Shown here: positions 1-64,000 of the stretch, in pieces | How the letters are laid out: the number at the start of each line of letters is the position of its first letter | Position numbering within the stretch: the first letter of the stretch is position 1 | From: Candidatus Omnitrophota bacterium | Lineage (GTDB): Bacteria; Omnitrophota; Gorgyraeia; Zapsychrales; JAHFFX01 | Reading direction: 5' to 3' | DNA length: 64,000 bases | Assembly: GCA_023247705.1 (NCBI GenBank) | Contig: JAHFFY010000001.1 | Span: 33,358-97,357, forward strand | The notes under the pieces: generated by a model | Told to the model about the DNA's origin: nothing | The model's database searches: none | Seen by the model: only the letters and a program-made list of their open reading frames with translations | Position numbers and translations under genes: made by a program

Positions 1-1971
1 CTTCTTGTGAGCGGGAAAAAAGATGTTTTTATCGCGGGGGCGGATATTAAAGAAATTGAAAAGATCACGCAAACCAACGAAGGTGAAGACAAGGCGCAGG
101 CTGGTCAAAAAGTGTTTAACAAGCTCGAAGATTTAAAAGTCCCAACCATTGCGGTCATCAATGGGGTGGCGCTCGGTGGAGGATGCGAATTGGCCCTGGC
201 CTGCCGTTATCGCATCGGGACCTTCAATCCGAAGGTCAGGATTGGTTTGCCCGAAGTCAATTTAGGGATACTTCCCGGATTTGGAGGCACCTATCGTTTG
301 CCCAAAACGATTGGACTTTCTGAGGCTTTAAAAATTATTTTAGCCGGGAAGGTTATATCGGGAATGGAGGCTTACAAGATCGGCCTCCTTGATCGATTGT
401 TTCCGCAAGTTGGAATCCATGAGCAGCTTTTAAAATTTATCGACGAGATCCTTTCTTCAAAGAAAACAAAAAGAAATCAATCCCGGAAAGGATTCCTCAA
501 TGCATTTCTTGAGAAAAATCCTTTGGGCCGGGCGATTCTTTTCGACCAAACACGCCGCATGGTTTTGCAAACCACGAAAGGATTTTATCCGGCACCGCTG
601 AAAGCCTTGGAGGTGATTAAAAATAATTTTGGATTGAACCGCAACCAGGCCTTAAAAGCGGAAGCCAAAGGATTCAGCGAGCTGGTGATTGGATCGATCT
701 CCAAAAATTTGGTTAAGGTTTTTTATTTAACCGAAAAATTCAAGAAATATATGCCGCCGGGAACCGAAAATATTTTGCCTAAGCGCATTGATCAATGCGC
801 GGTGATCGGGGCCGGTGTCATGGGCGGTGGGATCGCGCAGCTTTTGACCCAGAAAGGTGTTTGGGTCCGCATGAAAGATATTGATTATAAATTAATCGGC
901 AATGGATTGAAGACCGCAGAAAAAATTTACAAAGAAGCGGTAAAAAAGCGAAAGCTCAAGCCCCACGAAGTGAAACGCAAAATGGCCCAAATCACAACCT
1001 CGATCGATTATTCCGGATTTAAGAGTGTCGACATGGTGATTGAGGCGGTCGTTGAAAATCTCGAGATAAAAAATAAAATTTTTAAGGAATTCAGCAATGA
1101 AGTCTCTGATAATGTGATTTTATGCACCAACACTTCGTCGTTACCGGTCAGTGCGATGGCGCAGGCGACCCGTCATCCAGCCAACGTCGTTGGCTTTCAT
1201 TTTTTCAATCCGGTTCATCGCATGCCTTTGATTGAGGTGATTAAAACTCCGTTTACTTCTGCTGAGACATTGGCGACCGCCTTTCAGTTTGCCCGACGGT
1301 TAGATAAAACCCCGATTTTGGTCAATGATTCTGCGGGTTTTTTGATCAACCGCATTTTACTTATTTATATCAACGAAGCCGGCCGGCTTTTAGAAGAAGG
1401 ATGGAAGATTCAAACGATCGATCAGATCATGACGGATTTCGGTATGCCGATGGGACCATTGACCTTGTCTGATGAGGTTGGACTTGATGTGGGGATCAAA
1501 GTGTTGCATATCCTGGAACAAAGTTTTGGAGCCCGTTTTAAAGCGGCCCAGATTTTTGAAAGGGTTTACAGCAATGGTCTTCTGGGCAAGAAGATGGGAA
1601 AAGGATTTTATATCCACCCCATGGAAAGTCGACGTAGCAAGATTTTAAAGAGAATAGCGAATAAAGAAATTGAGAAAATTTTAGGGACTCGTTCTGCGCA
1701 GGTTCTCGATCATGACGAGGCCCGCAAGCGCATGTTGTATTTGATGGTGAATGAAGCGGCGATGTGCTTGGAAGAAAAGATCGTAGAAGATGTCGATACG
1801 GTTGATCTGGGGATGATTATGGGCACTGGATTTCCTCCTTTCCAAGGCGGATTGATCCGGTACGCTCAAGAGATCGGGATCGACAAGATCATTGAGGATC
1901 TGAACACTTTTCAAGACAAATTTAAATCGGACCGCTTTAAACTCTGTGCGCATCTCGCAAATTTAGCATAA
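1..1971 (+). CDS. Fused enoyl-CoA hydratase / 3-hydroxyacyl-CoA dehydrogenase (FadB/FadJ-like), N-terminus cut by window edge
   Basis: The frame is open from nt 1, so the track start at 7 is an internal GTG. Crotonase-fold motifs FIAGADIKE and GGGCELALAC are followed by Rossmann GAGVMGGGIA and a 3-hydroxyacyl-CoA dehydrogenase-type FHFFNP. Stop is at 1969-1971. Confidence 0.85.
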   Translation, partial: LLVSGKKDVFIAGADIKEIEKITQTNEGEDKAQAGQKVFNKLEDLKVPTIAVINGVALGGGCELALACRYRIGTFNPKVRIGLPEVNLGILPGFGGTYRLPKTIGLSEALKIILAGKVISGMEAYKIGLLDRLFPQVGIHEQLLKFIDEILSSKKTKRNQSRKGFLNAFLEKNPLGRAILFDQTRRMVLQTTKGFYPAPLKALEVIKNNFGLNRNQALKAEAKGFSELVIGSISKNLVKVFYLTEKFKKYMPPGTENILPKRIDQCAVIGAGVMGGGIAQLLTQKGVWVRMKDIDYKLIGNGLKTAEKIYKEAVKKRKLKPHEVKRKMAQITTSIDYSGFKSVDMVIEAVVENLEIKNKIFKEFSNEVSDNVILCTNTSSLPVSAMAQATRHPANVVGFHFFNPVHRMPLIEVIKTPFTSAETLATAFQFARRLDKTPILVNDSAGFLINRILLIYINEAGRLLEEGWKIQTIDQIMTDFGMPMGPLTLSDEVGLDVGIKVLHILEQSFGARFKAAQIFERVYSNGLLGKKMGKGFYIHPMESRRSKILKRIANKEIEKILGTRSAQVLDHDEARKRMLYLMVNEAAMCLEEKIVEDVDTVDLGMIMGTGFPPFQGGLIRYAQEIGIDKIIEDLNTFQDKFKSDRFKLCAHLANLA

Positions 1972-1981
1972 AGGATCGAAT

Positions 1982-2533
1982 ATGTTGAAAAAAAAATTAT
2001 TGAAAAAGAAAAGTTGTATAAGACTCATTTTGTTACTCGTGATGCTGATTTCTGTATGCATCCGCTGCGGTTCTAACGGAAATTTTAAAGTTTATCAAAA
2101 TTCGAATTATCGTATAAAAATAAAATATCCTAAAAATTGGACATTACAAGAGAATCGGGATGGGGCGGTCGTTGTTTTTATGGCACCGCGGGAAGTGCCC
2201 GTTGATGTCTTTCAAGAAAACGTGAATATCGTGGTCCAGGATTTATCCGGTCAAGTCATCACCCTGCAGCAATACACCGCCACCGCGATCAATCAATTGA
2301 CCAGAGTTTTTAAAAGCGTCAAGATCCTTGATTCAGGCCCAACCTATTGGGGTGGAAAACCAGCGCATAAGGTGGAGTATATCATGCAAGCGAATGTCTC
2401 GTTGCGATTGATGCATATCTGGATGATCAAAGGGAAAAAAGCGTATCAATTTACCTTTGCCGCTGACGCCGACCGCTATGATGAATACATGGAAACCGTC
2501 CAGACCATGATCAATTCTTTTCAGGTGAATTGA
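1982..2533 (+). CDS. Exported or membrane-anchored protein of unknown function (PsbP/DcrB-like fold suspected)
   Basis: A K-rich N-terminus is followed by the hydrophobic segment LILLLVMLISVCI. The mature part resembles small bacterial PsbP/DcrB-type domains. Function was assigned by eye only. Confidence 0.4.
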   Translation: MLKKKLLKKKSCIRLILLLVMLISVCIRCGSNGNFKVYQNSNYRIKIKYPKNWTLQENRDGAVVVFMAPREVPVDVFQENVNIVVQDLSGQVITLQQYTATAINQLTRVFKSVKILDSGPTYWGGKPAHKVEYIMQANVSLRLMHIWMIKGKKAYQFTFAADADRYDEYMETVQTMINSFQVN

Positions 2534-2538
2534 TTCGC

Positions 2539-3597
2539 ATGAATCCACATTTCGCATTGCCTCAGAAAGTAAAACCATCCTGTTCGGTTTTTGGAGAGTG
2601 CGGCGGGTGTCTTTATCAGGACATTCCTTACACGGAAGAATTGAGATTAAAAGAAACGAACCTGCAAAATCTTTTTCGCTCTCAGCTCAAGCTGAATGAC
2701 GATTGCTTTGAACAAATTCTTCCTTCGCCGCAAGAATATGCGTATCGTAATCGTCTCGATTTGAAGTTGCTTAGAACCAAACAGGGAGAGATTGTGATGG
2801 GATTTTCTCCAACGGGACGCTATCGTGTGGTTCAAGTCGATTCCTGCCCGATTGCCCGGCAAGAGATCTCGGAGTTTCTGCCGGAATTAAAAAAACAGGC
2901 GATCACGAAGCTGACCGGGAAGTACCGCGTCGCAAATCTGGTGGTGCGTTCCGGAGACGAAAAAAATGTTTCCTGGGGAGGGATCGGCCGGAATTCTTTG
3001 CAATTACAATCGGGACGTTATTTCTGGACCGAGCTTGCAGGGAAAAAAATATTCTACTCATTGGATACATTTTTTCAGGCGAACCTTTCGATTCTTCCGC
3101 TGGTGATGGAAAGGATCAGAAAGCTCAGGATTTGGGACAAGAAGACTGTTTTGTTTGATCTATATGGCGGGGTCGGACTATTTTCCGTTGTTTTAGCCGA
3201 TCAGGTCAAAAAAGTAATTTTGATCGAAGAATCGATTGCCTCTTTGCAAGTCGCCCACTTTAATAAGCATTATCATAACTTGGATCAACTCGAAATTATC
3301 CCGGGGAAGGTTGAAGATCGACTGGAAGCTTTTTTGGAAAAAGAATTTCACAATATTATTTTTATCGATCCTCCGCGCTGCGGAGTAAGTCCTACGGTTC
3401 TGGAAATCTTAAAGAAGTTAAATCATCTGCACTGCTTGCTTTATTTATCCTGTGATCCGCAGTCGCTGGTTCGGGATCTGAAAGGTTTCTTAAAAGAGCG
3501 CTGGCAGATTATAAGAGTATTTCCTTTTGATTTTTTTCCTAAAACAAAGCATGTTGAAACCTTAGTCATTTTAAGTAAAACAAAGGTGGAGGTTTAG
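2539..3597 (+). CDS. Class I SAM-dependent RNA (uracil-5)-methyltransferase, RlmD/TrmA family, without TRAM domain
   Basis: N-terminal Cys cluster CSVFGECGGC plus a later DSCP resembles the RumA-type Fe-S ligand pattern. SAM-binding DLYGGVGLF, DPPRCG and LYLSCDP are present. ATG 2539 is preferred over TTG 2530. Confidence 0.75.
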   Translation: MNPHFALPQKVKPSCSVFGECGGCLYQDIPYTEELRLKETNLQNLFRSQLKLNDDCFEQILPSPQEYAYRNRLDLKLLRTKQGEIVMGFSPTGRYRVVQVDSCPIARQEISEFLPELKKQAITKLTGKYRVANLVVRSGDEKNVSWGGIGRNSLQLQSGRYFWTELAGKKIFYSLDTFFQANLSILPLVMERIRKLRIWDKKTVLFDLYGGVGLFSVVLADQVKKVILIEESIASLQVAHFNKHYHNLDQLEIIPGKVEDRLEAFLEKEFHNIIFIDPPRCGVSPTVLEILKKLNHLHCLLYLSCDPQSLVRDLKGFLKERWQIIRVFPFDFFPKTKHVETLVILSKTKVEV

Positions 3598-3598
3598 A

Positions 3599-3892
3599 AT
3601 GAAAGCGGATAAAATTCCCTACGAGAAACAGATTTTTGTTTGCACCAACGATAAGAAAGGTGAAAAACCCAGTTGTGGCGATCATAAGGGGGAGGAAATT
3701 TTTACCGAATTACGAAAAATCGCTAAAGACCGCGGCCTTCATCCCCGAATTCGTGTCGCTCAGGCCAAATGCCTCGGACAATGCAATATGGGCGTTAATA
3801 TGATGGTTTATCCGGACAATGTCTGGCACAACGGGATTCGTTTGGAAGACATTGGCACGATTGCAGAGAAATATTTGCCTCAAGGGAAATAG
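3599..3892 (+). CDS. Thioredoxin-like [2Fe-2S] ferredoxin domain protein
   Basis: Cys pattern VCTN..SCGD...KCLGQCNMG is typical of the small (2Fe-2S) ferredoxin family. GGAGG lies 7 nt upstream of the ATG. Confidence 0.7.
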   Translation: MKADKIPYEKQIFVCTNDKKGEKPSCGDHKGEEIFTELRKIAKDRGLHPRIRVAQAKCLGQCNMGVNMMVYPDNVWHNGIRLEDIGTIAEKYLPQGK

Positions 3893-3930
3893 AAGAGTTC
3901 AATCATAAAAAATAAAAATAGAACACAGCA

Positions 3931-3958
3931 TTGATTTTTACGATTAACACTTTATAAT
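3931..3958 (+). promoter_or_regulatory. Candidate sigma-70 promoter (TTGATT-N16-TATAAT) for the acyl-CoA dehydrogenase gene
   Basis: TTGATT is at 3931-3936 and TATAAT at 3953-3958, in the 177-nt intergenic gap. Confidence 0.4.
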
Positions 3959-4069
3959 CTTAATTGACAAACTTCCTTCTTTAAACAATTAAGAAAAACT
4001 CAATAGACTTCTCGCTATTCAACTTTGTCTTGGGCAAGGAAAAGACCACTAAAACGAAGAGGAGAACGC

Positions 4070-5929
4070 ATGAGTTTGTTTGATAAGAATATCAGTCAGG
4101 AAAAACGCGAATCGTTGGAGTTAGCGGAAGCTTCGCGCGAAAGCGAATGGCGATATCCCAGTTTTGCTTTAAAACTTTTTCACGGTGTTCTTGATTGGTC
4201 GTTGATCCATCCTTTTCCCATTCAGTCCGAACAAGACCGCAAAGAAGGCGACGAATACTTAGCGCAATTAAAGAAATTTTTAAAAGAAAATCTGGATCCC
4301 GATGAAGTCGATCGAACAGGAATAATCCCGCCCCAGGTGATCGATGGTCTCGCCAAGCTCAAGGCCTTTGCGATTAAAATTCCGAAAGAATACGGCGGTT
4401 TGGGTTTTAGTCAGACAAATTATTGCCGGGCGATCCATTTGGTTGCGAGTTTTTGCGGATCAACGGCTGTGTTGCTTTCGGCGCATCAAAGCATTGGCGT
4501 TCCGCAGCCTTTAAAACTTTTTGGAACCGAAGAACAAAAGAAAAAATATTTCCCGCGATTTGCCCAAGGGACGATCTCGGCATTCGCTTTGACCGAACCG
4601 GAGGCCGGTTCCGATCCCCGCCGGATGACGACCACTGCGACTCCGATCGAAGGCGGAAAACATTTTCTGCTCAATGGAGATAAATTATGGTGTACCAACG
4701 GATTGATTGCCGGTGTCATTGTGGTGATGGCTGTGACACCGCCCAAAATCATTAAAGGCAAAGAACAAAAGCAAATCACCGCTTTTATTGTTGAAACCAA
4801 TTCTCCGGGCTTTGAAATTGTTCATCGTTGTCAATTTCTGGGATTGCATGGCATCCAAAATGGACTGTTGCGTTTTAAAAATGTCAAAGTCCCTCGAGAG
4901 AATATTATTTTGGGTGAGGGAGAAGGATTGAAGTTGGCTTTAACCACGTTGAATACCGGCCGGTTGACTCTTCCGGCGGCCTCAACCGGAATCGCGAAAT
5001 GGTGCTTGCATGTAGCACGACAATGGTCCGTTAAACGAAAACAATGGGGCGCGGCCATCGGGGAACATGAGAGCATCGGATTGAAGCTCGGTTATATCGC
5101 CAGCCATACGTTTGCGATGGACGCGATGAGCTGGCTGACCTCCGCCATGGCGGATGATAAAAATAAAGATATTCGTCTGGAAGCCGCGATCGCTAAATAT
5201 TTTTGCACGCTGCATGCCTGGAAGATCGTGGATGAAACCATGCAGATCCGGGGAGGGCAGGGCTACGAACAATCGTCTTCACTGCGTTCCCGCGGGGCGG
5301 ATTATTATCCGGTTGAACGCGTTTTAAGAGACACCCGGATTAATCTTATCATTGAAGGGACATCGGAGATCATGCATCTTTTTATCGCTCGAGAAGCGCT
5401 GGATCCTCATTTGAGCCGATTTAAGAAACTCATTGATCCGCATGTACAACTCCCCGCGAGAATAAAAACATTTTTGTCCGTTGGCATGTATTATGTGCAA
5501 TGGTATTTGAAATTGCTTTTGCCTAATCACTTTTCTTCGAATCTCACCAGTTTGCCGGAGATTTTGGTGGAACACATGATCTATGTGCAGAATTCAAGTA
5601 AGCGTTTGGCCAGAACCACTTTTCATCAGATGATCAAATATCAGCAAAAACTCGAAGCGAAGCAAAGTGTCCTGAACCGCGTTGTTGAGATCGGAACGGA
5701 TTTGCTCGCAATGAGCGCAACCTGCTCCTATGCGAATCATCTCGTTAAAAATTCTAAACATACCCAAGGGACGATTGATTTGGCAGATTTATTCTGCCGG
5801 GAAGCAAGAAAACGGATTGAATTGAATTTTAAGGAAAATTGCCAGAATACCGACCGCAAAAATATTGCTGTTGCGCATCGGGTGATGGCCCAAGAAATCG
5901 AATGGCTCGAGAGCGATATTATAAAATAG
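4070..5929 (+). CDS. Acyl-CoA dehydrogenase, long form with C-terminal helical extension
   Basis: ACAD motifs FALTEPEAGSD, LWCTNG and IRGGQGY are present. GGAG at 4061-4064 lies 5 nt before ATG 4070. The TTG 4025 start in the track adds a basic leader with no SD. Confidence 0.8.
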   Translation: MSLFDKNISQEKRESLELAEASRESEWRYPSFALKLFHGVLDWSLIHPFPIQSEQDRKEGDEYLAQLKKFLKENLDPDEVDRTGIIPPQVIDGLAKLKAFAIKIPKEYGGLGFSQTNYCRAIHLVASFCGSTAVLLSAHQSIGVPQPLKLFGTEEQKKKYFPRFAQGTISAFALTEPEAGSDPRRMTTTATPIEGGKHFLLNGDKLWCTNGLIAGVIVVMAVTPPKIIKGKEQKQITAFIVETNSPGFEIVHRCQFLGLHGIQNGLLRFKNVKVPRENIILGEGEGLKLALTTLNTGRLTLPAASTGIAKWCLHVARQWSVKRKQWGAAIGEHESIGLKLGYIASHTFAMDAMSWLTSAMADDKNKDIRLEAAIAKYFCTLHAWKIVDETMQIRGGQGYEQSSSLRSRGADYYPVERVLRDTRINLIIEGTSEIMHLFIAREALDPHLSRFKKLIDPHVQLPARIKTFLSVGMYYVQWYLKLLLPNHFSSNLTSLPEILVEHMIYVQNSSKRLARTTFHQMIKYQQKLEAKQSVLNRVVEIGTDLLAMSATCSYANHLVKNSKHTQGTIDLADLFCREARKRIELNFKENCQNTDRKNIAVAHRVMAQEIEWLESDIIK

Positions 5930-5942
5930 AGCGGTATCTCCC

Positions 5943-8030
5943 ATGGAATCTCCGATAAACGGTCTCTCCAAGATCATCAATAAATTTTCGATCATCAAGC
6001 AAATTCCGATTTTTAATAATCTCAATTGGTTTCAATTGCACATGATCAGCCAAAAAAGTGTTCTTCAGGAATACCATAAGGGAGATTTTATTTATAAAGA
6101 GGAAAGTCCTGCGGATGGTTTTTATTGTTTGATCTCGGGAAGATTGCAGGCGTATAACATGAAATCATCCGGGCGCAAAGACAACCTGGAGCTTATTCTC
6201 CGCGGAACTCATTTCGGAATTACCTCGCTTTTTACCGGAGAGAATCATTCTTTAACCGTTGAAGCGGTGAACGATTCGATCATCCTGAAGATTACGCGGG
6301 ATGATTTTTTGTTGCTCTTGAAGATGATTCCCAAACTGGCCATCGAACTCAACCGGAGCTTATCCCAGCGTGTCAGAAATAAAAAACTCAACGCCCAATC
6401 CATTTTTAACAGTTCGATTATTTCCGTTTACAGTCCTGTCAAGGGGACCGGCAGTTCCACGTACGCGCTGAATCTCGCGATTAACCTTGAACGCGAAACC
6501 AAACGAAAGGTTATTTTAGTCAATATTAGTTCCAATCTTTCGGATGAACAGTCGTTGATTTTCAAGGTCCCGGACGCCTCGCCTCATTGGAAGATCCCGG
6601 GGATCAGGATTCAGGAGACGGTGGGCGATCATCAGAAAATTATCCAGAGCGTGATTAAAGGGCATCTTAATGTCGATCTGTTGCATGTTGTTTTTAACCC
6701 TACGAACAAAAATTTAGTCGACCTGATCAGCCAGTTTGTCAGTGCGTTGATCAACGATTATTATTATCTCGTTGTTGATCTTCCCAATAATATGGATGAT
6801 GTTGTCTTGCAGACATTGACTCAATCGGACTTGATCCACTTGATCACTCTAAACCGGATGGAAGATCTGAAGCTCACAAATCAGGTGATTCATGATCTGC
6901 AAACAAAGTTAAAAGACCGTTTTATTAAGGAAAACGTTCAAGTCATGATCAGCAGTTTAGATCGTTCGGAAAACCGTTTAGTCCATCACGAGATCGATAA
7001 CGTTTTAGATTTTAAGGTCTCAGACGTATTACCGTTTATTCCCCCTGAGGATTTGAGAAATCCAGTGATCACGGATGCGATCGCTGTCATCACTCCGGGA
7101 CTTGATAGTGAATATACCAAGACCTTGGCCAGAATTTCGCGGAAAATCGGAGGGATTTTAATCGGCTTAGTCTTGGGCGGTGGGGCGGCTTTAGGATTAG
7201 CTCACATCGGCGTTATCAAGGTCCTGGAGCGGGAAAATATCCCCATTGATATTGTGGTGGGAAGCAGCATGGGTGCATTAATTGCCGCTCTCTGGACGAT
7301 TGGCAATAATTCCGAACATCTAGAAATATTTGCGCGGGAATTTGAGAAAAAACAGAATGGATTGAAATTATTCGATCCTGTTTTTCCAAGGACTGGCTTT
7401 ATCGGTGGACGCCTGATCAAATTGTGGTTGAAAAAGCATCTCGGAGATAAGACGTTTTATGATACAAAAGTCTCTTTGAAAATCGTCAGCTATGATCTGA
7501 TCAGACGAGAGGAACAAATTTTGGACCAAGGCAGTTTAGTCGATGCGGTTAGGGAAAGCGTTGCGATCCCGGGTGTTATCGAACCTGTCTTTCGTGGTGG
7601 AAAGATGATTATTGATGGAGGAGTTTTGAATCCTTTGCCGACCAATGTATTGACCACCCTTGGAATTAAAAAAATCATTGCGATCAATGTCCTGCAATCA
7701 CCGGCGGATGTTTCGAAAGGCTATGATCTTCATCAGGAAAAAGCGCAGCTAGAACATCAAATTCCGTTCATGAAATCGCCGTTAGTCTTTTTGGGTGTTC
7801 GGATCTCTAAAGTTTTCAGCGCCAATATCCCGGATATTATTATCCGGACTCTTCAAGCCTCTGAATATGTCATCGCTGAGCAAAGCGCCAACCAGGCCGA
7901 TGTGCTTATTCATCCGAATCTGGTCGGCATTAACTGGTTTGAATTGTATCAGGTCGATCAGCTAATTCAAAGCGGAGAAGACGCGACGTTGCAAAAAATT
8001 GGAGAAATTAAGAGATTGATCCGGGAATAA
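5943..8030 (+). CDS. Three-module protein: cyclic-nucleotide-binding domain + degenerate ParA/MinD-like domain + patatin-like phospholipase
   Basis: The N-terminus has a CAP-effector-type cNMP domain (GDFIYKEESPADGFYCLISGRLQ..RGTHFG). The middle carries a ParA/MinD-like layout with a deviant P-loop (ISVYSPVKGTGSST) and a Walker-B-like YLVVDLP. The C-terminus is patatin-like (GGGAALG, GSSMG nucleophile elbow, DGG Asp). Confidence 0.75.
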   Translation: MESPINGLSKIINKFSIIKQIPIFNNLNWFQLHMISQKSVLQEYHKGDFIYKEESPADGFYCLISGRLQAYNMKSSGRKDNLELILRGTHFGITSLFTGENHSLTVEAVNDSIILKITRDDFLLLLKMIPKLAIELNRSLSQRVRNKKLNAQSIFNSSIISVYSPVKGTGSSTYALNLAINLERETKRKVILVNISSNLSDEQSLIFKVPDASPHWKIPGIRIQETVGDHQKIIQSVIKGHLNVDLLHVVFNPTNKNLVDLISQFVSALINDYYYLVVDLPNNMDDVVLQTLTQSDLIHLITLNRMEDLKLTNQVIHDLQTKLKDRFIKENVQVMISSLDRSENRLVHHEIDNVLDFKVSDVLPFIPPEDLRNPVITDAIAVITPGLDSEYTKTLARISRKIGGILIGLVLGGGAALGLAHIGVIKVLERENIPIDIVVGSSMGALIAALWTIGNNSEHLEIFAREFEKKQNGLKLFDPVFPRTGFIGGRLIKLWLKKHLGDKTFYDTKVSLKIVSYDLIRREEQILDQGSLVDAVRESVAIPGVIEPVFRGGKMIIDGGVLNPLPTNVLTTLGIKKIIAINVLQSPADVSKGYDLHQEKAQLEHQIPFMKSPLVFLGVRISKVFSANIPDIIIRTLQASEYVIAEQSANQADVLIHPNLVGINWFELYQVDQLIQSGEDATLQKIGEIKRLIRE

Positions 8031-8133
8031 CAAACCCGTTACTTACCCCAACCGTCCCATCACATTTTATTTTATAACATTCTGTTTTGTTCCCCTCCTG
8101 ACCATTAAATAATCATGTAAATTTATTTATAAA

Positions 8134-8143
8134 TTGATATAAT
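8134..8143 (+). promoter_or_regulatory. Candidate extended -10 promoter (TGaTATAAT) upstream of the tetrapyrrole cluster
   Basis: TGATATAAT is at 8134-8143 in the 250-nt intergenic region. The -35 is poor (ATGTAA). The implied leader is about 130 nt. Confidence 0.35.
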
Positions 8144-8283
8144 ATCACCTCCTCGAGTTTTGCCTCAAATTCCTGTTCAATCTGAAAGATTTTTTGGAAT
8201 GATTCTGAACATGTGTATTCGGCCCGGGGCAAACGGCTTTGTAGGAGATGTGGTTTTTAGCTTACTCCAAGAGATCATGTTTT

Positions 8284-10359
8284 ATGTCAGGAACACCGCA
8301 AAAAATTCGAATCGGATCACGTTCCAGCGCTTTGGCCATCAAACAGGTTGAAGAGGTTTTGTATCTTTTCAAAAAAAGTGGGATCTATTTTGAATATGAA
8401 CTCAAGATATTTCAAACCCGCGGGGATCACGACAAACAGACTCCTCTCACCGCTAGCTCAATTGATAATTTTTTTACCGATACTCTTGATGAAGCCCTCC
8501 GGACCGAACAAATCGATCTTGCGGTGCACAGTGCGAAAGATGTTCCTCAGCGATTGCCGCCAGGATTGGATTTATTTGCATTAACCCCGTGTTTGGACGA
8601 AACAGACAGTCTCGTGGCCTCCCGAAAATTATCTGAACTTAAATCCGGATCGAAAATCGGTGCAAGCAGTTTAACTCGTCAGGAAGCGATCAAAGCCATT
8701 AATCCTCATGTTAAAGTGTTTGATATCCGTGGGACGATCGAAGAGCGGATGGATTTGGTCAAAAAAGAAACATTAGATGGAGTGATTATCGCGACGTGTG
8801 CTTTAAAACGTTTAAATTTAGAGCAAGACATCACGGAAATCATGCCCTGGGAGACAACCGCATTACAGGGACAATTAGCGATCGTTGGCCGATCAAGGGA
8901 TTTAAAATTAAAATTCATGTGTCATCCGCTGGATGTCCGTTCAAAGTATGGACGGGTTGTTTTGGTTGGTGCTGGTCCGGGAGACCCGGAACTCATCACC
9001 TTGAAGGCGATCAAGGCGTTAGAACAAGCCCAGTGTGTTTTTTATGATTACCTTGCTCATCCTGATTTATTGAAATATGCGCCCAACGCCGAAAAGATTT
9101 ATGTCGGTAAAAGAAAAGCCGAGCATTCGCTTTCCCAGGCGCAACTGTCCAGAATGTTACGCGAAAAAGCCGCGCAAGGCCAACAGGTCGTTCGATTGAA
9201 GGGCGGAGATCCTTTGATTTTTGGGCGTGGGGCGGATGAGATTCAATATTTAAGATCTTATCATATCCAGGTGTCGGTTGTGCCCGGCATCAGTTCAGCT
9301 ACAGGCATTCCATCGCTGTTAGGCATTCCTCTGACGGCGCGCGGCATTTCATCTTCAGTTGCTTTTATCAGCGGACATGAAGAGGATGAAAAAATTCTAC
9401 CTAACAGAATATTACAGATTCCAAAAGTTCAAACGATCGTATTTTTTATGGGATTGACAAAGTTAAAGATCGTTGTCGAGTCTTTACAGCAATCCGGATG
9501 GTCCAATGAAACACCGGTAATTATTATTTCTAGAGGAACAAGGCAAGATCAACAGATTGTTACCGGAACGATCAGCAATATTGAAGCGCGGTTATTATCC
9601 CATAAAATTGAGCCTCCGGCCCTGATTATAGTCGGAGAAACGATTGAATTTTATAATCAAAATAATTCTGCAGCCCCCAATATTCTGTATTTGGGGACCA
9701 AGCCGGAGAAATACGCGTTTTTGGGTCAGATCATTCATTTCCCTATGATGGATATTATTCCCACTGAATTCTCTCAACCACAGCGCGATCAGATTTTTTC
9801 CGATTTTAGTCGAAGCGAAGTCATTATTTTTACCAGCAGGTTTGCTGTGCAATATTTCGTCGCGTTGCTACAAGACCAAAAGGATCTTTTATCGAAGCTC
9901 AAGACCAAGATCATCTGTGCCGTGATCGGCCGGGAGACCGAGAAGGTTTTAAATGAGTTCGGTATCAAAGCCCGCTGTGTTCCTTCGATCGAAACCAGCC
10001 AGGGATTGTTTGAAGCTTTAAACCAACAGTTTGAACTCAAAGGAAAGAAAATTATCCTGCCCCGTTCCTCATTGCCAAACCCGTATCTCAAACAAAAATT
10101 AACCGAAAACGGAGCACAGGTGATCGAGGTTACAATTTATAAAAACAAAAAGCGAACAACAATTTTCCCGAACCTCCAAGACCAATCCTTTGCCCAAGTG
10201 AGCCATATTCTTGTTTCGAGTCCGTCAACGGTTAATTATTTTCTCGAGATTTATCATCAGATCCCTCAAAATTGGCAAATCATCAGTAAAGGACCAGTGA
10301 CGACTCAGGCGTTATCAAACGTCGGTTATGCGACAACAAAAATCATTGAATTAATGTAG
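8284..10359 (+). CDS. Triple fusion: porphobilinogen-deaminase-like domains 1-2 + uroporphyrinogen-III C-methyltransferase (CobA/SUMT) + uroporphyrinogen-III synthase (HemD)
   Basis: The HemC-like part carries IRIGSRSS, TRGD, AVHSAKDVP, SSLTRQ and ALKRL. It runs directly into the SUMT motifs VVLVGAGPGDPELITLKA and GGDP.IFGRG. A HemD-like C-terminal region of about 230 aa follows. ATG 8284 (MSGTPQK) is preferred over ATG 8248. Confidence 0.8.
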   Translation: MSGTPQKIRIGSRSSALAIKQVEEVLYLFKKSGIYFEYELKIFQTRGDHDKQTPLTASSIDNFFTDTLDEALRTEQIDLAVHSAKDVPQRLPPGLDLFALTPCLDETDSLVASRKLSELKSGSKIGASSLTRQEAIKAINPHVKVFDIRGTIEERMDLVKKETLDGVIIATCALKRLNLEQDITEIMPWETTALQGQLAIVGRSRDLKLKFMCHPLDVRSKYGRVVLVGAGPGDPELITLKAIKALEQAQCVFYDYLAHPDLLKYAPNAEKIYVGKRKAEHSLSQAQLSRMLREKAAQGQQVVRLKGGDPLIFGRGADEIQYLRSYHIQVSVVPGISSATGIPSLLGIPLTARGISSSVAFISGHEEDEKILPNRILQIPKVQTIVFFMGLTKLKIVVESLQQSGWSNETPVIIISRGTRQDQQIVTGTISNIEARLLSHKIEPPALIIVGETIEFYNQNNSAAPNILYLGTKPEKYAFLGQIIHFPMMDIIPTEFSQPQRDQIFSDFSRSEVIIFTSRFAVQYFVALLQDQKDLLSKLKTKIICAVIGRETEKVLNEFGIKARCVPSIETSQGLFEALNQQFELKGKKIILPRSSLPNPYLKQKLTENGAQVIEVTIYKNKKRTTIFPNLQDQSFAQVSHILVSSPSTVNYFLEIYHQIPQNWQIISKGPVTTQALSNVGYATTKIIELM

Positions 10360-10402
10360 AATTGAAAAGCTCGTGTATAATACAGTATCAATATAAAAAA
10401 TT

Positions 10403-11359
10403 ATGAATCGTTCTCGACGGCTACGCAAAAATGAAATTATTCGCAATCTGGTCAGGGAAACACGATTAGCGAAAGATCAGCTCATTCAGCCTTTTTTTGT
10501 CTTGGAAGGAAGAAACAGGAAGATTGAGATATCTTCCATGCCCGGGATTTATCGCTATTCAGGAGATTTACTTCTGAAGGCAATTCAGGATTATCAAAAA
10601 TCAGGAGGGAAGGCGGGAATTTTGTTCGGAATTCCCGGGAAGAAAGATTTGCAAGGAAGTCAGGCCTATGCGGACAACGGGATCATTCAAAAAACTCTAA
10701 AACTGATCAAGAAAGAATTTCCAGATTTTTTTGTTATCACTGATGTTTGTTTGTGTGGATATACTACCCACGGACATTGTGGACTTGTGGAAGGCCGACA
10801 GATCCTCAACGATAAAACGCTGCTGCTTTTGACAAAAGTAGCGGTGTCCCATGCGCAAGCTGGAAGTGATATGGTTGCTCCATCGGATATGATGGATTTT
10901 CGGGTTCAGCATATTCGTGCGGGCTTGGATAAGAATGGATTTGAGGATACTCCAATCCTGTCTTATGCCGTCAAGTATTCGTCCGCTTTTTACGGCCCGT
11001 TTCGCGATGCGGTTGATTCAACCCCGCAGTTCGCAGACCGCAAAACTTATCAAATGGATTGTGCTAATCAGCGTGAAGCGATCAAAGAAGCCCGGCAGGA
11101 TGTCATGGAAGGTGCTGATCTGATCATGGTGAAGCCGGCGTTACCGTATTTAGATATCATAACCTTGCTTCGGCATCAGCTCACCGTGCCTATTGTCGGA
11201 TTTAGCGTTAGCGGAGAATACGCGATGATTAAAGCGGCGGCTCGAGCCAAGTGGATTGATGAAAAATCTTCAGTTCTGGAAAGTTTAATTGCGATTAAAC
11301 GCGCAGGTGCGGACATAATTATCTCCTATTACGCGCATGAAGTTTTAACATGGATATAA
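10403..11359 (+). CDS. hemB: Porphobilinogen synthase (delta-aminolevulinate dehydratase)
   Basis: Full-length ALAD-like sequence with the zinc-type Cys cluster DVCLCGYTTHGHCG and the Schiff-base lysine context DLIMVKPALPYLD. Confidence 0.9.
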   Translation: MNRSRRLRKNEIIRNLVRETRLAKDQLIQPFFVLEGRNRKIEISSMPGIYRYSGDLLLKAIQDYQKSGGKAGILFGIPGKKDLQGSQAYADNGIIQKTLKLIKKEFPDFFVITDVCLCGYTTHGHCGLVEGRQILNDKTLLLLTKVAVSHAQAGSDMVAPSDMMDFRVQHIRAGLDKNGFEDTPILSYAVKYSSAFYGPFRDAVDSTPQFADRKTYQMDCANQREAIKEARQDVMEGADLIMVKPALPYLDIITLLRHQLTVPIVGFSVSGEYAMIKAAARAKWIDEKSSVLESLIAIKRAGADIIISYYAHEVLTWI

Positions 11360-12633
11360 AAAGATCGAAGCAGATATTTAAGGAAGCCCAGACCGTCATG
11401 GTAGGGGGTGTTAATAGCCCGGTGCGATCTTTTCGGTTGGTGGGAGGACATCCGTTGGTGATGAAATCGGGTCAAGGAAGCCAGTTATTCGATGAAGACC
11501 AAAATGCTTATACGGACTATTGTTTATCCTGGGGCTCTTTGATTCTAGGGCACAGCCACAAAGATATTGTCCAAATCCTGAAAAAAGCGATTGTCCATGG
11601 GACAAGTTTTGGAACCACGACCTCGGCTGAACTTGAGATCGCTAAATTTATTACCAAAAATATTCCATCAATTGAACGCGTTCGGTTTGTTAATTCCGGA
11701 ACTGAAGCAACGATGAGTGCAATACGCGTGGCCAGGGGGTTCACAAAAAAAGAAAAGATCATCAAATTTGATGGCTGCTATCATGGCCATTTTGATGATT
11801 TGTTGACAAAAGCGGGATCCGGCGTTGCCAATTTATCGGAATCCTCGAGTCTTGGGATTACGAAGAACCATATCCAAAATACCTTCAGCCTGCCATTCAA
11901 TGATAGCCAAACGTTTGAAAAAATTGTGACCCAGCATAAAGCTGAAATTGCCTGCGTGATCATTGAACCTGTTGCTGGCAACATGGGGGTTATTCCAGCT
12001 AAAGAGGAGTTTTTGAAAACAATCCGGCAAATCACTCAAAAAAATAATATTGTTCTGATCTTCGATGAAATCATGACGGGTTTCCGCAGTCATATCGGTG
12101 GTGTTCAATCAGAGTTAGGTGTCATTCCTGATATGACCTGTTTGGGAAAAATCATCGGAGGCGGATTCCCCGTTGGCGCGTATGGTGGTAAAAGGGAAAT
12201 CATGTCCTACCTTGCGCCGTTAGGTGGCGTGTATCAGGCTGGAACGTTTGCCGGAAATCCTGTCGTAATGCAAGTTGGTCTGGCGACTTTAAAAAATTTA
12301 ACGCCATCTTTTTACAAAAAACTGAATGCCTTTGCGGATCAATTTGCCCAGAAGTTGAATGCTTTTTTTCAAAAGAATCAAATTGAAGCGTTTTTATCGC
12401 ACTATAAATCCATGATGAGTTTACGATTCAGAAAAAAGCCGGTTGCGAATTACGAAGACGCTGTCGCAGCCTCTTCACAAGCAAAGTATTCTAAAGTTTT
12501 CCACCAGTTATTACGCCATCAAATCTATTGGCCTCCAGCTGATTTGGAAGCATTTTTTTTGTCCGGATCTCATACGCAAGCAGATTTAAATGTGTTATAT
12601 CGATGGATATGTGATTATTTCAGTAAAAATTAA
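11350..12633 (+). CDS. hemL: Glutamate-1-semialdehyde 2,1-aminomutase
   Basis: Class-III aminotransferase layout with VNSGTEATM, FDEIMTGFR and the PLP-lysine context CLGKIIGGG. It overlaps the hemB stop by 10 nt. Confidence 0.9.
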   Translation: MDIKRSKQIFKEAQTVMVGGVNSPVRSFRLVGGHPLVMKSGQGSQLFDEDQNAYTDYCLSWGSLILGHSHKDIVQILKKAIVHGTSFGTTTSAELEIAKFITKNIPSIERVRFVNSGTEATMSAIRVARGFTKKEKIIKFDGCYHGHFDDLLTKAGSGVANLSESSSLGITKNHIQNTFSLPFNDSQTFEKIVTQHKAEIACVIIEPVAGNMGVIPAKEEFLKTIRQITQKNNIVLIFDEIMTGFRSHIGGVQSELGVIPDMTCLGKIIGGGFPVGAYGGKREIMSYLAPLGGVYQAGTFAGNPVVMQVGLATLKNLTPSFYKKLNAFADQFAQKLNAFFQKNQIEAFLSHYKSMMSLRFRKKPVANYEDAVAASSQAKYSKVFHQLLRHQIYWPPADLEAFFLSGSHTQADLNVLYRWICDYFSKN

Positions 12634-12683
12634 TTTAGAATGCTAAACATTTTAAGCGTTTGCAAAAGAAAGGAGATGCCGTA

Positions 12684-13079
12684 ATGTACAAGTTCTCTAG
12701 AAATTTATTTTTTGCGTTTTTAGTCGGGGTCATTTCTTTTTCTGCTTCAGGGTGCCTGCCTTTAGTCGTTGGCGCTGCAGCCGGAGCGGGAAGCGTTATT
12801 TGGGCCAAGGGGACCATTCAACAAGATTTCAATAGACCACTTAATAGCGTCTATAAAGCAACCAAGGTGGCCCTGAAGAAACTGGATGTGCCTATTATCG
12901 TTGATAAGAAAGATAACTTGACTGCTCATCTGGAATCGCAATTTGCAGATGGGAAGAAGATCAAAATCGATATCGAATATGTTTCAACCTACACGTCCAA
13001 GATCTCGATCCGGGTTGGCACCCTTGGCGATGAGAATAAATCCAGGGAAATTTTGGAAATGGTCATAAAATATCTCTAA
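12684..13079 (+). CDS. Small lipoprotein of unknown function (DUF3568-like)
   Basis: Signal peptide with lipobox SASGC. AAAGGAGA lies 8 nt upstream of ATG 12684; the TTG 12660 in the track is less likely. Confidence 0.5.
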   Translation: MYKFSRNLFFAFLVGVISFSASGCLPLVVGAAAGAGSVIWAKGTIQQDFNRPLNSVYKATKVALKKLDVPIIVDKKDNLTAHLESQFADGKKIKIDIEYVSTYTSKISIRVGTLGDENKSREILEMVIKYL

Positions 13080-13186
13080 TTAAGTTTTTATGCAAACGAT
13101 GAAATGTTTATTGAAAATTAAAATATAATTTGTTATTACTATGGCATGGATAAAATGAACCATTAGGATTGGAATGAAAGATCTCT

Positions 13187-13543
13187 ATGGAAAATACTGA
13201 TTCATTTTCAACCCGTCCCTGGGGTAATTATCATAAGCTTTTTCAAGAGCCCGGAGTCTGGGTTAAGCGGGTGGAAGTCAACCCCGGAGCCCGTTTGAGT
13301 TTGCAGAAACATATCAAGCGTTCGGAGAAATGGATTGTGGTGAATGGTTTTGGCTTAGCTGTAGTCAATAATCTGGAAATCAAGGTTAAACCAGGTTCAG
13401 TCATTGATGTTCCTTTGGGGGCCGTCCATCGCATCGGAAACACGGGGCAAGAGAAATTAATCTTCATCGAGGTCGCTTGCGGTAGTTATTTAGCAGAGGA
13501 TGATATCATCCGCCTACAAGACGATTACGATCGTAAATCCTAG
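13187..13543 (+). CDS. Cupin-domain protein resembling the C-terminal cupin of type II phosphomannose isomerase
   Basis: RPWGNY..., SLQKH..RSEKW.V..G and VHRIGN resemble a cupin metal-site pattern. The protein is 118 aa. Confidence 0.55.
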   Translation: MENTDSFSTRPWGNYHKLFQEPGVWVKRVEVNPGARLSLQKHIKRSEKWIVVNGFGLAVVNNLEIKVKPGSVIDVPLGAVHRIGNTGQEKLIFIEVACGSYLAEDDIIRLQDDYDRKS

Positions 13544-13650
13544 AAGCCATTTCATAACCCCTTTTCACCACGTCAACCTCGTCAATGAGAAGGATCGTTT
13601 TCGATGTTGTGAAATGATTTCTAAACAAAAGACGATCAAATTTTATTATA

Positions 13651-15024
13651 TTAGATATATCGGCGTAAATGAGAGGGAAGGATTTTTAACGAATGTCGGT
13701 ATTTGCTGACTGTTCTACGGGCAAGAACTAATCCTTTTTCCTGAAAGAGACGCTGAATATCTTGGTCTGAGAGGGGTGTATTTTTATCTTCGTTGTCCAC
13801 CATATCTTTAATTTCCTCGCGAATACTCCTGCTCGAAATATTATTCTGTTGTTCATCAACCAGGCCGTTTGAGAAAAAGAACTTGATTGGGACCACCCCT
13901 TGAGGAGTTTCAATATATTTATTTTGAATGGCTCGGCATATGGTCGATTCATTCCGGCCGATCGCCAGTGCGATCTCTTTCATGTTCATGGGCGGAATGG
14001 CACTGTTTGTTCCTTCGAAATACTCTTTTTGTTTGGTGAGGATAAACTGCGCGATTTCCCGAATAGTTGAACCGCGCTGTTCTATACTTTTGATGAAATG
14101 GAGGGCATCTCGCAGTTTTCCCTTAAGAAATTCCTTTTCTTCATTGGTTAAATTGTTTTTACTCATAATATTTTTATAGAATGAATTAATACGCAAATGG
14201 GGGATCTGCCGCATATTGATATTAATCTGATAGCCATGAACAGGATCATTTTTGATGATTACATCTGGAACAATCTCAATGTTGCTGGATAATGGACGAT
14301 AATTTCTGGCTGGTTTTGGTTCCAATAATGCGATAATTTTGATTGATTCTTTGAGTTTGTCAATGGATATCCCTAATGCGCGAGCGATTGGCGTGTATTT
14401 TTTTCGACCTAAATCTTCTAAATATAAGTCTACGATTTTATAGACAGCGGTTTCCTTTGCGTAATTTTTGTTTCGTAACTGACAAAGTAGGCATTCTTTG
14501 AGTGTAAAAGAGGCTATGCCGATCGGTTCAAAGTTTTGAATGATTCTCCTGACTTCTTCAACTGGTTCTGTGGAGGGCAGGGCAAGGACTTGTGCTATTT
14601 CATCACAAGATATTTTGAGATAGCCATCTTCATCAAGGTTTCCAATAATCAATTCGGCAATTTCGAGTTTGAGCGAATCAGATATTTCAATGCGAGCTTG
14701 TTGCAGGAGTATATCTTCCAGAGGAAGCTCTCTGGTGATTGGTTTTTCTTCAAATTCATCTTCATCCGTTGGATGGTTGTCGTATTTATTTATTTTGTTC
14801 AATTCCGTATGCTGAAGGATTTTTTGATTCATTTGGGATTCGAGGTGTGCAACAGAAGCCTCAAGGTTTTCTTCCGCCAGCTCAAGAAGCGGGTTATTTT
14901 CAAGTTCCTGCTCAATTGTTAGGCGTAGTTCAGTCAAGGGTAGCATAAGAATCGAGATAGATTGCTGCATGAGGGGAGACAGAACTGGTTTTAGGGTCTG
15001 TAAAGGTGTTAATTTGAATTTCAT
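13651..15024 (-). CDS. rpoN: RNA polymerase sigma-54 factor
   Basis: L/Q-rich region I (MKFKLTPLQTLKPVLSPLMQQSISIL), an acidic region II, and a C-terminal HTH plus RpoN box ARRTVSKYR. The start is ambiguous between ATG 15024 and ATG 15042. Confidence 0.9.
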   Translation of the reverse strand: MKFKLTPLQTLKPVLSPLMQQSISILMLPLTELRLTIEQELENNPLLELAEENLEASVAHLESQMNQKILQHTELNKINKYDNHPTDEDEFEEKPITRELPLEDILLQQARIEISDSLKLEIAELIIGNLDEDGYLKISCDEIAQVLALPSTEPVEEVRRIIQNFEPIGIASFTLKECLLCQLRNKNYAKETAVYKIVDLYLEDLGRKKYTPIARALGISIDKLKESIKIIALLEPKPARNYRPLSSNIEIVPDVIIKNDPVHGYQININMRQIPHLRINSFYKNIMSKNNLTNEEKEFLKGKLRDALHFIKSIEQRGSTIREIAQFILTKQKEYFEGTNSAIPPMNMKEIALAIGRNESTICRAIQNKYIETPQGVVPIKFFFSNGLVDEQQNNISSRSIREEIKDMVDNEDKNTPLSDQDIQRLFQEKGLVLARRTVSKYRHSLKILPSHLRRYI

Positions 15025-15323
15025 ATGCAGAAAGTATACCATATGATTTTAAAATAAGGCAAATTCTAATTTTTTTTATCATATTTCCATTTTATCAATT
15101 TTAGCGGTGATGATAATAATTTTAAACATTTGTTTAACTCTTTATTTTTCTTGGCTTTTCTGTGCTTGTCCTACCTTGTCTAGGACAAATACGTCCATTC
15201 TTCTAAACACATACCTAAAGTGTGTCTGTAAGTGTTTTTATCAAGCGCAAAAATTTATTTCATAACTTATTGAAGATAATTAGGTTATAGATTTAAAAAA
15301 TATTCTCAACATCGATACAAAGA

Positions 15324-15339
15324 TGGCACACTAGTTGCT
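15324..15339 (+). promoter_or_regulatory. Sigma-54 (-24/-12) promoter, TGGCAC-N5-TTGCT
   Basis: TGGCACactagTTGCT matches the consensus in both elements and in spacing. It lies 86 nt upstream of the first gene of the EPS array and is divergent from rpoN. Confidence 0.75.
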
Positions 15340-15424
15340 TAATGCCATTGTAAATCGATGCAATAATGATTTGCGATATTCAATATATATTATAAAATAC
15401 ACAAAGTAAAAAGGAGGAGTTGCA

Positions 15425-15610
15425 GTGAAGAAGAGAATGACTATTACGGAAGTCGCCGGCATGATTGGCATCAGTCCGAAAACAATAGCGCGATGGGAAA
15501 AAGTTGGAAAAATTAAAAAACCCAAACGAGATTGGCGTGGATGGCGAGTGTACGATGAAAATGATGTCACCCAGATTCGGGAATTTCATGAGACTGTGTT
15601 TGAGGTATAA
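15425..15610 (+). CDS. Small MerR/excisionase-type helix-turn-helix DNA-binding protein
   Basis: The HTH is MTITEVAGMIGISPKTIARWEKVG. GTG start has AGGAGG 7 nt upstream. The protein is 61 aa. Confidence 0.6.
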   Translation: MKKRMTITEVAGMIGISPKTIARWEKVGKIKKPKRDWRGWRVYDENDVTQIREFHETVFEV

Positions 15611-15648
15611 AAAGTCTTAAATTTAATCAATTTAAGGAGTCGCAATAT

Positions 15649-16488
15649 ATGAAACACAATATAAAAACATTTAATATTCTGATTTTAGCTTTAATGGCCA
15701 TTCTATTGGACTTTAACGTTGTTCACGCCGAAAATTATGCTGGCGGGAATCCAGAGATCAAAGCTAAAGAACAAACTCAAAAATTAACAGAAACCAAGAA
15801 TACTGATACTACTAAAGAAGCTCAAGAAGGGATGGTAGTCCAGGAACCTAGCGCAGAAGATATTCTTCAGCAATCACAATCTTTATCATCGGAATCTGAT
15901 CCGAGTCGATATACGTTAGGAGTCAATGACGTGATCGAAATATCTGTATTGCGCCATCCAGAAGTCACAGGGCAATATGTGATTAATAGTGAAGGCAAGA
16001 TCCAATACGAATTTGTCGGAGATATTAAAATTCAAGGAAAGACAAAGGATGAGGTCAAGGCGATCATAACCGAAAGTTTATCAAAATATATCGTATCTCC
16101 GGATGTAACAGTTAAAATCAGCGGATATAACAGTAAAGTCGTCTATGTCATTGGAGAAGTTGGAAATCCGGGAAAGATTTATATGCGAGGAGATACGATT
16201 ACCATTCATGAAGCTCTCCTGCAAGCGGGCTTACCGCTTTTAACCGCTTCTACGCGAAAAAGCAGGCTCATAACACCTTCAAAAGAAGGAAAGGCTTCTC
16301 AAAAATTCGTTAATGTGGAAGCTTTGCTGTATGAAGGTGACTTAAGAGAAAATTTAGTGATGAAACCTGGAGATACTCTTTATATCCCAGCAACTGTTAT
16401 GGCGAAGGCTATGAGAGTTATTTCTCCGGTCGCTCAACCAGTCGGAGCAGCCGCTACTACTGGAAGAACCGTTACGACAGGTTTTTAA
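15649..16488 (+). CDS. Polysaccharide export protein (Wza/EpsE-like; Poly_export + SLBB)
   Basis: Signal peptide, then YTLGVNDVIEISV...INSEGKIQYEFVGDIKIQGKT..E and a GEVGNPG soluble-ligand-binding beta-grasp region. Confidence 0.8.
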   Translation: MKHNIKTFNILILALMAILLDFNVVHAENYAGGNPEIKAKEQTQKLTETKNTDTTKEAQEGMVVQEPSAEDILQQSQSLSSESDPSRYTLGVNDVIEISVLRHPEVTGQYVINSEGKIQYEFVGDIKIQGKTKDEVKAIITESLSKYIVSPDVTVKISGYNSKVVYVIGEVGNPGKIYMRGDTITIHEALLQAGLPLLTASTRKSRLITPSKEGKASQKFVNVEALLYEGDLRENLVMKPGDTLYIPATVMAKAMRVISPVAQPVGAAATTGRTVTTGF

Positions 16489-16536
16489 TTTTATCATAAT
16501 AACCGTTATTCTCGGATAGGCAAGAAAGGAAATAGC

Positions 16537-17841
16537 ATGGATGATTTAAATACTAGTTCGCTGTCAGTCATGAGTTATCTAAAAATATTTTTTAGAAGAA
16601 AATGGCTGTTTATTATTCCCGTGTATGCCGGTTTGATTTTCGGTGTTTGTGCAGGGATAGTTCTTCCGAAAAAATATTTATCATCCACAATTATTTTGGT
16701 AGAGGAAGGGAAATCGGATAATCCTTTGTTTAATAATTTAGCTGTTTCAACGACCGTCACGCAACGTATGACAGCGATTCAAGAGTCCATGCTCGGATGG
16801 AATAGTCTGGTCAAACTCGTTAAACGGTTAAATATGGATTCCTTGGTGAAAACGCCGCAAGATTTGGAAAAGCTGATTTTAGGCATAAGAAAGGACATAA
16901 TTATCAAATTACGTGATAAGAATATTATTGATCTATCTTACATTGGTACGGAGCCGGAACAGACTCAAGCCGTCGTTAAGAATATCACAGAAATTTTTAT
17001 CGAAAGAAACGTTGAAGTCCAAAGCAAGGAAACCTCTGATGCCATCACTTTTATAGAAGGGCAGTTGCATCTTTATCAGGGGAAGATTAAATCAGCAGAA
17101 ATTGCGCAACTTCAAGATCAATTGAATACATTATTATTAGATTCAACCGAACAACACCCGCATGTCAAGCAACTCAGAGAACAGATTGAAAACAAAAAAC
17201 AAGAATTAGCCAAAGAGAACCTGGTATATACGGAAAATGTTTCTCTGGATACAAGCACTACAAATCCTATTATTGATGAAATCAAAAAAGCTTTAGGTAA
17301 TATCGAAACAGCGAGCAATGATGGTCCCGATGCCAACGGGATCAACGATCCAGGAACCAAGGATATTTATAAAGTTATGTTAATTGATAAACTTGACAAT
17401 GTGATCGCCCGTGATGTTAATGTTAACACGAACATTTATAATATGCTTTTACAGCGACTGGAAACTGCGAAAATTACCCAGCGCCTGCAGTCGTCAAAAG
17501 AAGGTACGAAATATACAATTTTAGATCCGCCGCGGGTTCCGCTAGATCCAGTACAACCTAATAAAGTTTTAGTGATCATGATGGGAACCTTGCTTGGCGC
17601 GATCATCGGAGGGGCATTGGTTTTTGCGATCGAGTTCCTTGATAAATCGTTTCTTGATGTTGAGGAAGCCAAAGAATATCTCGGAACACCTCTTTTAGGA
17701 GCGATTTCAAAGATTGTTACAGTGGAAAGTTTGCAGCAAGACAAAGTTAAACAAGGATGGATTGCCGGATTAACCGCAGTGGCCGGAGTCATCATCGTCA
17801 TTGTCACAGTGCTGGTATCGAAATTTATTTCAAACAGTTAA
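16537..17841 (+). CDS. Polysaccharide chain-length determinant (Wzz/GumC/EpsF-like)
   Basis: An N-terminal TM, a long coiled-coil periplasmic region, the P-rich PPRVPLDPVQPNK motif and a C-terminal TM. Confidence 0.8.
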   Translation: MDDLNTSSLSVMSYLKIFFRRKWLFIIPVYAGLIFGVCAGIVLPKKYLSSTIILVEEGKSDNPLFNNLAVSTTVTQRMTAIQESMLGWNSLVKLVKRLNMDSLVKTPQDLEKLILGIRKDIIIKLRDKNIIDLSYIGTEPEQTQAVVKNITEIFIERNVEVQSKETSDAITFIEGQLHLYQGKIKSAEIAQLQDQLNTLLLDSTEQHPHVKQLREQIENKKQELAKENLVYTENVSLDTSTTNPIIDEIKKALGNIETASNDGPDANGINDPGTKDIYKVMLIDKLDNVIARDVNVNTNIYNMLLQRLETAKITQRLQSSKEGTKYTILDPPRVPLDPVQPNKVLVIMMGTLLGAIIGGALVFAIEFLDKSFLDVEEAKEYLGTPLLGAISKIVTVESLQQDKVKQGWIAGLTAVAGVIIVIVTVLVSKFISNS

Positions 17842-17865
17842 CTATTCAAGAAAGAAGACGTCATT

Positions 17866-18750
17866 ATGTATCTTCAATTTTACGGATTTCAGGAACCACC
17901 ATTTAATATTACCCCAAATTCGCGTTTCTTTTTTTCCAGCACAAAGCACACGGAAGCCTTGAGTACTCTTGTTTATGCGATTTCGGAACGCAAAGGGTTC
18001 GTTGTGATAACCGGGGATATCGGTTCCGGCAAAACAACCGTATGCCGGGCGCTGGTCAACAAGCTGGATTCAAGAACCCAAATTGCCTTGATTACAAACA
18101 CGCTGATGAGCGGGAGAGATTTGATTACGACCATTCTAGAAGATTTAGAAGTCGATTTTACCTCCGGATCCAAGGCCAAACTTCTTTCTCAATTGAATTC
18201 ATATCTGATCGAACAATTGCGAAGCAACAATAACGTCGTTTTAATCATTGATGAAGCCCAGAATTTAACACCTTCCGTGCTAGAAGAGGTCCGCTTGTTA
18301 TCCAATTTAGAAACTGAAAATGAGAAATTGATACAAATTATTTTTCTTGGGCAACCTGAGCTTAAGAAAAAATTAGCGTTAAGTAAATTAGAGCAGCTCA
18401 GACAGCGTATTGCGGTCTTTTATCACCTTTATCCATTAACACAAAAAGAAACTCATGAATATGTGCTCCATCGGTTGAAAGTCGCCAGTGGAAGTGATCG
18501 GAATTATTTGACTCCGGAGGCCTTGGAACTGGTCTATCAGTTTTCCAAAGGGATTCCGCGATTAGTTAATCAAATTTGTGATAGCGCGTTTTTAACCGGG
18601 TATATCAACGAATCCAAAATAATCGATGCGACGATTTTGAAAGAAGTCATTGCTGAATCTCCGATGACGTTAATCGGAGATGGCACGAAGAAGGATATCA
18701 ATGTCTCGTCTTTAGATGACGATCTGCCCAAGGCATGGCTACGCGGATAA
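17866..18750 (+). CDS. ExeA/GspA-like AAA ATPase (PEP-CTERM-locus secretion ATPase type)
   Basis: The N-terminus YGF.E.PF is typical of ExeA-like proteins. Walker A is GDIGSGKTT and Walker B is VLIIDEAQNL. Confidence 0.75.
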   Translation: MYLQFYGFQEPPFNITPNSRFFFSSTKHTEALSTLVYAISERKGFVVITGDIGSGKTTVCRALVNKLDSRTQIALITNTLMSGRDLITTILEDLEVDFTSGSKAKLLSQLNSYLIEQLRSNNNVVLIIDEAQNLTPSVLEEVRLLSNLETENEKLIQIIFLGQPELKKKLALSKLEQLRQRIAVFYHLYPLTQKETHEYVLHRLKVASGSDRNYLTPEALELVYQFSKGIPRLVNQICDSAFLTGYINESKIIDATILKEVIAESPMTLIGDGTKKDINVSSLDDDLPKAWLRG

Positions 18751-18805
18751 TCAACGTTTCTAGAAATGGAAAAGTATCTCAGTGATCTAGGGAGGATTTT
18801 AAGTT

Positions 18806-19522
18806 ATGAGCAAAGTCTTGAAAGCACAAAAAGAATTAGGCGAGGGAAGAAAGATCAAATTCAGTCTGTTGTCGTTGCCCCACGCTCACGATGATTTAAA
18901 TCATGGCGCTTCTTCAATGGCCACAGAAAACGAAGGGCTAGAATCTCCCGAGTCGACCCAATCCCAGCCATCTGCTAAAAACCATTCCAAAGAACGCAAT
19001 CATCTGGAATTTTCTGGAGAAAAGAAAAGATCCAATTTTAAGCATATGATGCCGGTTATTTTTTTGGTTGCAGTTTTTGGATTCTCCTTGATGATTTTTA
19101 GTTTGAAGATCCTGGAGGAATTAAAATCGTTAGAAACGGCATCCGCAGATATTCATAAGAATTTTCTTTCGCAAAATGCCAAATTGATCGAGTTGGAGCA
19201 TTCTTGGGAGGAGTTCAGAATGAAATCACTGAATGATATCACTCAGATCATCAATGACCAAGAGGATTTTATGCAAACCGCAAAAACATCACAAACCGCT
19301 TTATTTAAAGTCTCCAACAATGTGGCAGGTTTGAACTCTACGATCATGAACATGGAGAATAATTTACAGAAGAATCAAGAACGGCTTAATGAACTTTATT
19401 CAAGTCATTTAACCTTACAGACGATGGTGAGTGACATGAATGAGAGTGTACAGCAGATCCAAATGAAATTGGATACTAATCCTACTGAGGGAGTAAGAGG
19501 AAAAGAAAGTTCTGTCCAATAG
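18806..19522 (+). CDS. Single-pass membrane coiled-coil protein, unknown function
   Basis: A polar N-terminus, one TM (MMPVIFLVAVFGFSLMIFSL) and a C-terminal heptad-rich region. No family was recognised. Confidence 0.45.
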   Translation: MSKVLKAQKELGEGRKIKFSLLSLPHAHDDLNHGASSMATENEGLESPESTQSQPSAKNHSKERNHLEFSGEKKRSNFKHMMPVIFLVAVFGFSLMIFSLKILEELKSLETASADIHKNFLSQNAKLIELEHSWEEFRMKSLNDITQIINDQEDFMQTAKTSQTALFKVSNNVAGLNSTIMNMENNLQKNQERLNELYSSHLTLQTMVSDMNESVQQIQMKLDTNPTEGVRGKESSVQ

Positions 19523-19553
19523 ACAGTCATCTTAAGAAAGGGCAAAGACGAAC

Positions 19554-20339
19554 ATGGGAAAAATCACGAGTGCATTGAAAAAAGCCGCGGATGAACGGTT
19601 CCAAAGAATAGATAAGATCAATCGGATCAAAGAGCAAGATCGTTTAATTATTAAAAAAATGGGGTCTTCCAGCATTGATCCGCGATTAATCACTTATTTC
19701 GATCCCAAGGCACTGATTACGGAACAATATAAAATCTTGAGGACCAATTTTCTTTCCATCAATAAAGGCCGCCCCCCGAAAATCGTCGTGGTGACAAGTG
19801 CCTTGCATTCAGAAGGGAAGACAATTACTGCACTCAATTTAGCCATTGCTTTGGCGCAAACGACCAATAAACCAAGAATTCTGTTGATTGACGCCGATTT
19901 GCGCCGTGGCCGTATCGCTAAGTATCTCGGAGTTGACCAGAATTCAGGCTTAAGCGATCTTTTGAGCGCTAGAGCCTCGTTGGATCAAGTTTTATTCAGT
20001 ATTGATCTTGAGAATTTAAGTTTTATTGCGCCGGGATCTCCTCCGGAAAATCCCTCAGAGCTTCTTTCATCTGAAAATATGAAAACTTTACTGAATGAAG
20101 TCAAACACCAATTTGATTTTGTTTTGATTGATACTCCCCCCATTATTGCGGTGACTGATTCGGGAGTTTTAGGTTCTATGGTTGACGGTGTCCTTATGGT
20201 TGTGCAAGCTGGCCGAACCCAGCGCGGGATCATCAATCGGGCCACTGAACTTCTCGAGCAAGCTCACGCGAAATTGATAGGCCATGTGCTAACAAATATC
20301 GAATATCATCTTCCAGAATATATCTATCGGTATTTGTAA
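19554..20339 (+). CDS. BY-type protein tyrosine kinase (CpsD/CapB/EpsG-like)
   Basis: Walker A is SALHSEGKT, Walker A' is LLIDADLRR and Walker B is FVLIDTPP. The C-terminal tail is Tyr-rich (YHLPEYIYRYL). Confidence 0.8.
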   Translation: MGKITSALKKAADERFQRIDKINRIKEQDRLIIKKMGSSSIDPRLITYFDPKALITEQYKILRTNFLSINKGRPPKIVVVTSALHSEGKTITALNLAIALAQTTNKPRILLIDADLRRGRIAKYLGVDQNSGLSDLLSARASLDQVLFSIDLENLSFIAPGSPPENPSELLSSENMKTLLNEVKHQFDFVLIDTPPIIAVTDSGVLGSMVDGVLMVVQAGRTQRGIINRATELLEQAHAKLIGHVLTNIEYHLPEYIYRYL

Positions 20340-20403
20340 CAAAATTATATTTAACATATCGGAATTTATTACGAATTCATTTTAACGATCATCAAGAGGA
20401 GAG

Positions 20404-21381
20404 ATGATGGAAAAATATTTAATTACTGGTGGAGCTGGTTTTGTAGGATCTAACATTGCAGAGCATCTTATCCGGCAAGGACATTTCGTCCGGGTGCTGG
20501 ATAACTTCTATACGGGTAAAGAAGAGAATTTAGTTTTTACACAGAGCTTGGGCAAAAAACAGTTCGAATTGATCCGAGGCGATATTAGAGATAAATCCAT
20601 GTGTGAACAAGCGACTCAGGGAATGGATTATGTTCTTCACCAGGCCGCGTTGCGTTCGGTCCCGAAATCGCTGCAAGACCCCCAAAGTTATAATGATGTC
20701 AATATTAATGGGATTTTAACGATGTTGCAGGCGTCCGCGAAGAATAAAGTAAAACGGTTTGTATTCGCGTCTTCAAGTTCGGTCTATGGTGACACAACCA
20801 TCTTCCCTCAAACGGAAGAGCATCTACCGTTACTGATTTCTCCCTATGCCTTAAGTAAATTAGCCGGAGAATATTATTGCCGTATATTTTCTGAATTTTT
20901 TAATTTAGAAACGGTTTGTTTGCGTTATTTCAATATTTTTGGACCCAAGCAGGCGCTTGATGATGAATATGCCGTCGTGATTCCAAAATTTATACATTGT
21001 ATTCTGCATGATCAACCGCCGCCCATCTTCGGGACAGGGAAACAATCCAGAAATTTTACGTATATCGATAACGTGATATTGGCCAATATTCTTGCCGCGA
21101 CAACTCTGGGGATCAAACATGAGGTTTTCAACGTGGCCAGCGGAAAAGATAATACGGTATTAGAACTCGTTAGAGTCATCAATCAAGTTCTCAAGAAAAA
21201 TGTAGAGCCTAAATTTTTGCCGGTCAGAGCCGGCGACATTTTCAGAACAAACGCGGATCTTTCGAAAATTGAGAAGATTTTAAAATATAAGTCATTGGTC
21301 GATTTCCAGGATGGGATTGAAAGAACAATCAATTATTTCAGAACAAAATGGGCAAAAAATTATTCTGCTGCACAAAATTGA
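20404..21381 (+). CDS. NAD-dependent sugar-nucleotide epimerase/dehydratase (extended SDR, WbpP/TviC-like)
   Basis: GGAGFVGSN Rossmann motif and catalytic YALSK. Confidence 0.8.
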   Translation: MMEKYLITGGAGFVGSNIAEHLIRQGHFVRVLDNFYTGKEENLVFTQSLGKKQFELIRGDIRDKSMCEQATQGMDYVLHQAALRSVPKSLQDPQSYNDVNINGILTMLQASAKNKVKRFVFASSSSVYGDTTIFPQTEEHLPLLISPYALSKLAGEYYCRIFSEFFNLETVCLRYFNIFGPKQALDDEYAVVIPKFIHCILHDQPPPIFGTGKQSRNFTYIDNVILANILAATTLGIKHEVFNVASGKDNTVLELVRVINQVLKKNVEPKFLPVRAGDIFRTNADLSKIEKILKYKSLVDFQDGIERTINYFRTKWAKNYSAAQN

Positions 21382-21493
21382 TGGGATTTTACAGTTTTGT
21401 GTAGCAATATTTTCTCCAGAGAATATTGCTGCGAAGCAAAAGAAACCAGTCCGATTGCTTTCGTGAAGGAGAATAATTTAATTCCTTGAAACC

Positions 21494-22528
21494 ATGATCA
21501 TTCAATACTTAAAATCAAAGCTAAAGTTGCTAGTCTGTCATTTTATTCTGTATTCCGGAATTCTGCATTGTTATATTGAATTCGTTTACAAAAGACGAAG
21601 ATCTTTTCCTCTTATTATCATCAACTACCACGGATTTTTTACGAATATTGATCAGCTAATCGATTCCGGACATTCGGTCTCACACCGGATTAGTGATTTC
21701 AGGAAAGAACTTAAATTTTTACGGCGATACTTTAAGCTGATCTCGCTCGATGAAGCTGTCCAGGCCCTGAAGAAGAACAAACAGTTCGACCAGCCAACCA
21801 TCACCCTGACCGTGGATGATGGATATAAGAATAATTTTGAAATCCTTTTTCCTGTTTTAAAAGAAACCAATACGCCGATCACCATATTTTTAACGGCCGG
21901 TTTAATCGGAACAAAAGACAGAACCTGGGTGAGCCAGATGGGAGATATGATTTTAAAAGCTTCTGGGGAATCGCTTAAACTTAACGGGCTTTTCTCCAAA
22001 CAATCCTTTTCCCTGAAATCATTGGCGGACAAACGTCGGACATACGCGAAGATTTTAGGGAAATTGAAAGATTTATCAAATTCCGACCGGAATCAATATC
22101 TGAAAGAAATTGAACATCTGCTCGGTGGTGTGACGTACGATACTCCGGATATGTTGAACTGGGATGATGCGCGTATGATGCAAAAGCATAATGTGTTTTT
22201 CGGCGCCCATACCTGTAACCATCCGATCCTTACCAATATTCCCTTGGAAGAAGCCAAAAAAGAAATCCTGGATTCTAAGAAAATGATTGAGAAAGAATTA
22301 GGCGTTCCGGTCAAGCATTTTGCCTATCCGAATGGCCGGCCGAGAGATTTTAATGAAGAGTTGCGTCAATACTGTAAAGAAATCGGTCTGGAAAGCATTG
22401 CCACGTGTGATTACGGTCATAATCATCGTCCGGATGATATCTGGGCGTTAAAACGCATCGGTCCGCCTTTGCCGGTCAGTATTTATGCGTTCAATATTTT
22501 TCGGGCGTTATTGAAGAGAGGTTCGTGA
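21494..22528 (+). CDS. Polysaccharide deacetylase (NodB-type) with N-terminal TM
   Basis: TVDDGY, HTCNHP and YPNGR motifs are present. Confidence 0.75.
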   Translation: MIIQYLKSKLKLLVCHFILYSGILHCYIEFVYKRRRSFPLIIINYHGFFTNIDQLIDSGHSVSHRISDFRKELKFLRRYFKLISLDEAVQALKKNKQFDQPTITLTVDDGYKNNFEILFPVLKETNTPITIFLTAGLIGTKDRTWVSQMGDMILKASGESLKLNGLFSKQSFSLKSLADKRRTYAKILGKLKDLSNSDRNQYLKEIEHLLGGVTYDTPDMLNWDDARMMQKHNVFFGAHTCNHPILTNIPLEEAKKEILDSKKMIEKELGVPVKHFAYPNGRPRDFNEELRQYCKEIGLESIATCDYGHNHRPDDIWALKRIGPPLPVSIYAFNIFRALLKRGS

Positions 22529-23730
22529 TGGCAAAAAGATATTCGATTCCAGCAATTGTTTTAGGGATGACCGCCAATGGGTTGGGGGTGGTTCGGTCTT
22601 TGGCCCGTAACGGCGTTAAGGTTTATGCCCTGGATTCCTATATTCATCGTCCGGCGATGAAGACACGATATGCGACCTGCTTAAGCTGTCCGGACGTTCA
22701 AAAGAATCCGAAAGCGTTTAGCAGTTTTCTATTAAAACTAACCGATGAGGTAGGGGGAAAGGCCGTTCTGTTTCCTACCAGCGACGCGCACAACGAATAT
22801 GTGAATGAATACCGCAACCTTCTCGACCCTTCGTTATTCTTCTCGATCTCTCCCAAACCCGTCATGGACCAATTGCTGAACAAAAAAGGTCAATATGAAA
22901 TAGCTGTTCGTTATGGAATTCCATCTCCAAAAACATTTTTTCCCGAGACCATTGAACAGATCGAAAAAATATCCCAAGAATTAAAATATCCCGTGATCCT
23001 TAAGGGGCTGAGCACAGGCAATTGGCGCGCCAGGTTCGGTGATCAGAAAGCTGTTGTGGTCAAGACGTCTCAAGAACTGATTGAATCGTATCGTTCGATC
23101 CATCAAATCGGCCAGATTGAAACGATTCTGCAAGAGATTATCCCGGGCGAGGACACAAGGCACTATAAAATTTGCGTCTACATGAATAAGGCCGGCGAAC
23201 CGCTTTTGACATTTACACTACAAAAAATCCGTCAGTATCCCTGTGATTTCGGCATTGGATCCAGTGTCATCAGCGTTTGGATCCCCGAAATTGCTGAGAT
23301 GGGAATTAAATTTATGAAAAAGATGGGGTATTGTGGCGTGGGTTCGATTGAGTTTAAAAAAGACACTCGCGATGAACAGTTTAAGATGATCGAGATCAAT
23401 CCCCGGCTCTGGGCGCAAAACAGCCTTCCGGAAGCCTGTGGACAGAATTTCGCGTTCACGGCCTATCTGGATCTTCTGGGAGAAAAGGTTGAGGCCAAAG
23501 CAAAATTCAAGGAAGGAATAAAATGGATTGCCCTCAACGTTGATCGTGCCTCATTTAAAGGTTATCTTGCCCAGGGCAGGATCACCTGGGGAAAATGGCT
23601 GAAAAGTATTTTAACGGGCCGCCGGACATGGGCGATTTGGGCGATGGATGATCCGATGCCGTTTTTGACGGCCATTAAGTTCGGATTTTTACCTTTTGAA
23701 AAAGTCATTTCCCGTTTACAACGAAAATAA
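22528..23730 (+). CDS. ATP-grasp enzyme (carboxylate-amine ligase type)
   Basis: YPVILKG, LQEIIPG and EINPRLW are ATP-grasp hallmarks. The start is ATG 22528 or GTG 22525, overlapping the upstream stop. Confidence 0.7.
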   Translation: MAKRYSIPAIVLGMTANGLGVVRSLARNGVKVYALDSYIHRPAMKTRYATCLSCPDVQKNPKAFSSFLLKLTDEVGGKAVLFPTSDAHNEYVNEYRNLLDPSLFFSISPKPVMDQLLNKKGQYEIAVRYGIPSPKTFFPETIEQIEKISQELKYPVILKGLSTGNWRARFGDQKAVVVKTSQELIESYRSIHQIGQIETILQEIIPGEDTRHYKICVYMNKAGEPLLTFTLQKIRQYPCDFGIGSSVISVWIPEIAEMGIKFMKKMGYCGVGSIEFKKDTRDEQFKMIEINPRLWAQNSLPEACGQNFAFTAYLDLLGEKVEAKAKFKEGIKWIALNVDRASFKGYLAQGRITWGKWLKSILTGRRTWAIWAMDDPMPFLTAIKFGFLPFEKVISRLQRK

Positions 23731-23750
23731 CCCGGCTGGGCAAAGAACCG

Positions 23751-24851
23751 ATGGACAATTCCGAAATTCAGACAACAACGATCAAAAACGTCGAATCATT
23801 CATAAAATTACGCACCGAATGGAACGACCTTCTTAAAGAAACCGGAAATCAGACCCCGTTTATCCGGCATGAATGGTTAAGCGCCTGGTGGACCGCTTAT
23901 GGGAAAGACAAAGAACTCTGTGTCGTCTGCTTTAAAAAAGGCGGACGATTGGTCGGATTTATTCCTTTAATGCGCTATCAAAGCAAATTCTTGGGAATGA
24001 ATCTCGCGGTCCTCGGCTTCATGGCGAATCATTGGGTGGAGCTCGACATCGTTGCTACTGCGGCCGAACGGGAAGATTGTCTTAAGAATTTCTTGAAGAT
24101 GGTGCAAAAAGAAAAACGGATGGTCATCCTTTCGCACTTTTGCGAGACATCGCCGGTATTTGAACGCTGGCTGGAGCTTCTTTCTCAAGCCTCATTAAAA
24201 TTCAAGCTTAAAAAGATGTCCGTGCCGTATATCAAACTTGAAGACTCCTGGGAAGGATATTTAAAGAAACGGACGTATCGGTTTCGCGCGGAATATAAGA
24301 AGAAGTTTAAGAGTCTGAAAGAAAAAGGCACATACCAGCTTGTACGCTACCAAAAGAATTCCGACTTTAACGACGCCTTAAAACAGGCCGAGGAGATTGT
24401 GGTCAACAGCTGGCAAGGTAAAAACGGGGTGGCGATCCTCTCCCAAGAGGAAGGAAAATTTTTTTATCAAGAATTGATCAAGACTTGGGGACCGCTGGAG
24501 CAGATCGATATATCGATTTTGAAACTAGACGACAAACCGCTCGCGTATCTCATCGGATTCATCGCGGAGGGATGTTTTCATGTATTCGATACCGGGTACG
24601 ACGATAATTACAAAAATGATTCACCGGGCATGGTCATCCATAATCTTTTGCTGGAGATCCTGCATTCAAGCGGCCTGAAAGAATTTAATTTCGGTTATAT
24701 GGCCGATTATAAAAAGCGTTGGACCGAAGACGCACGCGTCATCTCCGACTGCTTGATCTTCGCCAAAGGCCCGATGGGAGAAGTGCTTTGGCAGGCCAAC
24801 CGTTTAAAGGAACGAATCAAAAACAAGAAAGTGGAAGTTGCCAAAGATTAA
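23751..24851 (+). CDS. FemAB-related / CelD-like GNAT acyltransferase (PEP-CTERM-locus type)
   Basis: About 366 aa with a C-terminal GNAT-like fold region (ISILKLDDKPLAYLIGF.....FDTGYD) and a typical neighbourhood (deacetylase plus ATP-grasp). Confidence 0.6.
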   Translation: MDNSEIQTTTIKNVESFIKLRTEWNDLLKETGNQTPFIRHEWLSAWWTAYGKDKELCVVCFKKGGRLVGFIPLMRYQSKFLGMNLAVLGFMANHWVELDIVATAAEREDCLKNFLKMVQKEKRMVILSHFCETSPVFERWLELLSQASLKFKLKKMSVPYIKLEDSWEGYLKKRTYRFRAEYKKKFKSLKEKGTYQLVRYQKNSDFNDALKQAEEIVVNSWQGKNGVAILSQEEGKFFYQELIKTWGPLEQIDISILKLDDKPLAYLIGFIAEGCFHVFDTGYDDNYKNDSPGMVIHNLLLEILHSSGLKEFNFGYMADYKKRWTEDARVISDCLIFAKGPMGEVLWQANRLKERIKNKKVEVAKD

Positions 24852-24890
24852 TCGCTCTGATTAAACAGCTTTAGAATAGGAAGGGAGAAT

Positions 24891-25676
24891 ATGAAGCAGA
24901 TATTGGAACAAATCTTAAAATACCGCGACCTCTTGTTCATGCTGACCTTAAGAGACATCAAGATCCGCTACAAGCAGGCGGTCATGGGATTCTTGTGGGC
25001 CATTTTCATGCCGATGGTGGCGGTGGCATCAGGACTTTTGATCAAAAAGGCCATGTCCGTCGTTTCGGGAAAACCAATGGATTTAGCGAGTGTTGTTTCG
25101 ATATCGGTCAAAGTCCTTCCCTGGACGTTTTTTGTGAGCGCGATCAAATTTTCGGTTCAAACACTGGTTGGAAACAGCAATTTAGTGACCAAGATTTATT
25201 TCCCGCGGGTTGTGCTGCCGTTGTCTTCGATTTTGGCCTGTCTTTTTGATTTTGGTATCGCGATTCTTGTTTTGAGCGTCCTTTTGATCATTGCCAAGAT
25301 TGGTATCAGTGTTTACATCCTATGGTTGCCGATTGTTCTTTTCTTGCTGGTTTTGTTTACCGCAGGAACAGGGATCCTCTTAGCTTCGATCAATCTGTTT
25401 TTGCGAGATGTTAAATATATTGTAGAAGTCATCTTGATGTTCGGGATATTTTTTACACCAGTTTTCTATGACGCCAGCAGCGTTGGCGAATGGAAAATAT
25501 TTTTATTGTTAAATCCGATCGGAAGTTTATTGGAGTCGATCAATCGGGTTGTGGTACTTCATCAGATGCCTGATTTATTCTGGCTGACGTACGCAGGGTT
25601 TTGTTCCGTCGTGATATTTTTTTTAGGGATTATTATTTTTCATAGACAGGAACCTTATTTTGCCGAGAATATATAA
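24891..25676 (+). CDS. wzm: ABC-2 type polysaccharide exporter permease
   Basis: Six predicted TM helices, with the characteristic N-terminus RDIKIRYKQAVMGFLWAI. Confidence 0.8.
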   Translation: MKQILEQILKYRDLLFMLTLRDIKIRYKQAVMGFLWAIFMPMVAVASGLLIKKAMSVVSGKPMDLASVVSISVKVLPWTFFVSAIKFSVQTLVGNSNLVTKIYFPRVVLPLSSILACLFDFGIAILVLSVLLIIAKIGISVYILWLPIVLFLLVLFTAGTGILLASINLFLRDVKYIVEVILMFGIFFTPVFYDASSVGEWKIFLLLNPIGSLLESINRVVVLHQMPDLFWLTYAGFCSVVIFFLGIIIFHRQEPYFAENI

Positions 25677-25690
25677 AATTGGAGAAATAA

Positions 25691-26926
25691 ATGGGCATAG
25701 CGATAGAGTTTAATGACGTTTGGAAAAAATTTAGGAGGGGAGAGAAACGGAATTCGCTACGCGATGCGGTGCCTTACTTGTTCAAGAAAATCTCCCAAAA
25801 AAACGATAGTTTAGAGAGTAAAGAGTTCTGGGCCGTCCAAGGAGTCAGTTTTGATATTGCCAAAGGGGACGTTGTTGGCATTATGGGACCCAATGGCGCT
25901 GGAAAAAGCACTATTCTCAAATTACTTTCCCAAATAATCATTCCTAACAAAGGGGAAATGAAAATTAACGGAAAACTTTCCGCCCTTATTGAAGTCACGG
26001 CGGGATTTCATTCTGACTTAACCGGAAGAGAAAATGTTTACTTAAACGGCACCATATTAGGAATGAAGAAACGGGAAATTGATAAAAAATTTGATGCGAT
26101 TGCTGAGTTTTCCGGAGTCAGTGAATTCATTGATACTCCGGTCAAGCGGTATTCCTCCGGAATGTGCTCCCGGCTTGGATTCTCGGTGGCGGCGCATATG
26201 GATCCAGATATTCTTTTAGTGGATGAAGTATTGTCGGTTGGGGATATTTCATTCCAGGCTAAATGCGCTCAGAAGATGAGAGAGCTTTTGAAATCCGGTT
26301 CGACGATTGTTTTGGTTTCCCATCATCTTTCACTCATTCAAAGTCTGTGCAAACGGGTCATACTGCTGAACCGCGGCGAAGTCTTGAAGGATGGACTGAC
26401 CGATGAAGTAATCCCTTATTATGAAAATTTGGTTTTTAAGAGTCAGGAAGAAGATTTAAAGAAGAAAATAACGTCCTCCTCAAATTATAAGGTTCGAGTT
26501 AAGGCGGACATTGCTGTTGAAATCAGCGGCTGTCAGATAACCGACGGGCAGAAGAAACAGAAAAATACTTATCACAGTTTGGATGAGATTAATCTCAAGC
26601 TTGAGTATACCGCGCAAAAAAAGATTGATCAGCCGGTTTTTTGTATTGAAATTATTCGGGCGGATGGTGTCCTTTGCTGTACGTCAAGGACGAAGGATAC
26701 GGGTTTTGTCATTCCTTATATTGAAGGTAAAGGCAGGATTGATGTGAATTTAAGAGCGATGAATTTAGGACCAGGTATTTATATGTTAAAGATTTCCGTG
26801 TGGGATAAAGATCTCATTCATCCGTTTGCGGTCCGGCATTCCGATGTCTTGCGCATTGAAGCCGAACGAGGCTATATAGACTCGGGGGCTGTGTTTATAC
26901 CCCAATCTCAATGGAATCAGGAATAA
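25691..26926 (+). CDS. wzt: ABC polysaccharide exporter ATPase with C-terminal substrate-binding extension
   Basis: Walker A GPNGAGKST, signature YSSGM and Walker B ILLVDE. About 160 further residues follow the NBD, as in Wzt proteins carrying a glycan-terminus-binding domain. Confidence 0.8.
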   Translation: MGIAIEFNDVWKKFRRGEKRNSLRDAVPYLFKKISQKNDSLESKEFWAVQGVSFDIAKGDVVGIMGPNGAGKSTILKLLSQIIIPNKGEMKINGKLSALIEVTAGFHSDLTGRENVYLNGTILGMKKREIDKKFDAIAEFSGVSEFIDTPVKRYSSGMCSRLGFSVAAHMDPDILLVDEVLSVGDISFQAKCAQKMRELLKSGSTIVLVSHHLSLIQSLCKRVILLNRGEVLKDGLTDEVIPYYENLVFKSQEEDLKKKITSSSNYKVRVKADIAVEISGCQITDGQKKQKNTYHSLDEINLKLEYTAQKKIDQPVFCIEIIRADGVLCCTSRTKDTGFVIPYIEGKGRIDVNLRAMNLGPGIYMLKISVWDKDLIHPFAVRHSDVLRIEAERGYIDSGAVFIPQSQWNQE

Positions 26927-26929
26927 GGT

Positions 26930-27619
26930 ATGCCGAAAATGCTGTTAGAAAATTTCCAGAAAATCCAAAATAGAATCATCGACTTTAAAAACAATAAAAA
27001 ATATCGTGCAATCTACGAAGAATTTAAAGACTACACGATAATTCCCAAAGAAACTTACATCGATAATTTAATCCTAGCCGATATTTACCGTAAAGTTGAT
27101 GGTGCAATCGTTGAATGTGGCGTTTGGCGAGGCGGAATGATTGCCGGGATTGCAAAATTGTTCTCGGATCAACGTGATTATTACTTGTTTGACAGTTTTG
27201 AAGGATTACCTCAAGCCAGGGACGTCGATGGGGAAGATACCATTCAGTGGCAGAAAGATCAAGACAATACGATGAAAGCAGAGATTGATTTTGCGCAAAA
27301 GGCTATGCGCTTATCCGGGACAAGAAATTATCATTTCATCAAAGGTTGGTTTAAAGACACTCTTCCAAAATTTAAGATGGATACTAAGATCGCCATCCTG
27401 AGATTAGATGGTGATTTATACGATTCAACCATGGACTGCCTCACGTATCTTTATCCTTTCTTGTCTGATGATGGGATCATCATTGTGGATGATTATTATT
27501 TCTGGGAAGGTTGTACAAAAGCAGTGCATGATTATTTATCAAAGCATCAACTGTGTTCCAGACTTAGACAGTTCGGTTGTTCTGTTTGCTATCTGATCAA
27601 AAAAGATAAGAAAATTTAA
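26930..27619 (+). CDS. TylF/MycF-family SAM-dependent O-methyltransferase
   Basis: CGVWRGG, DSFEGLP and LRLDGDLYDST motifs are present. Confidence 0.75.
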   Translation: MPKMLLENFQKIQNRIIDFKNNKKYRAIYEEFKDYTIIPKETYIDNLILADIYRKVDGAIVECGVWRGGMIAGIAKLFSDQRDYYLFDSFEGLPQARDVDGEDTIQWQKDQDNTMKAEIDFAQKAMRLSGTRNYHFIKGWFKDTLPKFKMDTKIAILRLDGDLYDSTMDCLTYLYPFLSDDGIIIVDDYYFWEGCTKAVHDYLSKHQLCSRLRQFGCSVCYLIKKDKKI

Positions 27620-27625
27620 TGTGAT

Positions 27626-28564
27626 ATGCCCAAAGTCAGCGTCATTGTTCCAACATTTAACCGTGCCAATCTCCTATCCGAGGCGATCCAGAGCGTATTG
27701 GATCAAACGTTTAAGGATTATGAGATCATTGTGGTTGACGTGGGATCAACGGATAACACACGGGAGATGATCGGACGATTTGGAGATCAAGTAAAATATT
27801 TCTATAAGGATCAATGTCCCGTATCAACTGCAAGAAATTTCGGGATGAAGAATTCGTGTGGGGAATATATTGCTTTTCTTGATGATGACGACTTATGGTA
27901 CAAGAACAAGCTTGCAGTTCAGGTGAAAGAACTGGATCAGAACCAGGAATTGGGTTTTTTATGTGCTGAAGCTGATGTCATGACCATGGATGGAAGAACA
28001 CTGTATACTTTGAGAAAAGGTTGGGGAAACAAGGAAAATTTTGAAAGTTTGTTTAATGAAAACTTTATTCCGATGTTAACGGTCTTGATGCGTCGAACAT
28101 GTTATGAGCAAATCGGCGGATTCGATGAAAATTTTATTAATTCCGAAGATTATGATTACTGGCTGAGATTAGCTCAAGTATATCAATTCAAGTATCTTGA
28201 CACCCCGTTGGCAAAATGGCGCGTGACCCCTAATAGTAAGAGTAAAAATATTGAGCGGATGTTTAAAGCGTATTGGAAAATTTTTACAAAAAAGAAGATT
28301 ATCAAGAATGTCCCATTTCGAAAGATCATTATTCGCCGTTCAAAATTCTGTTTGGAGTATGCTGACCTATATAAACAAAAAGGACAATTTTTGCAATCTG
28401 CCCAAGCGTATTTAAAGGCTGTTCTTGTCTTCCCGCTTATTGGGTTTTACATATGGCCGAAAGAAATACGACGGATACATTTTACGCTTTTTTATCGAAT
28501 TTTTAGGATTTATGGGCTGATGTTGTATAGTTTTCTTATGGCCATCAGGAATCCCAAGAATTGA
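27626..28564 (+). CDS. Family 2 glycosyltransferase (paralog A of tandem pair)
   Basis: VSVIVPTFNR, the VVDVGSTD variant of the DxGSTD-type motif, and an LDDDD DxD motif. Confidence 0.85.
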   Translation: MPKVSVIVPTFNRANLLSEAIQSVLDQTFKDYEIIVVDVGSTDNTREMIGRFGDQVKYFYKDQCPVSTARNFGMKNSCGEYIAFLDDDDLWYKNKLAVQVKELDQNQELGFLCAEADVMTMDGRTLYTLRKGWGNKENFESLFNENFIPMLTVLMRRTCYEQIGGFDENFINSEDYDYWLRLAQVYQFKYLDTPLAKWRVTPNSKSKNIERMFKAYWKIFTKKKIIKNVPFRKIIIRRSKFCLEYADLYKQKGQFLQSAQAYLKAVLVFPLIGFYIWPKEIRRIHFTLFYRIFRIYGLMLYSFLMAIRNPKN

Positions 28565-28582
28565 AATCCTAAGGGAAAGATT

Positions 28583-28729
28583 AGAACTTATCCCAAAATT
28601 TCTCATCAGGATTTTCGTGCGGGTGGCCCGGAGGCGGGTTCCCTGCCGCCCGCAGGTGATGAGGACGGCAGGGTGCCGCAGGGACAGAACCCGCAACAAA
28701 TTCACAGAAGCAATTTTGGGACAAGTTCT
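28583..28729. other. GC-rich structured element bounded by an 18-nt inverted repeat (MITE-like or structured RNA)
   Basis: AGAACTTATCCCAAAATT (28583-28600) pairs with AATTTTGGGACAAGTTCT (28712-28729) at 17 of 18 positions. The core 28616-28697 is about 70% GC and has nested stems GCGGGTTC/GAACCCGC and CCTGCCG/CGGCAGG. Confidence 0.5.
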
Positions 28730-28780
28730 AGACAGTTTGATCGCTCTGGTTGTTATTTGGTAGAAAGAATTAAATTTAAC

Positions 28781-29725
28781 GTGAAGATACCCAAAGTCAG
28801 CGTTATTATCCCGACTTATAATCGAGCCAATCTCCTATCCGAGGCGATCCAGAGCGTATTGGATCAAACGTTTAAGGATTATGAGATCATTGTGGTTGAC
28901 GTGGGATCAACTGATAACACGCGGGAGATGATCGGACGATTTGGAGATAAGATAAACTACATTTATCAAAAGCAATGTCCAGTCGCAACGACAAGAAATT
29001 TAGGAATGAAGAATTCATCTGGGGAATATATTGCCTTTCTTGATGATGATGACTTTTGGCACAAGAACAAACTTGAAATCCAGGTGAAAGAACTGGATCA
29101 GAACCAGGAATTGGGTTTTATCTGCTCTGAAGCTGATGTTGTGACCTTGGATGGAAAATTAATGTACACTTTAAAACGAGGGTGGGGAAACAAGGAAAAT
29201 TTTGAAAGCTTGTTTAACGAAAATTTTATTCCGGTGTTAACGGTCTTGATGCGCAGAAAATGCTATGAGCAAATCGGCGGATTTGATGAGAATCTTATTG
29301 CTGCCGAAGATTATGATTACTGGCTGAGATTAGCCCAGGTGTATCAATTCAAGTTTCTTGATGCCCCATTGGCGAAATGGCGCATGACTCCCAATAGTAC
29401 AAGCAAAAATATTCAGCAAATGTTCGAAGGACATTTGCAACTTTCTAGAAAAAAGAAAATTATTGCGAATGTCCCATATTTAAAAGTCATTATTCGACGT
29501 TCAAAGTTTTGTTTGGAATATGCTGAGCAATATAAACAAAAAAAGCAATTTTTGCAATCCGCCCAAGCTTACTTAAAAGCAGTTCTTGTTTTTCCAATGA
29601 TTGGTTTTTATATATGGCCCAAAGAAGTTAGAAAAATGCGTTTCACCTTGTTTCACCGAATTTTTAGAGTTTATGGCCTCATGTTGCAAAGTTTTTTTAT
29701 GGCCGTCAGGAATCCCCGCAAATGA
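28781..29725 (+). CDS. Family 2 glycosyltransferase (paralog B of tandem pair)
   Basis: It aligns with paralog A from VKIPKVSVIIPTYNR onward. The GTG 28781 start was chosen because homology to paralog A begins there. The track start at 28673 reads through the GC-rich spacer. Confidence 0.8.
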   Translation: MKIPKVSVIIPTYNRANLLSEAIQSVLDQTFKDYEIIVVDVGSTDNTREMIGRFGDKINYIYQKQCPVATTRNLGMKNSSGEYIAFLDDDDFWHKNKLEIQVKELDQNQELGFICSEADVVTLDGKLMYTLKRGWGNKENFESLFNENFIPVLTVLMRRKCYEQIGGFDENLIAAEDYDYWLRLAQVYQFKFLDAPLAKWRMTPNSTSKNIQQMFEGHLQLSRKKKIIANVPYLKVIIRRSKFCLEYAEQYKQKKQFLQSAQAYLKAVLVFPMIGFYIWPKEVRKMRFTLFHRIFRVYGLMLQSFFMAVRNPRK

Positions 29726-31011
29726 AAATTATAAAAAGATTTATACAAAATTTGATCAGAATATTTTTTATGCTATTGACATTGATCCGACAATGTTTGA
29801 GAAATAAGTCCGATATAAAGTTGGGTTTTCTTGTGGAAGAGTTCTTTCATGAAGATCTGAGAGGCTTTGGTGGTTTTGGAATGCTGGTTAAGTACATCAC
29901 GGATCATTTCAATCCCAAAAGAGGAATGTTTGGAGCAGATGTTTTATTAACTTTTCCGGTAGATTGCGATCAGCCACAAAAAAAAAGATATCATCACGCC
30001 AATGTGATTTTAAAACCTAAAGTTAATAAAAATTATGTTGCCAATTATTTGCGATATAGCAATCTGATCTTCCAAACACGCATCAATGCGTTTATCTCTA
30101 TTGATTATTATGGTTCATATGATTATCCATTATCAGTGTTTCCTCACATGCCTTTAATGATTTGGCATCAGGATCCGCGGGATGAACAAGAATGGGTGCA
30201 AATCATAACGGTTTCTTTAGAAGTGAAATTTTTAAGTAAATTTAAAACATTTGATTATAACCGTTTTATGAATAATCAGCGTACCTCAGTTGAAAAAATG
30301 CTTGATGACAGTAAAAGATTGAATCGAAAAATTTATTTTGTTAGTCAAGCAAATCAATTAAACGCAATGGCGGAACGATTATACGGCATTTCCAATACCA
30401 ACCCAACATTTTTGCCGAATCCGATTCAAAGCATTGGGGTTCAGCATCAGCATTTTTCTCAAAAGCCCTCTTTTCTTCTTTTGGGACGGTTAGATCCAAT
30501 CAAACGACCATGGATCTATTTTGAGTTGGCCAAACGGTTTAAGGAATATGATTTCTACGTGGCGGGTTCAACTCATTATCAGGAAGAGATGGATCGGGTT
30601 ATTGCCAACTATCAAAATATCCCTAATCTAAAATTTCTAGGAAGAATTATGAGCGAACAGAAGGATCAAATTTTGAATTCTATATGGGCGGTTATTAATA
30701 CCAGTATTCACGAGGCATTGCCCGTCTCTTTTTTAGAAGCTTTTGCCTATGGCAAACTGGTTATCAGCTGCCGTAATCCGGATAATTTAGTGAATCGGTT
30801 TGGTTTTTATACTGGAGAAATCTTAGGAGAGGGAACAGATCAGGTATCAATGGGAAAGTTTGAAACGGCTGTAAAAAAATTGGTATCAAAAGATTTTGAT
30901 AAAGAAACGAGGGGACTGGCTGCTCGTCAATATGTCCTGGAGACGCATACGTTTGAAAATTACGAGAAGATCGTTCGGGAAGTCCTAACGAATAAAAAAT
31001 CTTATCTCTAG
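29722..31011 (+). CDS. Family 1 (GT4-like) glycosyltransferase
   Basis: C-terminal GT-B half with LLGRLDP.KR and an E-x7-E motif (HEALPVSFLEAFAYG). ATGA overlaps the upstream stop. Confidence 0.65.
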   Translation: MKIIKRFIQNLIRIFFMLLTLIRQCLRNKSDIKLGFLVEEFFHEDLRGFGGFGMLVKYITDHFNPKRGMFGADVLLTFPVDCDQPQKKRYHHANVILKPKVNKNYVANYLRYSNLIFQTRINAFISIDYYGSYDYPLSVFPHMPLMIWHQDPRDEQEWVQIITVSLEVKFLSKFKTFDYNRFMNNQRTSVEKMLDDSKRLNRKIYFVSQANQLNAMAERLYGISNTNPTFLPNPIQSIGVQHQHFSQKPSFLLLGRLDPIKRPWIYFELAKRFKEYDFYVAGSTHYQEEMDRVIANYQNIPNLKFLGRIMSEQKDQILNSIWAVINTSIHEALPVSFLEAFAYGKLVISCRNPDNLVNRFGFYTGEILGEGTDQVSMGKFETAVKKLVSKDFDKETRGLAARQYVLETHTFENYEKIVREVLTNKKSYL

Positions 31012-31019
31012 GAGTTGAC

Positions 31020-32231
31020 ATGGGAGATCGTAAGAAAAAAATTGTTTTTTTAACTGATCCGCGAGAGTGGGGCGGGTGCGAGATATTGCTTTTAGATTAT
31101 CTGACGGCAATTGATTATTCTAAAGTAGAAGTTGTCCTCATGACAACCAACGATTTCTTCTCCAAACGAATCGCTGAACGGGGGTTACCGGTTAAGGTCG
31201 AACTATTCCCTTTCAAATTAGCAGGACATCCGTTAAGCAGATTTATAAAATTCTACCGAATGTTAAGCAAGTTCAAACCGATGGACAAGATTATTTATTT
31301 TACTGGTGGTTTTTATATTTTTAAATGGTCGGAATATTTAGCGGGATATATGCTCTCGAAAAAAGAAGTTTACTCAGTAGAAAATTTAGGACCATTCAAG
31401 CTGCCGGAAACGGGAGACAAAAAATATTTTGGTGTTATTCCACCGCTTAATCTATGGCGACATAAGAAAATATTTTTCGCCAAATTACGCCTTAGTCTCT
31501 GTAAACGGATTCTGACAGTTGGGCTTGATATCAAAACTCGCTTGGTGGATTGGTATGGATGCTCACCCAATAAAATTTTTGTAGCGTATAACGGTGTGAG
31601 TTCAAAAAAATTTAGCCCGGATAGATCCAAAAAAGAAAATTTTCTCAAACGCTATCACAGAACAACAGGTGATATCGTTATTACGAGTACGTCCCGATTA
31701 TCTCAAGAAAAATGCGTCTATCGGTTACTTGAGGCAATCGCGCAAATTAAAGATAAGTATCATAATATTTTTGTGGTGATCGTTGGGGACGGTCCGTTAA
31801 GATCCGAACTAGAGAAGTTAGCGGTCGAGAAAGGTTTGATGCCGATCATCAAATTTGTCGGTTATCAAGAGAACGTGGTCGATTTCCTCCATCTGGGCGA
31901 TATATTTGTTCTGCCGTCTGATTATGAGGGGTTTTCGATCGCGATGCTGGAAGCGATGGCGGTTGGTCTGATCCCGGTACGAACGGATACCTGCGGCGCA
32001 GGGGAAGTGATTATCCATGGCGAGAACGGATTTATTGTTGAATGCTCAACCGAGGGTGTTCGCAAGGGATTAGAAATGACCCTGAAACTTACGGCCGCAC
32101 AGAGACGTATCATGAGCGAAAAGGCCAGGAAAACAATTGAGGAAAATTTTGATTTTACCAAAAATATCAAAAGAGCTGTTTCATTTCTAGAATTAAGTCC
32201 TGTATCTGATTTTGATTCTTCAAAAGGTTAA
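31020..32231 (+). CDS. Family 1 (GT4) glycosyltransferase
   Basis: SRLSQEK, GDGP and YEGFSIAMLEAMAVG (E-x7-E) motifs are present. Confidence 0.8.
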   Translation: MGDRKKKIVFLTDPREWGGCEILLLDYLTAIDYSKVEVVLMTTNDFFSKRIAERGLPVKVELFPFKLAGHPLSRFIKFYRMLSKFKPMDKIIYFTGGFYIFKWSEYLAGYMLSKKEVYSVENLGPFKLPETGDKKYFGVIPPLNLWRHKKIFFAKLRLSLCKRILTVGLDIKTRLVDWYGCSPNKIFVAYNGVSSKKFSPDRSKKENFLKRYHRTTGDIVITSTSRLSQEKCVYRLLEAIAQIKDKYHNIFVVIVGDGPLRSELEKLAVEKGLMPIIKFVGYQENVVDFLHLGDIFVLPSDYEGFSIAMLEAMAVGLIPVRTDTCGAGEVIIHGENGFIVECSTEGVRKGLEMTLKLTAAQRRIMSEKARKTIEENFDFTKNIKRAVSFLELSPVSDFDSSKG

Positions 32232-32284
32232 ATCGCATCGGATTGCAGGAAAATTTGTAGAGTTTTACAAAAGGCGTAATCGTT

Positions 32285-33532
32285 ATGGAGAACCAGAAAA
32301 GAAAATTACGGATTGCCATGGTGGTATACGCATTCCCAGCGTTATCTCAGACATTTATTGTTAATCAAATCACCGGACTGATTGATCTGGGCCATGAAAT
32401 CGATATATTTTCGTTTATTAAATTGAAGGAGAATCAAATTGCCAACGATATTCATAAATACAATCTGTTAAGTAAGGTCACTTATCTTAAAGGCATTTCG
32501 AAAGATTTTAGTAAAACAATCCTAAGATTTCTTAAGTTATTTTTTCGTTTCATATTTATTTATCCCAAAGAGATTCTAAAAGTACTTAATATTTTTCAAT
32601 ATAAAAGCATGCGGATCGTATTAAACAATTTTTTTATACTTAGCTATTTTCTAGGGAAGAATTATGATGTGTTCCATTGCCATTTTGGTCTTGTTGGAAA
32701 AGAGCTTGTTTTCGTAAAAGAGATCATGCCTCAGGTAAAAATTATTACTCAGTTTCACGGTTATGATATCAGTAAATATATTAAAGAAAATGGCGAACAG
32801 ACATATGATGAACTTTTTAGAAAAGGAGATCATTTTTTGCCGGTCAGTGAACATTTCAAGAACCGGTTGCTCCAGTTGGGATGCCCTCAAGAGAAGATTA
32901 CGATTCATTATTGTGGTGTCTATCTTGACCGCTTTCCATGGTGTGAACATAAATTCGATTTTGGCCAGCGAATACAAATACTTTCGCTGGGGCGTTTGGC
33001 TGAAAAAAAAGGGGTAGAGTATATGATCAAAGCGGTCGCGCATTTAAGATTTAAATTTCCGCAGCTGCAATGTGAAATTGTGGGAGATGGAGAAGAGAGA
33101 ACTAAACTCGAAGAACTCGTTGAGCAAAATGATTTAGAACGGATGATTCAATTTAAAGGCAGTGTGACAACCGGAGAAGTTCAGCAATATTTCCAGAGAG
33201 CCGATATTTTCATTGCCCCCAGCGTGACTTCTTCCAGTGGGGATGAAGAGGGTTTAGTTGTTACGATCAAAGAGGCCATGGCCACCGGGACCCCCGTTAT
33301 CACAACAAACCATGCAGAAATTCCGGAGATGGTTAGAGATGGAATATCAGGTTTTTTGGTCAGCGAGCGTAATGCTCAGGAAATTGCGGACCGGATCACA
33401 TCTTTAGTCCTTAATCCTGACCTTTGTCGTACGTTTGCTTCCGGGGCCCGGAAAGTTGTTGAACAAAAATTCGATCAACTAAAATTAAATGAACAATTAG
33501 AAGAAATATATTTTAATGTCTCCAGCAGATAA
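32285..33532 (+). CDS. Family 1 (GT4) glycosyltransferase, WcaL-like
   Basis: N-terminus FPALSQTFIVNQI, plus GRLAEKKG, GDGEE and EEGLVVTIKEAMATG. Confidence 0.75.
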   Translation: MENQKRKLRIAMVVYAFPALSQTFIVNQITGLIDLGHEIDIFSFIKLKENQIANDIHKYNLLSKVTYLKGISKDFSKTILRFLKLFFRFIFIYPKEILKVLNIFQYKSMRIVLNNFFILSYFLGKNYDVFHCHFGLVGKELVFVKEIMPQVKIITQFHGYDISKYIKENGEQTYDELFRKGDHFLPVSEHFKNRLLQLGCPQEKITIHYCGVYLDRFPWCEHKFDFGQRIQILSLGRLAEKKGVEYMIKAVAHLRFKFPQLQCEIVGDGEERTKLEELVEQNDLERMIQFKGSVTTGEVQQYFQRADIFIAPSVTSSSGDEEGLVVTIKEAMATGTPVITTNHAEIPEMVRDGISGFLVSERNAQEIADRITSLVLNPDLCRTFASGARKVVEQKFDQLKLNEQLEEIYFNVSSR

Positions 33533-34454
33533 GAAAATAATAAGTATCATTATTGCGACTTTTCAACGTCCTGATCTTTTGAAAGATGCATTGAACAGTA
33601 TCTTGGGCTGTGAGTTGAATGACTCTTTTGATTATGAAGTCATTGTTGCTGATAATGACTCGCGTGATCACACTCAACAAGTGGTTGAGAACCTGATGCC
33701 TGATTTTCAGGGACGGTTAAAATATGTTTTGGAAGCAAAAAAAGGAAAAAGTTTTGCTATCAATACGGGTATTCTGGAATCTAAAGGCTCTTATATTGCG
33801 ATTACAGACGATGATTGCTTGATTGATAAGAATTGGATCTCTACGATTCATAGTACATTCGCTGTGTGCGATTTGGATATTTTATCCGGAAAAGTTATTC
33901 CATTGTTTGACCAAGAAAAACCTGATTGGATTGACTTTAATGTAAATTTTTTCCAAGGGCCCATGGTGTATTTTAACATGGGCGACAGTTATCTTGACAA
34001 TGCGAAACGGCCAATGTTTGCGGCGGGGGCCAACCTGATCTTGAAACGGTCGTCCATCGAGAGATTTGGACTGTTCCAAAAAGAAGCGCGCTCGCAGGAT
34101 ACCGAGATTTGTCATCGTTGGCAAAATCAAGGGGCTAAAATGGGCTATGATCCCAATCTGGTTGTCTATCATAAAACCCCTTTGTCCCGTTTGAATAAAA
34201 ATTATTTCCGTCAATGGCAGTTTACTCTTGGGAAGAATGCCGTTGAGATTTTTTTTTATGAGCGGTATTATTTCCAGGAGTCCAAACGAAATTGTTTCAA
34301 AATCCCGTTGTGGTTATATCGGAGGATTCTTTCCAGCATTGGTCGATATCTAAAGCAGATGTTCATTGGTAAAGCCACTTTTGCTGATGAATTATCGGTA
34401 TGGTTTCATTCGGGAGAGCTTTGCGGATTATGGAGTCAATATCATGCAGTATAG
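33516..34454 (+). CDS. Family 2 glycosyltransferase
   Basis: ISIIIATFQR, the VADNDSRD variant of the DxGSTD-type motif, and ITDDDC. Confidence 0.8.
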   Translation: MSPADKKIISIIIATFQRPDLLKDALNSILGCELNDSFDYEVIVADNDSRDHTQQVVENLMPDFQGRLKYVLEAKKGKSFAINTGILESKGSYIAITDDDCLIDKNWISTIHSTFAVCDLDILSGKVIPLFDQEKPDWIDFNVNFFQGPMVYFNMGDSYLDNAKRPMFAAGANLILKRSSIERFGLFQKEARSQDTEICHRWQNQGAKMGYDPNLVVYHKTPLSRLNKNYFRQWQFTLGKNAVEIFFYERYYFQESKRNCFKIPLWLYRRILSSIGRYLKQMFIGKATFADELSVWFHSGELCGLWSQYHAV

Positions 34455-35322
34455 CGTCATCATTTGTACTTACAATCGCGCTAACGACTTGGCGAAAGTA
34501 TTAGATCAGTTATGCAAACAATCGAAGGAAGTTGATGTTAAGCTAGAGTTTTTAGTGATTGATAACAATTCAACGGATCAGACACAAGAAATTGTGATTG
34601 AATTTGCAGAACAATATCATCACGTTCGATATTTGTTTGAAGACCGGCAGGGGAAGCCTTTTGCCTTAAATACGGCAATTCAGCAGGCAAAAGGGGATTG
34701 GTTATTCTTTACCGATGACGATGTCGTGTTTGATGATCATTGGCTCAAAGCAATGATTAACGCGGTGAACATATATTCGTTTAAATGTTTTTTTGGAAAG
34801 ATTATTCCTTTATGGCCCATGGAAAAACCGGATTGGTATGACCCCCGGATGGGCAGTGTGATTGTCAACGCTGATCACGGGAATAGCTTCAAAGATAAAA
34901 TGAATTATATGGTTGGTGCCAATATGGGCATCCATAAAGATATTTTTAAACAATACGGTGGTTTTAACGAAAAGATTAAGCGTTTTGAGGATTCCGAGTT
35001 GAGTCTCAGACTCCGGGAGAAAGTCAATATCGCATATGTTCCTGATGCGGTTGTTTACCATCCGGTTACTCCCTCACGAGTCAACAAACTATATTTTAAA
35101 AAATGGTATTTTGAAATGGGAAGGATTATTGATTTACGCCTCTTTGCTCAACAGCATAAGAAAATCTTGGGCATTCCCAGGTGGGTTTACCGCGCATTCT
35201 TGAAGCAATTGTTTTTATCTCTAAAATCAATCGATCCCAAGATCAGGTTTTATCATCAATTGCAAGTGTGGAGATACTTAGGATCATTCCAAGAGAAATG
35301 GTTTAATGCAAACGTAAAATGA
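34444..35322 (+). CDS. Family 2 glycosyltransferase
   Basis: YSVIICTYNR, DNNSTDQT and FTDDD motifs. ATG 34444 has GGAG 8 nt upstream; the track start at 34366 overlaps the preceding gene by about 90 nt. Confidence 0.8.
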   Translation: MQYSVIICTYNRANDLAKVLDQLCKQSKEVDVKLEFLVIDNNSTDQTQEIVIEFAEQYHHVRYLFEDRQGKPFALNTAIQQAKGDWLFFTDDDVVFDDHWLKAMINAVNIYSFKCFFGKIIPLWPMEKPDWYDPRMGSVIVNADHGNSFKDKMNYMVGANMGIHKDIFKQYGGFNEKIKRFEDSELSLRLREKVNIAYVPDAVVYHPVTPSRVNKLYFKKWYFEMGRIIDLRLFAQQHKKILGIPRWVYRAFLKQLFLSLKSIDPKIRFYHQLQVWRYLGSFQEKWFNANVK

Positions 35323-36515
35323 AAATCGCATTTGTCAATACAGAATATTTGCCGGTTCCGCCTACACGCGGTGGAGCGGTTGAAGAGTGGATCGAAAAGA
35401 TTGCGCAAAGTCTTAAAGAGCACGATATTTTTGTCTTGAGTTATGACGAAAAGCGTAAAAAATCATCAGATAAAAAATGGCATGTTCGATACTTTTGGTT
35501 CAAGCCGAATATTCTCGATAAACTCCTATTGTCAAATTATCGCCTACCGTTTAGACGTGATGATTCCAAGTGGCTATTTTATCCGTATTCTCTTTGGTGT
35601 GCGCAAGAATTAAAAGAAATAAAACCGGATGTGATTCATATTCATAATCGTCCGCATTTTGTGTGGATAATCAAGAAGCTGAACCCCGAAGCCAAAATTA
35701 TTCTGCATCTGCATCAGGTAAGCGCGATGGAAGAGAAAAATTTATGGACGAAAGAATTGATTGCCAGCATTGATTTATTTGTCGGTTGCAGCCAGTTTAT
35801 CGTTGATGAGATGATTCAACGCTATGGCGTTGATAAATCGAAAACAGCGGTTTTTTACAATGGGCTTGATTTGAATGATTTTCCGTCTATTTCGCGAAAG
35901 CAAGAAAAACGTTTAGCGCTTCGCCTAGAAAATAACCTGGCTGATAAAACAACGATTTTGTATGTGGGGCGTTTGGTGGAAAATAAAGGTGTGCATCATC
36001 TGGTTCAAGCGGTACGAGATCTGATCCAGCGTAAATTTTCGAATATAAAGCTTGTTGTCTGCGGGGCATGCGGTTATGCTAGCCGGCACATGACTCCCTA
36101 TGTCCAAAGAATTTATAATATAGCGTATGAAGTTAATGAAAACGTCTTTTTTACCGGTTTTATCTCTCATGAAAAGATTTTAGATTATTATTTAATGGCG
36201 GATCTCGTTGTTATACCATCAGAAGTCCAGGAAGGTTTTTGTTTAGTGACTATCGAGAGTATGGCGGCCGGTGTTCCGGTGATGGCAACGAAGAGGGGAG
36301 GAATGCCCGAAATTATAGAACACCGAAAAACAGGCATCATTGTCGGTGAACCATCCGCGGCCAATATCGAACAGCATATTGAAGAGTTTCTTAAAAATCC
36401 TGAAGGCTTCAGGCAATATATTGCGATAGGTCGAAAAACGGTTGAAGAAAAATTTACCTGGGACATTGTAAGCCGTAACGTGGCCAAAGTATACATGGAG
36501 TTGCAAAATGCCTAG
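35319..36515 (+). CDS. Family 1 (GT4) glycosyltransferase
   Basis: GRLVENKG and QEGFCLVTIESMAAG (E-x7-E) motifs. ATGA overlaps the upstream stop. Confidence 0.8.
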   Translation: MKIAFVNTEYLPVPPTRGGAVEEWIEKIAQSLKEHDIFVLSYDEKRKKSSDKKWHVRYFWFKPNILDKLLLSNYRLPFRRDDSKWLFYPYSLWCAQELKEIKPDVIHIHNRPHFVWIIKKLNPEAKIILHLHQVSAMEEKNLWTKELIASIDLFVGCSQFIVDEMIQRYGVDKSKTAVFYNGLDLNDFPSISRKQEKRLALRLENNLADKTTILYVGRLVENKGVHHLVQAVRDLIQRKFSNIKLVVCGACGYASRHMTPYVQRIYNIAYEVNENVFFTGFISHEKILDYYLMADLVVIPSEVQEGFCLVTIESMAAGVPVMATKRGGMPEIIEHRKTGIIVGEPSAANIEQHIEEFLKNPEGFRQYIAIGRKTVEEKFTWDIVSRNVAKVYMELQNA

Positions 36516-37392
36516 AGTTAGTATCCTTACCCCGGCTTACAATTGTGAGAAATATATCGTTGAAACGATTGAATCTGCTTTAAAACAGACTTTTCAGGAT
36601 TTTGAAATGATTATCGTTGATGATGGCTCGATCGATCGTACACAGGAAATCGTGGAGCGATATGTTTTCAATTTTCCAGAAAAAATCCGTTATATTTATC
36701 AAGCCAATGGAGGTCCGGCCAAGGCCAGAAATAGAGGGATCAGAGAATCGAAAGGAGAGTATCTTGCTCTTTTAGATGCGGATGATTTGTGGTTACCCAA
36801 TCGGCTAGAAGAGACGGTGGCCGTTTTGAATCGAAAAGCTGAAGTTGGACTCGTCCACGCAAAAACAAAAAGAATTTTAGAAGATGGGCGTTTCACCGAA
36901 ACACCTCGAAAGAATATTCGGTATTTATCCGGACACATCTTTCCTTATATCCTATTGAGAAAAGCAAATATTTCCTGTTTAACCGTTCTTTTTCGGAAAG
37001 AGTGTGTAGAGAAAGTTGGTTATTTTGATGAGACGAAAGAATGTTTCGGTGTTGAAGACCGCGATCTATGGTTAAGGATTGCTTCAAATTATCGAATCGA
37101 ATTTATTGATAAAGTCCTCGGATATTACCGGCTTCGCTCCAGCGGGATTAGTCAGGGAGAGAAAATCCAGGCTAACAAGATTTACGTGATCAATAAGCAT
37201 TGTTCCAGTGAACAACATAAAACTCTAAAGAAACTTGCGCTGGCCCAGATTTACCGGGAATTAGGCGATAGTCTGCTTGCTCAGAAAGAAATTGTCCAAG
37301 CCAAATACTATTACTGGCAGTCTATTTCTTTTTATCCATTCAAATTTTGGCCTTGGATCAATTTATTGAGATTATCATTAAGGAGATATTAA
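36508..37392 (+). CDS. Family 2 glycosyltransferase
   Basis: VSILTPAYN, VDDGSIDRT and LDADD motifs are present. Confidence 0.8.
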   Translation: MPRVSILTPAYNCEKYIVETIESALKQTFQDFEMIIVDDGSIDRTQEIVERYVFNFPEKIRYIYQANGGPAKARNRGIRESKGEYLALLDADDLWLPNRLEETVAVLNRKAEVGLVHAKTKRILEDGRFTETPRKNIRYLSGHIFPYILLRKANISCLTVLFRKECVEKVGYFDETKECFGVEDRDLWLRIASNYRIEFIDKVLGYYRLRSSGISQGEKIQANKIYVINKHCSSEQHKTLKKLALAQIYRELGDSLLAQKEIVQAKYYYWQSISFYPFKFWPWINLLRLSLRRY

Positions 37393-37393
37393 C

Positions 37394-38566
37394 ATGAAAA
37401 AAATTCTGCTTCTATCAACGAATGCCGATGACGCACGTATTCTTCTTTGGTGTATGAGAGAAGCAAATTATGACTGTGTTGTGGCTGGTAATTTATCTCA
37501 GAATCGCGAATTGGAACATTTTCCTTTATGTCATAAACTTTATGCGATCCCAGAACAGTGGAGTATTGAGAAGAGGTCTCCGGAAATAATCCCCATTCTA
37601 GGGTCGATTATGGCGCATGAAAAAACCAGTATTTTATTGCCTACGGGATTTGAAAGTATAAAATTTTTAAGTCAGCATTACGAGAATGTCAAAAAATTTG
37701 GTCCGGTTATTCCTCTCCCAACGCTTGCGATGATCGATACCTTAAGCAATAAATTCAGTTTTGCGAAATTTTGTAAAGAGAATGATATCCCTCATCCGGA
37801 TATTTATCTTTTGGAAGATCTCGCGGTGGTTAGAGATAAAAAATTGCCTATTCGGTTTCCGTTATTAACCAAACCCTTGTCGATGTCAGCAGGGAAAGGG
37901 ATTTATGTGTTTCATAATGGAGATGAACTTTATAAATATCTGCAAGAAGGTCGCAGTGACCTATCCAATGCGCTGCCGTTGTTATTGCAAGAGTTCATTC
38001 CTGGACAAGATATTGATTTTAATGGTTTCGCACAAGATGGCCGTTTATGCGCCTGGACGATCCAAAAGGCGATTGAAATTCCTAGGGGCGACAAAGAACC
38101 TCTGCGCTGGATCCAATTTTTGCCTAATGACGAGGTCAAGAACATCGGAGAAAGGATCATCGAAAAGAGTGGATACTCCGGCCCAATCCATATTGATATG
38201 CGGGTGGATGAACGCAACGGCCAGGTAAAGTCGATCGAGATTAATCCGCGTTTTTGGGCGAGCACGTTTTATTCGATTTGCGACGGCGTCAATTTCCCGG
38301 CGATCGCAGTCCAATGCACCTGGGATCGTCAATACACCGCGACACCGAACAATTCCCATCGCATCTGGGGAACGCCGCATCGTATTCCACTTTTATTCTT
38401 ACAATATAAAGATTTAATCTTTCTTAAGTACGGTCTGCAGCATACTTGGTTGCAGGTGAAATTTGAGATTTTGAATCGTTATTTTAATTTTATCCAAAAT
38501 TATAATCAAAAGAATAAGAACGGTCATAAGAGTAATATTGCGGCTTTAGCCAATACAATTAAATGA
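37394..38566 (+). CDS. ATP-grasp enzyme (second copy in locus)
   Basis: FPLLTKP.SMSAGKGI, LLQEFIPG and EINPRFW motifs are present. Confidence 0.7.
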   Translation: MKKILLLSTNADDARILLWCMREANYDCVVAGNLSQNRELEHFPLCHKLYAIPEQWSIEKRSPEIIPILGSIMAHEKTSILLPTGFESIKFLSQHYENVKKFGPVIPLPTLAMIDTLSNKFSFAKFCKENDIPHPDIYLLEDLAVVRDKKLPIRFPLLTKPLSMSAGKGIYVFHNGDELYKYLQEGRSDLSNALPLLLQEFIPGQDIDFNGFAQDGRLCAWTIQKAIEIPRGDKEPLRWIQFLPNDEVKNIGERIIEKSGYSGPIHIDMRVDERNGQVKSIEINPRFWASTFYSICDGVNFPAIAVQCTWDRQYTATPNNSHRIWGTPHRIPLLFLQYKDLIFLKYGLQHTWLQVKFEILNRYFNFIQNYNQKNKNGHKSNIAALANTIK

Positions 38567-38703
38567 TTCTGCGCTAGATCATGACAGCTTATCTGTGTTA
38601 TTCATTAATCCGCAGAAAAGATGGGAAGCGGGTTTGAAAGTATTAATTTTTTATTGAAAATAGGCTAGCGAAAACGGTTTAATTTTAGAGAGAGACAGAA
38701 AAT

Positions 38704-40044
38704 ATGATCGGAACACTAAAAATTATAACGCCAATAATATTTTATTTCATTGGCATCATGTTCATTTTTGTCTCTTTTTCCGGAAAAGTGCGGTGGACGA
38801 TCTTGTTTATTACCTTTTTGTTGCCTTTACAAAATATTATCGATAAGTTGCAGCAATTTCCTTTTGGTAAAGATTATATTGATATCTTGCTCATTGCGAT
38901 GACATTTGGATGGGTCGTTGACGCTGCTCAATACAAGCGGAAAACGTTTGAGAAATCACCGATCAATACTATTGCGATTGTACTCATGTGCTATATCTAT
39001 TTGTCATTATGGAATGGGTATCTTTATTTGCACTATTTTGCCCCATTTGATCTATCGGATCCTCGGTTGAAATCCTGCAAAAATTTTCTTATTTTACCGT
39101 TTTTATATTTTTTGACATTTAATAATATCCATGACAAAAAATGGGTTTGGCGAACGTTTGCCATGATGTGTTTATCGATGGTATTTATGAATTACTATCT
39201 TCTGCGTCAGATTGAGATGTTTTCCACCATCACCTCCCGGGATAAAATACATGGCACATTCGTTGATCTTGGCCCCAATGAAATCGCGGCATTTTACAAT
39301 CAATACTCTATGATCTTGTTGAGCATCATCTTTTTTATGAAGAACAATTTAAAAAAAATTTTATTGTTTATACTTTTTTGTGTAAATATTTTTTGCGTCG
39401 CCTTTCTTTTTTCTCGCGGGGCTTATTTAGGACTTGTGGCAGGATTGTTTTTCCTCTTTGCCATCAAACGAAAAGTTCTTCTTATCCCGCTTATTTTAGC
39501 GCTCTTGGCCTGGCAAACTGTTTTGCCGGCTAACGTAAAAGCCCGAATTGAAATGACCACCAATGCGCAAGGGGAATTGGACCCTTCGGCGCAAGGTCGT
39601 ATCATCATCTGGGAGCAAAGTATCTCGTTATTCAAAAGTCAGCCTATTTTTGGTGTCGGGTATGCCGTATTCCGCGAGTTAGGATACGGGTTGGGAGATA
39701 CACACAATATTTATCTGAAAATACTGACGGAACAGGGAGTCATTGGATTTATTATATTTCTGGTTCTTATCGGGACATTGTTTCGGGAGGGCTGGAAACT
39801 ATTCAAACGGGGGGACGATGATATGTCGAAGGCTTTGGGATTAGGTTTTGCCGCGTGTATCATTGTTCTGCTGGTTAATAATCTTTTTGGAAACCGCTGG
39901 ACTCATCCTGTGTTAAGTTCTTATTTTTGGATCATTGCTGGCTTAGTGGCTCGTTGCAATGTGTTAGCGGATCAATCGAATAAAGAACAACATCCTAATC
40001 GGAAAAAAAGAGAAAGAAGCCCGAGACTTTATGGAAGAATCTAG
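38704..40044 (+). CDS. O-antigen ligase/polymerase-like integral membrane protein (Wzy_C type)
   Basis: At least 10 hydrophobic helices. A loop with FSRGAYLG and a periplasmic segment precede GVGYAVF...H, typical of the O-antigen-ligase-like family found in exosortase loci. Confidence 0.7.
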   Translation: MIGTLKIITPIIFYFIGIMFIFVSFSGKVRWTILFITFLLPLQNIIDKLQQFPFGKDYIDILLIAMTFGWVVDAAQYKRKTFEKSPINTIAIVLMCYIYLSLWNGYLYLHYFAPFDLSDPRLKSCKNFLILPFLYFLTFNNIHDKKWVWRTFAMMCLSMVFMNYYLLRQIEMFSTITSRDKIHGTFVDLGPNEIAAFYNQYSMILLSIIFFMKNNLKKILLFILFCVNIFCVAFLFSRGAYLGLVAGLFFLFAIKRKVLLIPLILALLAWQTVLPANVKARIEMTTNAQGELDPSAQGRIIIWEQSISLFKSQPIFGVGYAVFRELGYGLGDTHNIYLKILTEQGVIGFIIFLVLIGTLFREGWKLFKRGDDDMSKALGLGFAACIIVLLVNNLFGNRWTHPVLSSYFWIIAGLVARCNVLADQSNKEQHPNRKKRERSPRLYGRI

Positions 40045-41176
40045 TCCAATTCCAAAATATCATGTTCTTTTTCTGACGGATTGCTGTCCGGATCTTGCGG
40101 GAGGAGCGGAAAAACAAATTTATGAACTCAGTAAAAGAATCAACCCGAAATTATTCCGGGTTACGGTGATCAGCCTGGATCCTCAAGGCGTTATTCCACA
40201 GCATTTATTTAATGCCGTTGGATGCCAGATCAAAAATTTTCCAGTTAAAAAAATGTACGGACTATCGGGTATTTTACAAGGGATTCATTTTATTAAATTC
40301 TTAAAAAAAGAAAAAGTGGATATTGTTCTGACTTATCATTTTTGCTCTGATATCTGGGGATGCATTTTTGCGCATTTGGCCGGAGTGAAGCTGGTCGTTT
40401 CGAATCGAAGAGATATGGGGTTTTGGCGCAAAAGTTGGCATACCCTTGCTTATCGGATGATTCAACATTGGATAAATAAAATTATCGTGGTCTCTCATTC
40501 GGTCAAAGAAATTGTCAAGAAAACAGAAAATGTTCCTGATGATAAAATACAGGTCATTTATAACGGAATCGATCTTTCTGAAAATGGTCCCCCAAGCACA
40601 CCCGTCGTGTCTTTAAAGAAACAACTTGGAATCAATATGGATGAACCTGTTGTGATGCATGTCGCAAATTTTAAAACTGTTAAAGGACATGATTATTTAT
40701 TAGAGGCTATGGTTTCGGTGGTGAAGTCTGTTCCGAAAGTCAAGTTAGTTCTCATTGGTGAAGATGAAATGAACGGACGACTTCAGAATCTGGCTGTGCA
40801 ATTAGGGATCGATAAGAATTTGCTTTTTCTCGGCAAACGGGATGATGTCCAGAATTTATTACCCATGGCAGACATTTGTGTTTTGCCGTCCTTAAGCGAA
40901 GGGATGTCGAACGCTATTCTTGAATACATGAAATGGGGGAAGCCGGTGATTGCAACGCAAGTTGGAGGAAACCCAGAACTCATTGAAGAAGGACGAAGCG
41001 GACTGCTCGTTCCACCGAGAAATTCTCAAAGTTTAGGAATGGCCATGATCCATCTGCTTCGAGATCCCTTTTTATGCCGACAAATGGGAAAAAACGCAAG
41101 AAAAAGAGTAGAAGAGATATTTACGATCGAAAAAATGGTTCAAAACTACGAACAGCTTTTTGAATCTCTCATCTAA
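40031..41176 (+). CDS. Family 1 (GT4) glycosyltransferase
   Basis: ANFKTVKGH and SEGMSNAILEYMKWG (E-x7-E) motifs are present. Confidence 0.8.
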   Translation: MEESSPIPKYHVLFLTDCCPDLAGGAEKQIYELSKRINPKLFRVTVISLDPQGVIPQHLFNAVGCQIKNFPVKKMYGLSGILQGIHFIKFLKKEKVDIVLTYHFCSDIWGCIFAHLAGVKLVVSNRRDMGFWRKSWHTLAYRMIQHWINKIIVVSHSVKEIVKKTENVPDDKIQVIYNGIDLSENGPPSTPVVSLKKQLGINMDEPVVMHVANFKTVKGHDYLLEAMVSVVKSVPKVKLVLIGEDEMNGRLQNLAVQLGIDKNLLFLGKRDDVQNLLPMADICVLPSLSEGMSNAILEYMKWGKPVIATQVGGNPELIEEGRSGLLVPPRNSQSLGMAMIHLLRDPFLCRQMGKNARKRVEEIFTIEKMVQNYEQLFESLI

Positions 41177-41187
41177 TATGATTTCGC

Positions 41188-43089
41188 ATGGATACGATGC
41201 CAAAACGATTAACTGCAATTATTTCAATTTTCCTAATTTTATTAGCAGAAATATGTGCTGCGTCCTATATTGATACATTTCTATATTCATTTCATCGCAG
41301 GTTGTTAGTTTCGCGTTTTGTTTTTTTCTTAGTCGTGATGCTGAGTTTGTCTGTAGCGGTGCGATTAAAATCGAAGATAGCCGTTTTCGTGAGAGAATTC
41401 TTTTCAACGCCTGAACATCCTTTGAACTTGGCCGTTTTTCGGGTCGTTTTATTCGGGACGCTCTACCAAAGTTCGGATCTCGTCCAGTTGATTCAATTCA
41501 GCCAAATCCCTTCGGTCTTGATTTTCCCTCCGTTCGGTACAGAATGGATTCTTCGGTTTCTTCCGATCAATACCCATTTGGCGATTATCAGCTGGGTTAT
41601 TTTTCGTATTTTTTGCTTAAGCGCTATGATCGGTTATTGCACGCGCATTAGTATTTTAGGGACAATTCTTTCAGCGCTATATGTCTTGGGGATTCCCCAA
41701 TTTTTTGGCAAAGTTGATCATCCCTATCTTCACCTCATTTGGTTCGCCATGATTTTAAGCGTCAGTCCGTGTGCAGATCTTGGGTCAGTCGATGCATTAT
41801 TAACGTTAAAGAAGACGAAAGCTGTCAGCTTAAGAAAAATAACCCCATCTCTTGAATATGCATTACCATTACGCTTTGTCTGGTTACTCATAGGGATAAT
41901 TTATTTTTTTCCTGGCGTTTGGAAGTTATGGAAGGGTGGTTTTGATTGGGCACTGAGCGAGAATATACAATTCACGCTTTACCTTAAATGGTATGAATTT
42001 TCTGATTGGGTTTCTTCATTTCGGTTGGATCACCATCCCATTCTTTATCGCCTTTTTGGACTTGGAGCGATTGTTTTTGAACTCTCATTCATTTTCTTGA
42101 TTTTTCTACCGCGTATGCGTCTTTGGATTGCCGGTATAGGACTTTTATTCCATAATTTGACCAATCTTGTCTTTCGTATTTCCTTCTGGAATTTACAAAC
42201 CTGTTACGTTGCCTTTGTCAATTGGCATCAGGTTTTTCAAAAGATAGGGAAGAGGTTCTCTAGAGAAAAATTATATGTCATCTATGATGGACACTGTTCT
42301 TTTTGCATACAAACCGTCAACTGCTTGCAGATGTTTGATGTATTTGATCAATTGATATGTGTCAATGCGAATGATAGAAATCAATTAAATGTGCATCCCT
42401 TGTCTGGGCTTGATCGAGAGGCTATTTTAAAGGACATGCATGTTGTCGATGGAAAAAATGTTTATTTGGGTTTTTCCGCTTACCGTGCTTTAGCCAGACG
42501 GATTCCCATATGCTGGATATTCCTGCCGTTTTGCTATCTTGGTTTTGTGAATCGGATCGGCAATCAAGTTTACCGAACGATTGCGGATCATCGTCAATGT
42601 GCGATCAATGTGAACAAAACCTTTGAGGCCCAATCCCATCCCTTGCCTGGGTCTTCTTTAAATGGCATCGTTGTGGTCGGGATATTATCAGTATTGATGA
42701 ATATTTATGTTGGGACCAAACAGATCACCCAGGGCTGGCCGTTTGCCTGTTATCCTACCTTTTCTGATCTCGCCCATGGCACAACAACGACGATCGAGAT
42801 AGAAGCGGATAGTTTTAACGGCAAGAAAGTTGTCTTAACTCAACATCAAATGAGTAATAATTTTGAAGAACATCGTTTTCGCGGATTGTTAAGTAAAATC
42901 CTGGCAACCAAGGATAAAAAGCTACAAGAAATGCAACTAAACGCTTTATGGACACTTTACACGCGATATAATTCTCATTTAGGGAATATCAAGACTGTTT
43001 ACTTCTATCGTGTTGAACGGCTAACTTCTCCCGAAATGAAAAAACATAATTTGCTGAAACGAGAATTAATTCTGGTGAACGAATTTTAA
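41188..43089 (+). CDS. HTTM (vitamin-K-dependent gamma-carboxylase-like) membrane domain fused to a DCC-family thiol-disulfide oxidoreductase domain, plus an unknown C-terminal region
   Basis: The N-terminal polytopic region starts with the HTTM-style LNLAVFRVVLFG. It is followed by LYVIYDGHCSFCIQTVNCL (DCC/DUF393 DG-x-C-x-x-C motif). The last ~150 aa are unassigned. Confidence 0.6.
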   Translation: MDTMPKRLTAIISIFLILLAEICAASYIDTFLYSFHRRLLVSRFVFFLVVMLSLSVAVRLKSKIAVFVREFFSTPEHPLNLAVFRVVLFGTLYQSSDLVQLIQFSQIPSVLIFPPFGTEWILRFLPINTHLAIISWVIFRIFCLSAMIGYCTRISILGTILSALYVLGIPQFFGKVDHPYLHLIWFAMILSVSPCADLGSVDALLTLKKTKAVSLRKITPSLEYALPLRFVWLLIGIIYFFPGVWKLWKGGFDWALSENIQFTLYLKWYEFSDWVSSFRLDHHPILYRLFGLGAIVFELSFIFLIFLPRMRLWIAGIGLLFHNLTNLVFRISFWNLQTCYVAFVNWHQVFQKIGKRFSREKLYVIYDGHCSFCIQTVNCLQMFDVFDQLICVNANDRNQLNVHPLSGLDREAILKDMHVVDGKNVYLGFSAYRALARRIPICWIFLPFCYLGFVNRIGNQVYRTIADHRQCAINVNKTFEAQSHPLPGSSLNGIVVVGILSVLMNIYVGTKQITQGWPFACYPTFSDLAHGTTTTIEIEADSFNGKKVVLTQHQMSNNFEEHRFRGLLSKILATKDKKLQEMQLNALWTLYTRYNSHLGNIKTVYFYRVERLTSPEMKKHNLLKRELILVNEF

Positions 43090-43091
43090 AT

Positions 43092-44234
43092 ATGTATATA
43101 AGCGCATTCCCTACGTTAACCATAAAAACATTGTTTAATCCATTCCCGCAGCGGTCCTGGGATAGACATTTCCCTTTTCAAAAACCTATTTTTTTCTATC
43201 GGGGAGCGAATGCGGTTTGGAGTGCGGTTAAAATTTTAAAGTTGCCGCCCCAATCCCATGTCTTGGTCCCAGCCTATCATTGCGGGGTCGAAATAAGCGC
43301 AGTCCTGAAAGCAGGCGGATTCATTCAGTTTTATAATATTAAAAACGATTTGCTGGTTGATTTGGAGGATATCCAGCGAAAAATAAATCATGAAACAAAG
43401 GCGATTCTTGTGATTCACTATTTCGGATTTCCGCAACCCATCCGGGAAATTAAACGACTCTGCGATTCAAAAAAAATATTTTTAATCGAAGATTGCGCCC
43501 ACGCTTTGTTCGGCCGCATTCCAGAAGGAATGTTAGGCAGTTTTGGAGATGCCAGTATTTTCAGTTTTCAGAAAAGTCTTCCGGTCGCGGATGGAGGGGC
43601 GATGATCCTCAAGAAGGAAAAACTTGAAGAATCCCGGATGTTAAGACAACCGCCGGGATTAACCGTCCTGAGAGGTCTGAGCGTTTTATGGATGGAACAT
43701 CTAAAAATGTTCCATCAAACTGTTTATCAATTTTTAGAAGGATTCATTTTTAACCCTCTTCGGTATTTATTGAAACAATTAAAGAAAATTCCGACCGAAT
43801 CATTTCAAATTAAGACAGCAAGCACGCATGAATTTGACGAAGGACTGACCGTTCTTGGCATGTCGAATGTTTCCTTGAAGATCAGTCAAAACATTGATCC
43901 TGATCTTGTGATTCAAAAGCGCAGAAAAAATTTTCAATTTCTAAAAGAAGGATTAAAGAATGTTAAAGGAATTGCATTCCTTTATCACGATTTAGCAGAA
44001 GGGATTTGTCCTTTGTTTTTTCCGATCTTAGCGGATGATCGGAATTTTTTGCAGGAGAGACTAAATCAGAAATCAATCGGAACATTTATCTTCGGCAAGA
44101 TACTTCATCCCCATCTGCCGCGGGAAAAATTTCCGTCGGCTGAATTTGTTTCGAACAAAAACCTTTGTTTCCCCATTCATCAGGATTTAGACGAAATTCA
44201 TCTAAAATATATGATCGAAGCGATCACAGAATGA
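43092..44234 (+). CDS. DegT/DnrJ/EryC1/StrS-family PLP-dependent aminotransferase-like protein
   Basis: Family-typical blocks are VLVPAYHCGVEISA, LIEDCAHALFG and IFSFQKSLPVADGG (PLP-Lys context). Confidence 0.65.
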   Translation: MYISAFPTLTIKTLFNPFPQRSWDRHFPFQKPIFFYRGANAVWSAVKILKLPPQSHVLVPAYHCGVEISAVLKAGGFIQFYNIKNDLLVDLEDIQRKINHETKAILVIHYFGFPQPIREIKRLCDSKKIFLIEDCAHALFGRIPEGMLGSFGDASIFSFQKSLPVADGGAMILKKEKLEESRMLRQPPGLTVLRGLSVLWMEHLKMFHQTVYQFLEGFIFNPLRYLLKQLKKIPTESFQIKTASTHEFDEGLTVLGMSNVSLKISQNIDPDLVIQKRRKNFQFLKEGLKNVKGIAFLYHDLAEGICPLFFPILADDRNFLQERLNQKSIGTFIFGKILHPHLPREKFPSAEFVSNKNLCFPIHQDLDEIHLKYMIEAITE

Positions 44235-44235
44235 T

Positions 44236-45390
44236 ATGCGTATTGCTCATCTGATCAGCAGTAGCGGTTTTTTTGGAGCGGAGAAGGTTGTCTTAACCTT
44301 AGCCGAGGCCTTTTCCACGAAAGGAACGATGACATCCTTGGGAACAAGGCTGGATTTTGTTTCGATTGGGACACTGTTAGATCAACGACAACCGAATCTT
44401 ACCTTGCTGGAAAAGGCAAGAGAGAGAAAAATCTCAACTTTTACTCTCGAAAGTAGAGGCCGGTTTGATTTTCGTCCTGTATCGCAGTTGAAAGCTTATC
44501 TCAAGGTGAATAAAATCGACGTTCTTCACACGCATAATTATAAATCAGACTTGATTGGTTTTTGGGCAGCCCAATCCGCTGGGATCCCGGTTGTCGCCAC
44601 CGCGCACGGCTTTACTGATATGACGCAGACCGTGAGCATTTACGAAGGGTTGGACCGCTGGATGTTGAAACATTTTTTTGGAAAAGTGGTTGTGGTGACG
44701 AACCAGTTGTTGAAGGATTTTCCCGTTAAAAAGCGAGTGGTTATTCCTAATGGTGTTTTGCTGAATGATCAGAACTCAAATCGCATAAGACAAGATCTCC
44801 GACGAACTTTGGGCGTCAAAGATCAGGATTATCTTGTTGCGACCATAGGCCGGCTGAGCAAAGAAAAAAATCAGATCTTGTTTCTGGAAGCGGCACAGCA
44901 GTTGATTACGCGGCATCGTCATGTCAAATTTCTTATTGTTGGATCAGGACCAGAAGAACATAAATTAAAGCAAAAAGCGGAACAAATGAGATTATCAGCG
45001 AATGTGATATTCACCGGATTAATCAGTGATATATCCCCGATTTATCAAGCGATTGATTTGTTTGTTTTGTCATCACTGACGGAAGGAATTCCCATGACGA
45101 TCTTGGAGGCGATGGCCTCGCGCGTTCCTGTCGTTGCCACTCGGGTTGGAGGGGTTCCAGAATTGATTGATGATCGTAAAACTGGCTTGCTGGTTCCGTC
45201 AAATAATGCATTAAAACTTGCCGATCGGATCGAAGCCTTGATGTTGAATCAAGGTCTACAAAAAGAACTGACCATAAACGCATTTGAATTGGTCAAATCC
45301 AAATTTTCTTTAGACTCTATGGTGGAATCGTATCGAAAAGTATACCAAGACATTCTGCAGTCCCAAAAACTCATGGCGAAAGGCATTTAA
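44236..45390 (+). CDS. Family 1 (GT4) glycosyltransferase
   Basis: GRLSKEKN, GSGPE and TEGIPMTILEAMAS (E-x7-E) motifs are present. Confidence 0.8.
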   Translation: MRIAHLISSSGFFGAEKVVLTLAEAFSTKGTMTSLGTRLDFVSIGTLLDQRQPNLTLLEKARERKISTFTLESRGRFDFRPVSQLKAYLKVNKIDVLHTHNYKSDLIGFWAAQSAGIPVVATAHGFTDMTQTVSIYEGLDRWMLKHFFGKVVVVTNQLLKDFPVKKRVVIPNGVLLNDQNSNRIRQDLRRTLGVKDQDYLVATIGRLSKEKNQILFLEAAQQLITRHRHVKFLIVGSGPEEHKLKQKAEQMRLSANVIFTGLISDISPIYQAIDLFVLSSLTEGIPMTILEAMASRVPVVATRVGGVPELIDDRKTGLLVPSNNALKLADRIEALMLNQGLQKELTINAFELVKSKFSLDSMVESYRKVYQDILQSQKLMAKGI

Positions 45391-45453
45391 ACATTTCATT
45401 GATCAATTTGAGAAAGGTCAAATTTAAGTTGGGATAGGAGGTTATCAAATATC

Positions 45454-46650
45454 ATGAAGATTTTATTTGTTGCACCCCGTTTACCCGTCCCGGCTGATAC
45501 GGGAGGAAAAATTCGGACATTCAATCTTTTAAAACAAATCGCGAAAAAAGCCGAGACCAGATTGGTTTGTTTTTCCTTTGAGAAGGAAGATAAGGGACTG
45601 GCCAATGAGCTCGATAAAAATTTAGGTATTTTAACCTCCCTGATTCCGATGCTGCCGCTGGGGTTGATCAATAATATCAAAAATGTCTTAGCCGATCCTT
45701 TGCCGTATTCCATCATCAAATATTATTCACCGGCCATGGAGGAGACTTTAACCTCTTTCAAAGCAATCGGAACATTTGACGCGGTTCATATCGATCATTT
45801 GCATATGGGACATTACATCAAGTGTTTGAGTCCATTACCATGTATTCTGGATGAACATAATGTCGAATATAGAATTCTGGAACGTTGCGCCAAATTTGAA
45901 CGCTCATTTTTCAAACGGTGTTTTTTTTCACAACAAGTTCTCAAAATGAAAACCTTTGAAGCGAGTAAAATTCAGGAATGTTCTCAATTCTGCGCTGTCT
46001 CTGATGATGATCGTAAGGATCTTTTGACATTAGGCCAGGGAAAAGCCAAAGGACACACCATTGCTAATGGAGTGGATACGGAATATTTTCATCCTCAGGC
46101 GTTTACTTCTATGGAGGAAGAATCGTCCTTGGTTTTTACCGGATCGATGGACTGGTTGCCGAACGAAGATGCGGTCTTGTTTTTTTGCAAGGACATTCTG
46201 CCTCTGATCTGGAAAGATAAACCCGAGGTCAAATTTTATGTGGTGGGTAAGGCGCCTTCATCTGCGATCCAAGAACTTGCGCGCAAAGACCCCCGGATCA
46301 TCGTCACCGGTCGGGTCGATGATGTTCGTCCCATTATGGCGAAAGCAAAGGTTTTTGTTGTTCCGATGAGAGTTGGCGGGGGGACGCGATTGAAGATTCT
46401 GGAAGCCATGGCGATGCAAAAGGCCGTAGTCTCCACAAAAGTCGGAGCGGAAGGGATCCAATACACAGAAGGTAAAAATATCCTCATTGGAGATTCTCCT
46501 GAGGCATTTGCAAAGCAGGTGATTGCGGCTCTCAATGATTCGGCTAAAACCACTGAAATCGGAATTCTAGCAAGAGACCTGGTTTGTCGACAATATGATT
46601 GGAACAGTATTGGTGAACGATTATGGAGCATTTATGCAAAATTCGCCTAA
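45454..46650 (+). CDS. Family 1 glycosyltransferase of the PEP-CTERM/exosortase-associated sugar transferase type
   Basis: N-terminus MKILFVAPRLPVPADTGGKIRTFNLLK and a C-terminal GGGTRLKILEAMAM block. TAGGAGG lies upstream of the start. Confidence 0.7.
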   Translation: MKILFVAPRLPVPADTGGKIRTFNLLKQIAKKAETRLVCFSFEKEDKGLANELDKNLGILTSLIPMLPLGLINNIKNVLADPLPYSIIKYYSPAMEETLTSFKAIGTFDAVHIDHLHMGHYIKCLSPLPCILDEHNVEYRILERCAKFERSFFKRCFFSQQVLKMKTFEASKIQECSQFCAVSDDDRKDLLTLGQGKAKGHTIANGVDTEYFHPQAFTSMEEESSLVFTGSMDWLPNEDAVLFFCKDILPLIWKDKPEVKFYVVGKAPSSAIQELARKDPRIIVTGRVDDVRPIMAKAKVFVVPMRVGGGTRLKILEAMAMQKAVVSTKVGAEGIQYTEGKNILIGDSPEAFAKQVIAALNDSAKTTEIGILARDLVCRQYDWNSIGERLWSIYAKFA

Positions 46651-47419
46651 GCAAAATCCGATCGTGTTAATGTACCATGGCATCATCAGCCATCCGGATT
46701 CCATCCCAAATAATAGAGAACCGGGAGCGGACTTATATGATGTTTCGCTGGATCAATTTAATGCACAGATGGAATTTATAAAAACGTATGGGTATCCTGT
46801 GGTTAGGTTTGGTCATGAGGACGATCTCGGAAAGAAGAGAAATGTCGTAATGACATTCGACGATGGCGAGAGCAATAATTTTGATGGCGCGTTTGCTGTT
46901 CTCAGGAAGTTCGGCTTTCCGGCTTATTTCTTTGTAATCGTGCATCGGATTGGACGTCCCGGTTATATGAGCTGGGAAATGCTTCACGAATTAATTGCTA
47001 ATGGGATGATCATTGGATCACACGGTCTAAGTCACGCAATTTTAACTCAATGCACAAATCGGCAAATCGAAGAAGAGTTTACAGAATCCAAATCTATTTT
47101 AGAAAAAAATTTGAATTCCCAGGTGAATGATTTTTCTGTTCCCCGGGGTTTTTATAACGCAAGGGTTATCGAGGCCGCACGGAGGGCTGGTTATAAAAAT
47201 ATTTTTATCTCCACTAAACTTACGAACGAAGCCGATCATGGTATTGAACGAATCGCCATCAAGAGAAACTGGACGATGGAACGTTTTCAACAGAGTTTAG
47301 AAGGCCGAGTCTCTCTTGGCGAAATTATCTTGGATTTGATCAAAACTACTTGCAAAAAATTTTTCGGCGGGGCGATTTACAATCGTATCAGAAATAAATT
47401 ACTCGGTTCAAAATTATGA
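46634..47419 (+). CDS. Polysaccharide deacetylase (NodB-type), second copy
   Basis: MTFDDGESN and GSHGLSH motifs. ATG 46634 has GGAG upstream and overlaps the previous gene by 17 nt. Confidence 0.75.
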   Translation: MQNSPKQNPIVLMYHGIISHPDSIPNNREPGADLYDVSLDQFNAQMEFIKTYGYPVVRFGHEDDLGKKRNVVMTFDDGESNNFDGAFAVLRKFGFPAYFFVIVHRIGRPGYMSWEMLHELIANGMIIGSHGLSHAILTQCTNRQIEEEFTESKSILEKNLNSQVNDFSVPRGFYNARVIEAARRAGYKNIFISTKLTNEADHGIERIAIKRNWTMERFQQSLEGRVSLGEIILDLIKTTCKKFFGGAIYNRIRNKLLGSKL

Positions 47420-48564
47420 AAACCATATTCTGGATTTTATTCATATTAATCGTGTACTGTTATTTTGGATATCCGATCCTGCTTAGCGTTTTCGCCAGCT
47501 GCCGTACGCGAAAAGTTATAAAACAAGAAATTTTTCCAACCATTTCCGTTGTGATCTCGGTTGCGAATGAGGAATCGGTCATTGAGAAGAAGATGAGTAA
47601 CCTTTTATCCATGGATTATCCTTCCGACAAACTGGAAATTTTAATCGGATCGGATGGTTCAACGGATAAAACGAATGATATCGTCCGAAATTTTAACGAC
47701 AAACGCATTCAGCTAATTGTTAGTTCACAGCGAAAAGGGAAGATGGCGACCGTTAATCAACTGGTTCAACTGGCCCAAAACGAAATGATCGTTTTTACGG
47801 ATGCCCGTCAGATGTTTGACCGAGTTGCTTTTAAGGAATTGGTTTTTAACTTTGCCGATCCACACGTAGGATGTGTCAGCGGAGAGTTGATTTTTACGAA
47901 AAAGGAAGGCTCGACCGCTCAGGGAATTAATCTATACTGGGAATATGAAAAATTTATGCGTCAAAAAGAAAGCCAACTTCATTCCATGATCGGGGCAACA
48001 GGAGCGATCTATGCGATCCGTCGAAAATTGTTTGTTCCTGCGCCGACCAATATGATTTTGGATGATGTTTTTACGCCGCTTAAAATTGTTCAACAAGGGT
48101 ACCGTGCGATCTTTGAGGGACAGGCGATCGCTTACGATGAAGCGGCAAACAACCCAAAAGAAGAATATGCGCGGAAAGCCAGAACCTTAGCCGGCAATTA
48201 TCAGATATTTTTTGTTTTGCCGGACATCTTTAACCCCTTGAAAAGTCCTTTGGCGATTCAGATGTTCTCGCATAAACTGCTAAGGGTTTTGATCCCATTT
48301 TTTTTGATTTTTTTGCTCATTATCAATTTTAAATTAAGAAACAATCAATTTTTTATTTTTATTTTATGGGGCCAGATCCTTTTCTACGGGATGGCGATAT
48401 TGGGAAGCTTGGCAAAAAAACCAAAATATGCTATTCTTAAGCCTATTTCTAAAATGTGTTATATTCCCTATGTCTTTTGTCTCCTTAATTTCTCTGCTTT
48501 AGCTGGATTTTGGCGCTTTGTTCGGTCTTCGCAGACGGTCACTTGGGAGAAGGCAAGGACTTAG
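47416..48564 (+). CDS. Membrane-embedded family 2 glycosyltransferase (synthase-like architecture)
   Basis: An N-terminal TM, ISVVISVANEE, GSDGSTD and FTDARQ, then three or more C-terminal TM helices. Confidence 0.7.
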   Translation: MKTIFWILFILIVYCYFGYPILLSVFASCRTRKVIKQEIFPTISVVISVANEESVIEKKMSNLLSMDYPSDKLEILIGSDGSTDKTNDIVRNFNDKRIQLIVSSQRKGKMATVNQLVQLAQNEMIVFTDARQMFDRVAFKELVFNFADPHVGCVSGELIFTKKEGSTAQGINLYWEYEKFMRQKESQLHSMIGATGAIYAIRRKLFVPAPTNMILDDVFTPLKIVQQGYRAIFEGQAIAYDEAANNPKEEYARKARTLAGNYQIFFVLPDIFNPLKSPLAIQMFSHKLLRVLIPFFLIFLLIINFKLRNNQFFIFILWGQILFYGMAILGSLAKKPKYAILKPISKMCYIPYVFCLLNFSALAGFWRFVRSSQTVTWEKART

Positions 48565-48586
48565 CGAAACGATTCAAAATAACGAT

Positions 48587-49405
48587 ATGCGTGAGTTAAT
48601 TACAAAATATAAAAACCAATTTTTAATTGCTTTAATCTTATTATTTACCTATACGCCCACATTAATTTGGATGTGGGATCGATGGTTTACTCGGGATTCT
48701 TATTATTCGCATGGGATTCTTATTCCATTCATTACAGCTTATTTAATCTGGCAGAATAGATCACAGTTAATGCAGATGAAACCAGAAAAATCCGAGATAG
48801 GGATGAAATTGATCATTCTCGGACTGTTTGTTCATTTAATTAGTTCTCTTTTCCGGGTTTATTTTTCCTCTGGTTTTTCTCTGGTGATTGTTATTATCGG
48901 ACTCATTCTTTATTTTTATGGAGAAAAAATTTTAAAAGATATCTCGTTCCCGATCGTTTTTTTATTTTTTATGGTTCCCTTACCGCTGGTTGTTATTATC
49001 AATATTAGTTTTAAGATGAAATTATTCGCGGCTCAAATTGCGGCTGTTGTGTTAAATAGCATGAATATTCTGGCGGTCAGGGAGGGGAGCCTGATTCGCA
49101 TGGCTAATGCCCAAGTTGTCGTCGATGATGTCTGCAGCGGGTTGCGATCTTTGATGTCGTTGACGGCCTTAGGAAGCATTTTTGCGTATTGGATGAAAGG
49201 GCCGATGTGGAAGCGGCTTTTACTGTTTTTGTCTACAGTCCCCATCGCGGTGATCACAAATGTGTGCCGAATTATATTGCTTGCTTCGGTCAGCGAGATT
49301 TGGGGGTCGAAATACGCGACGGGGTTTATTCATGATCTTTCTGGCTTTATTGTTTTTGCGTTAGCTTTTATTTTATTGTATTCAGTTTCTAGGTTAATGG
49401 AATAA
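48587..49405 (+). CDS. Exosortase (EpsH/Xrt family transpeptidase)
   Basis: Polytopic membrane protein with catalytic-residue contexts DDVCSGLRS (Cys), NVCRI (Arg) and HDLSG (His). ATG 48587 was chosen; the track start at 48518 overlaps the upstream gene. Confidence 0.85.
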   Translation: MRELITKYKNQFLIALILLFTYTPTLIWMWDRWFTRDSYYSHGILIPFITAYLIWQNRSQLMQMKPEKSEIGMKLIILGLFVHLISSLFRVYFSSGFSLVIVIIGLILYFYGEKILKDISFPIVFLFFMVPLPLVVIINISFKMKLFAAQIAAVVLNSMNILAVREGSLIRMANAQVVVDDVCSGLRSLMSLTALGSIFAYWMKGPMWKRLLLFLSTVPIAVITNVCRIILLASVSEIWGSKYATGFIHDLSGFIVFALAFILLYSVSRLME

Positions 49406-49407
49406 AT

Positions 49408-50043
49408 ATGATACGTGATAAAAATTTTGGCATCATTGTTTGTCTTCTATTAATTTCCGGAATAATTTCCTGGGTTTTATATTTCAAGGAATATACTCAA
49501 GTGGATACAGTGGATATTACCAAATTTCCGAAATCGATATCGGGCTGGACAGCTGAAGATCTTCCAATCAGCAAGGAAGAGTATGATATTTTAGAGACTC
49601 ACAATGTCGTAGCAAGGCGTTATAAAAATATTCAGAATGAACCGATATATCTCTTAATTGTTTATTCTCAGCATAATCGCAAAATTTCTCATCCTCCAGA
49701 AGTTTGCTATACAGGGGGAGGCGTTACTATTTTAGAAAATGTTAAAGATAAGATCCCTGTTTCTGCAGGAAAGAATATAATCAGTGCGAACCGATTACTT
49801 TTAGAGCTAAGGGGGACCAAGCAGTTTTCGTATTATTGGTTTAAAGTAGGCGATTCGTTTACCGCGAACTATTGGAATCAACAAGCCCTCATTGCCGTAA
49901 AAACATTGTTTGGGCAGCCTCATAGTAGCGCATTAATTCGAATTTCATCCGACATCAGCAAGAATGATGAAAAAGGGGCTATTGATCGAATTAAGTACTT
50001 TACAAATTTGATCCTAAATGATTTAAATCGATATCTGCCGTAA
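49408..50043 (+). CDS. EpsI-family exosortase-associated protein
   Basis: One N-terminal TM plus a ~180-aa periplasmic domain. It starts 2 nt after the exosortase stop, which is the usual Xrt-EpsI pairing. Confidence 0.7.
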   Translation: MIRDKNFGIIVCLLLISGIISWVLYFKEYTQVDTVDITKFPKSISGWTAEDLPISKEEYDILETHNVVARRYKNIQNEPIYLLIVYSQHNRKISHPPEVCYTGGGVTILENVKDKIPVSAGKNIISANRLLLELRGTKQFSYYWFKVGDSFTANYWNQQALIAVKTLFGQPHSSALIRISSDISKNDEKGAIDRIKYFTNLILNDLNRYLP

Positions 50044-50080
50044 AAAATATCAAATCGTTGGGACCTCAAATCATGAATAA

Positions 50081-50110
50081 TTCTGTTTGTTAAACAGAAA
50101 ATTTTTTTTC
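50081..50110 (+). terminator. Candidate rho-independent terminator after epsI
   Basis: TTCTGTTT-gtt-AAACAGAA hairpin followed by an A-TTTTTTTT run. The stem is AT-rich and therefore weak. Confidence 0.45.
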
Positions 50111-50297
50111 GATCCGAAAAAGGGATGAAAATTAAAAACAACATGCGTTTAATAAATTCAACATCTTTTGATTCTAATTTTATAATTTCCCAATAAATTG
50201 TTGGAAATTGTTAAGTTTTTATAGTTTCTCTTATTGTAAGGTTATATTTAGCAATAATTTATAATAGAGGTGTTTCTTAAATGATTTTTAAAAAACT

Positions 50298-50313
50298 TGG
50301 CACATTATTTGCT
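50298..50313 (+). promoter_or_regulatory. Sigma-54 (-24/-12) promoter, TGGCAC-N5-TTGCT
   Basis: TGGCACattatTTGCT is the second exact consensus match in the window. It lies 45 nt upstream of the sugar transferase start. Confidence 0.75.
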
Positions 50314-50357
50314 ATAAAGATTGTGTACCAAAGTTTAACAAAGCTAAATTTACATCT

Positions 50358-51224
50358 ATGGAAACTCAGAAAAAAATCAATCACAACTCTAAAGGAAAAA
50401 TGACAGTTGTTTTAGCGGTCATTTTCCTCATGCTATTTGTTCAAGCAGCTTGGGCGACCCTTTCCTTTCTCAAACCGTATGACAGTGACATCCAATCAAC
50501 GAATATAAAGGAAGGCAATGCATCAGAAATTCCTGAGCAATTACCCGAAAATTCGAAATCGCATGCTCCTGAGCCGACAACTCTAGCGTTATTTGGGAGT
50601 GGTGTTCTTGGGATGGTTGTGAGTGCCATTCGAAAGGCTTATAACCATGCAAAAAGAATTTTTGATATATTTGTATCAATTGTCGCTTTTATCATCCTTT
50701 CTCCATTGTTTTTATTTGCTGCCGTTCTCATCAAGTTGAGCTCCCGCGGACCGGTTTTGTTCACCCAAGAGCGAGTAGGAAAAGATGGAAAACATTTCAA
50801 AATTTATAAATTCCGTACCATGCGCGTGGATGCTGAGAAAGAAACAGGGCCGGTTTGGGCAAAGGCAAATGACACTAGACTTATCCCTTCCGGACGTTTT
50901 TTAAGAAAGACTCATATTGATGAAATCCCTCAGTTTTTTAATGTCCTTATAGGTGACATGAGTATTATTGGGCCAAGACCTGAACGGCCAGTTTTCGTAA
51001 CTAAATTTAAAGAAATTATTCCTGATTATGAACAAAGACTATCAGTCAAACCGGGCATTACTGGTTTAGCGCAAGTTTGGCATAAATATGATGAGACGAT
51101 CGAAGATGTCCGTAAAAAAATCCGTTATGATTTGTTATATATTAAAAAGTTATGTCTTTGGACTGATTTAAAGATATTTTTAAGGACTTTTCGGGTTGTT
51201 CTAACTGGAGAGGGAGCTCGATAG
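50358..51224 (+). CDS. Priming phosphoglycosyl transferase (bacterial sugar transferase, PglC/WbaP-C type) with an N-terminal signal peptide + PEP-CTERM-like module
   Basis: The catalytic part carries KRIFDIF, a re-entrant helix, FTQERVGKDGKHFKIYKFRTM and IGPRPE. Residues 1-99 form a signal peptide (..VQAAWA), a polar linker, and HAPEPTTLALFGSGVLGMVVSAIRK. Confidence 0.8.
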   Translation: METQKKINHNSKGKMTVVLAVIFLMLFVQAAWATLSFLKPYDSDIQSTNIKEGNASEIPEQLPENSKSHAPEPTTLALFGSGVLGMVVSAIRKAYNHAKRIFDIFVSIVAFIILSPLFLFAAVLIKLSSRGPVLFTQERVGKDGKHFKIYKFRTMRVDAEKETGPVWAKANDTRLIPSGRFLRKTHIDEIPQFFNVLIGDMSIIGPRPERPVFVTKFKEIIPDYEQRLSVKPGITGLAQVWHKYDETIEDVRKKIRYDLLYIKKLCLWTDLKIFLRTFRVVLTGEGAR

Positions 51225-51292
51225 TTAAGTAATAAATTTTTGAGTAAAAAAAGTATTGTTTAATTTGATCAGTACAGTTACAATCTAATATC

Positions 51293-51321
51293 TTGACATC
51301 TAGGTGGTGTCTTTATATAGA
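51293..51321 (+). promoter_or_regulatory. Candidate sigma-70 promoter (TTGACA-N17-TATAGA)
   Basis: TTGACA is at 51293-51298 and TATAGA at 51316-51321, upstream of the PEP-CTERM protein gene. Confidence 0.4.
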
Positions 51322-51377
51322 GAATAGTTTCAAACCGTAATAAAAAGATAAATGTAACAAATAAAGGGGGAGTTTAA

Positions 51378-52289
51378 ATGAAGAAGTTATTTGTAGTTTT
51401 AGCCCTAGTTGTTGGAGTGTTCTCAATTAACTCCCAAGTTTGGGCACAACCGTTTACACCATCGATGGCGGGAGATACTTATGATACTACGCCAGATGCG
51501 ATCCCGACTCCTAAGGATAATAATGATAACTTAGGACCTTATTCGGGTACGCCTTATACGTTAAGTTCAACAGAACCTGGTTCACATGGACCTAACCCGG
51601 CGGACATCAACGATGCCATCAATTTGCTTTTGAGCACTGCTTACGTAAGAAATCAAGATGTTGATTTCCTTCGTTTTCTTGGCCCAGATGCAACCTGGAA
51701 AGACTTGAGCACAATAGATAACGATGGAACATATGTGCTCGTTTCTCTTACCGCAGCTAACGAAAATACCTTAAGAGTGTATGATGTGGCTTCACCTGGG
51801 ATTAAATTGAATGTTCTTGGCCCAGATCGGGGTTTTGGATATACTGGGGATGGAAGCCTGGCTAAACCTTTTGAGGCTGGTTTTTCTCCATTAACTCCAG
51901 GAACGAACTTTGGTTGGTCACTAAAAAGTGAAAGAAAGGCACCCCAGACTCCTCCATTTTTTGTAAGAGAATGGGATTCCAATGTCGCTTTTAACGTTGA
52001 TGGTTTGGATCATATGTTGACATACCATTTAGCCGATTTAAAAGGTAAGAAAGTTTACATCAAAGTTGGCACGGTTGTTCAGCAGTATACGTTTAACGAT
52101 CCATATCTTTTAGCCTGGGAAGACAAAGGATTAGGCACAGATGGTAAACTAGGCGATGAAGATTATGATGATCTTATTTATCTAGTTGATCGCGTTCAAC
52201 CTTTCAACCCGGTTCCAGAACCGATGAGCATGATGTTGCTCGGTAGTGGGTTGGTTGGTTTAGTTGGTTTAAGAAAGAAGATTAGTTAA
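51378..52289 (+). CDS. Secreted PEP-CTERM sorting-domain protein with DUF4114-like acidic motif
   Basis: Signal peptide (..SQVWAQ). GDEDYDDLIYLVDRV resembles DUF4114. The C-terminus VPEPMSMMLLGSGLVGLVGLRKKIS carries the PEP motif, a TM helix and a basic tail. Confidence 0.85.
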   Translation: MKKLFVVLALVVGVFSINSQVWAQPFTPSMAGDTYDTTPDAIPTPKDNNDNLGPYSGTPYTLSSTEPGSHGPNPADINDAINLLLSTAYVRNQDVDFLRFLGPDATWKDLSTIDNDGTYVLVSLTAANENTLRVYDVASPGIKLNVLGPDRGFGYTGDGSLAKPFEAGFSPLTPGTNFGWSLKSERKAPQTPPFFVREWDSNVAFNVDGLDHMLTYHLADLKGKKVYIKVGTVVQQYTFNDPYLLAWEDKGLGTDGKLGDEDYDDLIYLVDRVQPFNPVPEPMSMMLLGSGLVGLVGLRKKIS

Positions 52290-52381
52290 TAATCTTTTAC
52301 GGAATTATCAGAAGTAAAAGAAAATATATTCCCTAGAGCATTTGATAACCTGTAGCAAAAAGGAGAGGAGGTTCATATGAG

Positions 52382-52660
52382 ATGTCAAAAGACACGAAAA
52401 AACTTTTATCTTTTGCCCTTATCTCGTTATTTCTCCCGTTCTTTGTCGGGTGTCAAGGTGCTGCCAATCAACTAAGTGAATTCACCTTGGGTGGGGGTGG
52501 TACAAACAATGCTGTTAGTTCTGGTTTTTTCCCCCTTAGTGTTGTAGATGGAGGTACTGCGATAGCAGCCATCCACAATCCAGAACCTACAACAGTGTTA
52601 TTGTTAGGGAGTGGCTTCATAACAATGGGTTTATATAGGAATCGAAGAAAGAATAGATAA
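52382..52660 (+). CDS. Miniature PEP-CTERM protein with lipoprotein-type signal peptide
   Basis: 92 aa. The N-terminus LFLPFFVGC is lipobox-like, followed by a Gly-rich ~40-aa core and the C-terminus NPEPTTVLLLGSGFITMGLYRNRRKNR. GGAGAGGAGG lies upstream. Confidence 0.75.
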   Translation: MSKDTKKLLSFALISLFLPFFVGCQGAANQLSEFTLGGGGTNNAVSSGFFPLSVVDGGTAIAAIHNPEPTTVLLLGSGFITMGLYRNRRKNR

Positions 52661-52692
52661 TCGATCCCTTATATATGAAATAAGATAAAAAA

Positions 52693-52731
52693 ATACGGTA
52701 GGATGAGTGATCTTCCTACCGTATTTTTTTT
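52693..52731 (+). terminator. Rho-independent terminator (potentially bidirectional)
   Basis: Perfect 11-bp stem ATACGGTAGGA / TCCTACCGTAT (52693-52703 and 52714-52724). A T7 run follows and an A-run precedes it. Confidence 0.8.
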
Positions 52732-52770
52732 ATTCGTGACCGTACTTAAGGCAAAAATTTGGCTTTATGT

Positions 52771-52798
52771 TTGACACGAATCGTATCTATGTTAAAAT
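52771..52798 (+). promoter_or_regulatory. Candidate sigma-70 promoter (TTGACA-N16-TAAAAT)
   Basis: TTGACA is at 52771-52776 and TAAAAT at 52793-52798, about 40 nt upstream of the next gene. Confidence 0.45.
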
Positions 52799-52836
52799 AA
52801 CTCACTTGTTTAGAGATAATAATAATTGAATTTATA

Positions 52837-53706
52837 ATGAATAAGCATAAAAACAATAAAAGTTTGATTTCTTTGCTGCGGTCATCAATTGAGATTCTAT
52901 TTCATAAACCATTGATTTTCTATCCCTATGTGATTTCAATTTTTATTCAACTTTTTGTGCTTGAAATTTTATACTTTGCACCGCGGTATCCTTTATCGCT
53001 ATTTTTTGCTCCCCTGATCAGACAATTTTGGGGGGAAATGTTTTTACATTTTCCGTTTAATCTCCTTTTATTGCCTGTTTTATTCCAATACGTAAAAACC
53101 CCGATTTATATTATCTCGAGCAGTTATCTCATTGGGATAGCAATCATTATCATCGCTGCCATTAACGAAGATCAAACGATTAGCTTTAAATCGGCCGCCA
53201 AAAAGGTATTGCCTCGCTATATCCATTTGATCTTCATCACTAGCATTTCTTATTCACTTTTTTATGGATTTTCGCAACTTTATGGATTGGTGATCAAAAG
53301 GGCCTTTATTATTCACTCTGAGACAGGAATATTTTATTTAATTAAGCGGATTGTGCTTGATGGGACTCCCTTTTTCTCCCTTTTAATAAGCGTTTTTGTT
53401 TCGACCCTCTTAGTTTTTATGATGCCGCTCCTCCTGCTCGAAAAAAAGAATTTATTCGCAGCGTTTTGGACTAATTTGAAGAAAGTTATTAAATCCTTCT
53501 GGTTTGTCTTGGGGATTGTTTTATTGCCGACCTTGTTATATCTGCCAGTCTTGTTATTGAGTAGTAATCTATCGAGTTTTGGAAATGGGGTTGCTCCTGA
53601 AATCCGAATGTCCCTCACAATAGCCAATATCCTTATTATAGTGATCATTGATGCCATCGTTTATACAGCGATAACATTATATTATTTATTTGATCAAGAA
53701 AATTAA
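52837..53706 (+). CDS. Polytopic membrane protein, unknown function
   Basis: Six or seven hydrophobic helices. No family was recognised. Confidence 0.4.
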   Translation: MNKHKNNKSLISLLRSSIEILFHKPLIFYPYVISIFIQLFVLEILYFAPRYPLSLFFAPLIRQFWGEMFLHFPFNLLLLPVLFQYVKTPIYIISSSYLIGIAIIIIAAINEDQTISFKSAAKKVLPRYIHLIFITSISYSLFYGFSQLYGLVIKRAFIIHSETGIFYLIKRIVLDGTPFFSLLISVFVSTLLVFMMPLLLLEKKNLFAAFWTNLKKVIKSFWFVLGIVLLPTLLYLPVLLLSSNLSSFGNGVAPEIRMSLTIANILIIVIIDAIVYTAITLYYLFDQEN

Positions 53707-54614
53707 TGATTAAACGATCAATATTAATCTTTACCAGCATTCTCACCGTAGTCTATGGAATTCTTACTTTCCTTGACAGGGGGGGAGAGTATCAAGTCGA
53801 GCAGATGATTTGGAAGGCGAATGAAAAATTTCATGAGATCGCCAGAGATCCTGCCGCAGTTCCCGATCAATCTTTTGACCAACTTAGTCGACAGTATCAA
53901 AAAATTATTGAAAAATTCCCTAAATCGCCGTTAGCCAAAAAAGCGTATTTGGCGATTGGAAGGTTATATTTGGTGCAAAAAGATTTTCCGAAAACACGAC
54001 TAGTCATGGAGAAAGTCCTGCAAAGATATCCGGATGATCAGGATTTCTCAGCGGAATGTCTTACGGTCATAGGAAAATCATATGAGTTGGCAGGAGATCC
54101 GGTCAACGCGGTTAAGGTTTACACAGGCATAATGACCCAATATCCTGTAACGGATATCGGACTAAGTACGCCGTTATATATCGCAAATTATTACAAGAGC
54201 ATAAATCAAAACAATAAATTTATGTCAGCCTATAATAGTGCGATTTCACATTATAAAACTCTATCAGCGAAATATCCTAATTCCTCAACAGATCTGAAAA
54301 GTCTTCGTTTATTGGCGAATTGTTATATTGAAATGAAAATGTGGAATGAGGCCGTAGAGACTTTCGGACAGATATTAATATCATACCCTTCTAAGGCTGA
54401 TCTCACCCCGCAACGGGCAAATTTGATCCTCAAATCGATTAATACTATTTCAACCATCCAGCTTAAGAATTATGATATTCCGATACGCATATACCAAAAC
54501 TTCATTGATCAACATCCCCAACATGGTTTAAACAAGGTTCTCCATGAGATGATAAAATCCTTTAATCTCTTGCGAATTAAAGGCGTGGAGGTCGACACTA
54601 AGAATGCGGGATAA
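53706..54614 (+). CDS. Tetratricopeptide-repeat protein with N-terminal anchor (short PrsT-like?)
   Basis: N-terminal TM/signal, then repeated A..Y..G/A..Y TPR-like 34-mers (e.g. AKKAYLAIGRLYLVQKDF). Confidence 0.55.
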   Translation: MIKRSILIFTSILTVVYGILTFLDRGGEYQVEQMIWKANEKFHEIARDPAAVPDQSFDQLSRQYQKIIEKFPKSPLAKKAYLAIGRLYLVQKDFPKTRLVMEKVLQRYPDDQDFSAECLTVIGKSYELAGDPVNAVKVYTGIMTQYPVTDIGLSTPLYIANYYKSINQNNKFMSAYNSAISHYKTLSAKYPNSSTDLKSLRLLANCYIEMKMWNEAVETFGQILISYPSKADLTPQRANLILKSINTISTIQLKNYDIPIRIYQNFIDQHPQHGLNKVLHEMIKSFNLLRIKGVEVDTKNAG

Positions 54615-54632
54615 ATCCTACGCTTGATTATC

Positions 54633-55934
54633 ATGACTAGAACACTAGAAGATTTTTCTCACAGCATTCTTTTTCAAAAAATTAGCGATATTTGTGCCAG
54701 CGTTAATATCGTTAAGAATGCGCGCGAACTTTTAGAATTGTCCTTGAAGCAAACGATGGATCTTTTTGGCGCAAAAAGAGGCTCGATTTTTATTTTTAAT
54801 GAGAATAAGAAAGAATTGATCCTGAAGATCGCGCATGGTATGGAAATAAATGAACAAAAGCAAATGGTCAAACGTTTGGGAGAAGGAGTGGTCGGTAAGG
54901 TTGCTCAAATCAAAAAGCCTATTGTTGTCTATGATATCGCGGATGACAGCCGATTTAACAATTTTAAACCTAGGCGAAGCTATCATACACCATCGTTCAT
55001 TTGTGGTCCGCTGTTAATTAAAGATAAACTCATAGGGGTCATTAACATTGCGGATAAAAATTCTGGACATCGTTTTAATAATGAAGAGCTTCAGCTCCTT
55101 GATTTTTTGTCAAGTCAGATTGCCCTGAACTATCGGCGCATACAACTGTATCAGAAATTTAAGAATTTAGTCAAAGAGTCCAAATACCTTAAAACTAAAT
55201 TAGGCAAAAGCAGCGCTGAAGCAGATGATCTAAAGAAGAAAATTGTAGTGCAAGAAAAATTTGCCTCAATCGGGAAACTTGCTGGAGGCATTGCGCATGA
55301 ATTTAATAACCCTTTAGATGGCGTTATCCGCTACACAAATCTTTCGTTAGAGCATATTAAAGACGATGATGTCGTTCGTGGATATTTATTAGAAATTAAG
55401 TATGGCCTTAATCGTATGGCAAATATCGTGAGAAGTCTTCTTGCCTGTTCACGAAATTCACGTCTTGCTATAGAGGAAATCGAAATTAATCGTTCGATTG
55501 AACAAGTGATTCTTAATCTTAAATCAGAAATTGCATATAAGAAGTTAATCATCGAGAAAGATTTTGATCATACGATCCCACCGATTATGGATTTAGGGAT
55601 GGAGTTAATCGTTTCCAACTTGTTTCGTAATGCCATTGACGCAGTTGATAAGGGGGGGAAAGTCACGGTTGTTACGCGAAATTTACACAATTATGTTTCG
55701 CTTAAAATCATTGATTCAGGATGCGGATTTTCAAGAGAATTAGCTCAAAAAATATTAGAGCCATTTTATACAACCAAAGACATTGATAAAGGATGTGGCT
55801 TAGGGTTAACGATTGTTAACGAAATCGTCAAGAGTTATGACGGAAAGATGACGATTGAAAGCGTCCCGAAAAAAGGTTCAACATTCACGATTTTTATTCC
55901 ATTAAAGATAAAAGATGAAAAAAGAATTATATAG
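54633..55934 (+). CDS. Cytoplasmic GAF-domain sensor histidine kinase
   Basis: A GAF region (GSIFIF...GVVGKVAQ...), the H-box HEFNNPL, a FRNAIDA N-box, DSGCGF and GLGLTIV. No TM segments are present. Confidence 0.8.
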   Translation: MTRTLEDFSHSILFQKISDICASVNIVKNARELLELSLKQTMDLFGAKRGSIFIFNENKKELILKIAHGMEINEQKQMVKRLGEGVVGKVAQIKKPIVVYDIADDSRFNNFKPRRSYHTPSFICGPLLIKDKLIGVINIADKNSGHRFNNEELQLLDFLSSQIALNYRRIQLYQKFKNLVKESKYLKTKLGKSSAEADDLKKKIVVQEKFASIGKLAGGIAHEFNNPLDGVIRYTNLSLEHIKDDDVVRGYLLEIKYGLNRMANIVRSLLACSRNSRLAIEEIEINRSIEQVILNLKSEIAYKKLIIEKDFDHTIPPIMDLGMELIVSNLFRNAIDAVDKGGKVTVVTRNLHNYVSLKIIDSGCGFSRELAQKILEPFYTTKDIDKGCGLGLTIVNEIVKSYDGKMTIESVPKKGSTFTIFIPLKIKDEKRII

Positions 55935-57330
55935 CGCCTATCACATCCTCATTGTAGATGATGAGCCGCTGATTCGACAGTCATTGTATGAAATCTTGAG
56001 AATTGAGGGCTACAAAGTACATATGGCTCAAAATGGAGAAGAAGCGATAGAATTACTCAAAAAATTTCATATTGATATTATTTTAACGGATATGAAGCTT
56101 CCTAAAATGAGCGGGCTTGATATTCTGACTTTTGTGAAAGAAAACAAGCCTGACATCGAAGTTATATTAATAACGGGTTTTGGAACAATCGAATCTGCTG
56201 TCGATGCCATGCGAAAAGGGGCTGCAGACTATATCACAAAACCAATCAATGATAGTGAAATTAAAATTATTCTTAACCAAATTGTAGAACGCAAACAAAT
56301 TCTTAAAGAAAATTTAAATTTAAAAAAGATTATCGCACAAACTTCCCGAAAATCTTTTTGCAGTATCATTGGATCCAGCCCGAAAATGCAGAAGGTCTAC
56401 CACGTGATTGACTGTGTTGCAAGCACGAATGCGACAGTCCTAATTACAGGGGAAAGTGGAACAGGAAAGGGTTTGGTGGCGAGAGCAATTCATGAAAGTG
56501 ATCAGAATCGATCCGAGAAACCTTTTGTAGAGGTCAGCTGTGGGGCTCTTTCGGAAACATTGCTTGAAAGTGAGTTGTTTGGACATGCCAAAGGATCATT
56601 TACTGGAGCAATTCGAGATAAAGAGGGAAGATTTGAAATCGCGCAGGGTGGAACGATTTTTCTCGATGAGATTGATGCATTTTCGCCTAATTTACAAGCG
56701 AAACTTTTACGCGTATTGCAAGATGGAGTATTTGAACGTGTTGGCGATAACCAAACGCGAAGAACTAATGCTCGAATTATCGTTGCCACCAATCAGGTTT
56801 TAACCGATTTAGTGGAGAAAGAACTTTTTAGAGAAGATCTTTATTACCGAATCAATGTGATTTCGATTCAATTGCCTCCGTTACGAGAACGAAGGGATGA
56901 TATTGATTCTTTAATAACGCATTTCATTCAGATGTATGCCCAAAAAAATAATAAAAAGATTACTAAATTATCAGAAGATGCCCATAAAGTTTTTATAACA
57001 TATGAATGGCCAGGAAATATTCGTGAACTGGAAAATGCCATCGAAGGCGCTGTCATTATGACGAAAGACCATGTCATTAATATTTCAGATGTCCCCAATC
57101 ATACCAAATTTTCAGCTTCAACGTCGTTAAGCACTAATAAATCATCAAGCTCTAAATCTCTTAAGAAAGTGTTAGAACAGCCAGAAAGAGAACTTATTCT
57201 TTCTGTTCTCGATGAATGCAATTGGAATCGCAACAAAGCCGCGGCGAATTTAGGAATAAACAGGACAACCTTATATAACAAAATGAAAAAATTTAAAATT
57301 ATCTTTGACCGGGTCAAAACGCATGAATAA
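55915..57330 (+). CDS. Sigma-54-dependent response regulator (NtrC/AtoC/PrsR-like enhancer-binding protein)
   Basis: Receiver domain (DIILTDMKLP), an AAA+ domain with GESGTGKG and a GSFTGA loop, and a C-terminal Fis-type HTH (AAANLGINRTTLYNKMKKF). Confidence 0.9.
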   Translation: MKKELYSAYHILIVDDEPLIRQSLYEILRIEGYKVHMAQNGEEAIELLKKFHIDIILTDMKLPKMSGLDILTFVKENKPDIEVILITGFGTIESAVDAMRKGAADYITKPINDSEIKIILNQIVERKQILKENLNLKKIIAQTSRKSFCSIIGSSPKMQKVYHVIDCVASTNATVLITGESGTGKGLVARAIHESDQNRSEKPFVEVSCGALSETLLESELFGHAKGSFTGAIRDKEGRFEIAQGGTIFLDEIDAFSPNLQAKLLRVLQDGVFERVGDNQTRRTNARIIVATNQVLTDLVEKELFREDLYYRINVISIQLPPLRERRDDIDSLITHFIQMYAQKNNKKITKLSEDAHKVFITYEWPGNIRELENAIEGAVIMTKDHVINISDVPNHTKFSASTSLSTNKSSSSKSLKKVLEQPERELILSVLDECNWNRNKAAANLGINRTTLYNKMKKFKIIFDRVKTHE

Positions 57331-58402
57331 TCCGGAATATTTAAGACATGAATTTATGGAGCAATTGATCAATAGAGAAAAATGGGTCGATATTCTGAAG
57401 CATTTTATTGATGTGTTGCAAATCGATATTTTCTTAGTTAGTCTTGATGGAGAAGTGATTATCCCTCCGTGTAAAGATAAATACGGGGGAGAATTATGGA
57501 CAGCGAATTCCGACTTCACATCCACGGGAAAAGAAAAAAATATGAATTTTTTGACAAAATTTGAGAAACACGGAATGTACCTCGAATATAATCATCATTC
57601 CGACCTGCAAAGTTTTGCAATCCCCCTACAGCTCGAAGAAGGAAAAACGCTCGCGTATATGATTGTTGGTCCTGTTGCTTTAAACAAGCGACTTGATTCT
57701 CAAGATTTGAAGAAAATCAAATCAATTACTGAAAAATTATCCGTCAATGCCGAACGTGTTGTCAGTATCTTGCATGAAATTAGAGTTGTGTCGTTTCTTA
57801 CGATGAAATCAATCCTTGATTTATTATTTGAGGTATCAAAATATGTTCTGCAGCTTAGTTCTCAGGGGCAAAAATTTCAGAAATTGACAACGAATAAAGA
57901 AAGCATCGCTCAGCAAGTCAGCGATGCAGCTCAAGATATTTATTCTTCAATATGTCTTGATGAATTACTGGTCACGCTTTTGGATGTTGCGCTCAGTATG
58001 ACAAAGACAGAATGTGGCTCGATTATGGTTTTTGATCAAAATAATCAAGTTTTAACGATTAAAGTATCCCGGGGGTTAAATACGGAAATCGCGAGTTCGA
58101 CTCAGATTAAAATTGGGCAAGGAGTTGCGGGGTATTCAGCCCAGAAGAAATTACCGCTGATTATACGTGGGACCCATGGGGATAATCGGATTAAGAGTTA
58201 TTTAAAAAGACCAGAAATTCAACATGCCCTAGTTGTCCCAATCTTGACCGAAAACAATGTGTTCGGAGTTTTAAATTTACATACAAAACGCAAGAGAAGC
58301 AATATCAATGATGAGAGCCTGGGATTAATTCAAAACCTATCCAAATTAACTTCCGCCGCTATAAGCAGTATTCAGCAAAAGCAAAACTCAGATTTTAATT
58401 AA
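57323..58402 (+). CDS. Two-domain sensory protein with C-terminal GAF domain
   Basis: The C-terminus is GAF-like (GSIMVFDQNN...GQGVAGY...VPIL). The N-terminal ~170 aa may be PocR-like but this is unassigned. ATG 57323 overlaps the regulator stop. Confidence 0.55.
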   Translation: MNNPEYLRHEFMEQLINREKWVDILKHFIDVLQIDIFLVSLDGEVIIPPCKDKYGGELWTANSDFTSTGKEKNMNFLTKFEKHGMYLEYNHHSDLQSFAIPLQLEEGKTLAYMIVGPVALNKRLDSQDLKKIKSITEKLSVNAERVVSILHEIRVVSFLTMKSILDLLFEVSKYVLQLSSQGQKFQKLTTNKESIAQQVSDAAQDIYSSICLDELLVTLLDVALSMTKTECGSIMVFDQNNQVLTIKVSRGLNTEIASSTQIKIGQGVAGYSAQKKLPLIIRGTHGDNRIKSYLKRPEIQHALVVPILTENNVFGVLNLHTKRKRSNINDESLGLIQNLSKLTSAAISSIQQKQNSDFN

Positions 58403-58553
58403 CCTATAGACGCATTAAAATTGGTATTTGAGGGAATAAATTTTTGTCTATATATATTCTTATAATATATGTTATGTTAACTTTTATGCTTAAAATTAGA
58501 GATTAATGGAGAGATATTCCCATGTTTCGTTCTTGGGATTTTATTTAGGTGGA

Positions 58554-58997
58554 TTAGGATTCAACAACCAGCTTAAATTGAACTTTATCAGGCGCTTTTT
58601 GGACTGGGGTCATTGTCTCGATTGTTTCGGAATCAATTTCGAGTAAAACATAACGATCATCTTCCGGGCTGGAGAAATATTGTCTGAGCATCGGGATGTT
58701 ATTCCAGACGAGTTCTTTCTTTTCAAGATTTTGGCTGATTTTGGCTTTCGCAGTAATCCGACAAAAGCACATTTTTCTGTCAATGTAGCAGAGTTCGATA
58801 TTGGGATTCTTTGTGATATGCTCAATTGTTCGGGAATGCGAAAGAACAGCCAGTAGTAATTGACCGTCATCTGCCAAGTGTGGCATCATGGGTCTTACTT
58901 TCGGCTTATTGTCTTCAACTGTGGCTAAGCACCCATACCCCGCATCCTTAATTAAATCAATAATCCAGTTCTTTTTTAATTCCTGTTTCTCATCCAT
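58554..58997 (-). CDS. Pyridoxamine 5'-phosphate oxidase-family (FMN-binding split barrel) protein
   Basis: CLATVEDNKPKVRPM... resembles the general-stress-protein-26-like pattern. GGAGGGA lies 8 nt upstream of ATG 58997. Confidence 0.5.
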   Translation of the reverse strand: MDEKQELKKNWIIDLIKDAGYGCLATVEDNKPKVRPMMPHLADDGQLLLAVLSHSRTIEHITKNPNIELCYIDRKMCFCRITAKAKISQNLEKKELVWNNIPMLRQYFSSPEDDRYVLLEIDSETIETMTPVQKAPDKVQFKLVVES

Positions 58998-59028
58998 TAC
59001 AATTCCCTCCATTCTTAATGTCGATCTC

Positions 59029-59829
59029 TTAGTATTGATAATTAAACTTTAATGATCCTTCTAAAGCGTTATTATTTAAGGCAACAATTTCTGCCATAAT
59101 CGCAATGGAAATTTCTTCGGGAGTTTGCGCTCCAATTTTTAGTCCCATCGGCGCGTTAATCTTTTTGATTAATTTTTCAGGGAAATTTTTTTCTCGTAAT
59201 CGTCTTATAAATTTAATTTTTTTTACTTTGCTTGAGATAAAACCAATATAACTTGCTTTTGATCGCAACGCAGCTTGTAGGCAGTTGAAGTCATTTTCGT
59301 ACCCTTGTGTCACGATAATAATATAAAATTCTTTTGTCGGTTTTATTCGTTTTAAAATTTCTACATGTTCTCCAACGTAGATCTCATCAACGTGCGGGAA
59401 ACGCTTTTTGTTGGCAAATTCGGGACGATTATCAATAATAGAGACTTTGTAGTTTAACATTTTTGCAAAAGCAGATAACGGCAAGGCAATGTGCCCAGCC
59501 CCGCAGATAACAAAATGGCGTTTTCCGGCAAACGGTTCAATGAATACTCTGATTTTCCCTCCGCAAATCGAATTGCCGGGTCTTTCATCGAATTTATATG
59601 TCACCGTCGTTGGTTTTTGGGTTTTGATCGCTTTGATGCATTCCAGATGGGCATTGCGCTCATTTCTTCCTCCTCCAATTGATCCACTCATGCTCCCATC
59701 TTCGAACACGATCATTTTAGCTCCGGTTTTCCGCGGGGTTCCTTTGAGGGTAGATTCAATAATGGTTGCAAAAGCGTAGCTTTTACCTTTTTGGGCGGCT
59801 TCAAAAGCTTTTAAAAACAAGTCATCCAT
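59029..59829 (-). CDS. xdhC: XdhC/CoxI-family molybdoenzyme maturation protein
   Basis: N-terminal ATIIES..GTPRKTGAKM...GSIGGG and the C-terminal Rossmann motif ICGAGHIA. Confidence 0.8.
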   Translation of the reverse strand: MDDLFLKAFEAAQKGKSYAFATIIESTLKGTPRKTGAKMIVFEDGSMSGSIGGGRNERNAHLECIKAIKTQKPTTVTYKFDERPGNSICGGKIRVFIEPFAGKRHFVICGAGHIALPLSAFAKMLNYKVSIIDNRPEFANKKRFPHVDEIYVGEHVEILKRIKPTKEFYIIIVTQGYENDFNCLQAALRSKASYIGFISSKVKKIKFIRRLREKNFPEKLIKKINAPMGLKIGAQTPEEISIAIMAEIVALNNNALEGSLKFNYQY

Positions 59830-59833
59830 TCAA

Positions 59834-60412
59834 TTATCTTTCTAGGACGTAGGCTTTTATGATTTTTTGCTCTTGCTGGGGACGATTGGATGGGCCAACA
59901 GGAGAATTCGAAATCTTCTCAACCACATCAAAACCGTTGGTGATTTCACCAAAAATCGTGTGAATGCCATTCAGCCAAGGGGTTGGAGCAACGGTAATAA
60001 AAAATTGACTCCCGTTAGTGTTCGGACCGGAATTGGCCATGGCCAGAAGTCCTTTGCGATCGAATTTAATCATTGGATTAATTTCATCTTCAAATTTCCC
60101 GCCCCATATACTTTTCCCATAGCGTCCGATTCCAGTGGGATCTCCACCTTGAATCATAAAATTTTTTTTCACACGATAGAATATGGTTCCATCATAATAA
60201 TTTTTATCGACCAGGCCAATCATGTTTTCGCAGGCCTTCGGTGCGATATCAGGAAATAATTTTACTTCAAAAGGACCTTGGTTGGTCTCAAAGATGATGA
60301 GTGGATTTTTCTTCAGCGATGGCTGCAGATTGTTTTCTTGCGCTCGTAACGAATTTCCGATAACACAAACGGAAAAACATATCGCAAGAATCATTAAAGA
60401 TTTCTTTATCAT
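59834..60412 (-). CDS. Secreted cyclophilin-type peptidyl-prolyl isomerase
   Basis: Signal peptide, then cyclophilin blocks FYRV...FMIQGGDP, LAMANSGPNTNGSQFFIT and HTIFG. ATG 60412 avoids a 40-nt overlap with the upstream paralog. Confidence 0.85.
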   Translation of the reverse strand: MIKKSLMILAICFSVCVIGNSLRAQENNLQPSLKKNPLIIFETNQGPFEVKLFPDIAPKACENMIGLVDKNYYDGTIFYRVKKNFMIQGGDPTGIGRYGKSIWGGKFEDEINPMIKFDRKGLLAMANSGPNTNGSQFFITVAPTPWLNGIHTIFGEITNGFDVVEKISNSPVGPSNRPQQEQKIIKAYVLER

Positions 60413-60425
60413 ATCAGATCTCGAC

Positions 60426-60983
60426 TCATTCTTGCTTGATATATGCTCTGATGATCTTTTGATCATCTACTGGACGTTCTTGAGCATCTGTCGGGACTTT
60501 ATTGATTTTGTCAACGACATCATATCCTTTGATCACTTCTCCGAACAAGGTGTATTGCATGTCATTTCGGGGGGCCGGAACGGTTGTAATAAAAAATTGA
60601 CTTGTATTTGTATCAGGTCCTGCATTTGCCATGCCAACAAGCCCTTTTCGATCAAATTTCACGAAAGGATTAACCTCATTTTCGAACGGTTTTCCCCAAA
60701 TGCTCTTGCCTCCTGCTCCCGTTGCCGTTGGATCTCCTGTTTGAATGACCCAGTCTTTGACAACACGATGGAAAATAAGACCATCATAAAATTTTTTTTT
60801 TATTAAGCCGATCAAATTTTCGCAGGCTTTGGGAGCAATGTCCGGAAAAAGTTTAATTTCAATATTCCCTTGGGTTGTTTCAAAAACAACTACGGGGCCT
60901 GAAGCATTTTGCGCCTTCGGTGCGCTACAGGAAGTGAAAGGTAAGACAGCAAAGAAAATGAGTATTAAAAACCGGTTTAACAT
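60426..60983 (-). CDS. Secreted (possibly lipoprotein) cyclophilin-type peptidyl-prolyl isomerase
   Basis: Signal peptide ending FTSC, then FHRVVKDWVIQTGDP, GMANAGPDTNTSQFFIT and YTLFG. It is a tandem paralog of the downstream gene. Confidence 0.85.
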   Translation of the reverse strand: MLNRFLILIFFAVLPFTSCSAPKAQNASGPVVVFETTQGNIEIKLFPDIAPKACENLIGLIKKKFYDGLIFHRVVKDWVIQTGDPTATGAGGKSIWGKPFENEVNPFVKFDRKGLVGMANAGPDTNTSQFFITTVPAPRNDMQYTLFGEVIKGYDVVDKINKVPTDAQERPVDDQKIIRAYIKQE

Positions 60984-61010
60984 ATCTGGGGAAAACAAAA
61001 TATTCTAAAA

Positions 61011-61541
61011 TTATGTGGCTGAAATCGCGACATTTCGATCGTTGGTCAAATTTTCTTTAAGCTCTTGATCGGTTTTTGCCTCTCTTAACTTGTCTGTCGA
61101 AGAATTGAGCTCTAATTGAAGTTTATGATTTAAATTCCGTGTTTCCAACAATTGTTTTTCTAAAATAGAATTAACGATTTGTGCCCCTTTGACAACTTCC
61201 ATTTGATGAAATAAGGCCTTCTGGAGTTTTTCAATTTCTAGACTCTTTTCTGATATCAATACTTCGAAACGCTCACATTGATTTTTCAACGTTAAAATAG
61301 TCTGATCTTTCTCATCGCTTGACGGCTTTGAGGATTTGTTTTCCTGAGAGTTTCTATATGTCATCATCCGGAGATCTTCTCTATCTTTAATTTTTAAATT
61401 AATACTTCCCTCTCTTCTGTTATATAAAATTTTGGTGATTTCGATTGGGGCAGGAGTGTTAGCGATCGTTTCCTGGGTTGTTTCTGTATCTTGGAGCGAA
61501 GAAATTTTTTCCACTTTATTGTTTTGTATTTTCTCTTTCAT
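61011..61541 (-). CDS. Coiled-coil protein, unknown function (true start may lie upstream at 61613)
   Basis: Heptad-rich and Q/E/K-rich sequence. The frame stays open for 24 more codons upstream, encoding a TM helix preceded by GGAGG. Confidence 0.45.
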   Translation of the reverse strand: MKEKIQNNKVEKISSLQDTETTQETIANTPAPIEITKILYNRREGSINLKIKDREDLRMMTYRNSQENKSSKPSSDEKDQTILTLKNQCERFEVLISEKSLEIEKLQKALFHQMEVVKGAQIVNSILEKQLLETRNLNHKLQLELNSSTDKLREAKTDQELKENLTNDRNVAISAT

Positions 61542-61642
61542 CAGAAGAGAACAAATGACATAACCTCCGACAAGGAGGATCGCTAAATAAATAAATAGAA
61601 GTAGGTTGAAAATATCTCACCTCCTTGGAAAAAACTTATTTT

Positions 61643-61670
61643 TTGACGATATCACTCAATGCGCTATAAT
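61643..61670 (+). promoter_or_regulatory. Sigma-70 promoter TTGACG-N16-TATAAT, implying a leaderless transcript
   Basis: TTGACG is at 61643-61648 and TATAAT at 61665-61670. ATG 61677 begins 7 nt after the -10 box. Confidence 0.55.
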
Positions 61671-61676
61671 ATCAGC

Positions 61677-62291
61677 ATGATTTCCTGCATTTTACTCACG
61701 GCCGGCAATAGTTCCCGTTTTGGTTCTCCCAAGGCTTTAGCGCTTTTAAATAATACGACCAATGTTATTACTCGCCTGCAGAATACGCTGCTGGCGACTC
61801 AGGTTCATGAAGTTATTGTTGTTCTTGGCGCTCATTCGGAAAAAATCAAGCCTTCGATTATTCGACATAAAAAGATCAAATCTACCGTTAATCAGGAACA
61901 CCAGTTAGGACAAACATCTTCATTTAAGACTGGCCTTCAAATGGTTTCTAATCGTTCGTTGGGGGTCATGTTGCTTCCCGTTGATTGTCCGTTTATCCAG
62001 GCGCAAACGATTGATCGACTAATACGTGAGTTCATTCAAACCAATCCTCATATCCTCATCCCGACCTATCACAAGAAAAATGGGCATCCACCGATTTTTA
62101 ACGTAAGTTTAGTCCCTGCGCTTCTTCAGATGGACAATTCCATGGGTCTTAATTCCTATCAAAAACAATCCAACATTAATACTTTCTATTTCGAAATCGA
62201 TGATGAATGGATTTTGAAAAGTTTCAATACGTCAATTGATTTCGAAAGACTAAAAAAAGAGTATTCATTGGAACATGCGGCGGAAATTTAG
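61677..62291 (+). CDS. MobA/MocA-like molybdenum cofactor nucleotidyltransferase
   Basis: The N-terminal ILLTAGNSSRFGSPKAL NTP-transferase motif and LLPVDCPF. ATG 61659 in the track lies inside the predicted promoter. Confidence 0.7.
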   Translation: MISCILLTAGNSSRFGSPKALALLNNTTNVITRLQNTLLATQVHEVIVVLGAHSEKIKPSIIRHKKIKSTVNQEHQLGQTSSFKTGLQMVSNRSLGVMLLPVDCPFIQAQTIDRLIREFIQTNPHILIPTYHKKNGHPPIFNVSLVPALLQMDNSMGLNSYQKQSNINTFYFEIDDEWILKSFNTSIDFERLKKEYSLEHAAEI

Positions 62292-62333
62292 CCTGCCATA
62301 AACTAAGCGGTTGAAGCAAACAAAAGTAATCAA

Positions 62334-62768
62334 CTATTCGGTCCAATTGTTCTGATCATTTGATTCGTTGCTTAAGAAAACAATCACTTCGGCCGTATAA
62401 TCTTCGCGGATATTCGCATTGGCAAATATTTTAGTTAATTTGTTGTCTGTCCATTTTTTAGTCTCCGAACTGATCGTGATGTTTGTGATCGCATCACCTC
62501 CGATTGAAGCCGCTTCGGTTTTTAGTCTATCAAGGATTTCTTCTTTTTTCTGATTGCGTTCCGCGTTAATCGTCACATATCCAATGGTTTTATGCGGTTG
62601 GTTGACATCTGCGAGATATTGAATTGAATTTTGGGCAGGATAGTAGTCAAACGTTGTTTCTTCGGAAGAGATTTTATAAAAACTGCATCCCAACAAGAAT
62701 GAAAACGAAAAACATAGTATGCCAAATAAAGATTTTTTAGCGTAAACGTTATGCGTTGCTTTTTTCAT
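62334..62768 (-). CDS. Lipoprotein, unknown function
   Basis: Signal peptide with lipobox LLGC. It overlaps the end of the upstream Mo-subunit gene by 20 nt. Confidence 0.5.
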   Translation of the reverse strand: MKKATHNVYAKKSLFGILCFSFSFLLGCSFYKISSEETTFDYYPAQNSIQYLADVNQPHKTIGYVTINAERNQKKEEILDRLKTEAASIGGDAITNITISSETKKWTDNKLTKIFANANIREDYTAEVIVFLSNESNDQNNWTE

Positions 62769-64000
62769 AGCCCTGCTTGCTCAGTTCCTCTTTTTCTTTG
62801 ATGGCCTTTAATATTTTATCCGGGGTGATGGGTAATTCTTTCATCCGAACCCCTATAGCGTCCTCAATCGCATTGGCAATCGCCGCAGAGGTGGGAAGTA
62901 ATGAGGCCTCCCCCATCCCCTTGGCTCCAAAAGGGCCCTCCGGGTCATTCGTTTCAATCATAATAGTTTCAATGGGAATTGCGCCAATTGACTTAGGTAA
63001 TCGATAGTTGGCGAAATTGGGATTAACCACCCTTCCATTGCGGAATTTGAGATCTTCATAAAATGTATAGCCGATTCCCATGGCAATCGAACCTTCAATC
63101 TGCCCCTCGACCGATTGAGGATTTATGGCTTTACCGATATCGTGAGCATCCCACATTTTTAGGACTTTTACCTGCCCCGTTTCTTTATTGACCTCTACTT
63201 CGGCAATCTGTGCTTCAAATCCGTAGCTTCCGGAAACATTGCCTTCCGCAGTTCTAAAATCAACTGGTGTTGTTTTGGGATTATAACTTCCTCTTCCGAT
63301 GATTTGACGTCCATAATTAAAGGAATAACAAAGGTCTAAGGCTTTGTCGAACGTCATGATGATCGAGTTGTTGGTTTTGTTTACCACTTGCTCCGCGATA
63401 ATATCTAAATCATCGATATTTAATTTATGCTCTTCAGCGACAACACTGAGGATTTGTTTTTTTGCATCCGTCGCCGCTCGTTTGGTTGCATTTCCAGAGA
63501 TAAACGTCACGCGGCTGGCAAAACTTCCGGTATCAAAAGGTGTGATTTCGGTGTCCCCGGATTTACATCGGATTCGACTATAACTTACTCCTAATTCATG
63601 AGCGGCGATTTGGGAAAGAGCTGTGTTAGATCCTTGTCCGGTATCGGCAGCACCGGTAAAAAGATAAACAGACCCGTCTTCTTCCACCTTTACGATGGAG
63701 CCAGCTGATTCATGCGATTTATACATTTTTGATCCCATGACATCGGCGGCAACGCCAATGCCAATGCCTCGGCATAAATGCTTTTGCTTCCCTCTCTTCT
63801 CTTTCCAGTTGGAAGCGGTGGCGGCTTTTTCGATGCATTCTTTCAGGCCATTGGAAGAAAGATACATTTTGTTGATTGTAACCATATTGGGTTCCGTGAT
63901 ATTTTTTAGCCGAAATTCGATCGGATCCATTCCGATCCCCTGTGCTAATAAATCGATATGGGATTCAACAGAAAATCCGGATTGCACTCCGCCAAAACCG
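62749..64000 (-). CDS. Xanthine dehydrogenase/aldehyde oxidase-family molybdopterin-binding subunit, C-terminal part (N-terminus beyond window)
   Basis: The frame is open to the window edge (..GFGGVQSGF..). The C-terminal GAKGMGE... active-site-loop region is typical of the CoxL/XdhB family. Confidence 0.8.
   Translation of the reverse strand, partial: GFGGVQSGFSVESHIDLLAQGIGMDPIEFRLKNITEPNMVTINKMYLSSNGLKECIEKAATASNWKEKRGKQKHLCRGIGIGVAADVMGSKMYKSHESAGSIVKVEEDGSVYLFTGAADTGQGSNTALSQIAAHELGVSYSRIRCKSGDTEITPFDTGSFASRVTFISGNATKRAATDAKKQILSVVAEEHKLNIDDLDIIAEQVVNKTNNSIIMTFDKALDLCYSFNYGRQIIGRGSYNPKTTPVDFRTAEGNVSGSYGFEAQIAEVEVNKETGQVKVLKMWDAHDIGKAINPQSVEGQIEGSIAMGIGYTFYEDLKFRNGRVVNPNFANYRLPKSIGAIPIETIMIETNDPEGPFGAKGMGEASLLPTSAAIANAIEDAIGVRMKELPITPDKILKAIKEKEELSKQGYEKSNA

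Follow-up and report, generated by a model that had tools for sequence, protein, structure and literature searches.

Exosortase genes nearly always have polysaccharide genes around them. The signals of the sortase, archaeosortase and rhombosortase systems (LPXTG, PGF-CTERM and GlyGly-CTERM) likewise consist of a motif, a helix and a basic tail with a dedicated membrane enzyme, and to our knowledge they are C-terminal, with a cleaved tail that has no further role. The EpsH/XrtA-type PEP-CTERM systems of exopolysaccharide loci (Haft 2006, PMC1569441) comprise an exosortase, EpsI, signal-peptide-bearing PEP-CTERM proteins, a TPR protein and a sigma-54 two-component regulator, as well as stp1/stp2-like glycosyltransferases and Wza/Wzz/tyrosine-kinase-like export genes; their sorting motif is made up of PEP, a Gly-rich helix and a basic cluster. 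According to the current model, the PEP-CTERM domain is taken off by the exosortase, which may also attach the cargo to polysaccharide (PMC12188702). The PEP-CTERM genes of known systems depend on RpoN (PMC9850573).

Gene content of the exosortase locus

The DNA analysed (the window, 64 kb in total) was found to contain a locus with this same parts list and motif, in which a predicted signal peptide, a linker and a PEP-CTERM unit are fused in frame ahead of a priming phosphoglycosyl transferase (PGT). The gene order was exosortase (Xrt), EpsI, the fusion (PEP::PGT), PEP-CTERM proteins, membrane protein, TPR protein and sigma-54 two-component system, as follows.

48518..49405, + strand: exosortase (EpsH/Xrt family); PF09721, 6e-66; the public gene call starts at 48587
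49408..50043, + strand: EpsI, exosortase-associated protein; TIGR02914, 91 (cut-off 42.8); PF11984
50358..51224, + strand: PEP::PGT fusion gene, 288 aa plus stop
51378..52289, + strand: stand-alone PEP-CTERM protein, 303 aa, DUF4114-like; PF07589, 25.2; TIGR02595, 19.4
52382..52660, + strand: small stand-alone PEP-CTERM protein, 92 aa; TIGR02595
52837..53706, + strand: polytopic membrane protein (mem289), near or adjoining the PGT; homologues detectable by tblastn in related loci
53706..54614, + strand: TPR protein with YbgF/BamD-like repeats; profile matches
54624..57330, + strand: histidine kinase and sigma-54-dependent response regulator, PrsK/PrsR-like; profile matches

The exosortase scored 173.6 with TIGR02602 (cut-off 105.55) and 70.5 with the TIGR04178 signature (cut-off 23), and it belongs to the generic family according to TIGR02602 and PF09721. 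The locus differs from XrtA systems in that the exosortase was below the XrtA cut-off (184.9 vs. 208) and the response regulator, located at 55915..57330 and matching NtrC/AtoC-type models, scored 401.3 bits with TIGR02915, below the PrsR cut-off of 502.6. The histidine kinase gave a weak PrsK match (85 vs. a cut-off of 300). The 303-aa protein passed both curated PEP-CTERM cut-offs, and the 92-aa protein passed TIGR02595 (21.5 vs. 16), with a Pfam score of 18.9, under the gathering score of 20.7. The fusion was the sole PGT in the window, no second one being found there.

The order Xrt-EpsI-PEP::PGT is conserved: EpsI was located upstream of the PGT in all 25 loci reaching far enough upstream, 24 of which also had a detected exosortase there; in one additional related locus there was an exosortase in divergent orientation only and no EpsI match. 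A preliminary description of this DNA had placed the exosortase 0.3 kb upstream of the PGT. The gene at that distance is EpsI, and the exosortase ends 0.95 kb upstream.

Domain organization of the fusion

Reading of the fusion gene and its upstream region gave the following features.

50298..50312, + strand: sigma-54 (-24/-12) promoter, TGGCAC-N5-TTGC, exact consensus match, 46 nt 5' of the ATG
50358..50456, + strand: predicted signal peptide, aa 1-33, with K-rich n-region, 12-residue h-region and AWA
50457..50564, + strand: predicted periplasmic linker, aa 34-69 (T34-H69, about 36 aa, polar), from sequence and alignment
50565..50636, + strand: internal PEP-CTERM domain, aa 70-93, with APEP, an 18-residue Gly-rich helix and R-K
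50652..51203, + strand: monotopic PGT catalytic domain, aa 99-282 (PF02397), with re-entrant helix KRIFD...SPLFL and D188-E189 dyad

The ORF contained no internal stop codon. Its predicted signal peptide has a K-rich n-region (M1-K14), an h-region (V17-V28) and A31-W32-A33, which fit a type I signal peptide, and from the A-x-A rule a cut after A33 is predicted. Among 35 aligned homologues, A31 and A33 were near-invariant, with the consensus TAWAT. Codon position 2 was the most conserved in this segment, as expected of a hydrophobic coding segment. The linker starts with a semi-conserved T-L-S-F-x-K-P-x-D; the remainder was variable in sequence and length, with gaps in the protein alignment, and residues 45-65 showed a pairwise amino-acid difference of 88.7%. 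The PEP-CTERM domain consists of A70-P71-E72-P73, the hydrophobic stretch T74-I91 and the basic R92-K93, followed by K99-R100.

In profile searches, PF07589 gave 23.0 bits with the 288-aa protein (gathering score 20.7) and 25.0 with the N-terminal 100 residues alone; for TIGR02595 the values were 16.8 (cut-off 16) and 18.9, respectively. The complete in-frame module described at first was thus borne out by the lack of stop codons, by scores above both PEP-CTERM thresholds and by its conservation (see below), and none of the refuting conditions named with it held. Unlike the described systems (PMC1569441), the sorting domain here is internal rather than at the extreme C-terminus; it ends at residue 93 of 288 and is followed by 195 PGT residues, so that the normally discarded part is a whole enzyme. 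In the AlphaFold2 model, the PGT core and the N-terminal helix were confident; pLDDT was below 50 at residues 42-63 and 65-76, and the model was uninformative around the PEP motif.

The codon-position statistics have a coding signature, with differences at positions 1, 2 and 3 of 0.31/0.16/0.64 in the PEP-helix segment and 0.24/0.11/0.60 in the PGT core; these statistics show that the module upstream of the PGT is translated. The promoter fits this reading frame. Of 28 related loci, 25 have the element TGGCAY-N5-TTGCT ahead of the PEP codons, at a distance of 218-284 nt. Counting of k-mers for a shared activator site upstream of the promoter returned only AT-rich words.

The catalytic domain matched PF02397 (Bac_transf) over aa 99-282 with 233.6 bits (1.5e-69, cut-off 27), and TIGR03025 (EPS_sugtrans) gave 313.7 (cut-off 295.55). 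P116, D188 and E189 were invariant and S115 near-invariant in the 35 aligned homologues, and these four residues align with the equivalent residues of PglC. Residues 96-286 align with PglC 8-189 (PDB 8e37, 8g1n), an alignment that takes in KR-x-F-D, the re-entrant helix with its Ser-Pro and the Asp-Glu dyad; the PGT also aligns to the catalytic domain of WbaP (8t53). The solved PglC chain has 7 residues before the start of the alignment and the PGT here has 95 extra, which are predicted to cross the membrane twice, or once if the signal peptide is removed. The topology first proposed, with the PEP helix running from periplasm to cytoplasm, agrees with PglC, residue 8 of which aligns to residue 96 here.

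The proteins of TIGR03013 (EpsB_2) share with this PGT the catalytic domain and the priming role in an exosortase-linked polysaccharide locus. They are PGTs of the large type, whose N-terminal domain has several helices, and they are not known to carry a PEP motif. TIGR03013 gave 268.9 bits with the PGT here, under the family cut-off of 393.35, and only positions 252-443 of 443 aligned; the region N-terminal to the catalytic domain in this family has no counterpart here, its place being taken by the signal peptide, linker and PEP-CTERM domain. A literature search found no earlier description of a PEP-CTERM tag ahead of a priming PGT, in agreement with the preliminary description, and no described case of a sorting-signal tail continuing into a functional enzyme.

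Conservation of the internal PEP-CTERM domain

APEP, G80 and G85 were invariant in the 35 aligned homologues, and conservation of the motif is well beyond what chance would give. In a survey of the best database clusters, the PEP motif was at the same place in all 120 (107 by pattern match and 13 by inspection), the N-terminal module thus being present in all close homologues; about half of these clusters were annotated with the sugar-transferase domain alone. The PEP::PGT fusion was found in 28 genome loci of the Omnitrophota lineage. This genome scan used a single pattern specific to the Omnitrophota PEP::PGT family and gives no frequency for other phyla, its matches outside the Omnitrophota (L030-L068) being ordinary PGTs without PEP or ordinary PEP-CTERM proteins. 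A homologue search with a 78-aa profile of divergent PEP and PGT junctions retrieved almost only short gene fragments.

The residue profile of the motif in the PGTs matches that of the stand-alone PEP-CTERM proteins of the same loci. Judged by its residues, the motif inside the PGT is a genuine PEP-CTERM domain, of the type carried by the ordinary substrates of the locus. Two differences were observed. The residue before PEP is Ala, following K/R-S-R/H, in the PGT fusions and Val, Ile or Asn in the local substrates, and the PEP helix is much more conserved in the fusions: G15 (90%), M16 (93%), F20 (80%), R22 (93%) and Y25 (93%), compared with 49-64% at positions 15 and 16 in the local substrates. 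Either the PGT-type residue before PEP or the extra conservation of the helix could be a sign of binding without cleavage.

Distant relatives and loss of the motif

In distant relatives, one of them from Elusimicrobiota, PEP-CTERM ectodomains of about 180-250 aa (one of them PKD) precede PEP and the same PGT. One ectodomain, A, forms the N-terminal part of the PGT fusions in L070 and L072, but in L069 it belongs to a stand-alone PEP-CTERM protein; for another, B, the arrangement is reversed. The fused N-terminal parts in these lineages are thus, by sequence comparison, homologues of stand-alone PEP-CTERM proteins. L070 and L072 also have stand-alone PEP-CTERM genes immediately before the PGT. 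L069 in addition encodes a tandem PEP-CTERM polyprotein, in which a second signal peptide is retained after the first PEP-CTERM domain; this would make sense only if the units are cut apart.

Three related PGTs (L073, L074 and L076) have lost PEP, with the extension and helix still present at their N-terminus. No exosortase, EpsI, TPR or PEP-CTERM genes were found within 10 kb of them, whereas PEP-bearing relatives have such genes nearby, a comparison that concerns neighbourhoods only. The TPR gene is kept in PEP-bearing loci readable far enough and is absent from the three PEP-less loci. In the PEP-bearing L069, L077 and the P0398 contig, no exosortase was found within 10 kb of the PGT. No sigma-54 consensus was found upstream of the distant fused genes (L069-L075).

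Possible roles of the fusion

An exosortase-dependent role of the module is likely, and it may lie in maturation of the PGT, release of a peptide or tethering, the options of the preliminary description. The reading that we hold with moderate confidence is that this PGT is a genuine client of the exosortase, which probably cuts it at the PEP site, and that polysaccharide priming would thereby be coupled to protein sorting. The PGT would be made as a precursor whose N-terminal 98 residues form a full exosortase substrate. Sec would insert the precursor and signal peptidase I would cut it after AWA. The PEP-CTERM helix would serve as a stop-transfer anchor, oriented from periplasm to cytoplasm, so that the re-entrant helix and the catalytic domain come to lie on the cytoplasmic side. 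Recognition and cleavage of the PEP motif by the exosortase encoded nearby, together with EpsI, would follow, as thought for ordinary substrates. The cargo that leaves would be the short peptide in the periplasm, or in the larger relatives a whole ectodomain, and the usually "discarded" helix would remain as the N-terminal anchor of the active PGT, at or near the exosortase. The benefit would be a start of exopolysaccharide synthesis coupled to PEP-CTERM sorting in place and amount. On this explanation, a variable linker would be all that is left of the cargo in the Omnitrophota, while the sorting signal is as conserved as the catalytic core, so that selection would act to keep the signal itself, through its recognition by the exosortase. 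Cleavage at PEP is what we infer from these comparisons.

Less probable, and in our view rather unlikely, is docking without cleavage, in which the PEP-CTERM helix would be a permanent second membrane anchor and would bind, as a pseudo-substrate, to the exosortase (or to EpsI or the TPR protein). The PGT would thereby be tethered to the sorting machinery, or one enzyme would regulate the other, and the N-terminal peptide would stay on. Helix and flanks far more conserved than in true substrates, together with the basic K/R-S-R/H-A before PEP, suggest constraints beyond those on a disposable signal, and the PEP-less relatives indicate that the N-terminal part can persist uncleaved. However, the homology of the fused N-terminal parts to ordinary stand-alone cargo and the tandem polyprotein of L069 argue that such junctions are cut, and the exosortase match covers the TIGR04178 exosortase/archaeosortase signature region, with no sign of an inactive enzyme.

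It is doubtful that the fusion is merely tolerated, a small PEP-CTERM gene having lost its stop and run into the PGT, with the product neutral and inherited because the topology fits and the exosortase separates the parts. Such an origin is consistent with partners that vary by lineage, with the same ectodomains found fused or free, with PEP-CTERM units fused to each other in L069, and with the stand-alone genes directly upstream of the PGT in L070 and L072. Yet a neutral relic should decay or be deleted, and APEP was invariant in the 120 clusters while the presumed cargo degenerated; among the relatives examined, the motif has decayed in the three for which no exosortase was found nearby, which shows that it is lost when not needed.

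Very improbable is the view that the module lies outside the functional enzyme, through translation from the internal ATG at 50613 (M86), a start considered in the preliminary description and compatible with a near-invariant M86 and a PglC-like N-terminus, or through a sequencing or assembly artefact: every upstream start reads into the PGT because there is no stop codon, the coding signature, purifying selection and amino-acid conservation reach upstream of M86, the conserved sigma-54 promoter sits just before the long ORF, Shine-Dalgarno-like words precede that ATG in only 8 of 28 loci, and an identical protein is present in NCBI, ENA and Logan assemblies, the separately assembled Logan contig having the same gene and context, with the architecture recurring in 28 genomes. 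M86 was rejected as the main product start on account of the Shine-Dalgarno-like words, and a minor isoform may arise from it.

The fusion bears on exosortase chemistry and on why exosortases sit among polysaccharide genes, since a natural, phylum-wide joining of sorting signal to priming enzyme is a "Rosetta stone" link between sorting and the start of the polysaccharide. It is also a convenient test substrate: once cleaved, the 32-kDa membrane protein would yield a small peptide and an assayable enzyme, so that exosortase recognition, the cut site and any coupling to lipid-linked sugar could be measured directly. Among PGTs the fusion represents an N-terminal architecture of which the literature search found no description, and for automated annotation it matters that sorting signals need not be terminal.

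A bolder extension, which we regard as improbable, is that PEP-CTERM domains serve as self-resolving junctions of bacterial membrane polyproteins, at which signal peptidase and exosortase would separate one translation product into two, a cargo for the surface and a functional membrane enzyme. In its strongest form, the peptide or ectodomain set free would be passed by the exosortase to the undecaprenyl-linked sugar that its own former PGT partner makes. If true, the long-sought acceptor linking PEP-CTERM proteins to exopolysaccharide would be identified.

Other sequence similarities in the locus

A likeness between the PGT motif and the C-terminus of the 92-aa protein, noted earlier, was confirmed within the sorting domain (12/25 identities) and is confined to that domain. 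The nucleotide similarity noted with it is present and carries no extra meaning; it was rejected as a meaningful relation, since the shared GGGAGTGG represents Gly-Ser-Gly codons.

The membrane protein mem289 gave no Pfam, NCBIfam or PDB profile match. By tblastn, most Omnitrophota loci were found to have a homologue on the downstream side of the PGT, as were L069, L070, L072, L073 and L075; at the same position, L074 and L076 carry a gene of about 270 aa that is un-annotated.

Domain architecture of PEP::PGT

The fusion gene PEP::PGT, in which a PEP-CTERM unit stands in front of a phosphoglycosyl transferase (PGT), displayed the following features.

50358..51224, + strand: PEP::PGT, uninterrupted ORF of 288 aa
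aa 70-93 of PEP::PGT: PEP-CTERM domain (PF07589 and TIGR02595, both above curated thresholds)
aa 99-282 of PEP::PGT: bacterial sugar transferase domain (PF02397, 1.5e-69)

Residues 70-93 scored 23.0 with PF07589 (threshold, 20.7) and 16.8 with TIGR02595 (threshold, 16), and both scores were higher when the N-terminal 100 residues were scored alone. The exopolysaccharide polyprenyl glycosylphosphotransferase model TIGR03025 gave 313.7 bits for the whole protein against a cut-off of 295.55. Comparison with solved structures showed that residues 8-189 of PglC (8e37, 8g1n), and also the catalytic domain of WbaP, align to residues 96-286; the PglC alignment takes in the KR-x-F-D start, the Ser-Pro re-entrant helix and the Asp-Glu dyad (D188-E189 in PEP::PGT). 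Since the solved PglC chain has just seven residues ahead of the alignment start, the first 95 residues of PEP::PGT are extra. As read from the sequence, this extension opens with a Lys-rich segment and a hydrophobic core of 12 residues, continues through A31-W32-A33 into a polar stretch (T34-H69), and then has A70-P71-E72-P73, a hydrophobic segment rich in Gly (T74-I91), and R92-K93 followed by K99-R100. The preliminary description of a signal peptide, linker and PEP-CTERM unit in frame before the PGT was correct, and the sorting domain has all the defining features of PEP-CTERM except the C-terminal position. In public annotation, roughly half of the proteins show both Pfam domains, and the names given are solely those of sugar transferases. 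The literature searched yielded no account of a sorting signal built in before a PGT or any other enzyme; an earlier passing mention is possible.

Conservation and translation of the fusion

Records of the identical protein exist in NCBI, ENA and Logan, and a separately assembled Logan contig carries the same gene in the same context, which speaks against the fusion being a sequencing error. The 120 best database clusters (lengths approximately 250-330 aa, identity 60-78%) covered 77-100% of the query, at least 86% in all except two, and source names, where given, were all Candidatus Omnitrophota or Omnitrophica. The N-terminal module was present throughout: PEP lies approximately 25-30 residues ahead of the KR-x-x-D start of the enzyme in 120/120 (107 by pattern match, 13 by inspection). 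In an alignment of 35 of these clusters, A70, P71, E72, P73, G80 and G85 were invariant, and A31 and A33 (the AWA site), T75, L78, F79, G82, M86 and R92 were at least 90% conserved; the linker varied in sequence and length, with gaps in the protein alignment marking the differences in length.

Pairwise DNA differences at codon positions 1/2/3 among 27 loci (the window and 26 related loci) were 0.31/0.16/0.64 in the PEP-helix segment versus 0.24/0.11/0.60 in the enzyme core, and 89% of amino-acid pairs differed in the central linker (aa 45-65). This codon-position pattern marks the PEP-helix segment as a translated region under purifying selection. Upstream of the gene lies a promoter element, and 25 of 28 related loci have it at the corresponding position.

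50298-50312: sigma-54 promoter, exact consensus TGGCAC-N5-TTGC, 46 nt before the ATG of PEP::PGT

Codon statistics and promoter thus both speak for translation of the upstream frame and against a start at the internal ATG 50613. A Shine-Dalgarno-like word of any kind precedes this ATG in just 8 of the 28 loci, with no conserved ribosome-binding word found ahead of it; a minor isoform from this start is possible. The residue it encodes, M86 (50613-50615), lies inside the PEP-CTERM helix and is 93% conserved among PGT fusions, while substrates have Leu, Met or Phe there. Taken together, assemblies, homologues, codon statistics, promoter and internal-start check exclude an artefact or an untranslated upstream frame for practical purposes.

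Gene neighborhood

48518..49405: exosortase (PF09721, 6e-66); generic exosortase model and catalytic signature region above cut-off, XrtA cut-off missed
49408..50043: EpsI, between exosortase and PEP::PGT
52382-52660, + strand: 92-aa PEP-CTERM protein
52837-53706, + strand: mem289, polytopic membrane protein
15324-15338, + strand: second exact sigma-54 promoter consensus (TGGCACACTAGTTGC), approximately 310 nt upstream of a Wza-like gene

The exosortase, previously placed 0.3 kb upstream of the PGT, ends 0.95 kb upstream; the gene ending at 0.3 kb is EpsI. The genes that follow PEP::PGT encode two ordinary PEP-CTERM proteins, mem289, a TPR protein, a histidine kinase and a response regulator that depends on sigma-54. 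This regulator most resembles AtoC, NtrC and PrsR, the PEP-CTERM-box regulator. A long polysaccharide cluster occupies the same strand upstream, beginning with the Wza-like gene at 15649; besides Wza-, Wzz- and tyrosine-kinase-like genes for export, it encodes deacetylases and stp1/stp2-like glycosyltransferases. PEP::PGT is likely the priming enzyme of this cluster because no further PGT was found in the 64 kb window.

A genome scan detected the full fusion in 28 loci, all labelled Omnitrophota or from seemingly mislabelled or mis-binned MAGs. Gene order was conserved as deacetylase, GT2, exosortase, EpsI, PEP::PGT, PEP-CTERM proteins, mem289, TPR, kinase, regulator and GAF protein; EpsI preceded the PGT in all 25 loci extending far enough upstream, with an exosortase detected in 24 of them. 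Omnitrophota-type loci labelled "uncultured Planctomycetales" were L005, L006, L010, L015, L017, L024, L026 and L027; L029, labelled "Lysobacterales" and lying on a 13-kb contig, is probably mis-binned.

The locus sits in, and works like, a PEP-CTERM/exosortase exopolysaccharide system (PMC1569441). The XrtA, PrsR and TIGR03013 cut-offs were all missed, so the system is related to such systems yet distinct from them. PEP-CTERM genes of known systems depend on RpoN and are linked to PrsK/PrsR (PMC9850573).

Comparison with exosortase substrates

Forty-seven distinct PEP-CTERM tails from the same loci were compared with the PGT internal motifs (28 of 30 distinct entries). The substrate consensus was [V/I/N]-PEP-[A/M/T]-[S/T]-[M/L]-x-L-[L/F]-G-[S/T/G]-G-L-x-G ... 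R-[R/K]-K and that of the PGTs [K/R]-S-[R/H]-A-PEP-[S/T]-T-[M/L]-A-L-F-G-[S/G]-G-x-x-G-M-x-x-S-F-[V/I]-R-[R/K]-T-Y; the two share the same flavour. The PGT motif is far more strongly conserved, is preceded by Ala versus Val/Ile/Asn in substrates, and has a basic tripeptide upstream. The reported likeness to the 92-aa protein held in the sorting domain alone (12/25 identities); at the nucleotide level, GGGAGTGG represents mere Gly-Ser-Gly codons. The signal peptide of this protein ends in L-P-F-F-V-G-C, resembling a lipoprotein lipobox, and the protein may combine a lipid-anchor signal with an exosortase signal.

Wider family and fused ectodomains

In a profile search of 1.84 billion cluster representatives, in which the Omnitrophota family collapses to one representative, distant fusions with the same compact layout (P0122, P0124), with degenerate motifs (P0125, VPEA; P0128, QPAG) or none (P0132), and with N-terminal parts of far greater size (P0142, 372 aa, PKD domain present; P0217, 421 aa, Elusimicrobiota by annotation) were found. 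A follow-up search recovered shortened versions of approximately 315 aa and proteins of 476-492 aa (P0391, P0392, P0394, P0404, P0408, P0415) composed of signal peptide, an ectodomain "A" of approximately 220 aa starting Y-[IV]-I-D-G-x-x-x-D-W-G, PEP-CTERM domain and PGT. PF07589 was above the gathering score in all three scanned (P0391, P0404, P0408).

Among the loci of more distant relatives, L070 and L072 carry ectodomain A as a PGT fusion, and in L069 this ectodomain is the C-terminal half of a separate neighboring PEP-CTERM protein. Ectodomain "B", PGT-fused in L069, is 35-42% identical to separate PEP-CTERM proteins of approximately 200 aa encoded directly upstream of the PGT in L070 and L072. 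Because each is fused in some loci and free in others, the fused N-terminal parts are homologues of ordinary exosortase cargo.

Beside the Elusimicrobiota PEP::PGT gene, a 525-aa protein (L069:11301-12878, + strand) contains two complete PEP-CTERM units in one frame: signal peptide, ectodomain and PEP-CTERM (IPEPGTLYLL...KDRNTIRR), then, directly after this basic tail, a second signal peptide (MKKQISLFILVIFCMAFSFTAAQA), ectodomain A and a second PEP-CTERM. In this one example on one contig, the protein looks like a topologically consistent membrane polyprotein, its junctions being most simply explained as cut apart by signal peptidase and exosortase. In the locus of P0142 (L075:10001-16966), the PGT is separated from the mem/TPR pair by inserted genes, one for a large beta-propeller protein bearing a type IX secretion tail and one PorV-like.

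Association of the motif with the sorting system

Among PEP-bearing relatives, L070 and L072 encode PGT, mem27x (the mem289 counterpart), TPR, exosortase and EpsI, then Wza in L070, the L072 contig ending just past EpsI. L069 and L077 have mem27x, TPR and adjacent PEP-CTERM proteins, and no exosortase was detected within 10 kb; in L075, mem and TPR are present before the contig ends, and export genes alone are visible downstream on the P0398 contig. Beside the near-motif variant P0407 (V-P-E-S-P), mem and TPR are retained. In L073, L074 and L076, which lack PEP, the PGT and an adjoining small un-annotated membrane-protein gene are kept, and exosortase, EpsI, TPR and PEP-CTERM genes were not found within 10 kb. 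In this small, neighborhood-only sample the direction is clear: loci with the sorting system retain the motif, and in those lacking the system the motif decays.

Pfam, NCBIfam and PDB profiles gave no match to mem289 (approximately 280-290 aa). Homologues could be detected downstream of the PGT in L002-L029, L069, L070, L072, L073 and L075, L073 being a locus with the PEP motif lost and no exosortase seen nearby; the un-annotated gene in L074 and L076 is of similar size and in the same place. mem289 may be a core partner of the PGT clade.

Proposed mechanism and alternatives

The observation of the PEP-CTERM::PGT fusion is confirmed and its architectural interpretation supported: a true PEP-CTERM unit is joined to a priming PGT in a conserved, translated protein, encoded in an exosortase locus under a sigma-54 promoter. 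For the mechanism, we infer that Sec would insert the protein and signal peptidase would cut after AWA, and that the PEP-CTERM helix, running from periplasm to cytoplasm, would bring the N-terminus of the enzyme to the cytoplasmic face. In PglC-type monotopic PGTs the domain starts on that face, as needed for the re-entrant helix and the catalytic domain there. Exosortase would recognize the PEP motif and, we think, cleave there; the N-terminal peptide, or the ectodomain in larger relatives, would depart as cargo, and the helix would stay behind as the anchor of an active PGT beside the exosortase. We give recognition with cleavage roughly even chances. The Omnitrophota cargo has been reduced to a variable linker, and the signal is conserved to the same degree as the catalytic core, so selection appears to act on recognition by exosortase. 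This points to polysaccharide initiation being coupled to protein sorting, through co-localisation, stoichiometry or activation, a natural and testable link of interest to both fields.

The unusually conserved helix and basic flank would also fit docking, in which exosortase binds the PEP motif without cleavage; we consider this possible and distinctly less probable than recognition with cleavage. That the fusion is merely tolerated and has no role of its own is improbable, given that the motif is invariant and decays where exosortase is absent. An internal start or artefact is very improbable.

A palindrome, GAAAGCGCTTTC (variants GAAAACGTTTTC), recurs near the PEP::PGT promoter in many Omnitrophota loci. 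No clear copy was found in the window's own leader (50313-50357). It lies approximately 30-45 nt downstream of the sigma-54 promoter in 5′ UTRs (e.g., L006, L014, L016, L017 and L029) and upstream of the promoter in L011 and L019, and might act as an operator or form a short RNA hairpin.
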